From assembly GCA_951406725.2 (NCBI GenBank), contig OX597816.1, positions 130,944,001 to 131,008,000 on the forward strand: 64,000 bases of DNA, in the 5' to 3' direction. Below the pieces are notes generated by a model, which saw nothing but the letters and a program-made list of their open reading frames with translations, was not told the origin of the DNA and ran no database searches. The DNA comes from Octopus vulgaris. Its lineage: Eukaryota. The position numbers and the translations under genes were made by a program. Below, in pieces: positions 1-64,000 of the stretch; the first letter of the stretch is position 1; the number at the start of each line of letters is the position of its first letter.

Positions 1-469
1 ACTGACCTGAAAGTTAATTAACAGTACGAATACTACCACCGTCATCACCACCACTGCTGCCGCCGCCGCTACCTCCACCACAGCCGCCGCCATCGCTGCC
101 ACAACAACCATCACCACTACCACCACCACTGTAGCTGTTCAGTTGATTATTACTGTGTGTATTGTATCCCCAGAAGTGAAACTTCTAGATGATCTTAACG
201 TCATCCCTTAATTTTCTGGTTATCACTGGCATCACTAGCTGTAGTTAGCTCTCCACTTCATGGAATAATGCCGTAATCATATACCGCCTTTCCTCATTAA
301 TCCACGTATGACATAAGATGGAGCGCGGGAAGAGATTCTTCATTCACGTTTACGATATATAACTAATTACCCGACGCTACGTTCCTCCTCAACTACTACT
401 ACTACAAGTAAATTAGATGTATTATGAATGCAGTGCTAACTACATCATAGCTTCGCACACGTATATGAG

Positions 470-660
470 TATGTACAATGTGTAAATAGAATTTTAGACA
501 TTTCGATGTTGACTATTCAGGGGTTCGATCAACTGAACTACCAGCTCATTCAATTAGCGAGTGAACGTTTGAGTGAGTATTCTACAGAACGTGAATGCTT
601 TTCACGTAATTCACAGGCAGAACAACCAGCCTGACACAATGTATGATAATTCTATAGCAA
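470..660 (+). mobile_element. Degenerate SINE-like 3' tail (family C)
   Basis: GATCAACTGAACTACCAGCTC...GAGTATTCTACAGAACGTG...CTGACAC resembles the reverse complement of 20320-20435, so it is a dispersed repeat; heavily decayed. Confidence 0.35.
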
Positions 661-695
661 AAGATCCCGTGCACCATATGTATATGTATGTATGC

Positions 696-731
696 ATCAA
701 TCAATCAATCAATCGATCGATCAATCAATCT

Positions 732-825
<94 letters not shown>

Positions 826-860
826 CTATCTACCTATTTATTTATCTATTTAACTATCTA
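696..860. repeat. Compound (TCAA)n/(TCTA)n microsatellite
   Basis: Read directly from the sequence. Confidence 0.95.
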
Positions 861-970
861 TATATGTTTATACACATGCACGCACGCACACATACACACA
901 CATGCACACCCAAGCACATACGCAAGCATACACGCGCGCGCACACACTCGCGCGCGCGCATACACATAAG

Positions 971-1031
971 TAATCACATAAGTGCAAAACAAGGTGGAAA
1001 AGGTGGAAAATCACATAAGTGCAAAACAAGG
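971..1031. repeat. Short direct duplication
   Basis: AATCACATAAGTGCAAAACAAGG occurs twice, separated by TGGAAAAGGTGGA. Confidence 0.85.
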
Positions 1032-1217
1032 CGAATACCAAAGGTAGAATAAAGTGCCATTATATTAAAGCCCAAAAAGGCCCTCACAAACTGTTATTCA
1101 GTTTCACGTGACTATTTACAACACACTTGTGATAATACAGTCTGTATTATCTGATTGATGAACGGTCGTATAAAGCTATCTGTGAAGGACTTTTGGGCTC
1201 AAAAGATAGTGTGTATA

Positions 1218-1255
<38 letters not shown>

Positions 1256-1274
1256 TTTTATCTTCTACGTTTTA

Positions 1275-1487
1275 TTTATTTCTTTCAGTCATAAGACTAC
1301 GGCTATACTGGGGCACCACCTTGAAGAATTTTATTCGAATGCATCGGCACCAGTATTTATTTTTTAAAAGGCTGGTACTTCTTCTTTGGGTTTCATTTGC
1401 CGAACAGCTAAGTCACGGTGACGTAACCAGTAACCACACAAGTACAGGTTGTCAAACGGTGGGGGGAGGGACAAACACAGACAAACA
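1275..1487 (-). mobile_element. SINE family B, degenerate 3' half
   Basis: TTTCAGTCAT...GCACCACCTTGAAG...TTTGCCGAACAGCTAAGT...GGGACAAACACAGAC matches the reverse complement of the 3' half of 4258-4652. Confidence 0.75.
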
Positions 1488-1581
1488 GCCAATTATTTGG
1501 TGGGGACCATGTGGCGCGTGGTCGTATTCGGTTGCGAGGTATGTGTCTCCCTATATGGGGATGGTGTGTGTCTCCCTATAT

Positions 1582-1751
1582 GTTCAAATTCCGCCGGGGT
1601 CGACTTTGCCTTTCATTCTTTCGGGATTGATAAATCACTGGGGTCGATATAATCGATTAGTTTCCTCCCTACAAATTTCAGGCCTTGTGCTTATAGTAGA
1701 AAGAATTATTTTTTATTATTATTATTATCATCATCATCATCATCATCATCA

Positions 1752-1782
<31 letters not shown>

Positions 1783-2180
1783 AAGGTCGACTTTGCCTTT
1801 CATCCTTTCGGGGTCGATAAATGAAGTACCAGTGAAACACTGGGGTCGATGTAATTGACTAGTCCCACCATCACCACCACCAAATTTGAGGCCTTGTGCC
1901 TCCAGTAGAAAGGATTCTTTTATAATTATTACTATTATTATTATTACTATTGTCAAGGCGGCAAGCTGGCAGAACCTTTAGCATGTCGAGCAGAAATGCT
2001 TTGCGGTATTTCGTCCGTCTTCACATTCTGAGTTCAAATTCCGCCAAGGTCTACATTGCCTTTCATCCTTTCTGAGTCGATAAAATAAGTACTAGTTGAA
2101 TACTGGGGTCGATGTAATCGACAATCCACCCCACCCCCAGATTTCAGGCCTTGTGCCTATAGTGGAAAGGGTTATTATTA
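1582..2180 (+). mobile_element. Three head-to-tail SINE family A copies (two 5'-truncated)
   Basis: Repeated core GGTCGACTTTGCCTTTCATCCTTTCGGGGTCGATAAA and tail AATTTCAGGCCTTGTGCCTATAGTAGAAAG, separated by (ATT)/(CAT) runs; third copy has the head AAGGCGGCAAGCTGGCAGAA. Confidence 0.85.
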
Positions 2181-2359
2181 TTGTTGTTGTTGTTATCATT
2201 ATCTCCCTCTTACCCCTTGTGTTAGTACTGACTCTAGAGCCATTAATGCATAAGTTCGCGGTTTCGATGGACATACCGCGAGAAATAGGTTGTGGAAGAT
2301 CTGTGTTTGCAAATGCAGATGTCACCGTAGTAGCGTCGGACATCAAACACATCGAGATG

Positions 2360-2619
2360 ATCAACTTAAAGCGGTGGTCCGCGGACGCCGGTACGCGGTG
2401 AGCTTCCAGAAAAGAAAGCAACATTATAAAATGCTTATGTAATATTGTATTATTTGTTTACAAACTAAATAAAAAATAATAATAAAATGTCAACTTTCAT
2501 TATATTCATTATATATATTGTTTCCGGTATAAATTAATATTACTAAGAAATTCTACCGGTCCATGGCACAATGGAAAAAAAACTACCGGTAGCCACATCA
2601 GATAGTTTGAGAAGCACTG
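2360..2619. mobile_element. hAT (Charlie-like) non-autonomous element
   Basis: Right end GTTTGAGAAGCACTG is a hAT-Charlie-type terminus; left end CTTAAAGCGGTGGTCCGCGGAC is degenerate. Confidence 0.45.
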
Positions 2620-3358
2620 ATCTACACTACTCTAATGGTATACGAGGCATTGACACAGCTGACTTTCCTCATCCTTCCTGGCCAGACTGGAATATAGCAT
2701 CAGTAAAGTGCCAAAACTTGGGTACCTCTTTGGTGTTCGATTAGTATCTTCGATAACACCTATGCTAGTAGATGTGACTAGCTTCAGCAAGAACAATAAT
2801 GAAATTATATTCACACACTCAAACACACATATAAATACATACATCTATATGTATATCCCTGTTAGGGGAGATTCTACCCGATCAAGCGTCCGATTAGAAA
2901 TAGTAGTCAGGTCCCCAAATTCCTTCTAAACACACATTAGCTTCTTACTGAAATATATATATATATACTGGACTGATACATAAAAGGATAGGAGTGCCAC
3001 GTCTAAAATACATTCGGTCATAAAATAGTTCGTGAGAGCCGACCTGGATTTAAACGACATCATACACACACGCTTATACATACATATCCGGTGAAATATT
3101 AAGTCGTATCATCTCATATTCTCTTATTTTTATATACCAAGATAAGTAAAAATAACATTTTCTCCCAGTTACTTGCGTGATGGTACTATTACTGGATTCT
3201 TTCAACTTTCTTGAACAGAGTTATCCATTAATGTGTGGTAAAGTGCTGTTGACCTCTATGAAATGAGAATCCGAGTCGATACCGACATGTTTTTTCCAAT
3301 TCTGGATATTTTGAAGCAAAATAGCTGCTACCAGTAAATGAAGTGTTATAAATACTGA

Positions 3359-3820
3359 TTTCAAATGTTGGCACAGTGTTAGCAATTTCGAGGGAGGAGT
3401 TAAGACGATTGCCTCGACCCTAGTATCCAGTTGGTACTTATTTTATTGACCCCATTAGGATTAAAGGCAAAGTCGACCTCAGCGGAATTTGAACTCAAAA
3501 CGTAAAGACGCAGGAAATGCAACTAAGCGTTTTGCCTGGTGTGCTAATTATTCTGCCACGTCACCACCTTAAGTGTTATAAATATTTATTTCTTTATTGC
3601 CCACAAGGGGCTAAACACAGAGAGGACAAGCAAGGACAGACAAAGGGATCAAGTCGATTAGATCGACCCCAGTGCGTAACTGGTACTTATTTATTCCACC
3701 CCGAAAGGATGAAAGCAAGGACGACCTCGGCGGAATTTGAACTCAGAACGTAACGGCAGACGAAATATCGCTAAGCATTTCACCCAGCGTGCTTACGATT
3801 CTGCCAGCTCGCGGCCCTAC
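3359..3820 (-). mobile_element. Two stacked SINE family A copies
   Basis: Copies at about 3359-3570 and 3587-3820; AAG(T/G)GTTATAAATA at 3341, 3571 and 3821 forms a target-site-duplication chain. Confidence 0.9.
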
Positions 3821-4257
3821 AAGGGTTATAAATATTGACGAGGCGCTGATTGAGAGGCGTTGAATCTGTTCGCCGTTGGATTATCTACCTCCTGCTCTAG
3901 CACTCACGTGAAATGATAGTTAAAAAGAAAAGCAAAAAAATTAAGCTGTATGATAAATAGAATTTATAATTATTTTCTTATTGAGATATGTGAAACAGCC
4001 AAAGCAGGAATCGAAACTATTTGCAAAAGCCCCTGTCTTTTCCTCACCTCCCGTCTAGTGAGATTTATGCGGCTGAGACCCAGCCTGAAACATCTGCTGG
4101 AAAAAAAACGTGGATGGAGTCAAAAACCTAGGGTAACTGGCCTGATTAGTTGCAACAAAGTGAAAACACCGCTAAATCTACTTAAGATTCAGTTTGTAAA
4201 GCTTATCAACGCCAATGTTAAAACCGCTGATGCAAATGTTTTTTATATATATATATA

Positions 4258-4652
4258 GGCGCAGAGTGGCTGTGTGGTAAGTAACTTGTTTACCAACCAC
4301 ATGGTTCCGGGTTCAGTCCCACTGCGTGGCGCCTTGGGTAAGTGTCTTCTACTCGGGCCGACCAAAGCCTTGTGAGTGGATTTGGTAGACGGAAACGGAA
4401 AGAGGCCCGTCGTATATATATATGTGCGCGTGTGTTTGTGTGTCTGTGTTTGTCCCATCCGACATCGCTTGGCAACCGATGCTGGTGTGTTTATGTCCCC
4501 GTCACTTAGCGATTCGGCAAAAGAGACCGATAGAATAAGTACTAGGCTTACAAAGAATAAGTCCCGGGGTCGAGTTGCTCGATTAAAGGCGGTGCTCCAG
4601 CATGGCCGCAGTCAAATGACTGAAACAAGTAAAAGAGTAAAAGAGTAAAAGA
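4258..4652 (+). mobile_element. Full-length SINE family B (tRNA head, internal microsatellite, (GTAAAAGA)n tail)
   Basis: A-box-like TGGCTGTGTGG, B-box GGTTCAGTCCC, CORE-like CCTTGGGTAAGTGTCTTCTACT, internal (TA)/(TG) tract, tandem tail; many copies in the window. Confidence 0.9.
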
Positions 4653-4657
4653 ATATA

Positions 4658-5165
4658 CTAGCTGAGATACCCGGCGTTGCCCGGTTACATTCATTTGAAG
4701 AATTAGACTTTTCTGTTATATTTTCTGTAATGAACTGGAATATCTATGTTTCGAATTTCATCAAAATTGCAGATGAGGGTTATTTCCCTCTTTATAGACC
4801 CTAAAAAATTTGTAATCGTGCCACATGTATCCCATACTACTGATTTTTATGCGCATATTCCAAAATTCCAGTGTCATTGAACCTGTTAAAAAGATTTTGC
4901 TCCTAAAAAATGAAGGTCATGGAGCTCTAAAATGTAAGAGTTAAGGCCCCTGTTGGAGGTGGGCATTTAATTTCAACCTGAGAAGTTGAATTGTTGAAAA
5001 TCTTTTTAACTTGGGTCTTATATCTATTGTTTGAATTTCTTTGAAATAGGAAATATATGTTCACTGAGTTTGTAAAAGAGAGCAAAGCTACAGGAAACCA
5101 AAAGACGAATGATCACAATAAGCAGTCAGTTACCCACCCTAGTCGTTACTTGAAGTACCGGTTCA
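4658..5165 (-). mobile_element. Non-autonomous Helitron, 3' end
   Basis: Minus strand ends ...CCGGGCAACGCCGGGTATCTCAGCTAG|T: subterminal GC hairpin plus CTAG followed by T. Confidence 0.65.
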
Positions 5166-5174
5166 AGAACTATG

Positions 5175-5411
<237 letters not shown>

Positions 5412-5610
5412 GAAAGATAAATTGATAGATACAACTGAGTGGGTAAACAAAAATATGAGAAACTGCATAGTGCTTTTTTATATTTTGATAAGCCTGGTAC
5501 TTATTCTATCAGTTTCTTCTTGTGAAACCAGTAAGTTATGGGGATGTAAATAAACGAACACCAGTTGTGATGTAGTGGTGAGGGAGAAACACAAAGACAC
5601 ACACATAGAC

Positions 5611-5810
5611 TTACTCTTTTACTTGTTTCACTCATTTGACTGTGGCCATGCTGGAGCACCGCCTTTAGTCGAGCAAATTGACCGCAGGACTTATTCTTTA
5701 TAAGCCTAGTACTTATTCTATCGGTCTCTTTTGCCGAATCGCTAAGTTACGGGGACGTAACACCAGCATCGGTTGGGAGGACAAACACAGACACACAAAC
5801 ATATATACAC

Positions 5811-5841
<31 letters not shown>

Positions 5842-6022
5842 TACACACACACACACATATATATATATATATTTAGTTTCCGTCTACCAAATCCACTCAC
5901 ACGGCTTTGGTCGGCCCGAGGCTATAGTAGAAGACACTTGCTCAAGGTGCCACGCAGTGGGACTGAAACCGAAACGATGTGGTTAGTAAGTAAGCTACTT
6001 ACCACACAGCCACTCCTACGCC
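5611..6022 (-). mobile_element. Full-length SINE family B
   Basis: Reverse complement of 4258-4652 including tail TTACTCTTTTACTTGTTTCA; flanked by the two halves of an older B copy (5480-5608 and 6066-6226). Confidence 0.9.
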
Positions 6023-6224
6023 TACAGCCACTCCTACTTACATATATTCATACATATACATACAATTGATTTCTTTCAGTTTCTGTCTACAAAATCCACT
6101 GACAAGGCTTTGGTTGGTCTGAGGCTATAGCAGAAGACACATGCCAAGTTACCACACAGTGGGACTGAACTGAGGATCATGTGTTTTGGAACCAAGTTTG
6201 TTACCACACAGCCACACCTGCACC

Positions 6225-6335
<111 letters not shown>

Positions 6336-6532
6336 GTGTGTGTGTGGGTGTATATATGTATGCATGTATATATATGTATATACATGTGTACATATTACAT
6401 GTACATCTATATATACATCTAGACATACATGTTTACATATACATGTATATCTATAGAAATACATCTATACATATGCATGTATACATATACAGCTATACAT
6501 ATACATGTATACATATACATCTATATATATAT

Positions 6533-6580
<48 letters not shown>

Positions 6581-6599
6581 CCATATACATACAATAGAG

Positions 6600-6832
6600 A
6601 GATGTTTTTGCTTCACTTTTAACACGTAATACTGAAATAGTGGAGAAGATGTGATATTGCTGTGGGCTCGCCCTAGGCAAGAAGTTAAACATTTTTTTGC
6701 CCATGACACTTCATGGACCCTAAGTAAAGCATGTGTAAAATTTGAATGAAATTGGTTGTGTAGTTCTCAAGTTTTAGGGATTCACACAGACAGACAGACA
6801 GACAGACAGACAGACTGACAGACACATTCTCA

Positions 6833-6864
<32 letters not shown>

Positions 6865-6866
6865 GA
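6600..6866 (-). mobile_element. Non-autonomous Helitron, 5' end
   Basis: Minus strand starts A|TCTATATATA...TAAAACTGAGAATGTGTCTGTC followed by (TCTG)n, the typical 5' layout of invertebrate non-autonomous Helitrons. Confidence 0.6.
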
Positions 6867-7693
6867 TGAGATATTAGTGTAATAGAAAAAGTCAATTACT
6901 TGACTAAGTGCAAAGGAGTGGAAGTAGAGAAGGTCATGCCTTTTTCAAAAGCAACATGAATTATTCATATAATCAGGAGATTAAATAATTAAAACAATTA
7001 AATCGAAACTGGATTGCAAGCTTGTTCCTGCAGGAAATTTCCTTATGATGTCACAAACCAAAACACGGACAGGTTAATGAACGCAGGAAACAAAACACAC
7101 AAAGGGCATATACATGTACACATTGAAACAGAAATACAGGGTAACATACATCTTTACCTGTACACTTATACAGTTACATTCACACATGCATCTACAACGA
7201 TTTTCACACACACACACACACACACACATAAATGAATACAAGCTTTAAGCTACTGGTGCAAATACTCAAACAGCCGGTACAACAACATATGCACACAAGC
7301 ACTTGATAACCATTTTGTTGCACATATAAACACATACATAACCACATAACTACTTAGATGCACGTGACGCAAATAACTGATGTATCAAAACTTTAGGGTA
7401 AAACAAAAAAAATTAAAACTCCGCGCACGCATACAGACACACATGCGTGGCGCGCATATTTCCCTATGCATAAACACAAGCATTCACACACCAATACATC
7501 AACATTCGCACACACACATTCAATTTAATCAATATATAGACAAAGTCTCTGAATCGGCGCAGTCGTTAGAGTGTCAGACAAAATGTTCTGAGTTCAAACC
7601 ACGCCGAGGTCGTCTCTGCTTTTCCGCCTTCTGGTGTCAAGAAAACAAAGGACCAACCTGAAGCGGTGAATTGGCAGAATTACTTGAGCGTCT

Positions 7694-8081
7694 AAGGCGG
7701 CGAGCTGGCAGAAACGTTAGCACACTGGGCGAAATGCTTAGCGGTATTTCGTCTGCCGCTACGTTCTGAGTTCAAATTCCGCCGGGGTCGACTTTGCCTT
7801 TCATCCTTTCGGGGTCGATTAAATAAGTACCAGTTACGCACTTGGGTCGATATAATCGACTTAATCCGTTTATCTGTCGTTGTTTGTCCTCTCTGTGTTT
7901 AGCCCCTGGTGGGTAGTAAAAAAATAGGTATTTCGTCTGCCTTTCAAATTCCGCCGAGGTCGACTTTGCCTTTCATCCTTTCGGGGTCGATAAATTAAGT
8001 ACCAGTTGCGTACTGGATTCGATCTAATCGACTGTCCCCTCCCCCCGTCAAAATTTCAGGCCTTCTGCCTATTGTAGAAAG
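7694..8081 (+). mobile_element. Dimeric SINE family A with 17-bp TSD
   Basis: GAATTACTTGAGCGTCT (7677-7693) and GAATTACTCGAGCGTCT (8082-8098) flank two fused monomers. Confidence 0.9.
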
Positions 8082-8217
8082 GAATTACTCGAGCGTCTGA
8101 CAAAATGCACTAAATATTTCAATCACATTATGTAAACCTTTTCGTTTCAGCTTATTTCTCTCATACGTTTAACTTTTCGTCCTTCGATGAAATAATGCCA
8201 AAGTACTGGAGTACAAT

Positions 8218-8258
<41 letters not shown>

Positions 8259-8339
8259 TTTTATGTCTTTGTAGTTCTGCCGGTCAACGCTGTGAGGGCC
8301 CAGAGAATATCTATGCTTGCTCGAAATGACACAGGGACC

Positions 8340-8485
8340 TAAAATGGGTAATCTTTTTCGAAAAACGGTTCACATGAGACATGATTCGTCATCAGGCAGA
8401 ATATACTACTAAAAAAATCCAAAGTAACTTTTCGTTAGGCATGCCATTCAGAAAATCCTGCGGACTGCAGTATGCCCATGACTGG
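8340..8485 (+). repeat. Unclassified dispersed repeat (also 14230-14318 +, 17740-17890 -)
   Basis: Shared GTAA(C/T)TTTTCGTT(A/G)GGC(A/G)T(G/A)CCATTC...ATCCTGC...CAGT(A/T)TGCC(C/T)ATGACTG; the TTTTCGAAAAACGG segment recurs inverted at 17857-17872. Confidence 0.55.
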
Positions 8486-8892
8486 AATAGGACATTCTGA
8501 TACTAAGTCATACTCAATAGTCATTTTAATGAGCAGACATAAGTATCAACTTTATCATATACACACACACATACACATTGAAAGCATATACAAACAAATA
8601 CACTTACACACATATAGACACACGCGCACACAAGCATACGCCTACGCGCGCGCGCGATCACACGCCGACATAGTAATGCTCATGTACACATATACTTAAC
8701 ATATAAATGCTTACACAATTACACATAAATGGAGAGACTGACAGACAGACATGCAAACAAAACACGCAAGCACTTGATACCCATTACATGTACACCCCCC
8801 CCACACACACACACAAACACGCGGCACATACATATACACACACACATATATAGATACTTACGCGCATACATACATGCATACATAAATACAAG

Positions 8893-9203
8893 CAGTGGCG
8901 GACTGGGTCTAAAAACATTGGTTGCCAGGAGACTAAGGGGTCCCACCCGCAACTACAAGGGGTCCCACCCGCAACTATAATTGTATCATATATTTTTTTT
9001 TTTCTTTTTCTTTTGTTAAAAGTATTCTTTTCAACTGTCTACAAACACAGCCAGGCTGAAATAATTAATGCATTCTTCCAGGAGCGAATAAAACATTCTC
9101 AAACTCGAGGATGTGGGGCCCTGGGACCCCATATATGGATTCTAATGGCGCAGGGGCCCCACTTACCATCGGGCAAACTGGCACCCTGGCCAGTGCGCCA
9201 CTG
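8893..9203. mobile_element. hAT-superfamily MITE
   Basis: TIRs CAGTGGCGGACTGG / CCAGTGCGCCACTG; 8-bp TSD AATACAAG / TATACAAG; internal tandem AAGGGGTCCCACCCGCAACTA x2. Confidence 0.85.
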
Positions 9204-9716
9204 TATACAAGTACGCAAGGATGTATGCAAGATGACCACAAATCCCGAGAGCGGATTTGACTTAAAACAGGAGTTTTGCCACTTCGATAGTGACCAGCTT
9301 CGATTCTGCAAATGACAAAAACTTAAATCCCAAAGTAATACACATGAGCACATGCGCGCATGCATACACACACACACACACACACCCATCACACACACAC
9401 ACAAACCCCCCACCCCACCCCACACATGCTGAGGCATTTATAGAACAGCAATCTCAGATACACACGAAGCAAGAGGACCTGCATGCCACTACTCAACTTA
9501 TTAGAAATAGCAGCCAAATCTCATTTAAACAACTCCCTATCGTCTAACTGGGTTTTTTTTTTTTAAAAGAATGACTACATTAGATAATCTCAAGCACAAT
9601 GATGAACAAATAGACGGGATGGTCACGGTTGCAATGTCTTTGGTCATTTGTTCATTTCATCAGGGGCGTACTGAGCAAAACATTTACACGCACACACAAA
9701 CATTTACACGCGAGAG

Positions 9717-9756
<40 letters not shown>

Positions 9757-10221
9757 TGCATACTCATGTACTTACATATACACACATACAAATCGAGTGT
9801 GCTAAATTCAACATTTATCTTTCTGTGCTGTGGATTAATTTCTCTCATTATCAACTGGATTTTTAAAAAAGCTTTAAAAATTTGATCACATTCAAGAAAA
9901 CAAAAAAAAATTGAAGCAAGCAAATAAGCACATGTGTGAGTGTGTATGTGTGTGTGTGTGTGTGTATGCGTGTATGCGCCTGTTATGTCCGCGCGAGCGG
10001 TGGTGTTTATGTTTATATAAAATCACAGCTAAGATTTCTCTTTTCTTTCTGCCGCAACTTTGTATAAAATGTGTTATATCACTCACACACACACACATAC
10101 ACACACACGCATACATCATCCACACAAACACGCACAATCATACACATACATATATATCATGCGTATGTATATGTGTGTATGTGTGTGTGTACATATATAT
10201 ATGTATATGTATATATATATG

Positions 10222-10258
<37 letters not shown>

Positions 10259-10265
10259 GTATATG

Positions 10266-10296
<31 letters not shown>

Positions 10297-10298
10297 GT

Positions 10299-10354
<56 letters not shown>

Positions 10355-10473
10355 ACATATATGTGTGTGTGTATATATAAAGAGAGAGAGAGTGAGAGAG
10401 AGAAAACAGATAGATCTCTGAATATACATACCCTACATATACATACACGCATTCATATATACGTACATATATA

Positions 10474-10504
<31 letters not shown>

Positions 10505-10701
10505 ATGTATATATATATATGTATGTATATATGTATATATGTATGTATATGTGTATATATACATAGAGTTAGATAGCTGTGTGTGTGTGTGTGTACGTAC
10601 GTATGTATGCATGTATTTATATACACACATATATACATGCATCATACATACACACACACATATATATTTCATACAGATACACGAACATGCATGCGCGCCT
10701 A

Positions 10702-11040
10702 CAGGTGCAGGCATGGCTGTGCAGTTTTAAGTTCATGTCGGAACCACGTGCTTTCAGGTTCAGCGTCACTGCATGACACCTTGGCCGATGTTTTCTACTG
10801 TATCGCCAGTGCATTCTGATACTGTGTGGAAGTCGCCATGCTGGGGCATTGCCTTGAAATGCTTTGTCAGAGAAACTGATCCTGGTACTTTTTTTTTTAA
10901 ACCTCGTTCTCATTCTTACCGTCACTTTTTGCTGAACCGTCAAGTTACGTGAGTGGAAACAAACCAACATCGGTTTTCAAGCGTTTATGGAGGACAGAGA
11001 CACAAAGACACACACAAAGGTATATACATACACACATTTA

Positions 11041-11076
<36 letters not shown>

Positions 11077-11281
11077 TATATAAAAACCCACTTAAGTCTT
11101 TGGTCGGTCAGCTATAGTAGAAGAAACTTGCCCAAGATACCACGCGTATATATCTGTGTGTGTGTGTGGGTGTATGTATGAGTGTATACCACGCGTATAT
11201 ATGTGTGTGTATGTAGCAAACATGTGTATGTGTGTATGAGTGTGTGTGTGTTAGTATGTGTGTACGTGTATATGTATGTGT

Positions 11282-11339
<58 letters not shown>

Positions 11340-11580
11340 GTGTGCATATATGTGGCCGTCTTTGTATTTGTTTTTGCATTGCTTGTTCTGTGTTGGTTTG
11401 TTTGCCTAACTGCAACCTAACGGTCCGGCAAAAATGAACCGATTGAACAAAGTACCAGTCATCAAATATGTAACGGAGTCAATTCCATCGATTGAAACCC
11501 TTCAAGGCGGTAGCCCAGCATGGCCGCAGTGCAATGTCCGATACAAGTGAAAGAAGAATTTATAAAAGAATAAAAGAGAA
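10702..11580. mobile_element. Interleaved degenerate SINE B fragments on both strands
   Basis: Head (+) 10702-10805; 3' half (-) about 10810-11030; head fragment (-) about 11085-11145; 3' half (+) about 11400-11580. Confidence 0.65.
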
Positions 11581-12134
11581 AAAGTGCAAAAGTAAAAATG
11601 TGCGCGCGCGCTGCAAAACGAAAAAAAATGGTCTGAACAAAGCAACAAGAAGAAAGAAATTAACTTACAGAGAGAGTGAATAGTCAAAGATGACAACGTA
11701 GCTTATATGGAAAAGCATCGGAGTTGAGCGATATGAAAAGCTACTTGTTGGTGCCAGTGATACGTATCTATAGTAGTGTGCTGTGGTAGAAATACTGTTT
11801 GTTATCTGTCTGTCTGTAACCGTTTAACGTCGGGAACGGAGGCAGAACCTCCATCGCCACCCAACCTCTTTCGCCACTCCGGCTTTGCTCTCTACTCACT
11901 ACACTACGCTTGCGTCTTGCTCCACGCCGCTTTTGTTCAAGCGTCACGCTACCTCTGTTCTATCTAGCGTTACGCTGTCTCAAAGAACTCGACGTTTTCG
12001 ACGTCACTTTTTCTCCACTGAGTACATCCACGCCAACTTCATTTCTAACCACTACGTTGCACCTAGCTCTCCACCCATAACCTCCCCCCCCGCCGTATCA
12101 CCTCTTTGCTAACTAAAAGAAAAAGAAAAGACTA

Positions 12135-12532
12135 AGGCACCTCTAGCACCAACAATGACACCTGCTGCCGCCGCTGCCAACACCGCCGCCAAAATACTGC
12201 CACAGAGCCTGTACCGTCACCACCACCACCACCACCACCACCACCACCACCACAAACAACCACAACAACTCTAACACCATCCCCACCACCATCACCACCA
12301 TCGTCGCTAGCAGCACCAACACCACTACCGAACTTGGTTTCCAACGTCACCCTCCTATCTACTGCTACCCCGCCTCTGTCATCACTGCCTATCTACCCTC
12401 ACGCCACCTATACCTCTGCCTCTACCCCGCCTTTATCAACTACCCTGTTTCTACAGCCACTATGCTTCACAATCAAGGGAAAAGAAGAGAAAAAGTAACA
12501 AAAATAACATTCGCAACGAATCATCTAGTTCT

Positions 12533-12583
<51 letters not shown>

Positions 12584-12695
12584 CTTTCTTTCTTTTGCTC
12601 TTGCTTACTTTCTCTCTCTCCTTCTTTCTTTCTTTCATACTTTCTCCATTCTTCTCTCCCTCCTGTTTCTCTCACTCGCTTCTCTTCTTTTTTCT

Positions 12696-12736
<41 letters not shown>

Positions 12737-12780
12737 CCACTCTTTCTCTTTTTCTTTCTCTTTCTCTTTCTCTCTTTTAA
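12135..12780. repeat. (ACC)n-rich and (CT)n-rich low-complexity tract
   Basis: Read directly from the sequence. Confidence 0.9.
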
Positions 12781-13019
12781 TGTGTTTTATTCTTTAGTTT
12801 GTGTTTTTCCAAGCTTCTGGCACCCCAAAAGTTGATTATATAGACATGTCCTGTCCTAGCTACAGATATGAAAAAAAGACAGACAGAAAGAGAGACATAT
12901 AGAGGGAGACAGATTGAAGGAGACAGAGAAAAAGAAATACAGAGAGAAGTAGGGAGAAAGAGAGAGAAGTGGAGTTAAAATAATTTTCATATTGTATTTG
13001 GTAGTGGTGGTGGTGGTGG

Positions 13020-13062
<43 letters not shown>

Positions 13063-13475
13063 GATTAAATAACAATTGTAATAATTATAAAAATAATTTC
13101 CTAATTGTTAACCACAAGGGTCCAGAACGCTAGGAAATACTACGAAGACGAAATACAAAAACAAAGAAAACATGGCGGGTTTACATCAAATAAAACGGTC
13201 GAGATCAGCAATAACAATACAGATGTTAATATATAGGTGACAATGAATAACAATAACAACATAGAACAACAAATAGTAAGGAAAAGATCACAGACACAAC
13301 CCGGTGTGTGATTCAGGACACCATATATAAAACCCGAAATACCCTGACACACCATAAGCAAGCGATCTTTCTCCCATTTGTTGCCTACAGTCTATAGCCA
13401 TTTATTTTAGACCCATGTAGTCACGTCGATTTCGTCACTTTTACACATCTTCCACAAAGTTTGGTGCAAGGCAGC

Positions 13476-13526
<51 letters not shown>

Positions 13527-14601
13527 CTATCATTGTTCATGCGATTGTTGGTCCCAACCATCTTCAACTTTGTCCACATCTATTTTCTGCCCTTTCTTTG
13601 ACTCTCTCCGGTCACTTTTGCTATCTTTGTCGTTTGAGGAATCAGATTCTGCAAAGCCTATGAAAGTCTCAGTTTCTTCTGATGTGTTTTTGTTTTTGTT
13701 TTTGTTTAGTTTTTGCCTGTCCTGTATATCACGTGATACATTAGGCTGTCGATCCATTACTCAGCAATACTAGCCGGCATCATGAAGTTGCTGCAAGCTC
13801 ACCGATTTGTCTGGCCTAACATTTAGTCTTGTTATCATCAACTCTTTTAGAATGATATCGGTCATCCCAGTCTCTACGATGTTCAGCACCATGACAGTCA
13901 CCTCGATCATATATACCGACGCAGTTCATCAGTGTCGCTTTCCGAACACGATTCCGTTCTACACCTCTAGTCTCTTCATCAGTTTCTCGAGAGTCAGTAC
14001 AGATGTAAGAGACTTCTTAGTTCACAGACTGCATGTGACACACTTACTGCATGTATGATCGATACGAAATCATACAGGTCTGCGCCTTCTTGACCACACT
14101 ATCAACGCGAAAACATAACTCTGCTGAGAGAGGGGAAAACTCAGAACAGATTTCCTCCTCAATTTGACTATTTGATCCAAAATTCTCCAGGTGTCTTGTG
14201 AAAGTAGTAAAGGTCATGTGACGCGCTGAACTAAAACAAATTCAAGGTAATTTTTCGTTGGGCGTACCATTCGAAATATCCTGCAGATCGCATGCGACTA
14301 CAGTTTGCCTATGACTGTTCTAAATAATTCTTTCACAAGGATATCGATAGCATAGAAGTGGAACCATAAATAGTAGTTTTTATAGTCGGTTTATATCATG
14401 TTATTCGACAGATACTGCTGATTACGGTCCGTGTCTGCATGAAGTATGTACGAAAAGATGAAACCAGAAATTTGATCCGAACGCTTGCGACAGAATACAA
14501 CATTAAAACTATTCAATGATCAGGTAATGAAATCCTTAGAATTTCTCATTAAGTAAAATATCAGAGTTTAACTCATGCGTTGTCAATTTATGCGTGTATG
14601 C

Positions 14602-14664
<63 letters not shown>

Positions 14665-14769
14665 TGTGCGTGTGTATAAATATTGATTCTACCTGAGAAT
14701 TATGTTAAAGGTTCACATTTGTATGTATGCAAGTATGCATGTATGTATATATGTACGTATATGTCAGTC

Positions 14770-15240
14770 AATCCTGGGTTTGATTTTAAACTGCATCCGG
14801 GGCTCTAGTTCAGGAATTTCAGGTTTTTGAGGAGTGTGGAACCACCTCTTAGTCACTTTTGTTCCTAGATCTACTCTGATCCAGGGTCCCAGTTATGGGT
14901 TTATCAGCATATTAGGGCTTAGCTGCAAAAGCATGTGACGACTAGATTTGGCTTACTCGGTGGAAGAAATCTCGTGATTCAACAGAGAGTAAAACGAATG
15001 CAACATTGCATTGGGGCGGGGTGCAGAGAGCAAGATGAGTCAAGTAATACAGCTTGGTCTTCCACTGCATTTGCCTCCATCCCCAGTCGTCTGGGTCTGA
15101 TCTTTCCACTGGACTGAAGATGGTCACGGACGAGAGAGCGAGGCTATTAGTGCGCAACTCCTCTTTAAACAAAGTCACCGCGATTATCATTAGCCATCCT
15201 TCGACGATTAGATGACCCTCGTCACTTCCACGGACGAACA
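14770..15240 (+). mobile_element. Possible RTE-related non-autonomous retroposon fragment
   Basis: GC-richer island between microsatellites; resemblance to RTE untranslated sequence is from recollection only. Confidence 0.25.
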
Positions 15241-15621
15241 TGACAGACATACATATGTATATGCCTGTGTGTACGTGCGCGTATATACACATATATATGA
15301 GTCTTCTTTTCAATTCATATTAGTTTTCTAAGAAATAAAGTTCCATTACTATAAGTCTAATAAGTACAAGAGTAAAAATGATACGCGTTGGAATTTATAA
15401 ATATTTTATATATTTTCACTATTCTGCTTACACTGAGTTTGCAGAATACGGCGAATTGGAGTGCTTTATTATATACCTGTAAAACCCCAATTTTTCCAGG
15501 CTATTATTTTAGACACTTAGTAACACGACCAAGTTCAACAATGATTAAGGGTACGAATGTAAATTTATAATCTGGGAAAAGAAGTTTTATGTATGTATGT
15601 ATGTATGTATGTATGTATGTA

Positions 15622-15695
<74 letters not shown>

Positions 15696-15859
15696 GTTAT
15701 GTTATGTTATGTTATGTTGTTAGGTGTGTTTTCTGTACATGTATTGTAGTGAAAAGATGATATTAACTCGACAGACAACTCGACAATTCTGGTATAACGA
15801 GGAACAAGACGTGTCACACAATGAAAACTATAAGAATGAGAACATGAACAACAAGTGCA

Positions 15860-16620
15860 ACATCAACAACAATGGTGTCGGTGGTGGTGGTGGTGGTGGT
15901 GGTGGTGGTGGTCGTCGTCGTCGTCGTCGTCGTCGTACCGGTACTGGTTGGCGGTGGAGAGTAAGAGTGACGCTGGTGAATGTGGAGGTAGTTGTAGTGA
16001 GGATAGCAATGGTTGTCGTTGTAATTGCATCGTGTTGATAGTAGATAGTAGTTAACGATGGTGATGGTGATGGTAGTGATATTTATTTTGTAGTTAGCAG
16101 CAATATTAGTGTTGGTAGTGGTGATGGTGGTGGTGGTAGTAGTAGTAGTTTTGGTGGTGGTGGCGATGTTGGTAATGGTTGCATATATAAATGTAACTCT
16201 AGCAGTGTTGTTGGTAATAACGGTAGTGGTGGTGATACTGTGATAGTAGCGACAGTGATGGTGGTAGTAGTAGTGGTAGTGGTAGTGGTGGTGATGGTGG
16301 TGATGGTGGTGGTTGTGGTGGTAGTAGTAGTGGTGAGGATTGGAGTTGAGGTGGTGGTGGCGGTGATGGTGATGTTGGTGGTAGTGGTGGTAGTAGTAAT
16401 GGTGAGGACTGTGGTTGAGGCGGTGGTGGTTGTGGTAATAGTGGTGGTTGTAATGTAAGGAGGGAGGTGGTAATAGTGTTATAGTAGTGGTGTTGGTTTT
16501 GTGGTATTCGTAAATAAGGTTAGCAGCGGTGCTGGTGCTGGTAATGCTGATGATAAAGACGGCGACAGGGTCGTTGCTATAGTGGTATTAGTTAGTAGTA
16601 ATGATGATGGTGGGGGAGAG
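15860..16620. repeat. Degenerate (GGT/AGT/CGT)n triplet tract
   Basis: Read directly from the sequence. Confidence 0.9.
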
Positions 16621-16869
16621 GGAATAATGGTCAGCAAGGAGATATTTGGTGAAAGATGACGAAGACGCCAATGGCAGATGGTGAACGTCGTGATTGGGTT
16701 GGATATGGGAATAGTCGTCGAGCCCGAGATTGAGTTGGGTGAGAACATAGAAAGAACATGGAAAGAAAGAAAGAAAGAAAGGAGAGATAATGAAAAAGAA
16801 AGAGAAGAGAAGTATTTGTAAGAAGAAATAACATTGGAAGATTGAAACAAAGGAGAGAAGGAAGGAAAG

Positions 16870-16871
<2 letters not shown>

Positions 16872-16953
<82 letters not shown>

Positions 16954-16969
16954 CAAAAGTAAATAGACT

Positions 16970-17059
<90 letters not shown>

Positions 17060-17102
17060 CAAAAGTAAATAGACTGACAGACAGACAGACAGACAGACAG
17101 AC

Positions 17103-17177
<75 letters not shown>

Positions 17178-17340
17178 AACAAAAAGAAAAAAGCAATGGC
17201 GGAAGAAAAGACAAATGAGAACACTTAGAATTCATGAATGAAGGAATAACTGATGGAACGAGTGACGAACGAATACGTGGGTGAATGAACGCGTGAATGA
17301 ATGAATGAATGAATGAATGAATGAATGAATGAATGAATGC
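16872..17340. repeat. (AGAT)n/(AGAC)n with higher-order duplication, then (GAAT)n
   Basis: The interrupting spacer AGACAAAAGTAAATAGACTGACAG occurs twice (about 16951 and 17057). Confidence 0.9.
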
Positions 17341-17978
17341 CTGTTGCTCCTTACAAACGTAGACGAACACTTGGAAGAAATGAATGCGGTCACGTACGAA
17401 AATTAGTAAAACAATATACAAAGTAAAGTCATGTGACATATGAATCAACACGATAAAGTTCGCCATCTTAGTTACTGGTAACAGTTTTCTTAATGAGACA
17501 ATACAACTGTTAATTGCAGTCGTCTGGTACCAGTGATTAACGTGTGCATATGTGAATGTGTATATCTGTGTATTTATTCAATTATTTATTTATTAGCGAT
17601 TCAAGAGCAAACAAGCTAATTTTTTTGTTTTAAGGAAGTTAGGAAAGACGCATTCAATTTCCAATAACCGGGTCCCTGTCAATGCGTTGCTGTATCCGCC
17701 TTCCTCTCTGTTGAATCATAGAGTTTCTTCTACAGAGTCTGCCAAACTCGTGAGATTTCTGAATGACTCGCCTAAACAAAAATTAGCTTGCCTTTTTTCC
17801 TGTCTTTTTTTTAATATATATTTTTTTATAGCAATGATAAGCCATGTTTCATGCGGCCCGTTTTTCGAAAAGGGTGGACCATACCTTGGTTAGAAGAAAG
17901 GACTTTACCTATAACCTTGTAGGTCCTCCGAGACCGGTAATCTTGGCGCTGTTAATGTTCCATTTTAAATTGTTGCAG

Positions 17979-18071
17979 GTCGCCATGTGCATGTACAATA
18001 TACAGGAAGAAGATTCGAGATGGCCAATGTTCTTGGAAGAAGAATGAAGGATAATGCTCATTGCGAAGACG
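17979..18071 (+). other. Candidate 93-nt internal exon (RHVHVQYT-GRR-FEMANVL-GRR-MKDNAHCED)
   Basis: Acceptor-like TTTTAAATTGTTGCAG, weak donor G|GTGTGC, open phase-1/phase-1 frame with two GRR motifs; no partner exons found. Confidence 0.2.
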
Positions 18072-18380
18072 GTGTGCCTGTGTCTATGTGGGTTTGCATG
18101 CGTTTTTTTTGGGTTTTTTTTTTGCGCATGCTAGGGTGTCTGTGTATGTATATCTGTGCGCATGTGTGCGAAGGGCCTATACGAGATGGAGCGGTCAACT
18201 GCTACATCGTTCGGGAGAGAAAGAGTCAAAAAGGGGACCCATAAATATCTGACGGGTTATTCCCTTTCTGCCACCACTCCCCTTGAATTTTGTGAGGAAT
18301 GCTTCATCTCATTCTACTACGAGGCTCCTCGAAAGCAGTATTGTTTCACCTCCCTAACTTTCTCTCGTCTGGAGCGCACG

Positions 18381-18451
<71 letters not shown>

Positions 18452-18944
18452 GTATGCGTATGCAGTCATATGTAAATACGTGCATTTAATGGTACAAGTA
18501 TGAGAAGGGCAGTGTTTATAGTTGAAAATTTCACTGCGTGCGTAAGAGGTAGAAAGGGAGAAGTGGAAGAGAATGTGTGCATGTGTGTGCATATATACAT
18601 ATAAGTGTGTGCGTGTGTGTCTGTGTGTGTATGTGCATGTGCGTGTGTGTATATGGAGTGTAAGTGTGTGCTCGGATGCGTGTGTGTCTATTCATGTGTA
18701 TTGTATGCTAGCGAATTGGCTGAAGATTGCCTGCAGATGTCGTTCACATCTGTAACTTTTCTATGCGTGTATGTATTTGCACAGGCACTGATTGAGTTAT
18801 AAGTTAAATATTATGTATTCTCACAAACAACATTCTCTTTCTCTCCCACCCTTTCTTTATCATTCTACACACATAAAAAATATGCATAAACACATACACA
18901 CATGTGCATACATATATGAAAAAACATATACATACATAAACATA

Positions 18945-19190
18945 GGCCCAGGAGTGGTTTTATGGTTTTGGGTTCAGTCCCACTATGTGGCACCTTGGGC
19001 AAGTGTCTTCTACTATTGCCTCGGTATTTGGTAGACGGAAGCTGAAAGCTCGTCGTATATATGTGTGTGTGTGTGTGTGTTTCTCCCCCAACATCACTTG
19101 ACAACCGATGTTGGTGTGTTTACGTCCCTGTAACTTAGCGGTTCGGCAAAAGATACCGATAGAATAAGTACTAGGCTTTCAAAGAATAAG
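18945..19190 (+). mobile_element. SINE family B, 3'-truncated
   Basis: GGTTCAGTCCCACT...CCTTGGGCAAGTGTCTTCTACT...GATAGAATAAGTACTAGGCTT. Confidence 0.85.
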
Positions 19191-19231
19191 TTATATACAC
19201 GTATGTATATGCATATATATTTATATGTGTA

Positions 19232-19273
<42 letters not shown>

Positions 19274-19450
19274 TATAGATATAGAAATAGATATATACAT
19301 ATATTTATACATATATATACATACATACATACATACATACATACATACATACATACATACATACATACACACATACATACATACATACATACATACATAC
19401 ATACATACATACATACATACATACATACATACATACATACATACATACAT

Positions 19451-20005
19451 AGATGGTGGCTGCCCCCTCGTTATCGAGTATGGCCATTGCACGAAGCTTA
19501 ATCAATGTTGTTATCGTGCAATGCCTGTGCAAGAAAATTTTTTTATAAAGTGAGGAAAGGCTGTGCACTGAGTCAATCCCACTCACTAAGCAACAGCAGC
19601 AATAATCCGAAAAGAACAAGTCAACATCATCGGTAACCACCGAGCCGCAGGTTTTATGTCAGAGTTATCCCAGCTACCTGAGTTACCTTCTCCTAGAAGG
19701 ATGCCCTAACAAAGGCTAGGAGTCCTTCACTCCCAATGGTTTAACCGCGCGATCGGTTATTCAGTCCGATTATTTCTATGTCCCCGCGCATGATACAGCC
19801 CTAAGACATTTATTGGATGGCCATTGACTCTCAAGAGTTCCTCCGCCCTTTGGCGGGTTGTGTTTTTCATCCCACAGGGTGACCAATAAAGACCCTCCTC
19901 ACCAAGCAAGCTTGGTGGGGTTGACGGTTTAGTCACCGACGACCCGACCATGCAACAGGTTCTACTGGGTTACATGTTACCAGTAGCACTCGAAAGTGAC
20001 CTGAC
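19451..20005. mobile_element. About 555-bp non-autonomous element embedded in (CATA)n; possibly RTE-derived
   Basis: Complex GC-richer sequence bounded on both sides by (CATA)n; GAGTTACCTTCTCCTAGAAGGATGCCCTAACAAAGGCTAGGAG resembles RTE 5' regions (recollection). Confidence 0.5.
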
Positions 20006-20767
20006 ATACATACATACATACATACATACATACATACATACATACATACATACATACATACATGCATACATACATACATACCTACATACATGCATGCATA
20101 CATACATTAGATATGCACATATATGCGTACGTGTAAAAGATACACGGCCGAAAGTTAAGAAATTCAATTAGCAGCCACGAAGTACTGCGTTTGGTCTCAC
20201 TGTATGACATTTTGACCAAACGGCGTTTTCTGTATCTTCGAGTCGTCCTATATTATGTAGGCGGAAACCGTAGAGAAGTCCGTCGAATGGATTGTACTTG
20301 GAATCCAAAAGCTACACCCTTGTTTCATACTCAGTGTCACATTGATTTTCTTTGAGAATGACGTCAAGATAACAAGTGCCTGTAGAATATACAACCACAT
20401 ATACGAAAATCCAGGAGCAAGATTCAGTCGATCAAAATACTAAAATCTCATCACCAATCAACCCCAAATTTACACGCTATTATTTATAGCGTTATCTGCT
20501 TCAAAATTCACCATTCCGAAAAGTGAAATATTTTACGTTCTTATAGTGTCCAGATTCTCATTAGATAATAATTAAGAAACTTTTATCCGTTACCTCCTGA
20601 ATCTGTGTATTTATTTCGAAGACCTGCATAGTTTCGCGTAAGCGTACATTTTCATCCAACACTAATACCAGTATTTCTAAGCGAACTGTTTGAAGAATTG
20701 TAGATATCCTTCCAACATGAAACCATTCGTACTTTTGTGAATCCACGAAAATGCGTGTGTTTACGCG

Positions 20768-20821
<54 letters not shown>

Positions 20822-20822
20822 T

Positions 20823-20904
<82 letters not shown>

Positions 20905-21201
20905 AAAATACACTTTATTTGAAATACAATTTCCCGAAAATTAAACATATCTAATATAATAAATGTGAATGTCAGAATGTCAGTGTGTCAAAGAATTAAA
21001 AGATCCAGGCAGATATATATAAAGCATTCAGTGTTAAACAAATTTGGTTAACTATATCCAACAATCAGATATCAATAAATGCAAGTAGAATAAACATCCA
21101 AGTTAATTATTCATGTATGACAAGTGAATCCAAATATCGTTTAGAAGAATTTCAATAAATTTGGTTTTAATAGGCAGCAAAAAATAGGCATGAAGAAAAT
21201 G

Positions 21202-22119
21202 ACACAAATACAAATAACAGGACATAACAACGGGTGTCTTTCGACTAAGGACGAATTAAATTAAGCTGACATGTGTGGGAGTAAAGCCTTACGGCTGGGA
21301 CATAAGATTTGACAGGCACAGGGAGGAATATAGATGTTGCACGGATGGTGGTCGAACCAAGGAAGAAAGCTCAGGCTTGGCCGAACACCAGTCATGTGGA
21401 GAGAGAAGAGAGAGAGAGGTAGAGGCAGAAGGATAGAAGAATAAAGGAGGGGGTGAGAAAAAATGAAAGGGACAGAGTGAAGTGAAAGAGGGAAGGTGAA
21501 CATGAGGAGAAGGCCAGGAAATGTGAGAGAGAGGGAAAGAAAGAACAAAGAGTGGAATGAACGAAGTGTGAAGGGACTGATAGAAAGAAGGAAAGGGTGA
21601 AAGAATAGAAAGAATAATAGAGTCGTTCGAAATTTAGATATATATATATATATATATATACTTACATATAAGAGACCAAAGAGTACGTACGCTGCTATAT
21701 TTTTATATATAAAAAATACAAAAATGGGACAAGAACACAAAACATCCAGACAGTTAGGTGATACAAAAAAGGGACAACAAAACATCCAGACAGACGATAC
21801 AAAGAAAACAAGGACGAGTTATTCGGAGTTTTTCCTCAGTCGAGTTCCAGATTATCTTTGCATTTTCGGCTGGTTATACTCGAGATTGCTCCAATTTGGC
21901 CAGCCCCAAGAAAAAACTAAGCTAAGGACACTAGATTCCTTGGAAGAAAGCAACGAATGTATACGAAAACAAGGACGAAAAAAAACGGAGAAATGGTACA
22001 CAAATACGAATAACAGGACATAGCGACGGGTGTCTTTCAAATATGGACGAATTAAATTAGCTGGCGTGTGTGGAAGTAAAGCCTTACGACAGAGACGTAA
22101 GTTTTGACAGGCACAGGGA

Positions 22120-22125
<6 letters not shown>
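21202..22125. mobile_element. Element with about 130-bp direct repeats, probably Penelope-type termini
   Basis: ACACAAATAC(A/G)AATAACAGGACATA...TTTGACAGGCACAGGGAGGA occurs at 21202-21330 and 21998-22125. Confidence 0.55.
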
Positions 22126-22155
<30 letters not shown>

Positions 22156-22271
22156 GATGGGATCCATTTAATTTCCGTCTACGAATTCCATTCACAAGGC
22201 TTTGGTCAACTGAACCCGGAACCATGTTTTTGGGATGCAAGCTTCTTATCACACACCCACGCCTTTCTATG

Positions 22272-22304
<33 letters not shown>

Positions 22305-22348
22305 ATACATATATATATATATGTGTGTATATATATATATATATATAA

Positions 22349-22427
<79 letters not shown>

Positions 22428-22901
22428 ATACATATATATATATATACACATACATATATATATTTTTCATATAAAATTAGTGTACATTTAAGCACAAAAG
22501 AAGTGACCCCAACAGGACATCTTACATGCTAGAAAAACAGTCAAAGTCCAAGTTAAGAGCAATTTCGAAGGGAATGAAAAATAAAAACATTTACAATAGT
22601 TACCATCCGTGCCTAGGTTTCGAACATTAATGAACAAATAGAATAATTTGTTAGGCGAGTTCTCATCAGCGGGGGCACCAAAAATTAACATATAATAATG
22701 AGACAAATAGCACATGTCCCATCTATTTTATACATGCTAGCCACTGGTAGAAAAATTTCTATAATTTTTCCTACCCTGTATATTTTCATACATATATATC
22801 TTTATATAAGAAAGAAAAGAAATGTAAGAGTCACAGAAAGTTTGCATATTAAAATTTATGGTGATATTAGGATCATATTACATCATTACAACATTACAAA
22901 T

Positions 22902-22946
22902 TATATAAGTACCGGTTTCACGATCAAACGATTTTCAACTTATATA
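22902..22946 (-). ncRNA. Minimal type I hammerhead-ribozyme-like motif in a Penelope 3' region
   Basis: Minus-strand RNA: UAUAUAAG-UUGAAAA-UCGUUUGAUCGU-GAAA-CCGG-UA-CUUAUAUA. 8-bp helix I, palindromic helix III, U3/A8 in place of C3/G8, weak helix II. Confidence 0.55.
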
Positions 22947-23200
22947 CAGAAAACTTTTTTGCTGTCAATAGGACGCCATCTTTGAAAAAAAATGAACAGA
23001 GATGAAGCAATATGTCAAGGGGAGCAACTCTTATTTGTTCATGAAGCTCTTCAGTGTTTTTGGCAAGCATACAGTTAGAGGAGACATTTCATTTTATACA
23101 GTTATATTAGCGTACTAGGTTTTAAAGATTAAGCAGTAATGTGTGAATGAGTGTATATACATATATTTTATGCTCTAACATCTCATTTTCTCTCTTGCAA

Positions 23201-23264
<64 letters not shown>

Positions 23265-23506
23265 TATTAACAGTAATGTATACTTAAAAATTGTGGTTGG
23301 CATACATATATAACTTTTTTATATATGTTGAAATTCCATAATTGAATAAAATAAATCAGTCCAATAGAAAGTGAAAGATAAAGGATTTGCCAAGATATGA
23401 ATACTTTCTTCATAAGAGTCATGTCGGACCTCTCATGACTCAGGTTTGAATATGAATGGGTGTCAAGTAATTAAGTCAAGTAATTAAGTGACAATTAGTA
23501 ATGCAA

Positions 23507-24327
23507 TTAAAATGAATTGGTGTTTAGTTCAGATTTGTATTTTTGGATGAAATATGTCTCTTTATTGAGTTGGGCTTGTGTAGAAGTCCAGTCAGCAAAT
23601 TTATATAGAGAGAAAGTGGTGAATTTAGGTTGTATTTGTTTCGTACATACGTCGATATGTTCACTGAGATAAATTTGACGGTATTTTGGCGAATCTATCT
23701 GTTAATAATGCAGCGTACAACGGTAACGGTTAGAATTCCTCGCGCTACCGATATAGTCTTTCTGGCAGCCCGAGCATCTGATTACGTAGATCAGATTTTC
23801 GGATGTACAAGTGAAATTTGATTTAATTGTAAAGTGTTGCACTTGTTTAAAATAGTATTCTGACCCTCCCAAAAGGTTGGGGCATGTACCACAGTTGGGA
23901 CGATTACATTTATTTACTTTGGGGTTTGTTGTAGAGGGGAATATTTTTGCATTAGCTAGCAGTTTCTCTATTGACTTAGGTTGTTTGATGCTTTTGACAA
24001 TTTTACTGTCACGTAAAATTCTTTTTAGTTTTGGGTCCTAGTGTAGTATTGGTAGGTTTTGCATGACTGTGCTGAATGCTTCTTTGTTTCTGGGGTTGTA
24101 TGTGGAAATGTAGGGTAGTGTTTTAAGGAGAGGTTTGTTAATATCTTTGGTTTTTCTTAATATCTCGGTGTTGATAGATTTGGCACGTTTTATTCCTTCA
24201 TTAATGAGTTGGATTGGGTAGTGTCTATCCGGGAGGACGTTTTTCAGTACTTGTAGTCTTAAATTTCTAGTTTTTTTTTTCTGAGACAATAGTGCAGATT
24301 CTTCTTGCAAAGTTGAAGGGGATGTTT
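23507..24327 (-). pseudogene. Penelope-like element: RT thumb, CCHH-type linker and GIY-YIG endonuclease, decayed
   Basis: Manual translation: HYPIQLINEGIKRA..LPYISTYNP..CNRPNCGTCP..FTCTSENLIYVIRCSGCQKDYIG..LSEHIDVC..KETYFIQKYKSELN; in-frame stops and a frameshift. Confidence 0.9.
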
Positions 24328-24770
24328 ATATATATATATATAATATATGCTGTATATTGGGACATGCAAAGAATCCTCGAACTATTAGTCATTATGAAGC
24401 ACTGATTTATCAAATTCCTAAAATTACACCTTTGCATAAGAAATATATTGAGTTCTCCTTAGTCGTACGTAGCGCTCTAAACTTACATTTATATGTGTGA
24501 GCGTGACGTGTGTGAGTGTGTATGCGTGTGTGTGTGTGTGGGGGGGTACGTGCGTGTCGGTGCGCGCGCGCGCGTGTACGTGTGTGTGTGTATCTGCTTG
24601 ATTAAATCAATCCGTAATCGTATAAGCATTTATATTTTCAGGAATGCATGCATATTCACGCACACCATCACTCCTTCATGTTTTCTCTGTGTATATGTGT
24701 GTGCACATTTTTGTATATATACATACATGCATACTTACATACATATATATATGTGTATATATATATATAC

Positions 24771-24819
<49 letters not shown>

Positions 24820-24937
24820 TGCGATCGTATGAAGTATGGGTGGAGGGAGAAACATATTAAAATTTAATTTCCTGTTACTCTTCCTATGCAATCCCATAAA
24901 GCAGTAATTATTTCGTTAAGCAAGCCGTTACATGCAT

Positions 24938-24990
<53 letters not shown>

Positions 24991-25133
24991 TAGATAGATA
25001 GATATATATACATACATATATATATGCATGTGTATATATGTGTATGTATATATATACATATATATACATACATATATATATGTATATGTATATATGTGTA
25101 TGTATATATATATATTTCTTTACTACCCACTTA

Positions 25134-25164
<31 letters not shown>

Positions 25165-25682
25165 ATATATATATATGCATGCATATATACATGTCCATAC
25201 ATATATGTATAAATGGTGTGTACCTTATGTAACAATGACGTATTCCTGTATGCGTGCATTGCATGCAGGAATGTGTTCTCTCTCCCCATTCAAGAGTGAC
25301 CCTCATGTTTTTTGAGTTTGTATGAAACCACATGCCTATAAACATACGCACACATGCACGCAGATACGTACACACAAACACACACACACACACACACACT
25401 TACATACATGTGTGTGTGTGTACCCGTATCTACACATAGCCATATATACACATATACGTACGGATATATGCAGAAGTCTATGTAGCTGCTTGACAGCATT
25501 CAACTTATGCTAGTATATGTACACCTGCCTTCAAATCGTAAAACAAAACCACGAGCCAACCAAAGAGCTCCCATGAGGTCATGAAACCGGCTGGAAACTT
25601 CAGTAACGTCTAGAAGAAAAGCTGGAACCTTCAATCATGATTTGCTTAGAGCTTAACAGAAACAACAGCTACAAGATTAATC

Positions 25683-26488
25683 ATTTCTATTATAGGCACA
25701 AGGGTAGAAATTTGAGTGGGAAGGGGCAAGTCGATTACATCATCTTATTTTATCGAACCCAAGAGGATGAAACGCAAAGTCGACCTCGGCAGAATTTGAA
25801 CTCAAAACGCAAAGGCGAACAAAACATTTTGTCCGGTGTGCCAACGATTCTACCAGCTCGCCGCAACAAGAATATTCGTTTCAGATTTTGGCGCAAGGCA
25901 AGCAAGTTCTGGAGAGAGGCTAAATCAAGTACATGGACCCCAGTGTTCAACTGGCATTTATTTTATCTACCCCGAAAGGATTAAAGACAAAGTCGACCTC
26001 GGTAGAATTTGAACTAAGAACGTAAAGGCGGACGAAATGTCGCTAAGCATTTCGTCTAGTGTGCTAACGATTCTACCAGCTTACTGCAACAACAATAATG
26101 ATTTCAAATTTTGCACAAGGCCAGCAATTACATAACCCCCTCCCCCCTGTACTTAACTAGTACTTATTTTATCGACCTTTAAAGGATGAAAGGCAAAGTC
26201 GCCCACGGTGGAATTTGAACTCGGAGCATAAAAACGGACGAAATGCCGCTAAGCATTTTCGCCCGGCATGCTAACGATTGTGCCACCTCACCGCCTCTAT
26301 TATAGGCAAAAGGCCTGAGATTTTGCGGGAGTGAACTAGTCGATTACATCGATCCCAGTGCTTGACTGGTACTTACTTTATCAACCCCGAAAGGATGAAT
26401 GAGAAAGTCAACCTCGACGGAATTTGAACACGAAATACCGCTAAACATTTCGCCCGGCATGCTACCGATTCTGCCAGCTTGCCACCTT
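25683..26488 (-). mobile_element. Array of four SINE family A copies
   Basis: Four successive AGGAT(G/T)AA...AAAGTC...GAATTTGAAC units; GCAACAAGAATAAT-like motif at 25668, 25863, 26086 and 26492. Confidence 0.9.
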
Positions 26489-26861
26489 ACTGCAACATGA
26501 ATAACAACCATTTACTCATCATTACACCGAGTCCTTATATTATACAGTTTTCCACTTTTACTGCACATTGTTTCTCTTAAAATATTAATTTCACCTGAAG
26601 TCATCCGTTTAAGCCGCTACACATTGTGTTTTTGCCGTACTATGATTTGACTTCCGAATCCGTCCACTCTAAACAAATTTCAATCAGAACGGTAACTACA
26701 GTGACTTCACTGACATTTTTTTTACTTACATATCTGAATATATTTGTATGTATGTATGTATGTATGTATGTATGTATGTATGTATGTATGTATGTATGTA
26801 TGTATGTATGTTTGTATGTATGTATGTGTGTGTGTGTGAGTATGTGTGTGTGTATATATAT

Positions 26862-26946
26862 ATACGTGGTGTGATCAATAAGTATCCGGACTGTTGGTAT
26901 AGTAACGAAGTTAAAGCACAGAGAGTAAAGCCGCTTGGCACAGATT
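26862..26946 (+). mobile_element. Mariner-type terminal fragment
   Basis: TA|CGTGGTGTGATCAATAAGTATCCGGACT resembles a mariner TIR; no partner TIR seen. Confidence 0.4.
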
Positions 26947-27089
26947 ACATACATATGTAATCATCAGATTTACAATTCTACCAACACATCTTCAGATTTT
27001 TTTTTCAAAATATTGTTAACCTAATTTTACATCACCTTAAAGTTAAGCGTTGAATTATTCATTAAAAATTAAAAATTAAAAAGGTACGA

Positions 27090-28190
27090 GTCCCGCTTAT
27101 CAGACGGTCCATTTGCTGTTAGCGTCTGCTACGTGGTGGACTGGACATGACGTGGCTAGTGATGCACGGATATGCGCTGCGTCTATGACATTTCCAGATT
27201 TTTCTCGACGCTGAGCAGATGTGGTCGCTGTTTGTTAGACGCGCTTTTCTGAAACCCGTCCATTTGACAGAGCTGCAACCTTGGATCAAGCGTACACAGA
27301 GGCAGAGCGCCTGGCATTTTGAGTGTCGTCAGGTGCTCACAGCCCTCTGCGAGTCGAGCAATGCAGTTAGTTTCACCATAGCATTCTATAGAATATTATG
27401 GTGGGTAAAGCGACCAGGTCTTTGGGAAAAATCTAAATGTCGCTGAAAATCAACTGGCTGGTCTTTTCCGGAGGAATTTTGCTCCGGAGCACCGAGATAA
27501 TTTCCAGAAATCTCTAATAAGGCAGAACTACCGAGGACTATCGACGATTCGGAATCAAGTATACAGGTATAGTAATGCTATTAGTCGAATCACTTGGAGA
27601 TGCGCCAGAGCAAGGAAACTATCCTGCAGTCGCTCGTAAGGTACTAGAGTATTGCTGACTTTTATGTCGAACTGCTGCTTTCACGTGTAAAATAGATCCA
27701 TTTATCGATCAATACCATAGTGAAGATCGTCTCGCCACCTTCATGTAGTCGGGAAGGGCTAGCAATTTCCCTCTTTCTAGTGATTATGGCGAAAGATACT
27801 TGCCTCTTGTGCCAAGCACTCATCGGCTTTTTTAAAATTCCATTTCAAAAGGAAAGTGAAAGTGGAAAGAGATGAGCTGTAAATTTATTGAGAGGTGGGT
27901 GGATATGGTGAGTACATCCCATGTGGGCCTACTGAAAGTTAGTGTCTTTTACCTGAGGAGTACAGAGAAGAGAAGAGCACTTGCCATAGTACTCCTAGTG
28001 AGTAGGGTGGCTCGAATCTGTGTGGTTCCTTGGTTGCCCCAGGGTGGCGTTTCCCTGCTTTTAGAGATGCTGTTAGTTTCATGTTGTGTGTTATTGTTTT
28101 TATATTGTTTACACATGTTTATCTGTGTCCCCACTGTCTTTGTCTTTACATTGTCCTAAGTATTTTTTTTCAGTCTTTATGTCCAATAGC
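27090..28190 (+). pseudogene. L1/Tx1-clade LINE ORF2 C-terminal and 3' UTR fragments
   Basis: LIRRSICC*RLLRGGLDMTWL carries the post-RT GGL(G/D) motif; 3' part at 27840-28190; internal region deleted or replaced. Confidence 0.55.
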
Positions 28191-28217
28191 GAAAGAACTA
28201 TTATTATTATTATTATT

Positions 28218-28654
28218 GAGAGAGAGAGAGCAGCGCATGCCATCAAATACGAAGCCCAATATACTCATCATGACTACCCGTCAGTTACAATTTCTTCAGG
28301 TCGAGTAACTCATCCCGCTCAAAAGGTTCCTGAATAAGGTTTGTTTAGAGACGGTGAACGAAACGCCCATATTTCCAGATATGAATTAGTCAAACCCCAA
28401 AGAATTCCTCTCAACACATGGCTATGATGCTCCCCCACTACTTCTGTTCGTGATCAGTGATGCACATATCGTCAGCCCCTTAGGGACATGCTCAACTGGT
28501 TAAGGTCAAGCAAATGACGAGCAAATCTGCAGTATTGAGCAGAATATTTGCTGTAACCCATCTTTTATACCAAGACAAAACATGTACATGATAGCACATT
28601 CAATCAGTTACGATCAAAAGCTATGAGAGCTATTGCCTAGTACTGCATAAAAGG

Positions 28655-28656
<2 letters not shown>
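28218..28656. mobile_element. Non-autonomous element flanked by (TTA)n, copy 1
   Basis: Homologous to 29100-29517 with two internal deletions; (TTA)n on both sides. Confidence 0.8.
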
Positions 28657-28703
<47 letters not shown>

Positions 28704-28724
28704 GTTATTGTTATTGTTATTGTT

Positions 28725-28787
<63 letters not shown>

Positions 28788-28799
28788 ATTATTATTATC

Positions 28800-29032
28800 A
28801 AGGCGGCGTGCTGGCAGAAACGTTAGCGCGCCGGGCGAAATGCTTAGCGGTATTTCGTCTGCCGCTACGTTCTGAGTTCAAATTCAGCCGAGGTCGACTT
28901 TGCCTTTCATCCTTTCGGGGTCGAGAAATTAAGTACCAGTTACGCACTGGGGTCGATATAATCGACTTGATCCGTTTGTCTGTCCTTGTTTGTCCCCTCT
29001 GTGTTTAGCCCCTTGTGGATAGTAAAGAAATA
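28800..29032 (+). mobile_element. SINE family A monomer with long tail, low divergence
   Basis: AAGGCGGCGTGCTGGCAGAAACGTTAGC...GTTCAAATTC...GTAGTAAAGAAAT-type end. Confidence 0.9.
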
Positions 29033-29048
29033 ATAATAATAATAATTA

Positions 29049-29099
<51 letters not shown>

Positions 29100-29517
29100 G
29101 AATGAGAGAGCAGTGCATGCCATCAAAGTGACACTGGGTAAAATATACGAAGCCCTGTATGCCCATCGTGACTACCCGTCTAATAAGGGTACACCAGGCA
29201 CATGCATCACAACCATATGTGCGCGATATGGTGATCTCATATCAAGATAAACAGCGTATGACCTTGCAAGTGGGGCCCAGTTAGAATTTTCTTCTGATCG
29301 AGTAGCCCATCCCGCTCAAATGGTCCCTGAATAAGGATTATCTAAGTATGTTGAACGAACAACCCATGTTTCCAAAGGTGAATTATCCAAACCTCTAAGA
29401 ATTCCTTTCAACACATGGTTATGATGCTCCCCAGCTACTTCTCATGATCAGAGATGCACATTTCGTCAGCCACAAAAGGACATGGTCAACTGGTTAGGGT
29501 CAAACAACTGACAAGCA
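29100..29517. mobile_element. Non-autonomous element next to (TTA)n, copy 2 (truncated by SINE A)
   Basis: GAGAGAGCAG(C/T)GCATGCCATCAAA...CCCGCTCAAA...CAACACATGG(C/T)TATGATGCTCCCC shared with 28218-28656. Confidence 0.8.
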
Positions 29518-30172
29518 CCGGGGTCAATAAAATCCACTTAATCCGTGTGTCTGTCCTCGTCTGTCCCCTCTGTGTATAGCCTCTTGTGGGCAGTAAAAAA
29601 ATAAGAAACGTCAGCACGCCGGGCGAAATGCTTAGCGGTATTTCGTCTGCCGTTACGTCCTGAATTCAAATTCCGCCGAGGTCGACTTTTCGTTTCATCC
29701 TTTCGTGGTCGATAAATTAAGTACCAGTTACGCACTGGGGTCGATGTAATCGACTGAATCTCTTTGTCTGTCCTTGTTCGCACCCTCTATGTTTAGCCCC
29801 TTGTGAGCAATAAAGAAATAAGAAACGTTAGCACGCCGGGCGAAATGCTTACCTTTATTTTGTCTGTCTTTACATTCTGCGTTCAAATTCCGCCGAGATC
29901 GTCTTTGTCTTTCATCTTTTCGGAGTCGATAAATTAAGTAGCAGTTGTGTACTGGGGTCTATCTAATCGACTGGCCTCCTCCCCCAAAATTTCAGGCCTT
30001 GTGGCTAGAGTAGAAAAGAATCGTTAGCATGCCGGGCAAAATGCTTAATAATATTTCGTTCGTCCGTCTTTACGTCTTGGGTTCAAATTCCGCCGAGGTC
30101 GACTTTGCCTTTCAACCTTTCGATTGACCCTCTTCCCCAAAAGTTTGGTCCCTGTTCCTATAGTAGAAAGAA
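29518..30172 (+). mobile_element. SINE family A multimer (about four units)
   Basis: Units restart after AATAAGAAACGT(C/T)AGCACGCCGGGCG at about 29600 and 29817, and after GAATCGTTAGC at about 30018. Confidence 0.85.
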
Positions 30173-30449
30173 TGATCTTTTCCCCATTTCTTTACGTTCT
30201 GCGCTCGAATCCTACTGATGTCAACTTCCTCTTCTCCCACTTTGGAGGTGCTATCTTCCAGTGATATTCACAAAAGGTGGGTGACAGGCGAAAACCTTTA
30301 GCGTGAATGAAAATACTTTAAGCAAGCGCTTGTAGAGTGGAGAATAGCATTCCCATTTCTGCTAGTCTAGGTGTTGTAGGGTGCTGAGAATAGACCCGAG
30401 CAAGAGATTCATATTGATCCTTTGTTTGTATCTCTGCCAATCGCATAGT

Positions 30450-30840
30450 TCAAGATTTTGACTAAGGTGTTTGCAAAGATTGAATTTTGTCGTTGTTTGT
30501 CTGGTCGGTGATGCACAGACATTCTCATCCTTAGTAGATGGTAACCTTCACTCTATGCAGTATCTCATAGAGAGGATTGCTAAGGAGTGTGGAATGAGTG
30601 GGGCCCTGATCAACTTAGATTAATCGAAAGCTTTCAGTAAGGTTAACCACCAATACTTGGCGGCTGTCCTCACAGCAGCCGGTTTCAGTTAGTTTATCGG
30701 GGGCTGAATCAGAGCAATGTACAGTGACTTCAGTGATCAGAGTAAATAGCCACCTACAGAAAAATTTCAGTGTCGTACACTCTTTCTGTCAAGGTTGTCT
30801 TCTTTTGTCACTTCTTGTATGTACTGATTTTTGAACCAAC
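30450..30840 (+). pseudogene. L1/Tx1-clade reverse transcriptase fragment
   Basis: KILTKVFAK..LVGDAQT..GALINLD*SKAFSKVNHQYL..VIRVNSHL..QGC..LYVLIFEP, with stops and frameshifts. Confidence 0.8.
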
Positions 30841-31724
30841 TAGAATGTGGAAGAACTATATTGGATTTGGCAGTCGACGTCGTGATAGTGTCGGACGTCA
30901 TGTGCATCAAGTTAACCAGCCTCACTCCAACGGTGTACGGAGACAGTCCCCTCCCCCTACATTTCAGACTTTGTGCCTATAGTACAAAAGATTATTTCGT
31001 CCAGTTCTTTACGACCTGCCCTCAAATCTCCCCGAGGTCAACTTTCCCTTCAGCTCCTTTTTTTTCAAAGTAATATCCTCCGGTGATTTTCTCAAAAGAT
31101 GGATGACTGTGTCGAACAGACCTGCACCGATTAGACACTTTTAGAATGCAAAATAGATGAATGGGAATGGCACTTGAGTAAGTAGTCGGAGTGACAGTGC
31201 CTTTTTGGAGTTTTCTCTACTAGGGCATTTTCATGTTTAGTATGTTGTTACCTCATTGATTTTGTTGTAAATTTTTGTACACGTGTTTTCCTGTTTTGTA
31301 CCACTGTTTTTTCTACTTTTTCTGCAGGCCCTTGTGACCCGGCACTCACCACCCTCTACCAGTCGATCAATGAGCCTTCTGTGTTAGCAATATACAGAGG
31401 TAATGTATACTCTGAGTTGAAAAATCCGCCGTGGTCGGTTCTACCTTTCATCCTCTCTGGATCGATAAAATAATTACCAGTCAAGTACTGAGTTCGATGT
31501 AATCGATTAACCCCTCTCCAAAAATTTGCTGGCCTTGAGTTATATTTCAGACCTTGTACCTAAAATAGAAAGAATCATTGTCGTTGCTGTTGTTGTTGTT
31601 TATGTTGCTGCAGTTGCTGCTGTTGCTGTTATTAATATTCATGTTTAACACGGCAGCTTCACTGGAGGATGCAACATATTGTCAGCTGTCCGCAACCAGT
31701 GGACTAAGTAACACTCTTCTTTCG

Positions 31725-32380
31725 GATTCAAGAACTCTGCGGAGGAGCGGATGATTTATGCAGTTCCAAGCAACGCTATTTTCTGTAAATGCTCTATTTT
31801 CACATTAACCCTTATCTTTTCAATCCAATTTATGATTTTGGTACTTACAGTTCTCCGGGCTCTAACAACAGCAGGTATAACACTCACTTTCTTCAGGGAC
31901 CACAATCTTTATATTTCTTATTTTAGATAATCATATTTTACCTGCTGCTCTCTGTGCCTAAACCGGTTTCTTCTCTTTATTCACGACCACTATATCCAGG
32001 TTTCGATGTTCGATCCCATGTTCACATTGGATTATTACACCCCACAGTATCTTCACTTTATCATTTTCGATTACTCCTTCTGGGGTTTGCCCATATTACG
32101 TCATTGCTTTATCCAATTCACACTTGCCAACAGCTCCTAACGAATCGCTCTTGCGACATTATCGTGTCTTCTTTTGTATTATATTTAGGCCAGCTTCATC
32201 TACTCATTCCCAATATGTCATATAGTTTCCCCTTTATCATCACATAACTTGCACTTGTCACTTTGCCGTGCTGTCAATCCTGCACAACACAGATAAACAC
32301 TTCTATCTCTGGCTTCAAGTGACTTTTCTTTCCATCAGCGTTTATATTCCTGCTCATTTCTCTCGCAAACTCTCAGTACA
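31725..32380 (-). pseudogene. R4/Dong-like non-LTR retrotransposon 3' end (RLE endonuclease)
   Basis: RHDNVARAI..ENDKVKILW..LDIVVVNKE..KYDYLK..RLWSLKKVSVIPAVV..LQKIALLGTA. Confidence 0.85.
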
Positions 32381-32427
32381 TCATTTTTTTTTCAATTTTA
32401 TTTTCTTTATTCAAGGGTTTATTGGTT

Positions 32428-32765
<338 letters not shown>

Positions 32766-33494
32766 AGGTGGTGGTGGTGGTGGTGGTGGTTGGTGTTCGT
32801 GTTTTGTTGTTTTTGGTGGTGGTGGTGGTGGTGGTGGTGGTGGTGGTAGGGGCGGCGGTGGTAGCAGTGTAGCTGGAAAAAAACTGGCTCACTAATTACG
32901 TCACGTTATATTAAAACAAATTTGCTTATAATTGATATATCAATTTACTAATGAATTCTAGTGATTCAATTTTTATTTAATCATTTTAGTCAAGTATAGG
33001 ACTGCGTTCAAAATTTTTGTGGTGGCCTTCAGGTCGTTACGCGCTGTGTAATAAACTAGTGGTTTTGACGACAATGTTTAGTGAGGTTAAGGGGCTACGT
33101 ATACCAGAATACCAGAATCACTGGGGTGCCGGACTAATTCTTTCGCAGTCATTGGTTTTGATTTCAGCCGTAATCAACATTTTCTTGCATCCTTTTGGGG
33201 TCAATAAAATAAAGTATAAAATAAAGTAACCATGTACCATGTATGTAGGTATAACTAGATGTTTCTAAATGTAGTGCAATATAGAGTTCTTACTTGAAGT
33301 GATCGAAGTTACTATGAGTAGAGACTTAGTCCAAATTCGTCGAGGCATCGTTTGTCTTCGTTACTTTTCTTCTCTCATAGACCAATGAAACAATTATCAG
33401 ATGTAGCCTGGGTTCGTTTCAACCATCCATACGCCTCCTCGAAATGTTGGATCTTTTGTCAATGACAAATCATTGTTATTATTAAAAGTGGCAG

Positions 33495-34550
33495 GAGGCG
33501 GCGAGCTGGCAGAAATGTTAGCACGCCGGGCGAAATGCTTTGCAGTATTTCGTCTGCCGTTACGTTCTGAGTTCAAATTCCGCCGAGGTCGACTTTGCCT
33601 TTCATCCTTTCAGGGTCGATATAATCGACTTAATACGTTTGTCTGTCCTTGTTTGTCCTCTCTGTGTTTAGCCCCTTGTGGGTAGTAAAGAAATAGGTAT
33701 TTCGTTCTGAGTTCAAATTCCGCCGAGGTCGAACTTGCCTTTCATCCTTTCAGGGTTGATAAAATAAGTACCAGTTGGATACTAGGATCGATGTAATCGA
33801 CTCATCCCCTCCCCACAAATTGCAGCCCTTGTGGCAAAATTGGAAACTATTATTAAAAGTGGTAAAAAGGCAGCGAGCCAGGCAAAATGCTTAGCGGTAT
33901 TTCGCCCGTCTTTACGCTCTCAGTTCAAATTCTGCCGAGGTTGACTTTACCCTATATCCTTTCGAGGTCGATAAATGAAGTACCAGTGAAACACTGGGGT
34001 CGATGAAATCGACTATCTCCTCCCACAAGTTTCAGGCCTAGTACCTATAATAGAATGGGTTATTAAAAGTGGCGAAGAAGGTGAACTAACAGTATTGTTA
34101 TCGAATGTTATCGACTATCCCTCTCCCCATAACGATTTTCAGGCCTGTACATACAGAAGAAACCATCATTAAAAGCCGCGAGGTGGTAAAATCAATAGGG
34201 CATTGGATGAAACGCTTTCCAGTATTTCTTCCGGCTCTTTTCATACTTATTTGAAATAGCATTGAGTTCAACTTTAGCTTTCATCCTTTTTAGTAGCGTT
34301 AAAATTAAAATAAAAGTTTAAGGACTTGGGTCGACGGAATTGACTAATCCTCTTCCCTGAGATCTGTTGGCTTTGTGCCGAAATCAGAAACCAAATAAAA
34401 AGGGCGATGGATTGGCAGAATCGCTATAACGTCGGAAAAAATTACTTATGGTATTTCTCCTGTCTATTTACATTCTGAGTTCAAATTTCACCGAAGTAAT
34501 CGGCTAACACCTCCCACAAAATTTCAGGCCTTGTATCTACAGTCAAAGGA
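33495..34550 (+). mobile_element. Array of about six SINE family A units of graded age
   Basis: Dimer 33495-33847, then further units; TATTAAAAGTGG repeated at about 33480, 33851 and 34061. Confidence 0.85.
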
Positions 34551-34554
34551 GTTA

Positions 34555-35814
34555 CTATCAGGTCATCCCATAAGTAATGTCCGGACGTCTATATTTTCAA
34601 TTTGTAAATGCTTTTAACAGTATTTTAGAATGTCTAATAGCATCAAGTGATATTTATATGTATTTGGACATATTTAAACTAAATAAATTTCATTTTGCAG
34701 GATAATCTAATTGAAATTTCACTAATTATAGTTCTTCAAACATGGAAGTGTCTAAGGAGCAGTTGAGGTACATAATACTTTATAAGTTTAAAAATGGGAA
34801 CTCTGCCGCTGAAGTGACTCAAAATATTGACTCAGTTTATGGAGAAGAGTGCCTGAAAGAAAGAATTTGTAGAAGATGGTTTCTAAAATTCAGAAGTGGA
34901 GATTTCAGCCTTAAAGATGAGGCCTAAACAAGACATCCAATTGAGTTTGATGTCAACCTCTTTTTGGCCGAACTCGAAAAAGAACATGCAGTTTCAGTTG
35001 AAAAATTGATAAGCAAGCTTCATTCAAGCCATCTTCAACAGTTTGGAAAGGTCCTAAAACTCGGAAAATGGGTGCCTCATGATTTGTCTGAAGCCAACCG
35101 TAAATCCTGAGTGGACATCTGCCCTTCTGTTCATTCTCGTGAACTCATATTGCCCTTTTTGGACAAACTTCTGATTGTTGATGAAAAATGGGTCTTTTAT
35201 CAAACCGTTAAATGTCATAGACATTGGCTTGGTGAAGAGGAACAGGCCCAGTCACAATCGAAATGGGAACTCCATGCAAAGAAGGTTCTTCTCTCTCTTT
35301 GCTGAGATTGCAAAGGAATCACTTATTTTAGTTGCTACCAACTAATGCAGCAATCAATGCTTAAATCTACTGTCAGCAATTAGAGTGTTTGATCACTGCT
35401 GTGAAGAAAAAAAGGCCTGCTTTAGTGAATCGAATGGAAGTAATGTTTTATCAGGAGAATGCAAGACCCCAGATTGCAAAGATCACGCTACAGAAGATCG
35501 AGAAAATTGCTCATCTGCCTTATTCCCCAGAACTTGTTCCTTCAGATTACCATTTGTTCCGTAGTTTACAGAATCATTTGGATGTATTAACTCTCAAAAC
35601 AACTGGGGAAATCGAAACTGACCTTTCAGAGTTCTTCTCTTCAAAACCAAAAGAGTTTTTCACTAATGGAATTATAAAGCTTTCGAGTAGATGAAAAGAT
35701 GTCATAGATAATCATAGAAGTAATATTGTTGATTAAGTTTCATTAAAATGTAAGATTTGATCACATGTTTTCGATATCTAAAATCCGGGCATTACTTATG
35801 GGATGATCTGATAT
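34555..35814 (+). mobile_element. Full-length mariner DNA transposon (inactive)
   Basis: 30-bp TIRs TATCAGGTCATCCCATAAGTAATGTCCGGA / TCCGGGCATTACTTATGGGATGATCTGATA, flanking TA, length about 1.26 kb. Confidence 0.95.
34742..35736 (+). pseudogene. Mariner transposase pseudogene (DD34D family)
   Basis: MEVSKEQLRYIILY..RRWFLKFRSGDFSLKDE..WVPHDL..DEKWV..QENARP..YSPELVPSDYHLF; several stops and frameshifts. Confidence 0.95.
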
Positions 35815-35889
35815 TAACTAGCAGGACCCATGGAAATTCCAGTATAAGTTAGCATATTTGAAAACATTATGTTATATTAAAGGCAAGCA

Positions 35890-36078
35890 AAAAGTCGGTG
35901 AGTTAGCAGAATCGTTAACTACCGCTTAACGGCATTTCGTCTGTTGTTACGTTCTGAGTTCAAATTCCACCGAGATCGACTTTACCTTTCATTCTTTCGG
36001 TGTCGAGTATTGGGGCCGATGTAACTGCCTTGGCCCCTTCCCCGAAACTGCTGGCCTTGAGTTAAAATTTGAAACCAG
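35890..36078 (+). mobile_element. SINE family A with TSD
   Basis: TATTAAAGGCAAGCA (35875) and TATTAAACACAAGCA (36079) flank the copy. Confidence 0.8.
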
Positions 36079-36169
36079 TATTAAACACAAGCATTGAATT
36101 CCGAAACATTCTTTTGAAATCTTGCCATTTAATCAAAACTATACTTTCAAATATGATCGAAATGAACTA

Positions 36170-37228
36170 GGAAGGTATTGCTTATTTTCCTGGAGGTGTG
36201 GGAACCGCAAACGTGAGACCCACATCGAAGCTCTTAAAGAGGTTCCCAAAAACCCCCCACTAATAATGGAATTCGAACCATCTAACCTTCACAAGACACC
36301 GGGAGGTAAGTAAACTTTTCCCTTCTTTCTTTAGCTTGCCAACATGGCCATATTAAGAGTAGATATTTTTAATGTTTGAGGCCTTGGATCGCCCTGGAAG
36401 CAAGGGCGCCTGCTCAACGACCTCAAGTTTTTAGAATTGGATGTAATTGCTGTCAGTGAGACAAGGATTTCCAATACACAGGCACTGCGCCCCCCCCTCC
36501 ATGTTCAACGATTACCAGATCTTTGCATCTGTTAATCGGCCAGAAATGGGAGGTGGAGTGGCAGTGCTGTTTAGGAAAGAACTGGATCCCGTGGTAAGGT
36601 TGATCTTCCGGGACACGGACGGGAAATTGGTGGTCCTGGACATAAGCAATAGTGAAGGTGGTGTCTTTAGACTGGTGGCCGTCTACGCTCCTATCGGAGC
36701 GTAAGGCTTATAGGGACCGGATCAACAATTCGCTTAAGCAGAAGTTGACGGGGTGGGGGTCGTCAACAACAAGTGGTGGGCGGCTCTCAAAAGAGAGATT
36801 AGAGTAATATCGATAGGGTTTAGCAAAGAAGTAGCGTTAAAAAAAAACAGAAAGAAGGAGGAGTTAGTAGCTAAACTAGACTGTAGCATTGCACTACGTT
36901 CTAGCAGCGAGACGTTCTAGCAGCGAGAATGGCTTTAGATCAGTTCTTCAACGCGAAACATGAAGGTTACATTGTCAGAGCTAAGGCGCGTGCTCTAAGA
37001 AAAGAGGGGATCAAAGCTGTTCGCTGGGCCCGCGTGGCGGAGGCGCAGCGTGGTAACAAAACCATAATTCGATCTTTGACGGACTGAGACGGAAACGATC
37101 TGAGCGATTCCAGGCTGATGTGTGAGGCCTTTCACCAGCACTCTGCTCGGTTGTTCGGGGAGAGTAGCAGGGCAGAGACAGTGGCGGACTTCAGTCCCTA
37201 CCTCGTAGGCTTGCTGCACCTCTCGTTA
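36170..37228 (+). pseudogene. L1/Tx1-clade LINE: possible ORF1 end and ORF2 APE endonuclease region
   Basis: From 36344: MAILRVDIFNV*GLGS..LDVIAVSET..GGGVAVLFRK..DGKLVVLDI..FRLVAVYAP; internal deletion, then linker sequence WWAALKREIR. Confidence 0.85.
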
Positions 37229-37879
37229 TAGTTATTATTATTATTTGTTCGGTTATTGTTGTTGTTGTTGCTGTTGTAGAATAAGAAACTGACAGGAACA
37301 CATTCAGCTGTCAATAAGTACTACTGCAGCTGCTTTAAGCTACGTGAAAAAACATTTCTTTATAATTCCTATATCAATTTACCAACACTTAACTGATTTA
37401 ATTATATATTTATTACTTTATTGTATTTTAAGTTCATTACTTACCCTGTCTATTTCTTAAATCCCTCTGCAATAAATCTCAATGGACAGCAAGTAACTAA
37501 AAAAAAAAAGACTATTTTGTTTCTTGTTTGGTTGCACAAGGGCAAAAGTAAGAGCAAAAGTCAGAGACAAAATATTAAGAGATGAATGGCAAACTGGACA
37601 TTTAGAGAAAAGTTTGTTGTCCTATAAAGCCCTAGCCAAAATGCGCAATTATATTTTAAATACCCAGACACATCTGCAACAACACTCAGGTCGCCTACAA
37701 CACTATCCTAAAAACATTATCGCTCCTCAGTCAACAGAGACTACACATAAACAGAGAGGGGAAGAAAAAAAGAAAGGAATGAAAGAATGAATGAATGAAG
37801 GAAGGAAGGAAGGAAGGAAGGAAGGAGGGAGGGGGGGGAGGGAGGGAAGGAAGGAAGGAAGGAAGGAACAAAGAAATAT

Positions 37880-39397
37880 TTATAGTATCAGTAACCTTAA
37901 CTCAAGTCTTCCAAGACTATAGCTGATCCTGTTGCTCCCTTGCCAAAGGGATATCCGCCAACTTTGCAGAAATCTCTAGCTTTCTACTTTACAATAGAAA
38001 TAGTTCTGTGAGCAGTTTCTCAGCCGAGAAAGACTTCAGTCACCTTCACAACCTATTATCTTCTTCAACCTTTCCAGGTTTCTGTCTTTCATACACATAT
38101 ACCAAATGGTAAAATATACTTTTGGTCGCTTCAGACCAAGAAGGCCACCAGGATACTAATAATACTGGATATTTAAAGGACAACGTGTAGAAAACTCTAA
38201 ACCAAAGAATACCCTCTACAATATACACAGTTATCTTTAAACTTGCTGGCACATCTGCAGTAATACCCCTGCACTCTATAACAACACTGATCTAAAAGTC
38301 TTATCAGTCCCCAATCAGTAGAGAAAACGAGTGCGCGCATCAATAGCCTTTGCCCAAACCACGCTGGAACATAGAACACCAACGATAGTGGCAAAGGACA
38401 ACGAATGTACATATAATAGATTTCAAAAGTTGCTGACGCTTAACAAAGCTCAAGTGCGACTCACGTTCGTGTGTGTCTCCCAGATCGACACACATTGATG
38501 CCGCAAACACCATTGATATCTTTCTCAACTCCAGGCTTAATCTTTACCAAACTGTAATTTGTCTCTGCAATTATAGGTCGTTCGATAACTACCTCATCGC
38601 AATTACCCAACATGCATCAACATAACACATAACGCACCCTCATCCCTGTATGCTATGGTACCTACCTCAAGTCAACCGATTGATCAGAGCTCCGCCAGTT
38701 TTATGCCAACTACTCTTTGACAGCATGTGTGCTTCACTCCTAACACCTCAAAATTAGGTGGGTGACTGAAACTATTCTTTTCAATAAATCCTTTCACATC
38801 TCGTACTTAGCAACAACTCAATCTCCGAAGCAGCCATGTAGTAACTTCACAACATCGAAATTTCTATGAGCAGTATCTTCGTGGAGAAAACCTCCACCTC
38901 GGCAACCCACTTTGCAGCCAACTTCACACTGCACGTACTTTGCGAATTTACTCCTCATCTATCCTCACCTATTCAGGTTCCCACACATACTCTTAACTCA
39001 AAAAGTTTTGACGCTTTATTAGCAACCGGTTGGAACTCTCTCAAGAAGAACTTAAACTCAAAGATAAAACATACATACGTAAATACAATATAAGTATATA
39101 ATACTGAACTTGATGTCTAACACCAGATTATTAGTATTGCTATACCTGAACGAAATCTAATTTACACGCGCGCGCGCGCATACACATCCCTCTTTCTCTT
39201 TCTCTCCTTATCTCCTCTCTCCTGTCTCAATTAACTTCGACGGCAACAGGATTTTAATATTCTAAACTACCAAACTACCAATCTGTACCTTGCTTGCACC
39301 CTGATGTCACTCGATACACCTTCCTCTTGAGTTCTGGAGTCTAAGAATATCTCTACTGTCTGACAAGTCACATCCAAAATAAGAACAGTCTGTGACA
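37880..39397 (-). mobile_element. Possible decayed LTR-retrotransposon 5' portion
   Basis: Minus strand begins TGTCAC at 39397; about 270 bp later a PBS-like TGGTGTTAGA at 39125; no recognisable gag motif and no second LTR. Confidence 0.3.
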
Positions 39398-39426
39398 TGA
39401 GGTAGTTTGGCTCCAAAGGCGATATA

Positions 39427-39609
39427 CCGTATTTTTACGTGTATAAGGAACCCATTTTTTCTGTCAAAAATTAGGTTAGAAAAATATGGGAGTTTCTTAT
39501 ATATGGATACTATTATAATCCCTTACAAAACCAACTTTTCTAAATTTTAGGCCCCCAAAATTAGGGGGCTCCTTGTACACGAGGGTCCCTTCTACACGTT
39601 AAAATACGG
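39427..39609. mobile_element. pogo/Tigger-type MITE
   Basis: TA|CCGTATTTTTACGTGTATAAGG ... CCTTCTACACGTTAAAATACGG|TA. Confidence 0.85.
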
Positions 39610-40281
39610 TATATGATTGTAAAATTCAAATAGTTAACAAAGATTGCTTTGGTTTTTGATTCACTGACTTTTAGTCGCACATTTTTATTTTTCAGATATG
39701 ATTAGAGATTTGACAGTTATCTTTGAGATTCCAAAGAGTTGTCATTTAAAATTGCAGCACCATCAACAGAAATTAATACAAATATTTTACAGTAGTACAT
39801 CTTTTTATAGGAATTTATTCATTACATAATGATGAAGCAGTAAGAAGTGTATCTCTATGAAATACACCTTAAGCATTGATATTAGTATGTAAGGGCCAAA
39901 ATGGTATTAATAAATGAAATTGGTATTTCCTGTTCTATTTACACAGTCAAATACCTCTGAAAAGTGAAAGCTTTTTAAAAGAATCATGTTACTTGCCGTG
40001 CAGTATTTGATTATTAAATTGCTTTTATTTTATATCACGTCGTTTATTTTTCAATATGCATTTTTTTCCTTTTAACGGGTTGAGAAAACAAATACCAGTA
40101 ATTTACTGGATTTCGATTTAGTCTTTTATAACTATTCTCTACAAATGTCAGCTTTTGTACCAACATGCAAAAGAAAAAGAATTGATATTCTTCATGAGAA
40201 AAAAATAAATAAGTGGTGAGTTTACTCATTTATTTAAAACATTTAGAAAATCTTGAGAAACGGACTACTTCTAAACCGTTA

Positions 40282-40368
40282 ACCACATCAAAGGAGAATT
40301 TTAATAAAGCCGCCTGCTTGGAGAAAGCAAAACCTTTGAAACTCACGAAACCTTTCGGGTATTTATAG
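40282..40368 (+). pseudogene. Putative decayed paralog of the 44213-44482 gene
   Basis: KENFNKAACLEKAKPLKLTKPF vs KDNCDKVTCL-RAMDCKLTKPL: 11 of 22 identical by eye; ends in TAG at 40366; no intact signal peptide. Confidence 0.5.
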
Positions 40369-40935
40369 GCGCCATTAGTAATTAAAGACAAAAGTCAAAT
40401 GAAAACTTCATTTAAGAAACTCTATGACAGGAAACCTTTTATTTTTCATAAACAAACGAAACATATTATTCTGTGATGATGGATATTTTTTTCTTTTTTA
40501 TATAGTCTCTTTTTAAGAATGTTTTGTAACTTTAGGGCAAGAAAAGTTCTTACAGAATCATACATATCCACGGTCGTAGGGAAGACGCAGAGACAGAGGC
40601 GCGCGCACATTCACACGCGCTCACACACGCATACACAAATAGGCGCACGCACACACACGACACATGCACGTACGTAAACAAGAGAAATTATATTACGATA
40701 TATTTAATAAACATATACTTTGACTTGCTGTGAAAATATATACCGTGAACAAAGCACAAGAACTTCAGCAGCTAAAAGTGAGGAACAAGCCGACTAGTTT
40801 CCTTTTTCATAAGAATTGTCAGACTTTGTTTATTTAGATACTAATCGGATTAATTCTCAAATTTTTTATACCAGATCTACTGTGGTGTATCTATGCAGGG
40901 CAGCCAAATAAATATTTATTAAACATATACATACA

Positions 40936-41097
40936 GGCGCAGGCGTGGCTGTGTGGTAAGAAGTTTGCTTCCCAATCACATGGTTCCGGATTCAGTGCCA
41001 CTGCGTGGCACCTCGGGCAAGTGTCTTCTACTATAGCCTCGGGCCGACCAAAGCCTCGTGAGTGGATTTGGTAGACAGAAACTGAAAGAAGCCCGTC

Positions 41098-41172
<75 letters not shown>

Positions 41173-41445
41173 TATGTATGTATGTATGTATGTATGTATG
41201 TATGTATGTATGTATGTATGTATGTATGTATGTATTGACCGCTAAATCCACAAGTTTTTATATTCTCTCTCTTTTCATTCTCTTTCTATTTATTCTCCTT
41301 CTGTTTATTTCCTCGTATTCCTTTCTATTGAAGAGCGTAGGCTCGAAACGTAAAAGACTTCCTGACCTTCCCGAGCGTCAAACTAATACACGTATTTGTT
41401 GTTTATACACCTGTCTTTGTCTTTTGTTTTCCTGTAAATTTCAAT

Positions 41446-41504
<59 letters not shown>

Positions 41505-41660
41505 TTGTGTGTCTGTGTTTGTCTCCCCACCAACGCTTGACAACCGTTGTTGGTGTGTTTACGTCCCCATAACTCAGCAGTACTAGGCTTACGAAGAATA
41601 AGTCCTAGGATTCATTTGTTCGACTAGAAGCGGTGCTCCGGCATGCGCAGGTAAAAAAAA
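40936..41660 (+). mobile_element. SINE family B interrupted in its microsatellite by a Penelope-type terminus
   Basis: Head 40936-41100, insert about 41236-41447, 3' half 41500-41660. Confidence 0.85.
41321..41356 (+). ncRNA. Minimal hammerhead-like motif (degenerate copy)
   Basis: CUUU-CUAUUGA-A-GAGC(GUAG)GCUC-GAAA-CG-UA-AAAG; G5 mutated. Confidence 0.45.
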
Positions 41661-41769
41661 ATTAAATTAAAAAAAACATAAAATCCATGTAGTTATTTAT
41701 TCATAATGGTGTGCATAAATGCGTTACATTTGGGATCAATATTCTTGATATCGCGTCTCGACTCGTTTC

Positions 41770-43600
41770 CTTAGATTTCGAGGACCTTTGAAACAATCCT
41801 TGCTGTTCCTGTTAGAACAGATTTCTGTATTAATGCAATTTTTGTAGTTACTTCTATCTTAGTAAGAGAACTACCAAGTCAGTTGATAACGGTACCTAGG
41901 ACGTCTATAACTTCTGGGATTAATTTTGAAGAAACCATCCACAATCTTCGCATTTTTCGTGCTAAGTCTTCATATTTTCTTATTTTTTCCTTTCCTTTAA
42001 GCACTACAGTCATATCAGCTCACATAGTCCTATCTGTGAGGATGCACTCTCTTGATATCTTTCTAGAATGATAATATCTGATCGTCTTTTTTGAATCTCA
42101 ATTAGTCTGTATAGTAAAGTCCCATAAAACCTTAAACAGATCATTCTTTGTCACACTCTCCGGTTAGCGTTAGTACATTTTCCGTTTACTTCAAAATCTC
42201 TTTGATGTAATATATCTAGTATAATGCTTTGGCTGCTTAATTGTATCGATGTTTTTAATCTTTATGTACCAAAGATCTATAATTATTTATTATGTGCGCA
42301 TCGGACTCATCTTTTGTCGTTATACAATCTGCTCTTAACACTTTCCGCAGATATCTTGTTTTGCCTTAATGATATTCGTTTATAATTCTTTCTACTATAA
42401 GCACAAGACCTGAAATTAGGGGGAGGGGGCTATTCGATTACATCGACCGCAGCACTTGACTGATACTTATTTCATCGACCCTGAAAGGATGAAAGGCAAA
42501 GTCGACCTCGGCGGAATTTGAACTCAGAACGTAGTGACAGACGAAATACTGCTAAGCATTTCGCCCGGCGTGCTAACGATTTTGCCAGCTCACTGCATTC
42601 GTTTATAATGACTGGCTTTTAGCAGCCATGAGTCGTTCTGGTTCTTTCTTGAATCTCTATTCTTCAACCATATCCCAAATTTCATCTGCTGCAATAGTCT
42701 GCGTTTGCTTGTGTTTGCAACCCTTTCCTCCCCCCACCCCAGATATTTCTTCCTCGCTCTTGTCTTCTTTTCTTTTATTCTTTGGTGGTCACCACAGCTT
42801 CTTTCTCCTCTCCTCTGGCAACTGAAAACAGTTTTTCTCAGCTATTTCTCATATACACTTCTATGTCACGTTTCTACCATGCCCGTGCAATCTTCTACCG
42901 ATATCAGTCCTCTCCTTCCTTCCTTCCTTCCTTCCTTCCTTCCTTCCTTCCTTCCTTCCTTCCTTCCTTCCTCCCTCCCTCCTTCCTTCCTCCTTCCCTC
43001 CCTTCCTTCCTTCTGTAGTAAGCAAAACCCATCAACACTGTCTCTAGCATGTAATGATCTATACATGGCCAATGTGTTTATAGTTTAACTGTCTATGTCT
43101 CTTAGTTCTTCTTGAATCTAATTCAGGAAAACAGAGAATTGTGTATTAAAGGCGCTGCCCATGTCCCTACAGCAGATATGATTTTCTCTCTATTCCATTT
43201 TGAGTTAGCGCCTTTTTTACTCCCCAACAATATCCATTTCTTCTCCTTCATTTCTTGAACTCTAAGTGTCTCCAATACACCAAGGTATTTGTCACTGTTA
43301 CCTTCGCTCATTGCTGTTATTAATATTTCATACGAGTATTTAAATCCTTTTGGCTTGGATAGTTTTCTCCTTATAACACCGCCCACTAATCTCTTCCAAA
43401 CTTCATTCAAGTGTCGTCACTCACAACTCTAATTAGTCAAGACCAATGAGTCTAAAGCTTTCTCACTTTTCGCAAATAATTTCAAGTCATCCATAAACAG
43501 TAGTGGTTTATTTTCTCACCATTGCTAAATTCGAATGACTTAATCTCTCTCAAGATGAACGTGAGAGAAATTAGAACAACTCATATAGCGGCTAGGTTTG
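41770..43600 (-). pseudogene. R4/Dong-like non-LTR retrotransposon (RT to RLE), decayed and interrupted
   Basis: LLFMDDLKLFAKSEKALDSL (about 43450-43505), DKYLGVLE, EKIISAVGTWAAPLI, EKIRKYEDLARKMRRLW..IDVLGTV..IQKSVLTGTARIVSKVL. Confidence 0.88.
42387..42596 (-). mobile_element. SINE family A inserted into the R4/Dong element
   Basis: Perfect 13-bp TSD ATTCGTTTATAAT at 42374-42386 and 42597-42609. Confidence 0.92.
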
Positions 43601-44044
43601 TTAAGTAATGAATAACAACAAGTGTTATTGGTGAAAAGATTCATCCTGATAGTGGAACCAAAATTAATTACAGTCTGAGATTTGAAGTTCTATCAGTTGA
43701 AACATACACACGCGCGCACATACATACATTCACACGCAGCCATTCGGGTACACGCATACACGCGCGTATACACACACACATATGCATATAGTGAGAGAGA
43801 GGGGAGAGAGAGAGAGAACAAAATTTTGAAGACAGTTCTATGATAAAAGTTTATGACAAAAACAGATGAAAAGTTATAAAAATCTTAAGTAGCATGAAAT
43901 TATTTAAATGTATTTTTTTAATTTTCAAACTGATTCATAGGTTGTAAGGAGATAACAAGAATCAGGATTACGAAACTGGCTTCGTTAATTATACAAACGA
44001 CGCAATCGTATTGTAATGGTTTTGTTAGTTTACAATCCTCAAAA

Positions 44045-44150
44045 AATCTTATCACATTTCACGATGACGTCATCCCAATTGCATTGTAATCACGTCATCG
44101 ATTAGTAAACAAACTTAGTATGATCCAAAAAGTGACGAAGTAAAAAGCCT
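44045..44150 (+). promoter_or_regulatory. Candidate proximal promoter: CRE, CCAAT, second bZIP site, FOX and GATA motifs
   Basis: GATGACGTCATC palindrome 44063-44074, CCAAT 44075, CACGTCATC 44091, GTAAACAAA 44105, CTTATC 44048; all within 170 bp of the ATG. Confidence 0.55.
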
Positions 44151-44212
44151 GCAACAAAAGTTATAGCCAATCTTTTTGAAAAAAGAAAGCCTTTGAAAAT
44201 CGAAAACTCGGA

Positions 44213-44482
44213 ATGAATTCACTTTTTGTAACCGTTTTGGTTTTACTTGCTGTTGTGACAGTGGCTTACGCTGATTGCAAAATGCGCGAAACGGAAACAT
44301 GCTGGGAAAAGGACAATTGCGATAAGGTTACATGTCTTCGTGCTATGGACTGCAAACTCACAAAGCCGTTAGAAGCGATTCAGTTCTTTTGCAACGCTGG
44401 CACAATTAGCCGAATCAGTTTCGTTACTCTGTTTTTTATAACCCTTTTACAACTGGCAAATCAGTTTGAACAATGTATATAA
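44213..44482 (+). CDS. Small secreted or GPI-anchored cysteine-rich protein, 89 aa, uncharacterised
   Basis: ATG start; signal peptide residues 1-20 ending A-Y-A; six Cys (22,30,36,41,47,60); omega-like N-A-G at 61-63; polar spacer; hydrophobic tail FVTLFFITLLQLA; non-repetitive sequence; AATAAA at 44726. Confidence 0.8.
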   Translation: MNSLFVTVLVLLAVVTVAYADCKMRETETCWEKDNCDKVTCLRAMDCKLTKPLEAIQFFCNAGTISRISFVTLFFITLLQLANQFEQCI

Positions 44483-44725
44483 TCTGATATTTCGAGTGAT
44501 TTTATAAAGCATACATAACCATTTCGTTTATAGCAAAATTTCAGCATAAAGATTTCTGTACATTTTTTTTTTCAAATATTCAATATAGTTTCGTGTGGAA
44601 TTTCTTGAGGCTTTTCGTTTACAAACACACAATCGCACGGAGACATGCGCGCGCGCGTACACAGACACAGACACACACACACACACAAACAAACAAATAT
44701 ACACACATGTATGTATATAATCTTT

Positions 44726-44731
44726 AATAAA
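44726..44731 (+). terminator. Candidate polyadenylation signal
   Basis: First AATAAA after the stop codon (about 245 nt downstream), immediately followed by ATTAAA. Confidence 0.4.
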
Positions 44732-44791
44732 TTAAAAACCACAGAAGTGAAATCATATATAATAACATTTATGTCGGTATGTATGTGTGTG

Positions 44792-44910
<119 letters not shown>

Positions 44911-45032
44911 GGAGCTTCTACAGGATAGAACTCTACTAGTCCTGTAAACTCCTTCTATAAAATAAATTAATTTACTCTGCTATGTATTGAGTACCTTATT
45001 TACTGTGGTTAACCCCGACTCAACCCGGGACC

Positions 45033-45125
<93 letters not shown>

Positions 45126-45552
45126 GTATATATATATATGTATATATATGTATATATGTATATATAAACAGGAATATATTCAGTGCTGAATCTTATTCTG
45201 CATAAACACGTGTACCGAGATGCACTTCGAAAAGCCCGCCTCTTACATAGATGAATAGGTGTGAACAATTCTATGTAGTATGCTGGATATATTTGGTGTT
45301 CGTCTGGTATGTTGAATTCTTGTTCATTTTTATGTGCCTTGATTATGTATGCACTGACGATTAAAAAGTACATTTTGGGCACTAATTATGAAATCATATG
45401 ATCTGCAGCTGAATCTGTTTTTAAAAGGCTCGCTTCGAGAGTTGCATTCCTTCGCGTTCGGTACAATGTGTTTATTATGGTAGTTTTGACTTTAAGAGTT
45501 CCTCCTAGCATGAGGCTTTTATGTATAGTAATGCCCTTAATATATATATATA

Positions 45553-45970
45553 CTTTTATTCTTTTACAATTTCAGTCATTTGACTGCAGCCATGCTGGAG
45601 CTCCACCTTGAAGGTTTTTTTAGTGGAAAAAACCGACCTCAGGACTTATTCTCTGTCAGCCTAGTACTTATCTTTTGCCAAACCACTAAGTTACGAGGGC
45701 GTAAAGACACCAATGTCTGTTGTCAAGAGATGGTGGGGGACAAACACGGACACAAAGACACACACACACACAAAAATATATACTTTTCTACTCAAGACAC
45801 GAGGTCCGAAATTTTGGGAGAGTGGGCCAGTCGATTAGATCGACCCCAGTACGCAACTGGTACTTAATTTATCGACCCCGAAAGGATGAAAGGCAAAGTA
45901 AGCCTCAACGGAATTTGAACTCAGAACGTTTCTACCTGCTCGCCGCCTTAACACACACAAATAAATATAC

Positions 45971-46067
<97 letters not shown>

Positions 46068-46215
46068 CAAGCTTTTTCGATTTCTATCTAACAAATCCAC
46101 TCACATGGCTTTGGTCGGCCCGAAGCTATGGTAGAAGACATTGACCTAAAATGTCACGCAATGGGACTGAACCCGGAACCATGTGGTTGCGAAGCAAGCT
46201 TCCTACCACACGTCA
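45553..46215 (-). mobile_element. SINE family B with a nested SINE A (about 45784-45950)
   Basis: B 3' half 45553-45770, A insert, B head 46065-46215; ACACACACAAA..AATATA on both sides of the insert. Confidence 0.85.
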
Positions 46216-46216
46216 T

Positions 46217-46248
<32 letters not shown>

Positions 46249-46506
46249 ATTGAGAGAGAGAGAGAGAGAGAGAGAAGAGAGAGAGAAGAGTGACAGAAAG
46301 AGAGAGACGCATGTAAACTTACAATCAAATGCACACATATATGGATGTATGGGTGTATGTATATGCATATATGTCTGTATGTACATATGAGTACGTATAT
46401 TTGTGCACGCGTGTCTGTGTGTCTGTGTGTTTAGTCATATATGATTGTTTATGTATATTTTTTTCTGATATTATGAGGTCATTAGAAGTAATCTGAGTTG
46501 GCAGAC

Positions 46507-46560
46507 AAAATAATTACGTCCCTTTTGCGTGATAAAATAATTACGTCCCTTCACGTGATC
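46507..46560. repeat. Tandem duplication, 27-bp period
   Basis: AAAATAATTACGTCCCTT..CGTGAT occurs twice. Confidence 0.85.
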
Positions 46561-47073
46561 TAATTGCACCTCCTCAGTTGAAATCCCACTTTAATCAAAT
46601 TTGTATTTCAGCCTTTAGGGGTAGATGAGGTGATCAAATCAACTATATCCCACAAGCTAAAATGTTATATAATCTTCAGCCGAAGTTAAATATTAGAGTC
46701 ATTTTATTAAAGTTCATGTTGCATGTCAAATTAGTGACTTTCATGAATGGTTTCAGTCACAGATAATTTTTCATGTTTTCTATGAGAGAAGGTTGCGTGT
46801 CCTTCGCTCACCCCTTATCAGTTTCTTTGAGTGGATTTCTACTTCACTTCTCGGTAATAGTTGGTCGATTCGGAGGGAGTGAAAACAGACAGATTATATA
46901 TTTAACGAATCCGTAAGGGATTTGAACTTACAACGCAGAGACATACAGCAAATACACCGAGCTATTTTTATCTGATGCCTTAAACAGGTCAACCAAATCG
47001 CTGTCATTTCGATTCATTAATGACATATCATACAAGAAACGTGTGTATTCTATATATATGTGTGTGTGTGTGT

Positions 47074-47145
<72 letters not shown>

Positions 47146-47149
47146 CTAG

Positions 47150-47328
47150 ATATAGGGGAGAATTCACGAAAAAAAACAAAAGACGAAGACAAGTGGTGTA
47201 GAAAGCAAACAGATGTATTAGTATTCCCGCTCGGGAATTGAAAAAGTCTTTTATGTTTCGAGCCTATGCTCTTCCACAGAAAGGGACACAGAAAGAATCA
47301 AGGAGAGAAAAAAATGTGTGTAGTGGCT

Positions 47329-47335
<7 letters not shown>
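47150..47335 (-). mobile_element. Penelope-type terminal fragment with hammerhead-like motif (47248-47283)
   Basis: Homologous to 41236-41447 and 62640-62930; minus RNA CUUU-CUGUGGA-A-GAGC(AUAG)GCUC-GAAA-CA-UA-AAAG. Confidence 0.65.
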
Positions 47336-47403
<68 letters not shown>

Positions 47404-47748
47404 GAGGGCATTATTATACATACATGCCACACGCTAAGAGGACAAAATTAGTCATTTCTACCAAAAATTTTACTAAACCCACCGAATGCAATTTTCAAAG
47501 TAAGACATTTAAAAATATGGACTTGTATCACCTGTGATTTCATACCTCTGTATTCATCAGCAAGCCTGGACGTATCATATATAAACGACCCTACCTCGTC
47601 TAAGCCGAGCAGCTAACTAACTGATCAACATCAACGAAGCACATAGTTGTTTACATATATTATAAATGACTTTTACGAATTGCATTTCGGGAAAGGAAAA
47701 GTTTTTTATAAAAATTTAGCAATTAAGGACAAATTAAGAAGTTGTCCT

Positions 47749-47818
<70 letters not shown>

Positions 47819-47854
47819 TATGTATGTATGTATATATATATAAGTATATATATG

Positions 47855-47885
<31 letters not shown>

Positions 47886-47907
47886 ATGTATATATACATG
47901 TATATTC

Positions 47908-47976
<69 letters not shown>

Positions 47977-48329
47977 TTGTTAGGAAATTGTAAATTATAA
48001 TGTTAAGTTAAACAGGTAAACAGTTTTTCATGTGGCACAGTAAGGTCAGGATGAAGTCCATTGTCAAAATGGGGTAGGTTAGGTGTTATCAATCAAAACT
48101 GTGAAACTATAAGATTGGCTAGACCTTGGCAAACCTTTATAAGCAGAGATAATTTTACCCCACCCCAGTTTTTGTGACAGTTTTTTTTTTTTCTATTAGA
48201 CAAAGTTGGTCAATTGGTGTGTTGTTCGAGTTCATGACTTGAAAGTATGTACGATCCATGTGAGTACTGTAATTCTTAACCTGTTATTTTAAACCTGTTA
48301 ATTCCTGAATTGTTGAATTTGTTGGAATT

Positions 48330-49330
48330 TTTTATTTGTCTTCCCCATTCATAGGTGAAGTAACGAATAATAGACCAGTGCAAGTGGGCAGTTATGCTGC
48401 AGTGACTGGCAAAAGCCTGTCAGCGGAGCTACTGCAAGTCCGTGAAATAGAAGTTAAAGACAAGAATTTCAAGAAGTATAACGACATGTTGAAAAAGGAG
48501 GGAAACTGTATTAGGCTGACATCTCCCAAAGGAAGTTATTGAGAATACCGAGAAAAGAACTATTATCTACAAAACGTTAAACATAGCAACGAAGAAAGAA
48601 ATAGCAGCGACGGAAGCTGTAGAAGAGTGTTTGAAAGAGGTGAAGGAATGTACCACGTTCTACACCAGAGGACGGAAATTCGGCACGGTGGATGTGCGCT
48701 TTGTAAACGGAAATGAAGCAAAGAAATACTCCACTGTGCCCTTGAGATCAGCTGAATAGGCACTACTGCCTACTTACTGTGGCAAACGTGCGGCCAGAGT
48801 AAGGATAGGTAGAGTACCTCCTGAAATTGACAGGCATGATGGTGGCAGCCATCCTCTACCACATAGAGGAAGATGCAGAAATTTTGAATATGTCCAAAAC
48901 TACGGAGTTGAACTGATGGAGATATGTCATAAAGGTGACGGTCCATATAAGTCTGTCAGACCTAGATAACATTGTGAAAGAGCTAGTTTAGCAGGATGAA
49001 ACTAGATTGAGGATTGTTGTGGAGGGTAGACCTCCAATATGTCCCTGAAACCCCCAGAAACACGAGGAGGAAATGACAGAAAAAGAAATTCAAGAAGAGA
49101 GGACAGCCGTAGAGGAAGAAAAAATGGAGGAGCCATTTACGGTGGTGAAAAGAAAAAAGAACTTAGAATCACCACCAAAAATCCCCAAGGAGAAAAAAAG
49201 AAAGACAAACGAAGAGGAGAATAAGAAAGAAAAGAGAAAAAATGGAAAACCAAAAGAAAAACCAAGTGAAATGCGAACGCACGAACCGTCGCCTTCAACT
49301 AGCTAGGAAGAAGGAGTACGAAAGAAGAAA
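48330..49330 (+). pseudogene. L1/Tx1-type ORF1 remnant
   Basis: SYAAVTG..GTVDVRFVN..LLPTYCGKRAARVRIGRVPPEI..LRIVVEGRPPIC, then a K/E-rich tail with FTVVKRKK; multiple stops. Confidence 0.65.
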
Positions 49331-49332
49331 GG

Positions 49333-49502
49333 AAATGAGAAAGGAAGGGGTGATAGATGAATAAAGAAGGAAGTGGTGATGTCATATTTTTTCATAGCTT
49401 TCCCATGATTACCGAGATAATCTACTATAATAATATCTTGTGTTTATGAATGAGAAAAGAAGGGGTGATAGATGAATAAGGAAGGAAGGGGTGATGTCAT
49501 AA
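49333..49502. repeat. About 53-bp direct duplication
   Basis: AATGAGAAA(G/A)GAAGGGGTGATAGATGAATAA(A/G)GAAGGAAG(T/G)GGTGATGTCATA occurs twice. Confidence 0.85.
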
Positions 49503-49689
49503 GTGGTAGTGGGATGATGAAAATTGTACGCTGAAAAATTAAATCAAACAGCTTTTCAAATCTGTGTGAATATATGTCTGGGTATGTAAAAGAGGGTATG
49601 TGAATGTGTGTTTGTGTGTGTGCATGTGAGTTTATTTTTTGATTTGGTTGAATCTTGGCTTTTGTTTTTTTTTTGTTGGTCAGTTATTT

Positions 49690-49797
49690 TTAGCGTTTTA
49701 ACCGTAAGCGTGCCGAAACAAGTCGAATGCTTACCACAGAGCAGGTTTTACAACCACATCGTCCAAACCGACAGGGTGAAACCTAGCTTAGCTGCTA

Positions 49798-49798
<1 letters not shown>
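49690..49798 (+). mobile_element. Possible Helitron 3' end
   Basis: Ends AGGGTGAAACCTAGCTTAGCTGCTAG|T, with a degenerate hairpin. Confidence 0.35.
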
Positions 49799-49872
<74 letters not shown>

Positions 49873-50050
49873 CATATATGTATAAATTTGCATATATGTA
49901 TATGTATATGTATATGTATATATATATATGCATATATACGTATATAAGTATATGTATATATATATACATATATATATATGTATATATGTATATATGTATA
50001 TATGCATATATATGTGTATATATGTATATATACTTATATATGTATATATA

Positions 50051-50139
<89 letters not shown>

Positions 50140-51559
50140 GCATATATGCATATATATGTATGCATATATATGTATATATGTATATATTTAATGACCGAAA
50201 CTAATAAAAGATAAAAAGTGTGTGTGTGTGTGTATGGTTATATTGTTCCGCTAAGAACTGATCTCTGGTTAAATAACAATATCCATAATTTACCGTAGAG
50301 AATACAAGACAAAAAAAACAATTTATAAATGTATTATAAAAGAGGTTAATTCTTAGTCGATTTCCACTAACTATAACATATAAACTAGAATAACATATAA
50401 ACTTTTAATATAAGAAATGGAAATCACTGCTTACTGAAGAAAAGAAAACGTCATTACAGAATATCAAAATGATTTGTAACTCAGGCCAACGGCAGAGGAA
50501 AGGACACAGTTTACATAACTGACCTTCTTACATGACCGTTTTATTGAGCCTGTAAGGATGACAGCAAAATTGGTCTCAGCAGGATTTGAATTCCATGGGT
50601 AGAGAACTATACATTGTACCACAATATGTCAAAAAACATTTTGTCCAACCATCCTCTAGCAGGCTATCAGGTCCCGTTCTACAAAAAAAAAAATTGCACA
50701 ATATTTGATGGATTCTGCTCGTGAGTTTCCTGTTTAGCTCATGTTTTCATAAAACACTCGTTCACGCAAAAAAAAGGAGTTAAGACATCGCCATCGAATG
50801 ATGTATGGAAAAATTAGAGAATTTTTTCCTACGTATTCTTCTGTCAAGAATCATGTTCTAGTTTGTCTTGCAATTTTTCATAGAAACATACAAATAGACA
50901 ATTTCGCCAACAGTCTGATTACGTATATCAACAAAAGAATTCGCTCTCTTTTCAATAAATCTTACTTTTTACTTCTTTCTCCTCCCACCACTCTTTCTCT
51001 ATCTATCACTTACATGTCATATATATGTGTATGAGTATGCGTGCGTGTATGTGTCAATACAGATATGAGTACGTGTGTTGTGTATGTAATATAAAGGGTT
51101 GTCAAAGGACGACATATTGAAAACAAAAGACACCAACCAGTTAATCAACAAATGATGAATTTCTTACCTTACTGCTGCTGCTAACGATGTCGCTACGACT
51201 GCTGCTACTGCTGTTGCTGCTGCTGTCCGAGCAGCTGTTTTGATTGTCGTTCCTGTTGTTCAATGTCCAATCTAACTCCCCACTTCCTAACTTCCACTCT
51301 CTGTCTCTTAAACTCCTTGTGTCTCGTCATCTCTTCGTGTTCTTACTCTTTATCTTTTAGTTTGATGATTGGTAGAGATGGAAGAAATATTCTTCAAGAA
51401 GCTCAAGTGCACTTGGAATAATGGCAATAGTTAACACTTTCCATGTTCTCCCAAAAGTTCTTGCGATTACAGAAGTTAGGACAGTCAGTTATGAACTTAT
51501 GCACAGCAGCGAGCAATTTCACAAACGTGTGCATGTGTGTGTGCGCGCACGTGCGTGCA

Positions 51560-51602
<43 letters not shown>

Positions 51603-51789
51603 CGTGTTACTGGTCGCAAAGTTAAACAATGAATGGCTGTGGTAATCAAAAGAAAGATGGCCGCTGATGTAAAGGGATTTTTATAAGTTTTAGTCAAGAG
51701 CCGAGAAGAACCGTGCAATGTGGCCAGTTTATTCCCAGCAAATGCGGTTCACAGCGCATATTCTGAGAGTTGGTGTTTGGTGTCTATGG

Positions 51790-51855
51790 TAGCGTTGGTG
51801 CTGGTGGTGCTGGTGATAGTGGAGGTGGCGTTGGTAGTGTAGGGTGGTTTTGACG

Positions 51856-51926
<71 letters not shown>

Positions 51927-51933
51927 AGTAGTA

Positions 51934-51979
<46 letters not shown>

Positions 51980-52160
51980 CAGCAGCAGAATTGTTGGTGC
52001 CTCAGGCAGTTTTGTGGTGCCGGTGTTGTTGTTGTTATAGTAGCTGGTAGTAGCGGATGTGGTGGAGGTGTTGGTGGTGATGTTTGGTAGGTGGTAGTGG
52101 GAAGTGGTGGTGTTTGGTAGGTGGTAGTAGGAAGTGGTGGTGGTGGTGGTGGTGGTGGAA
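51790..52160. repeat. (AGT)n/(GGT)n triplet tract with 30-bp internal duplication
   Basis: Read directly; TGTTTGGTAGGTGGTAGT(G/A)GGAAGTGGTGG occurs twice. Confidence 0.9.
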
Positions 52161-52494
52161 TCACCGATTGTTTGGTGTTGTAGCAAAGGCGGCTGGTTGT
52201 AATCTAACAGGGGCACAATTGCGTCCCTTCCCACACAACCAAAATATAAAGATTAAAAAAAAAATTGAGATGCCGGCAAATACAGACCAAAGATGAAAGG
52301 AAACCCTTATTTTATTTTCTTCTCTAAAGCAAAACAAGAAGAAAAAGTTAAGACCGAGGAAATGGAAGAAAAAAAAGCTAACGATAGTAAAACGTTCCAC
52401 TATGTATGTGTGTGTGTGTGTGTGTGTTTATAAACATTTATAAACATATATGTATATAATCACACACACATATATACTTATATATATGTATATA

Positions 52495-52561
<67 letters not shown>

Positions 52562-52714
52562 ATATATCTATATATACACATATTTATATATGTACATTTA
52601 TGTAATATACATATATATATATACATGAGTGTCTATGTATGACTTGTATGTGCGTCTCTATGTATGGGTACGTCTTCAGATATATTGTGTAAGGGTGTAT
52701 ATAAGAAAAGAGTT

Positions 52715-52746
<32 letters not shown>

Positions 52747-53407
52747 TCTTTATAAGGGAAGGGAACTGCTCATGTTGGGTTTTAAAAACCCTTTACTGAA
52801 ATTGAGTTTCGCCACCATACTCACGTACGCAAACACACACACACACACACACACGCATGCATGCACACATAGACGCACACACACACACACACACAGAAAC
52901 GTAGACCCACGTATACGTATACACACTCCCATAGTCTCTCTCCCTTCCTCTCTCTCTCTCTCTCTCCCTCTCAAATACATGCTTGTACACTTACCATCTA
53001 CTTGATTATTTTCCTTCTTCGGATAACGACCAAAATACAGAATGAGGAGACTTGGACAGATGAAAAGCAAACATACAAGCTTCACCAACCTCTTGTGGTT
53101 GTTGCAACGACAGGCGGGCGGTGGCACCAATAACTAACCAGCCAGCCATACCAGCCAGCAAGTCAGATAGTGCACCGTATATAAACATACGCATACATAA
53201 TTATAACACGTACGTATGCATACATTCCCACAAACACAGAAACACACGCACACACACCCACACACACAATCCTTTTTTGTTCTCACACGTGCACACGCCC
53301 TTCAAACGTCTCATATTTCAAAAGCATTTTACTGAGTGTTTATGTTGTTGGCATATATATATATATGTGTGTGTGTGTGTATACATATACATGCATACAC
53401 ACACACA

Positions 53408-53457
<50 letters not shown>

Positions 53458-53789
53458 CATGCATACACACACGCACACACACATATATATATGCATGCAT
53501 ACATATATATATACATATATATACATAAGCATGAATATATAGATACACAGACATATATACATATACACATATATACAAATATAAACTTATATTCATATAT
53601 ACACGTTCATATATATATACGCGTATAAATACACATACATACACACTATACACACCCACCCACACACGTGTGTGTGCGTTTGTATGTACTTGTGTGCGTG
53701 TGTTTGTGTGTGCATGTGTGTGTGTACGCGCGCGCGTGTTTGTATGTATAAATATATGTATATTTATGTCAGGGAGCACATCAGTAAAA

Positions 53790-54066
53790 TAGGTGCTACC
53801 TTCTCAAGATTCACTTAATAAAATTGGGAAGACTTAAGTCTGTGAAGAACAACGAAGGCCTAAATTTTCGCCATAGATCTTTGTGGCAAGCAGCAAACCT
53901 TCACAATAACTTTATCTTCACGTCTTTCATATGAATTGTTTGCGTAGAATCCTTGGAATCAAATAACAGGGCAGTATCTGCAACACTGGTGTAGTTACCA
54001 AAGCAGATATGCCCCTCTATGTTTACTTACCTACACAAATGATAACTGCTATTGGTTTGGACATGA
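53790..54066 (+). pseudogene. RTE-clade LINE C-terminal fragment
   Basis: LHVFHMNCLRRILGIK*..NTGVVTKADMPSM..WFGH. Confidence 0.75.
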
Positions 54067-54206
54067 TTGTTGCAAAAATAATGGTCATACTCCACACATG
54101 TTCGTCCGTTGGAGCGATTAGGACCATCTAGTTATCCTTAAAGGTGACTAATGATTTGTTAGTCATCTTTAAGACTGATGAGTGAGGACTTCCTTTAAAG
54201 TGAAGA

Positions 54207-54776
54207 AGTAGTATCGGAGCTGTGAATTCTGAATGCAGAGAAGTAGCAGCTCGACCTGGAGACTGTCTCCGATCTCCAAGCTACTCACCTTGTTGAGTAA
54301 CGTTATTCCAGAGATCCTTCTAAGGAAAATCATTTCGTTTGTATTTGCGATCGTACTCCTTCGTTCACTACCCACATTCCATAACCATAAGTGAGGAGAA
54401 TAGGCACGAAAACTGATTTGAACAAATATAAAAATTTGTTTTTTTAATCAAACTTACCCTCTTTCGACGATCGAATATGGAATCTAGCGCATTACTGTAC
54501 CGGTACCTGCAATTCTAGCATACAATTCAGTTTCCTGCTTCCCACTACTTAAGACTATGACCCCGAAATACTTAAACTTTTTCTCCAGAGGACAAATCTC
54601 TCAATTTTTGCACCCTTAATTTTCATCCCTGCCATGCAGCACTCGGCAGCGAACTCCTTCAGTACATGCTGGAGATCATCTTCTGATGAACCAAGTTGCA
54701 CCATGTCGTCTGCAAATATCAGCCAACAGATCCTACACTCACTGATTGTGTTACCACTTCCACAGCAGTTATGCAT
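54207..54776 (-). pseudogene. RTE-clade (Expander/Rex3-like) reverse transcriptase fragment
   Basis: LIFADDMVQLGSSEDDLQHVLKEFAAEC..GMKI and EMIFLRRISGITLLNKVSSLEI..SQLR. Confidence 0.8.
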
Positions 54777-54802
54777 GTGAATGCAATATATTTTTATTTT
54801 TT

Positions 54803-54990
54803 ATTTATTAGGCGCTAACTTCCAAACCAATCCCGATACGTTAAAATTTATAATTTGTTCATCAATGTAACCATCTTGTTCAATAATGTTTAAAACAAAA
54901 TATAGTATATCTTGCCTTAAACTACTTTTCGCATTTACACTTTTTCCCGAAGCCTTTCCTACCATTTTCGAGATAGTCACACCACCCAAA
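54803..54990 (-). pseudogene. pogo/Tigger transposase fragment
   Basis: IIEQDGYIDEQIINFNVSGLVWKLAP resembles the Tigger GY..EQ.FN.DETGLFWK..P block. Confidence 0.6.
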
Positions 54991-55450
54991 GGTCCCAGAA
55001 AACGTTTCGTTACTTTTTCTTTCCCTTTTCATTCGTTTTCCCTTCCTTTATTTATTTATTTAATTACTTGTTTTATTATTTTTATAGAAACTGCTACAGA
55101 CAGACAAACATATTTTTTTCTGATGTCCACAGAATTTTAAGGGGATACAATTTTGATTGTAATTTTGAACGGAAATGGCAAAGGTTCTATTTCAATCATT
55201 GTAGTGTTTCTGTTTCTTCTTTGGAAATTCAAGACTAGATAATTATTGAAATTTTACTGCCAATTCTAATTTAAAAAAAAAATTTTCTTAACACTTTCAC
55301 CACTTTTTTAATGCTCATAATTAACTAATTGACGGTTTAATAATATGGTAAATTCCAAATTACTCGGTTTCAAATGATATGAAACCGCGAAATATTTATA
55401 TATATACATATATACTCGTAACGTAAATACATACGTACACGCACACACAC

Positions 55451-55522
<72 letters not shown>

Positions 55523-56075
55523 ACATATATACATATATAAAAAGACAGGGTGAAAGAAAAAGAGAGATAGATATATGCATGTATGTATCTATATCCATAC
55601 ATATACATGCATACACATAGACACATATACATACATATATATATATATATATGCATATGTAGATCTACATATGCATTTATGTATGCAAATATATGTGTAT
55701 AATTGTGTAAACATGTGTCTGTAAATGTGCGCATGTGTGTGTATATAAATATATGTTTATATATACCTATATAAACAAAATTAAACTAACCAGTCTAGAG
55801 TTCACATCCACTGCAGGAACTCCACTATATCTCTGTATAGAGCAATTAATAATACGTGCCTGCCCTTACCAAATGGGTGTTGAATCGGTGCCATATCATC
55901 TAACTTGGTTACTTGCATCCAAACCAGAGGTCGATTTACATTTAATTTGCATCAAAGAAATGAAATAGGAATTATATATAAACTTTACTTATCTTAAAGG
56001 ATGCATTAATCATTAGCGTTTGCATTATTGTGACATACAGACAGACAGAGACACAGATAGACAGACAGATGGATG

Positions 56076-56153
<78 letters not shown>

Positions 56154-56357
56154 CAGACAGAGAGACAGACAAACACACTGATAGATAGATAAATGAATAC
56201 ATACATGTATACATTATCTGATATACCAGATGAACCCACATCATAGCAAGAAACGCAAAGAGGGGCAGCTTCGCGGGGACCGATTCCGAAGAAAGGGCCG
56301 GGAAGTGAATTTGAAATAAACAAGCACTAACGCAAGTGGTGGTGCTCCAGCATAGCC

Positions 56358-56424
<67 letters not shown>

Positions 56425-56822
56425 TAAGCAAACAAACAACACGCATACAAACAAACAAACAAGCAAACAGAGACGAGCTTCCTAATATATTTTCGGTAGC
56501 AGTCAAAATGGTGTATATGCGCTCTCCTGAGAAACCTACAAGCTATGTTGGGAAGGGTAATTTAGGTCTACTTTTGCAACATTATATTTATTTGACAATT
56601 AATTTGTAGTGTAATCTTGCATCGAAACTAACACTAATTACATCACAGGAGAGCCATACCAACCGTTTACTCTTACACGTACACTATCATAGACAGCGTT
56701 TTGCTTTTGCTACCAGCAGTTTTGGCCAAAAAATAAAATAAAAGTAAAAATAGATAAACTAGTAGTGACTAAAATAACGTATGTGTACGGGTAAATATTT
56801 ACTACTTATTTTAAATATGTGA

Positions 56823-56981
56823 AACGTGGCTGTGTGGTAAGAAGCCTGCTTCTCAAGTACATGGTTTCAAGTTCAGTTCCACTGTGTAGCACCTTGGGCA
56901 AGTGTCTTCTACTATAATAGCCTGGAGCTGACCAAAGCCTTGTGAGTGAATTTGGTAGACAGAAACTGCAAGAAGCTCGTC

Positions 56982-57061
<80 letters not shown>

Positions 57062-57120
57062 TTGTCCATCACCACCACTTGACATCCGGTGTTTGATGTC
57101 TTTACGTCCTCGTAACTTAC
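56823..57120 (+). mobile_element. SINE family B, 3'-truncated
   Basis: GTGGCTGTGTGGTAAG...CCTTGGGCAAGTGTCTTCTACT...CGTAACTTA. Confidence 0.85.
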
Positions 57121-57506
57121 TATAGACCTAACTAATAAAAAAATAGATAACTTTTCCGATCCTAAATATCAACCAAACGTGATAGAATATTATTTCTATT
57201 GACATGTCTGAAGGGAAGTATCCAAACCAAAATGTTCTTCAGCATTCTTCCTCCAGCACTTCCTCGATCTGGAACATCCTTTCTTCAAATAGTTCTTCCA
57301 CAACCCCTAATCTTCGTAATATCTCAAACCCAAAACTCTAGGAGAGCTTCTTCGACGGCAAATAAATTGTTAATCTTGACAACGTCAAAGTATTACTCTG
57401 TGTACAGCCTCAATTTTTTTAGAAAAGCTCCTTGTTTATGAATTCTACTCGACACTAACCACTTGAAGTAGAAACTTCAATAGAGTATGCGTCAGTAGAA
57501 AACCCA

Positions 57507-57594
57507 AAAAGCTTTCCCTAGCTAAGGAGCTTTCTCTTGGCCAAAGAGCTTTCTCTCGCTTAAAGAGCTTTCCCTCGCCCAAAGAACTTTCTTC
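57507..57594. repeat. About 19-bp period minisatellite (about five units)
   Basis: AAGAGCTTTC(T/C)CTCGC-type units in tandem. Confidence 0.8.
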
Positions 57595-58526
57595 AGTAAC
57601 ATCAACACTCGAGGATCTCTTCGGCACTCTACGCCAACGAGCTTCTACACAGGTTTCGCCATTGGCAACCAATTCCTTAAAGATGTTTGCGCTTTCTTTT
57701 TTCGGGACACAGGGTTCAGCCACACACAAGCAGTATAATACGCATAAATGAAGAACAACCCAAAGGTTGCATAACTTAGCTTTAACTTAGATGCTACTCA
57801 TCTCACATAGCTTCACCACGCTGTATCTCTATGAAAATACGCAGCTTAAGCTATCACGCTCAATCTATTAAAATAATCAATTATAATGATATGAACAGTA
57901 ACAAAATGTAGTTGTTTCCTTTTTCTTATTTAGCACATAAAACGGTATAAGGAACACAACGTAAATAAAGGAATAAACAATATGACAAAATAAAAAACAC
58001 GAACTAAAATTGTGACAAAAATCCCGAGAAATTCCTATCATTCTACGATGGTGTTTGATAATGATGTCATCGATTATTGCTTCCTACTAAATATAGGACC
58101 ATGTTACCAGGCTTTAAGATTTATCTCCCTTGTTAATGTTGAAAGAAACTAAGTAGTCCTTTGAACTTGAAGTTGTTTTCTGTGTCTTTTCTTTAATAAA
58201 GGAAATACCAAAGTATAGTACCGGAAATACAAACACGCATACACACGTACACAAACACATACACACGTACATTTGCAAATTGTAACGTAGATTATATTGT
58301 GATATAGACAAAGTACAAATACATACATATATGTATGTATATAAACATAGATACATACACACACACACACACACACACGCACACACATATTTACTTACAT
58401 GCATAAGCATAATGGTTTACATATGCAAAGGCATTTTGACACCGACACATATATGCTAATATAGACCCAGAAACACATTTGTCATGATACATATTTGCCA
58501 TATACCTCTCTCTTTCTCCCTCCTGT

Positions 58527-58578
<52 letters not shown>

Positions 58579-58971
58579 ACACGAATATACACTCACACAA
58601 ACATATATATACACATGAAATAAAAGAAAGTAAGTCATAAGTGTTGAATGAAAGTTATTTCTATATAAGTGTGTGATAACAGCACTAGGTAAAAACAAAA
58701 TTTCACTTCTAAACAGATGTTTGAAAACAAAAACAGTTTTGATTGAAAAACTGTAATACAATAACGTTGACTAATAAGTACAGGATTTGTTACTGCTAGA
58801 GAAAGGCTGTTTAGCTGTGAGTCTTTGTATTTAGCAAACTATTGAGCAGTGACGCTTTTGAGAAATGGATCATGTCTTATAGCTCTGAACTGCAGAAATT
58901 GAAAAATGCGATACAAAATGCTTTAAGGAAAAAGTCAACAGGTTTCAGTAGATATTTTAATAATATTTTAT

Positions 58972-59412
58972 CTTTTATCTTTTGCCTGTTTCAATCATTG
59001 GACTGTGGCTATGCTGGGCATAGCCTTCGAGGGTTTAGTCGAGCAAATCAACCCCAGTACTTATTTATTAAATCTGGTATTTATTTGATTGGTCGCCTTT
59101 GCTGAATCGTGTTTTGGGACGTAAACAAACCAACACTAGTTGCCAAGCTGTAAGAGAAACAAACGACACGAAGACACACACAAACACACACATACATGCA
59201 CACATACACACACACATACACACACAGACACACAAACACATGTATATCCGACGAGCTTCCACACAGTTTCCGTCAACCAGATTCACTCACAAGATATTGG
59301 TCGGCCTGCGGCTATAGTAGGACACATTCGCCCAAAGTGCCGCGCAGTGGAACTGAACCCGAAACTACGTTGCTGTAAAGCAAGCTTCTTAATCACAGAG
59401 ACATGTCTGCGT
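58972..59412 (-). mobile_element. Full-length diverged SINE family B
   Basis: Tail, 3' half, (CA)n and head all present in reverse orientation. Confidence 0.8.
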
Positions 59413-59507
59413 CTAATACACAAAGACTGCTTTGTTTTGCTTGCTTGTTTGTTTTTATTTTTATTGTAATCATTATGATTACATAGTTGGCGGTCATCAT
59501 GACGATA

Positions 59508-59715
59508 ACACCGCCGTCAATTAGCATACTGGACAAAATGCTTAGCAGTATTTTGCTCGTCGCTACGTTCTGAGTTCAAATTCCACCGAGGTCCAATTTG
59601 CCTTTCATCCTTCGGGTTCGATGAAATAAGTAACAGTTGAGCACTGGGGTCGATGTAATCGACTTACCCCAATACTCGAACTTGGTGGCCTTGTGCCAGA
59701 ATTTGAAACCATTAT
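59508..59715 (+). mobile_element. SINE family A
   Basis: GTTCAAATTCCACCGAGG...GCCTTTCATCCTTCGGG...ATTTGAAACCATT. Confidence 0.85.
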
Positions 59716-59799
59716 TTGATAAACGAGAGAATTTCAAGAGAATGTACGTCTGATGTTGAAATATGTTGACAAAGCTTCAAACTTTTGAACCATTTTTTT

Positions 59800-59960
59800 T
59801 TTTTGCCTATAGACCCCCATATTTAAAAAAAATCATTAAATATTATTAGGAATTGTATATACAAAATTTTATATACAAAAGTGTAATTGCTCATAAACTT
59901 TAATAAGAAAATTTTATATGAATCCCCGAGGGCCATATGGACCCCGGCTGAGAACCATTG
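59800..59960. mobile_element. hAT-Charlie-like terminal fragment
   Basis: Ends GGACCCCGGCTGAGAACCATTG, a degenerate GGTTGAGAACCACTG-type terminus. Confidence 0.45.
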
Positions 59961-59998
59961 GTTTAGAACATACACATGCGCGCGCACACACACGCACG

Positions 59999-60089
<91 letters not shown>

Positions 60090-60347
60090 AAACACATGCA
60101 CACACTTCCCAGACCGCGCTCAGAGAACGGCAACTCAGCTAATTGACATAAAGTCACTCACAGACACGTTCCAGCCTCTGGTCCACAAACATGTCTCCCT
60201 CTTTCTACCTTGTTTTACTTCTTACTGGCACCTTAACAGTCTCTGTTTCACTCCTGAATCCCGTTTAGGAAGTTCTTAGTATAGCAGCTGATAGTGCATA
60301 ACATACGTTGTTAGAGCGTCAAACTCACAATCATGAGGTAGTGAGTA

Positions 60348-61605
60348 CAGATGTTGAACAAAATAGTGGAAACACCTTAAATTTTCAAACAAATTTATTT
60401 TGATATGGGGTAGGACCGCCTTTCACAGTAATTACAGCTTGAATTCTATGAGGTATGGGCTCGTACAAAGTTTGAATTGTTTCTAAGGCATATTTGTCCA
60501 TTCTTCAGCTAAAACAGTCTCCAGTTCTTGTAGTAGTGATGGTGGAGGATATCGCCTCCTTACTTGTTTTTCTAAAATGCACCATCAATGTTCAATAATA
60601 TTGAAATCTGGGGACTGTGGTGGCTAGATAACATGTTCAACTTCACTAGAATGTTCCTCGTGCCATTCAGTAACAACTTTAGCTGGGTGAATTGGTGCAT
60701 TATCATCTTGAAAGATTGCGTTTCCCTCCGGAAACAGTTCCGCAACCATAGGATGAATTTGATCAGATAAAATGCTTAAATAGTCTTCACTATTAATTCT
60801 GCCACGAAGGGAAACCACTGGGCCGGCGGATTTACACCCCAGATCATCATAGATCCTCCTACATGTTTAACAGTTGGAAGGAGGCAGTCTGGGTCGAATG
60901 CGTCTTTTGGCTGTCTCCACGTATACTTGTCCGGTGGTCAGAAATAAGGTAAAGGATGACTCGTCCGAGAAAATAACATTCTTTCACTGCTCTTGGGGCC
61001 AATTCTGTAGGTTTTTACTCCACTTGAAACGCTTTGCAACATTTGTTTTAGAAAGTAATGGTTTTCTGATTGCAGCCCTCCCGTGAAATCCAGCTTTGTG
61101 CAGCTTCCGGCGAACAGTTTCTGTGGAAACTGGGTTCTCGAGGTGGTCATTAAGCTCTGCAGTAATTTTGGGAGCTATACGTTTGTGATCCTTTCTAACA
61201 ATTCGCGTAAGGGTCCGACGGTCCCTTATCTGAAAGTTTTGGTTTTCGTCCAGAGTTTTGTTTCGACGAGGTGTTACCCCCTTTCTCAAAGGCTGTCATT
61301 ACTTTCGAAACAGTACTTCTTGATACACCAAGCATTTCGGCTGTTTTCGTTACGCTAGCGCCTACCCAAAGAACACCAACAATTTGACCTCTTTGAAAGT
61401 TCGATAGATCTGTCATTTTAATGAATTTTAATTACCTTTTTCTGATGATATCTGAAAAGAAACAGCAATTTTAGGAAAACTTATTAAGCCACACTAATAA
61501 TAAATCCAAAAACATAAAAATTACCAAGCTTTTGACGGTTTTATAGATATTTCAAAATTATGGTGTTATGATGCTAAGTGTTTCCATTATTTTGTCCAAC
61601 CCCTG
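60348..61605 (-). mobile_element. Full-length Tc1-family transposon (inactive)
   Basis: TIRs CAGATGTTGAACAAAATAGTGGAAACAC / GTGTTTCCATTATTTTGTCCAACCCCTG; TA on the left, TG on the right. Confidence 0.93.
60400..61416 (-). pseudogene. Tc1 transposase pseudogene (DD34E family)
   Basis: MTDLSNFQRGQIVG..GRKPKLS..GFHGRAAIRKPLL..VIFSDESSF..IFQDDNAPIH..PQSPDFNIIE..KGGPTPY; frameshifts and stops. Confidence 0.93.
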
Positions 61606-61632
61606 TGTGTGTGTATATATATATATATATAT

Positions 61633-61925
61633 GATGGAGGTACAAATAGCACAGAAGTAAGTGTAAGACATTTCAATTTAAGAGGGAATTTAATAAAAAT
61701 AATTTGAAAAGTTATATAAAGAAAATATTACCGGTTTCTATGTATCTTCTCTTATCAAAAATCAGTAAAAATTTATAAAACTTTGAAGTAAAAACAGTTT
61801 ATCTTCTGTCTGGAAGGTCAAGATGAGATACACCGAATCCGGTAATATTTTCATTCTTTTATGTTTTTGAATAATTTTATTAAATTCCTTCTTGGATTTA
61901 CTTCTGTGCTATTTCCACCGCCATC
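61633..61925. repeat. About 293-bp foldback with two inverted arms, probably Penelope-type termini
   Basis: GATGGAGGTACAAATAGCACAGAAGTAA / TTACTTCTGTGCTATTTCCACCGCCATC and GAAAATATTACCGG / CCGGTAATATTTTC. Confidence 0.8.
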
Positions 61926-61985
61926 TTTTATATATAAAAATTTGATTTGTATAGATTTCTAATATTTTCACCTCTCTCTCTTTCG

Positions 61986-62021
<36 letters not shown>

Positions 62022-62034
62022 GTGTGTATATGAC

Positions 62035-62255
62035 TTTATGTCCCTGTTTATCCACCCCACCACCATAGCTTGACAGCCGATATTGGTGTATTTACGATCC
62101 CGTAAACTAGCAGTTCGGCAGAAGAAACCGATAGAATAAGTATTAGGCTTGCAAATCCTAATACGAATTCTTCGACTAAAATACCCTTCTAGGAGGTGCT
62201 CCAACATGGCCGCAGTCAAATTACTGAAACAATAAAAGAATAAAAAAAGAATAAA
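62035..62255 (+). mobile_element. SINE family B 3' half
   Basis: GATAGAATAAGTATTAGGCTT...CATGGCCGCAGTCAAATTACTGAAACAATAAAAGAA. Confidence 0.82.
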
Positions 62256-62396
62256 CTTTCCTTTTTTCTGAGTGTGTGTCTTTCTCTCACCCCCTCTCTC
62301 TCTCCACACGCACACATAAATGTAGTAATTTCCTGCCACATACTCTCAATCTCTAGCATTCCTTCTTTCTCTCTTCTCTCTCTCTCTCTCCCTCTT

Positions 62397-62429
<33 letters not shown>

Positions 62430-62595
62430 CCATCTATCTATCTATCTATCTCTATCTCTCTATCTCACGTAATATGCTTTCTCTTTCTTCTCTCAAACAT
62501 ACGTAGTTTCTCTCTCCCTCTCTCTCTTTCTCGCTCACACACACACATGCACACACACTCATGCACACACACACAAAATCAATGAATCAATGAAT

Positions 62596-62639
<44 letters not shown>

Positions 62640-62643
<4 letters not shown>

Positions 62644-62930
62644 CGGGAAGCTTTATGAAAATAGACAAAAGACGAAGGCAGGTTTACGGAAATAAACAAA
62701 AGACGAAGGCAGGTGGAATACAAACAAACAATTGTATTAGTAAGGCGCTCAGGAAATATAAATGAAACAAGTCTTTAACGTTTCGAGCCTACGCTCTTCA
62801 ACAGAAAGATACACAGAGAAAAAAAAACACAGAAAGAAGGAGAGAAAAAAAAATGCGTGCAGAAGCTAGCGAATCAACATGGCGATCTGATTTCGGCCAG
62901 AAGTCAAAGATCAAACATGAGACGCAAGAG
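62640..62930 (-). mobile_element. Penelope-type terminal fragment
   Basis: Homologous to 47150-47335 and to the reverse complement of 41236-41447; starts at a (TA)n run. Confidence 0.65.
62772..62809 (-). ncRNA. Minimal type I hammerhead-like motif (best copy, A6U variant)
   Basis: UCUUU-CUGUUGA-A-GAGC(GUAG)GCUC-GAAA-CG-UU-AAAGA: helix I 5 bp, helix II 4 bp, palindromic ACGU helix III. Confidence 0.6.
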
Positions 62931-63385
62931 CGAAATTAACACACACACACACACACACATCACGCACACACACACTCATATACTCGCTTTCTCATACACA
63001 TATATATGTATGAGACACACACGCACACATGCAGTGACACACACATACACAGACATATGTACACACAAATCAACGCATTCCTAAATCCCCACATACATTC
63101 TCCCATAAGAAATATGCACACGAAACTACTGATGCTGCTACTATTACTGCTACGCAGAGAGAACTGACTCTCCAACTAGTTTATAGCTGTAATAGTTTCT
63201 TCCCAGTAGTTCAAGGTTCTGTTTGCTTTTCATGATCTTTCAACGAAGCGTATCATTGTATAGAATAACGGTTTTGTATGATTTTTTATCGTACACGCAC
63301 ACATACACATATACACGAGTATATATATATAAATATATACACACACACACACATACATACATACATACATACATACATACATACA

Positions 63386-63418
<33 letters not shown>

Positions 63419-63433
63419 GTATATATATACATA

Positions 63434-63465
<32 letters not shown>

Positions 63466-63794
63466 CAACAACAACAACAACAACAATAATAATAATAATA
63501 AATGCGAAACGAATGTCAGTGTGTCACACTTTTCAAATTTACTCCTCCAACCCGCGATCTCACTATTCAATGACACTTCTACTGTTCCTCATGCTTACCC
63601 ATCTCTCGCTACTCAGTGACTCTTCTACTAATCTTTATTCTTGGTTTTTCTTAATCCTAACATTTTGAAAAATCTTTCTATAAATACCATAACTGTATCG
63701 AGTAATTTATCCATAACACGTGCTTCATAACGATCGGAAATGAAATACCTATTGAACTCACTCTCTCATACAATATTCCCTCTCTACCATAAAA

Positions 63795-63940
63795 ATGTTG
63801 GAAACTTAGTATTTTTCAGATATTAATAAAATTTGTCGGACCTATTTTCATGCCGTCGGCCATCAGAATTATGAAAATAGATTCGACTAAATTTATTATT
63901 ACCTTAAAAATACTAAAAGAAATACTAAATTTCAAACATC
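63795..63940. repeat. Imperfect inverted repeat (foldback or MITE core)
   Basis: AATAAAATTTGTCGGACCTATTTTCAT / ATGAAAATAGATTCGACTAAATTTATT, with outer TGTTGGAAACTTAGTATTT / AAATACTAAATTTCAAACA. Confidence 0.7.
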
Positions 63941-64000
63941 TTTATGATCAAATACGTTTAGTCAATTCCAAACCATAAAAATCGTGCTTTAAAATAGTGT

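What the first reader, a model, noticed from the sequence alone, without database searches (positions are those of the whole stretch)
44213..44482. Orphan mini-gene: signal peptide + 41-aa six-cysteine domain + GPI-type tail
Seen: the only convincing host ORF in 64 kb, with an uninterrupted CDS. Cys spacing is C-x7-C-x5-C-x4-C-x5-C-x12-C, ending CN-AG, then a spacer and a hydrophobic tail. Established: Ly6/uPAR proteins such as lynx1 and Quiver end in CN before a GPI signal but have 8-10 Cys, so this is not a standard three-finger domain. Inference: a very small three-disulfide membrane-tethered peptide of a family I do not recognise, possibly a receptor/channel modulator or recognition molecule. 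With the promoter cluster and decayed paralog, it is the best candidate for an undescribed system here.
Basis: partly seen in the sequence, partly recalled or inferred. Interest (0 to 1): 0.8.

Follow-up and report, generated by a model that had tools for sequence, protein, structure and literature searches.

The report
Octopus retrogene for tethered surface mini-protein
This is an intact, conserved, intronless gene, likely an mRNA-derived copy of a four-exon gene elsewhere in the same (likely octopus) genome, that encodes a 41-residue six-cysteine protein of no described family, predicted to be lipid-anchored on the cell surface and likely acting there as a cAMP-inducible ligand or receptor modulator.

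Summary
The ORF is real. Signal peptide, cysteine spacing 7-5-4-5-12, an N-A-G anchor-type site and a hydrophobic tail are as described. Contigs from 4 of 4 runs laid (three guessed RNA, one unrecorded) cover it unspliced with no coding indels. dN/dS is 0.10 and 0.14 against two diverged organisms, with all six domain cysteines kept. It is not a strict orphan: an uncharacterised Octopus bimaculoides protein is 35% identical, and the own genome holds a four-exon paralogue on another contig whose spliced form is colinear with it, so it is most likely a retrogene. Its 5' region carries the window's only three-site CRE cluster, is conserved, and shows no likeness to the parent's. It is not Ly6: the model is three helices and both paralogues end CS, not CN. 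The nearest named family is neuritin, as a lead only; the neuritin HMM does not match. Verdict: an undescribed small family of a known kind of protein; function untested.

The parts
44213..44482 (+). Intronless CDS, 89 aa
   Evidence: Translation; unspliced contigs without coding indels in 4 of 4 runs laid, one of which ends at 44469; dN/dS 0.10 and 0.14
44213..44272 (+). Signal peptide, residues 1-20 (cleavage after A20 inferred by rule, no predictor run)
   Evidence: Hydropathy; same length and character in both paralogues
44238..44279 (+). Stretch that matches the parent gene across its exon 1/exon 2 junction (lost intron; retrocopy signature)
   Evidence: Score 60 against the spliced junction, 29 and 46 against the two unspliced sides
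44273..44395 (+). Mature 41-aa domain, six Cys (7-5-4-5-12), predicted three helices; three disulfides inferred
   Evidence: Six Cys kept in both diverged runs and both paralogues; AlphaFold2 helices ending at 30, 35-44 and 50-61, block pLDDT 74-77 over residues 21-60 in the best of five models
44393..44401 (+). Predicted GPI attachment triad N61-A62-G63
   Evidence: Small-residue triad; S-A-G and S-T-G at the same place in the paralogues; rule recalled, no predictor available
44396..44479 (+). GPI-type C-terminal signal: spacer, 13-residue hydrophobic stretch, short polar end
   Evidence: 13-residue hydropathy 2.25; best 19-residue window 1.65; C88 not conserved
44065..44137 (.). Putative promoter: full CRE palindrome 44065-44072, CCAAT 44075, CRE half-sites 44093 and 44133, initiator-like TTAGT at 44102 and 44115
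   Evidence: Only cluster of three CRE sites within 100 bp among 65 sites in the window; Poisson P 5e-4 for 150 nt before the ATG; motif meanings recalled
44119..44212 (+). 5' UTR (approximate start)
   Evidence: Contigs begin at 44067, 44119, 44125, 44141; 1 listed change in 44067-44212 against 10 of 57 synonymous sites in run X5, P 1e-5
44483..44583 (+). 3' UTR, at least this long; first ~30 nt resemble the parent's 3' UTR; AATAAA at 44726
   Evidence: Contig ends 44558-44583; similarity p 0.012; motif scan
43924..44038 (-). Inverted, decayed copy of the 3' half of the CDS, head to head with the gene; no start codon, 9-nt deletion, anchor triad lost
   Evidence: tblastn E 9e-7; DNA score 72 vs shuffles 19 +/- 3, about 69% identity; frame translations

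Best explanation
An intact, conserved intronless gene, likely a retrocopy of a four-exon paralogue on contig C6, encodes a precursor predicted to lose its signal peptide and tail and to be GPI-anchored at N61 as a 41-residue, three-helix, three-disulfide domain that likely binds a surface receptor or channel and is likely switched on through CREB. Shown: ORF, conservation, paralogues, loss of all three introns, CRE cluster. Suggested but not proven: transcription. Predicted: helical fold, GPI anchor. Inferred: retroposition, a newly gained promoter, divergence from the parent (33% identity) followed by constraint, and a role like that of neuritin or lynx-type proteins, which have no cytoplasmic part and act by binding another membrane protein. 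The partner and tissue are not identified.
For: Unspliced contigs over the gene in 4 of 4 runs laid, with indels only in the UTRs. Synonymous excess: 10 syn/4 nonsyn (P 7e-5) and 15/9 (P 9e-6). Parent on C6:29694685-29705404 has four GT-AG exons (40, 76, 71, 89 nt; phases 1, 2, 1), an intact 91-aa frame, 30 of 91 identities to this protein and 52 of 91 to P0003; its spliced DNA aligns with score 216 against a shuffle maximum of 141. Junction 1 matches only when spliced; the 3' UTR start is shared (p 0.012); the upstream regions show no likeness (p 0.83) and the parent has no CRE half-site in 600 nt upstream. Anchor triad and tail are kept in all three family members. Three-helix model. Conserved CRE-bearing 5' region.
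Against: The runs' RNA status is a guess of the tool, no DNA run or distant silent stretch was laid, and contigs give no strand or level. No signal or GPI predictor was run; the tail has seven polar residues after the hydrophobic stretch and a 19-residue hydropathy of 1.65, borderline for a membrane helix. Junctions 2 and 3 give no DNA-level gain from splicing (14 vs 14/16; 22 vs 24/20), so there they rest on protein colinearity; no poly(A) or target-site duplication was identified. Only one of five models reached pLDDT 68; the domain alone gave 50. No tissue, partner or induction data. In run X11 the 5' conservation is weaker (P 0.003 to 0.09, depending on 7 unlisted differences).
Confidence: 0.55

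Rival explanations
1. The family is a true but half-sized remote homologue of vertebrate neuritin/CPG15, not merely built like it.
For: Neuritin (PF15056) is the nearest named Atlas cluster for both P0001 and P0003 (0.76; 7 and 8 of the ten best named hits share the family). Same layout of leader, mature part and GPI signal (PMC10123642 supplement legend). Recalled, not checked: neuritin has six Cys, is helical, and has a phase-1 intron in the leader and a phase-2 intron just after the third Cys, as the C6 parent does.
Against: 0.76 is far under the Atlas's 0.9 bar and P0001's recognition value (2137) is under 2300. No NRN1 match in Pfam scans or in the own genome. Mature neuritin is 88 aa (28-115) against 41. 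The CRE sites are absent from the parent, so they are not inherited evidence.
Confidence: 0.25
2. The domain works mainly after release from its anchor, as a soluble or skin/mucus signal, recognition or defence peptide, like attractin or ciliate pheromones (small helical three-disulfide proteins; recalled).
For: Size, six Cys and helical model fit that class. The parent and P0003 are only 57% identical, which would be fast evolution if they are orthologues. All four amino-acid changes in run X5 fall in residues 25-40.
Against: No PDB sequence match at E 10 with the protein or the family profile. This gene is under strong purifying selection, net charge about -1, unlike typical cationic antimicrobial peptides (recalled). 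The tail is conserved in all members.
Confidence: 0.15
3. The tail is kept as a single transmembrane helix with a 7-residue cytoplasmic end; no GPI anchor.
For: Best 19-residue hydropathy 1.65 and 1.62 in P0001 and P0003; polar end after the hydrophobic stretch; the model shows a helix at 70-88.
Against: The hydrophobic core is 13 residues with a Gln inside; the 19-residue window includes Ser and Arg; a small-residue triad and spacer precede it in all three members; the end is not conserved (N83Y, C88R).
Confidence: 0.12
4. It is a reduced Ly6/uPAR three-finger protein of the lynx1/Quiver type.
For: Signal peptide, Cys-rich domain, CN before a GPI-type tail.
Against: Six Cys; all-helical model; CS in both paralogues; no Pfam match.
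Confidence: 0.02
5. It is a transcribed but non-functional retropseudogene or chance ORF.
For: Absent from the 15-billion-protein collection; sits among microsatellites and transposon fragments.
Against: dN/dS 0.10 and 0.14, Cys kept, indels only outside the CDS.
Confidence: 0.02

Closest known systems
Octopus bimaculoides uncharacterised protein UniRef100_A0A0L8GFZ5 (P0003)
   Same: 90 aa, same layout, six Cys spaced 7-6-4-5-12, small-residue triad and tail; 31 of 88 identical, E 3e-6 in a 1.84-billion library.
   Different: Closer to the C6 parent (57%) than to this gene, so not its orthologue; no function or paper found.
Neuritin/CPG15 (NRN1, PF15056)
   Same: Small GPI-anchored protein without a cytoplasmic part; activity-regulated with two CRE-like promoter sites bound by CREB (PMC12715718 passage); nearest named Atlas cluster.
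   Different: Mature part 88 vs 41 aa; no HMM match; Cys spacing much wider (recalled); CREs here are new to the retrocopy; no neural expression shown.
Ly6/uPAR three-finger modulators (lynx1, Quiver)
   Same: Signal peptide, Cys-rich domain, GPI-type tail.
   Different: 8-10 Cys and beta-sheet fold (recalled) against six Cys and predicted helices; CN not conserved in the family.
Aplysia attractin and Euplotes Er pheromones (recalled)
   Same: About 40-60 aa, helical, three disulfides.
   Different: No sequence match in the PDB; not GPI-anchored (recalled); fold comparison inconclusive.
Unnamed mollusc clusters of 115 and 129 aa in the ESM Atlas
   Same: Best feature hits, 0.87-0.88 and 0.84.
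   Different: Under the 0.9 bar, longer, no sequences available to align; a lead only.

Membership tests
Retrogene (processed, functional) | Intronless copy of an intron-bearing paralogue at an unlinked place | tested here: met
   Four-exon parent on C6, intronless copy on C3; colinear protein; junction 1 matched in DNA
Retrogene (processed, functional) | Homology limited to the mRNA; promoter not shared | tested here: met
   3' UTR start p 0.012; upstream p 0.83; age alone could also erase upstream likeness
Retrogene (processed, functional) | Poly(A) remnant and target-site duplication | not tested
   None evident on reading; not searched by tool; expected to decay with age
Retrogene (processed, functional) | Purifying selection | tested here: met
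   dN/dS 0.10 and 0.14
GPI-anchored protein | Signal peptide, small-residue triad, spacer, hydrophobic tail | tested here: met
   By rule in all three members; no trained predictor
GPI-anchored protein | Tail cleaved and anchor attached (PI-PLC release) | not testable with these tools
   Needs experiment
Neuritin (NRN1, PF15056) | Match to the NRN1 HMM above 27 bits | tested here: not met
   No match for P0001, P0003 or the mature domain; none in the own genome
Neuritin (NRN1, PF15056) | Mature domain of about 88 residues | tested here: not met
   41 aa here; neuritin 28-115
Neuritin (NRN1, PF15056) | Shared fold and disulfide pattern | tested here: inconclusive
   Helical model; fold searches dominated by leader and tail helices; pairing not readable from the output
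Neuritin (NRN1, PF15056) | Shared intron positions | not tested
   Parent phases 1, 2, 1; neuritin's structure only recalled; no exon data in the two reviews searched for it
Neuritin (NRN1, PF15056) | Activity-induced neuronal expression through CRE sites | not testable with these tools
   CRE cluster present and conserved; tissue and induction unknown
Ly6/uPAR three-finger | 8-10 Cys with C-terminal CN motif | tested here: not met
   Six Cys; CS in both paralogues
Ly6/uPAR three-finger | Beta-sheet three-finger fold | tested here: inconclusive
   Model has only helices, but at moderate confidence
Attractin / Euplotes pheromones | Sequence or fold match to the solved structures | tested here: inconclusive
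   No sequence match; not listed in fold searches, which do not exclude it

The most novel reading that the evidence does not exclude
Octopuses built an activity-induced, neuritin-like plasticity gene by retroposing a half-size member of an unrecognised mollusc neuritin-related family next to a newly gained CRE promoter; the 41-residue GPI-anchored product tunes synaptic or chemotactile receptors.
Probability: 0.12. Interest if true: 0.8.

Novelty: new variant of a known kind. Interest (0 to 1): 0.45.

Why it matters
It is a conserved, apparently transcribed gene missing from a 15-billion-protein collection, and it defines a small family with an unusually short six-cysteine surface domain. It is also a clean case of a retrocopy that diverged about 65% from its parent, gained a conserved CRE-rich upstream region and was then held fixed. 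If it is neural and activity-induced it gives a testable candidate effector of plasticity in octopus and would bear on whether neuritin-type proteins exist outside vertebrates. Without tissue or partner data it remains one more uncharacterised small surface protein.

Tried and rejected
Pfam: only HOCHOB at E 0.094, under its cut-off. PDB sequences: 0 matches with protein or profile. Word-index protein searches: none for P0001 (2 candidates), only P0003 itself for P0003 (13 candidates) and for the family profile (457 candidates); lengths 49-158 aa or less only. Of 3 phmmer hits, P0002 (algal PDZ-repeat protein) and P0004 (repeat protein) were dropped as summed repeat scores. Own-genome searches found no member beyond the gene, the inverted fragment and the C6 parent; three weak P0003 hits (E 2-9) were dropped after tblastn showed no Cys pattern or a repeat in the two that reappeared; some searches returned only the query's own place; these are lower bounds. 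No further paralogue in 364 kb around both loci. Single-sequence fold of the domain: pLDDT 50, not searched. Foldseek: no match under E 4.5; VIA-align: best Z 6.3, common helical bundles; Atlas structure search of P0003: TM under 0.5. Homodimer prediction: no verdict. No RNA holder is on record in the run list, and five further runs held none of the words: no evidence either way. No contig covered the inverted fragment: no evidence of silence. The idea that the CRE lies inside the decayed copy was rejected (p 0.44). The transcript has no unusual RNA fold (z 1.57); Rfam finds nothing in the window. Loose ends of run X17 were not found in the 364 kb and are unexplained. Earlier findings of the scan: none. 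Literature: ten searches listed no paper that by title or abstract start describes this gene or family; 'neuritin' with 'octopus' and the accession gave 0. Supplementary tables of octopus proteome and single-cell papers were not searched and may list it.

Full report
Observation. The ORF at 44213-44482 (+) translates to 89 residues with the stated layout: hydrophobic residues 1-20, six cysteines at 22, 30, 36, 41, 47, 60, the triad N61-A62-G63, a polar spacer, a 13-residue hydrophobic stretch and a short polar end with a seventh cysteine. The host is a 2.8-Gb genome in 227 contigs; that it is an octopus is inferred from its only true homologue being from Octopus bimaculoides. A filter for leader, polar Cys-rich middle and hydrophobic tail passed 1 of 456 ORFs in 364 kb, this one (the filter was written with the target in view).

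It is a working gene. Of 24 listed runs, 19 hold part of the stretch; none is on record as RNA. I laid 4 of them, from four organism labels, on 43820-44650. All four cover the gene unspliced, starting at 44067, 44119, 44125, 44141 and ending at 44469-44583; listed indels fall only at 44172, 44538 and 44563, outside the CDS. The assemblies are 19-68 million letters and stop near the gene's ends, which fits RNA, but the tool marks three as guessed RNA and one as unknown. Two runs are 99% or more identical; two are diverged. Their listed coding differences give 10 synonymous and 4 non-synonymous changes (dN/dS 0.10, Fisher P 7e-5) and 15 and 9 (0.14, P 9e-6). All 20 counted differences of X5 were listed; 7 of 40 of X11 were not, so the second figure is approximate. 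The six domain cysteines never change; C88 does.

It has a family. phmmer over 1.84 billion representatives gave 3 hits, of which one is genuine: P0003, an uncharacterised O. bimaculoides protein of 90 aa, 31 of 88 identical, cysteines spaced 7-6-4-5-12. Searching the own genome with P0003 gave 5 matches; the second led to contig C6, where four GT-AG exons of 40, 76, 71 and 89 nt spread over 10.7 kb form an intact 91-codon frame, cysteines spaced 7-7-4-5-12, 33% identical to the window protein and 57% to P0003. The window protein is not in the 15-billion collection, and a profile that includes the C6 exons retrieves only P0003.

It is most likely a retrogene. The window gene lacks all three introns, lies on another contig, and aligns with the spliced parent far above shuffles (216 against a maximum of 141). 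At junction 1 the DNA matches only the spliced form (60 against 29 and 46); junctions 2 and 3 are too diverged to tell in DNA but are colinear in protein; the first 30 or so bases after the stop are shared (p 0.012); the upstream regions are not (p 0.83). So the copy derives from mRNA (inferred), diverged strongly and is now constrained. P0003 groups with the parent; whether it is the parent's orthologue is open.

Upstream region. A full CRE palindrome (44065; 2 in the window), two half-sites and a CCAAT lie just before the contig starts; this is the only three-site cluster among 65 sites in the window (P 5e-4 for that position). In run X5, 44067-44212 has 1 listed change in 146 nt against 10 in 57 synonymous sites (P 1e-5); in X11 the contrast is weaker (P 0.003-0.09). 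The parent has no CRE half-site in 600 nt upstream. The meaning of these motifs is recalled; induction is untested. Head to head with the gene, at 44038-43924, lies an inverted copy of the 3' half of the CDS, about 69% identical, without start codon or anchor triad. Its extension over the promoter is not significant, and I found no sign that it does anything.

Structure and mechanism. AlphaFold2 on a six-row alignment gives three helices in the mature part with block pLDDT 74-77 in the best of five models (mean 68.5; the others 47-58); the domain alone gave 50. Fold searches were dominated by the leader and tail helices and are uninformative. The most likely course is ER entry, removal of leader and tail, GPI attachment at N61, and display of a compact three-disulfide domain. 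With no cytoplasmic part it must act by binding another surface protein in cis or trans, or after release (follows from how GPI proteins work). I put GPI anchoring at about 0.8, retrocopy at 0.9, and the whole reading including a CREB-driven modulator role at 0.55.

Comparison with what is known. It is not a Ly6/uPAR protein: six cysteines, a helical model, and CS rather than CN in both paralogues. By layout it is most like neuritin/CPG15, which is the nearest named Atlas cluster for both P0001 and P0003 (0.76, under the bar) and has CREB-bound CRE sites in its promoter (PMC12715718, passages seen). Membership is not met: no NRN1 HMM match, and mature neuritin is 88 residues (PMC10123642, passages and supplement legend seen; the alignment itself was not readable). 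My recollection that neuritin has a phase-2 intron just after its third cysteine, as the parent does, could not be checked: word look-ups in PMC12715718 and PMC13070893 found no 'exon', and PMC12877949 gave no structural passage. Other papers were seen only as search listings. The best Atlas hits are unnamed mollusc clusters (0.84-0.88), a lead that the family is wider.

Novelty and verdict. Ten literature searches listed nothing describing this gene or family; subscription papers and supplementary tables were outside their reach. It is a new variant of a known kind: a small GPI-type cysteine-rich surface protein with an undescribed half-size helical domain, born by retroposition. The gene is solid, the function is inferred. 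Interest 0.45; the boldest reading, an activity-induced neuritin-like plasticity gene of octopus, has about 0.12 probability and would merit 0.8.

Noticed in passing
G000:C6:29694685-29705404 (L011, L012, L005): Intact four-exon parent gene with a TATA-like element about 165 nt upstream; no close match in the protein collection; 57% identical to O. bimaculoides P0003, which would be unusually fast evolution if they are orthologues.
   Followed up: partly
window 44285-44332: All four amino-acid changes in run X5 lie in residues 25-40; residues 41-82 are unchanged in both diverged runs, which may mark the binding face or core.
   Followed up: no
window 44125 and 44558: Run X17 has 30-nt loose ends at both contig ends, without splice signals and not found in 364 kb around either locus; probably assembly chimeras.
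   Followed up: partly
window 61195-61416 (-), 54555-54776 (-), 35434-35694 (+): Transposon fragments: helix-turn-helix of Tc1 type, reverse transcriptase piece, and a mariner-like piece recognised by eye with no Pfam match at E 0.01.
   Followed up: partly
G000:C6:29669780-29673565 (-) and C3:131012653-131014617 (-): Long open frames (1262 and 655 codons) that look like LTR and LINE retroelement proteins by eye; the first lies about 21 kb upstream of the parent gene.
   Followed up: no
L007:1124-2056: Tandem repeat with a unit of about 187 nt on contig C21; a chance hit of P0003.
   Followed up: no
window 44900-44960: Short inverted repeat (arms of about 20 nt) between microsatellites downstream of the gene, seen on reading; possibly a small mobile element.
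   Followed up: no
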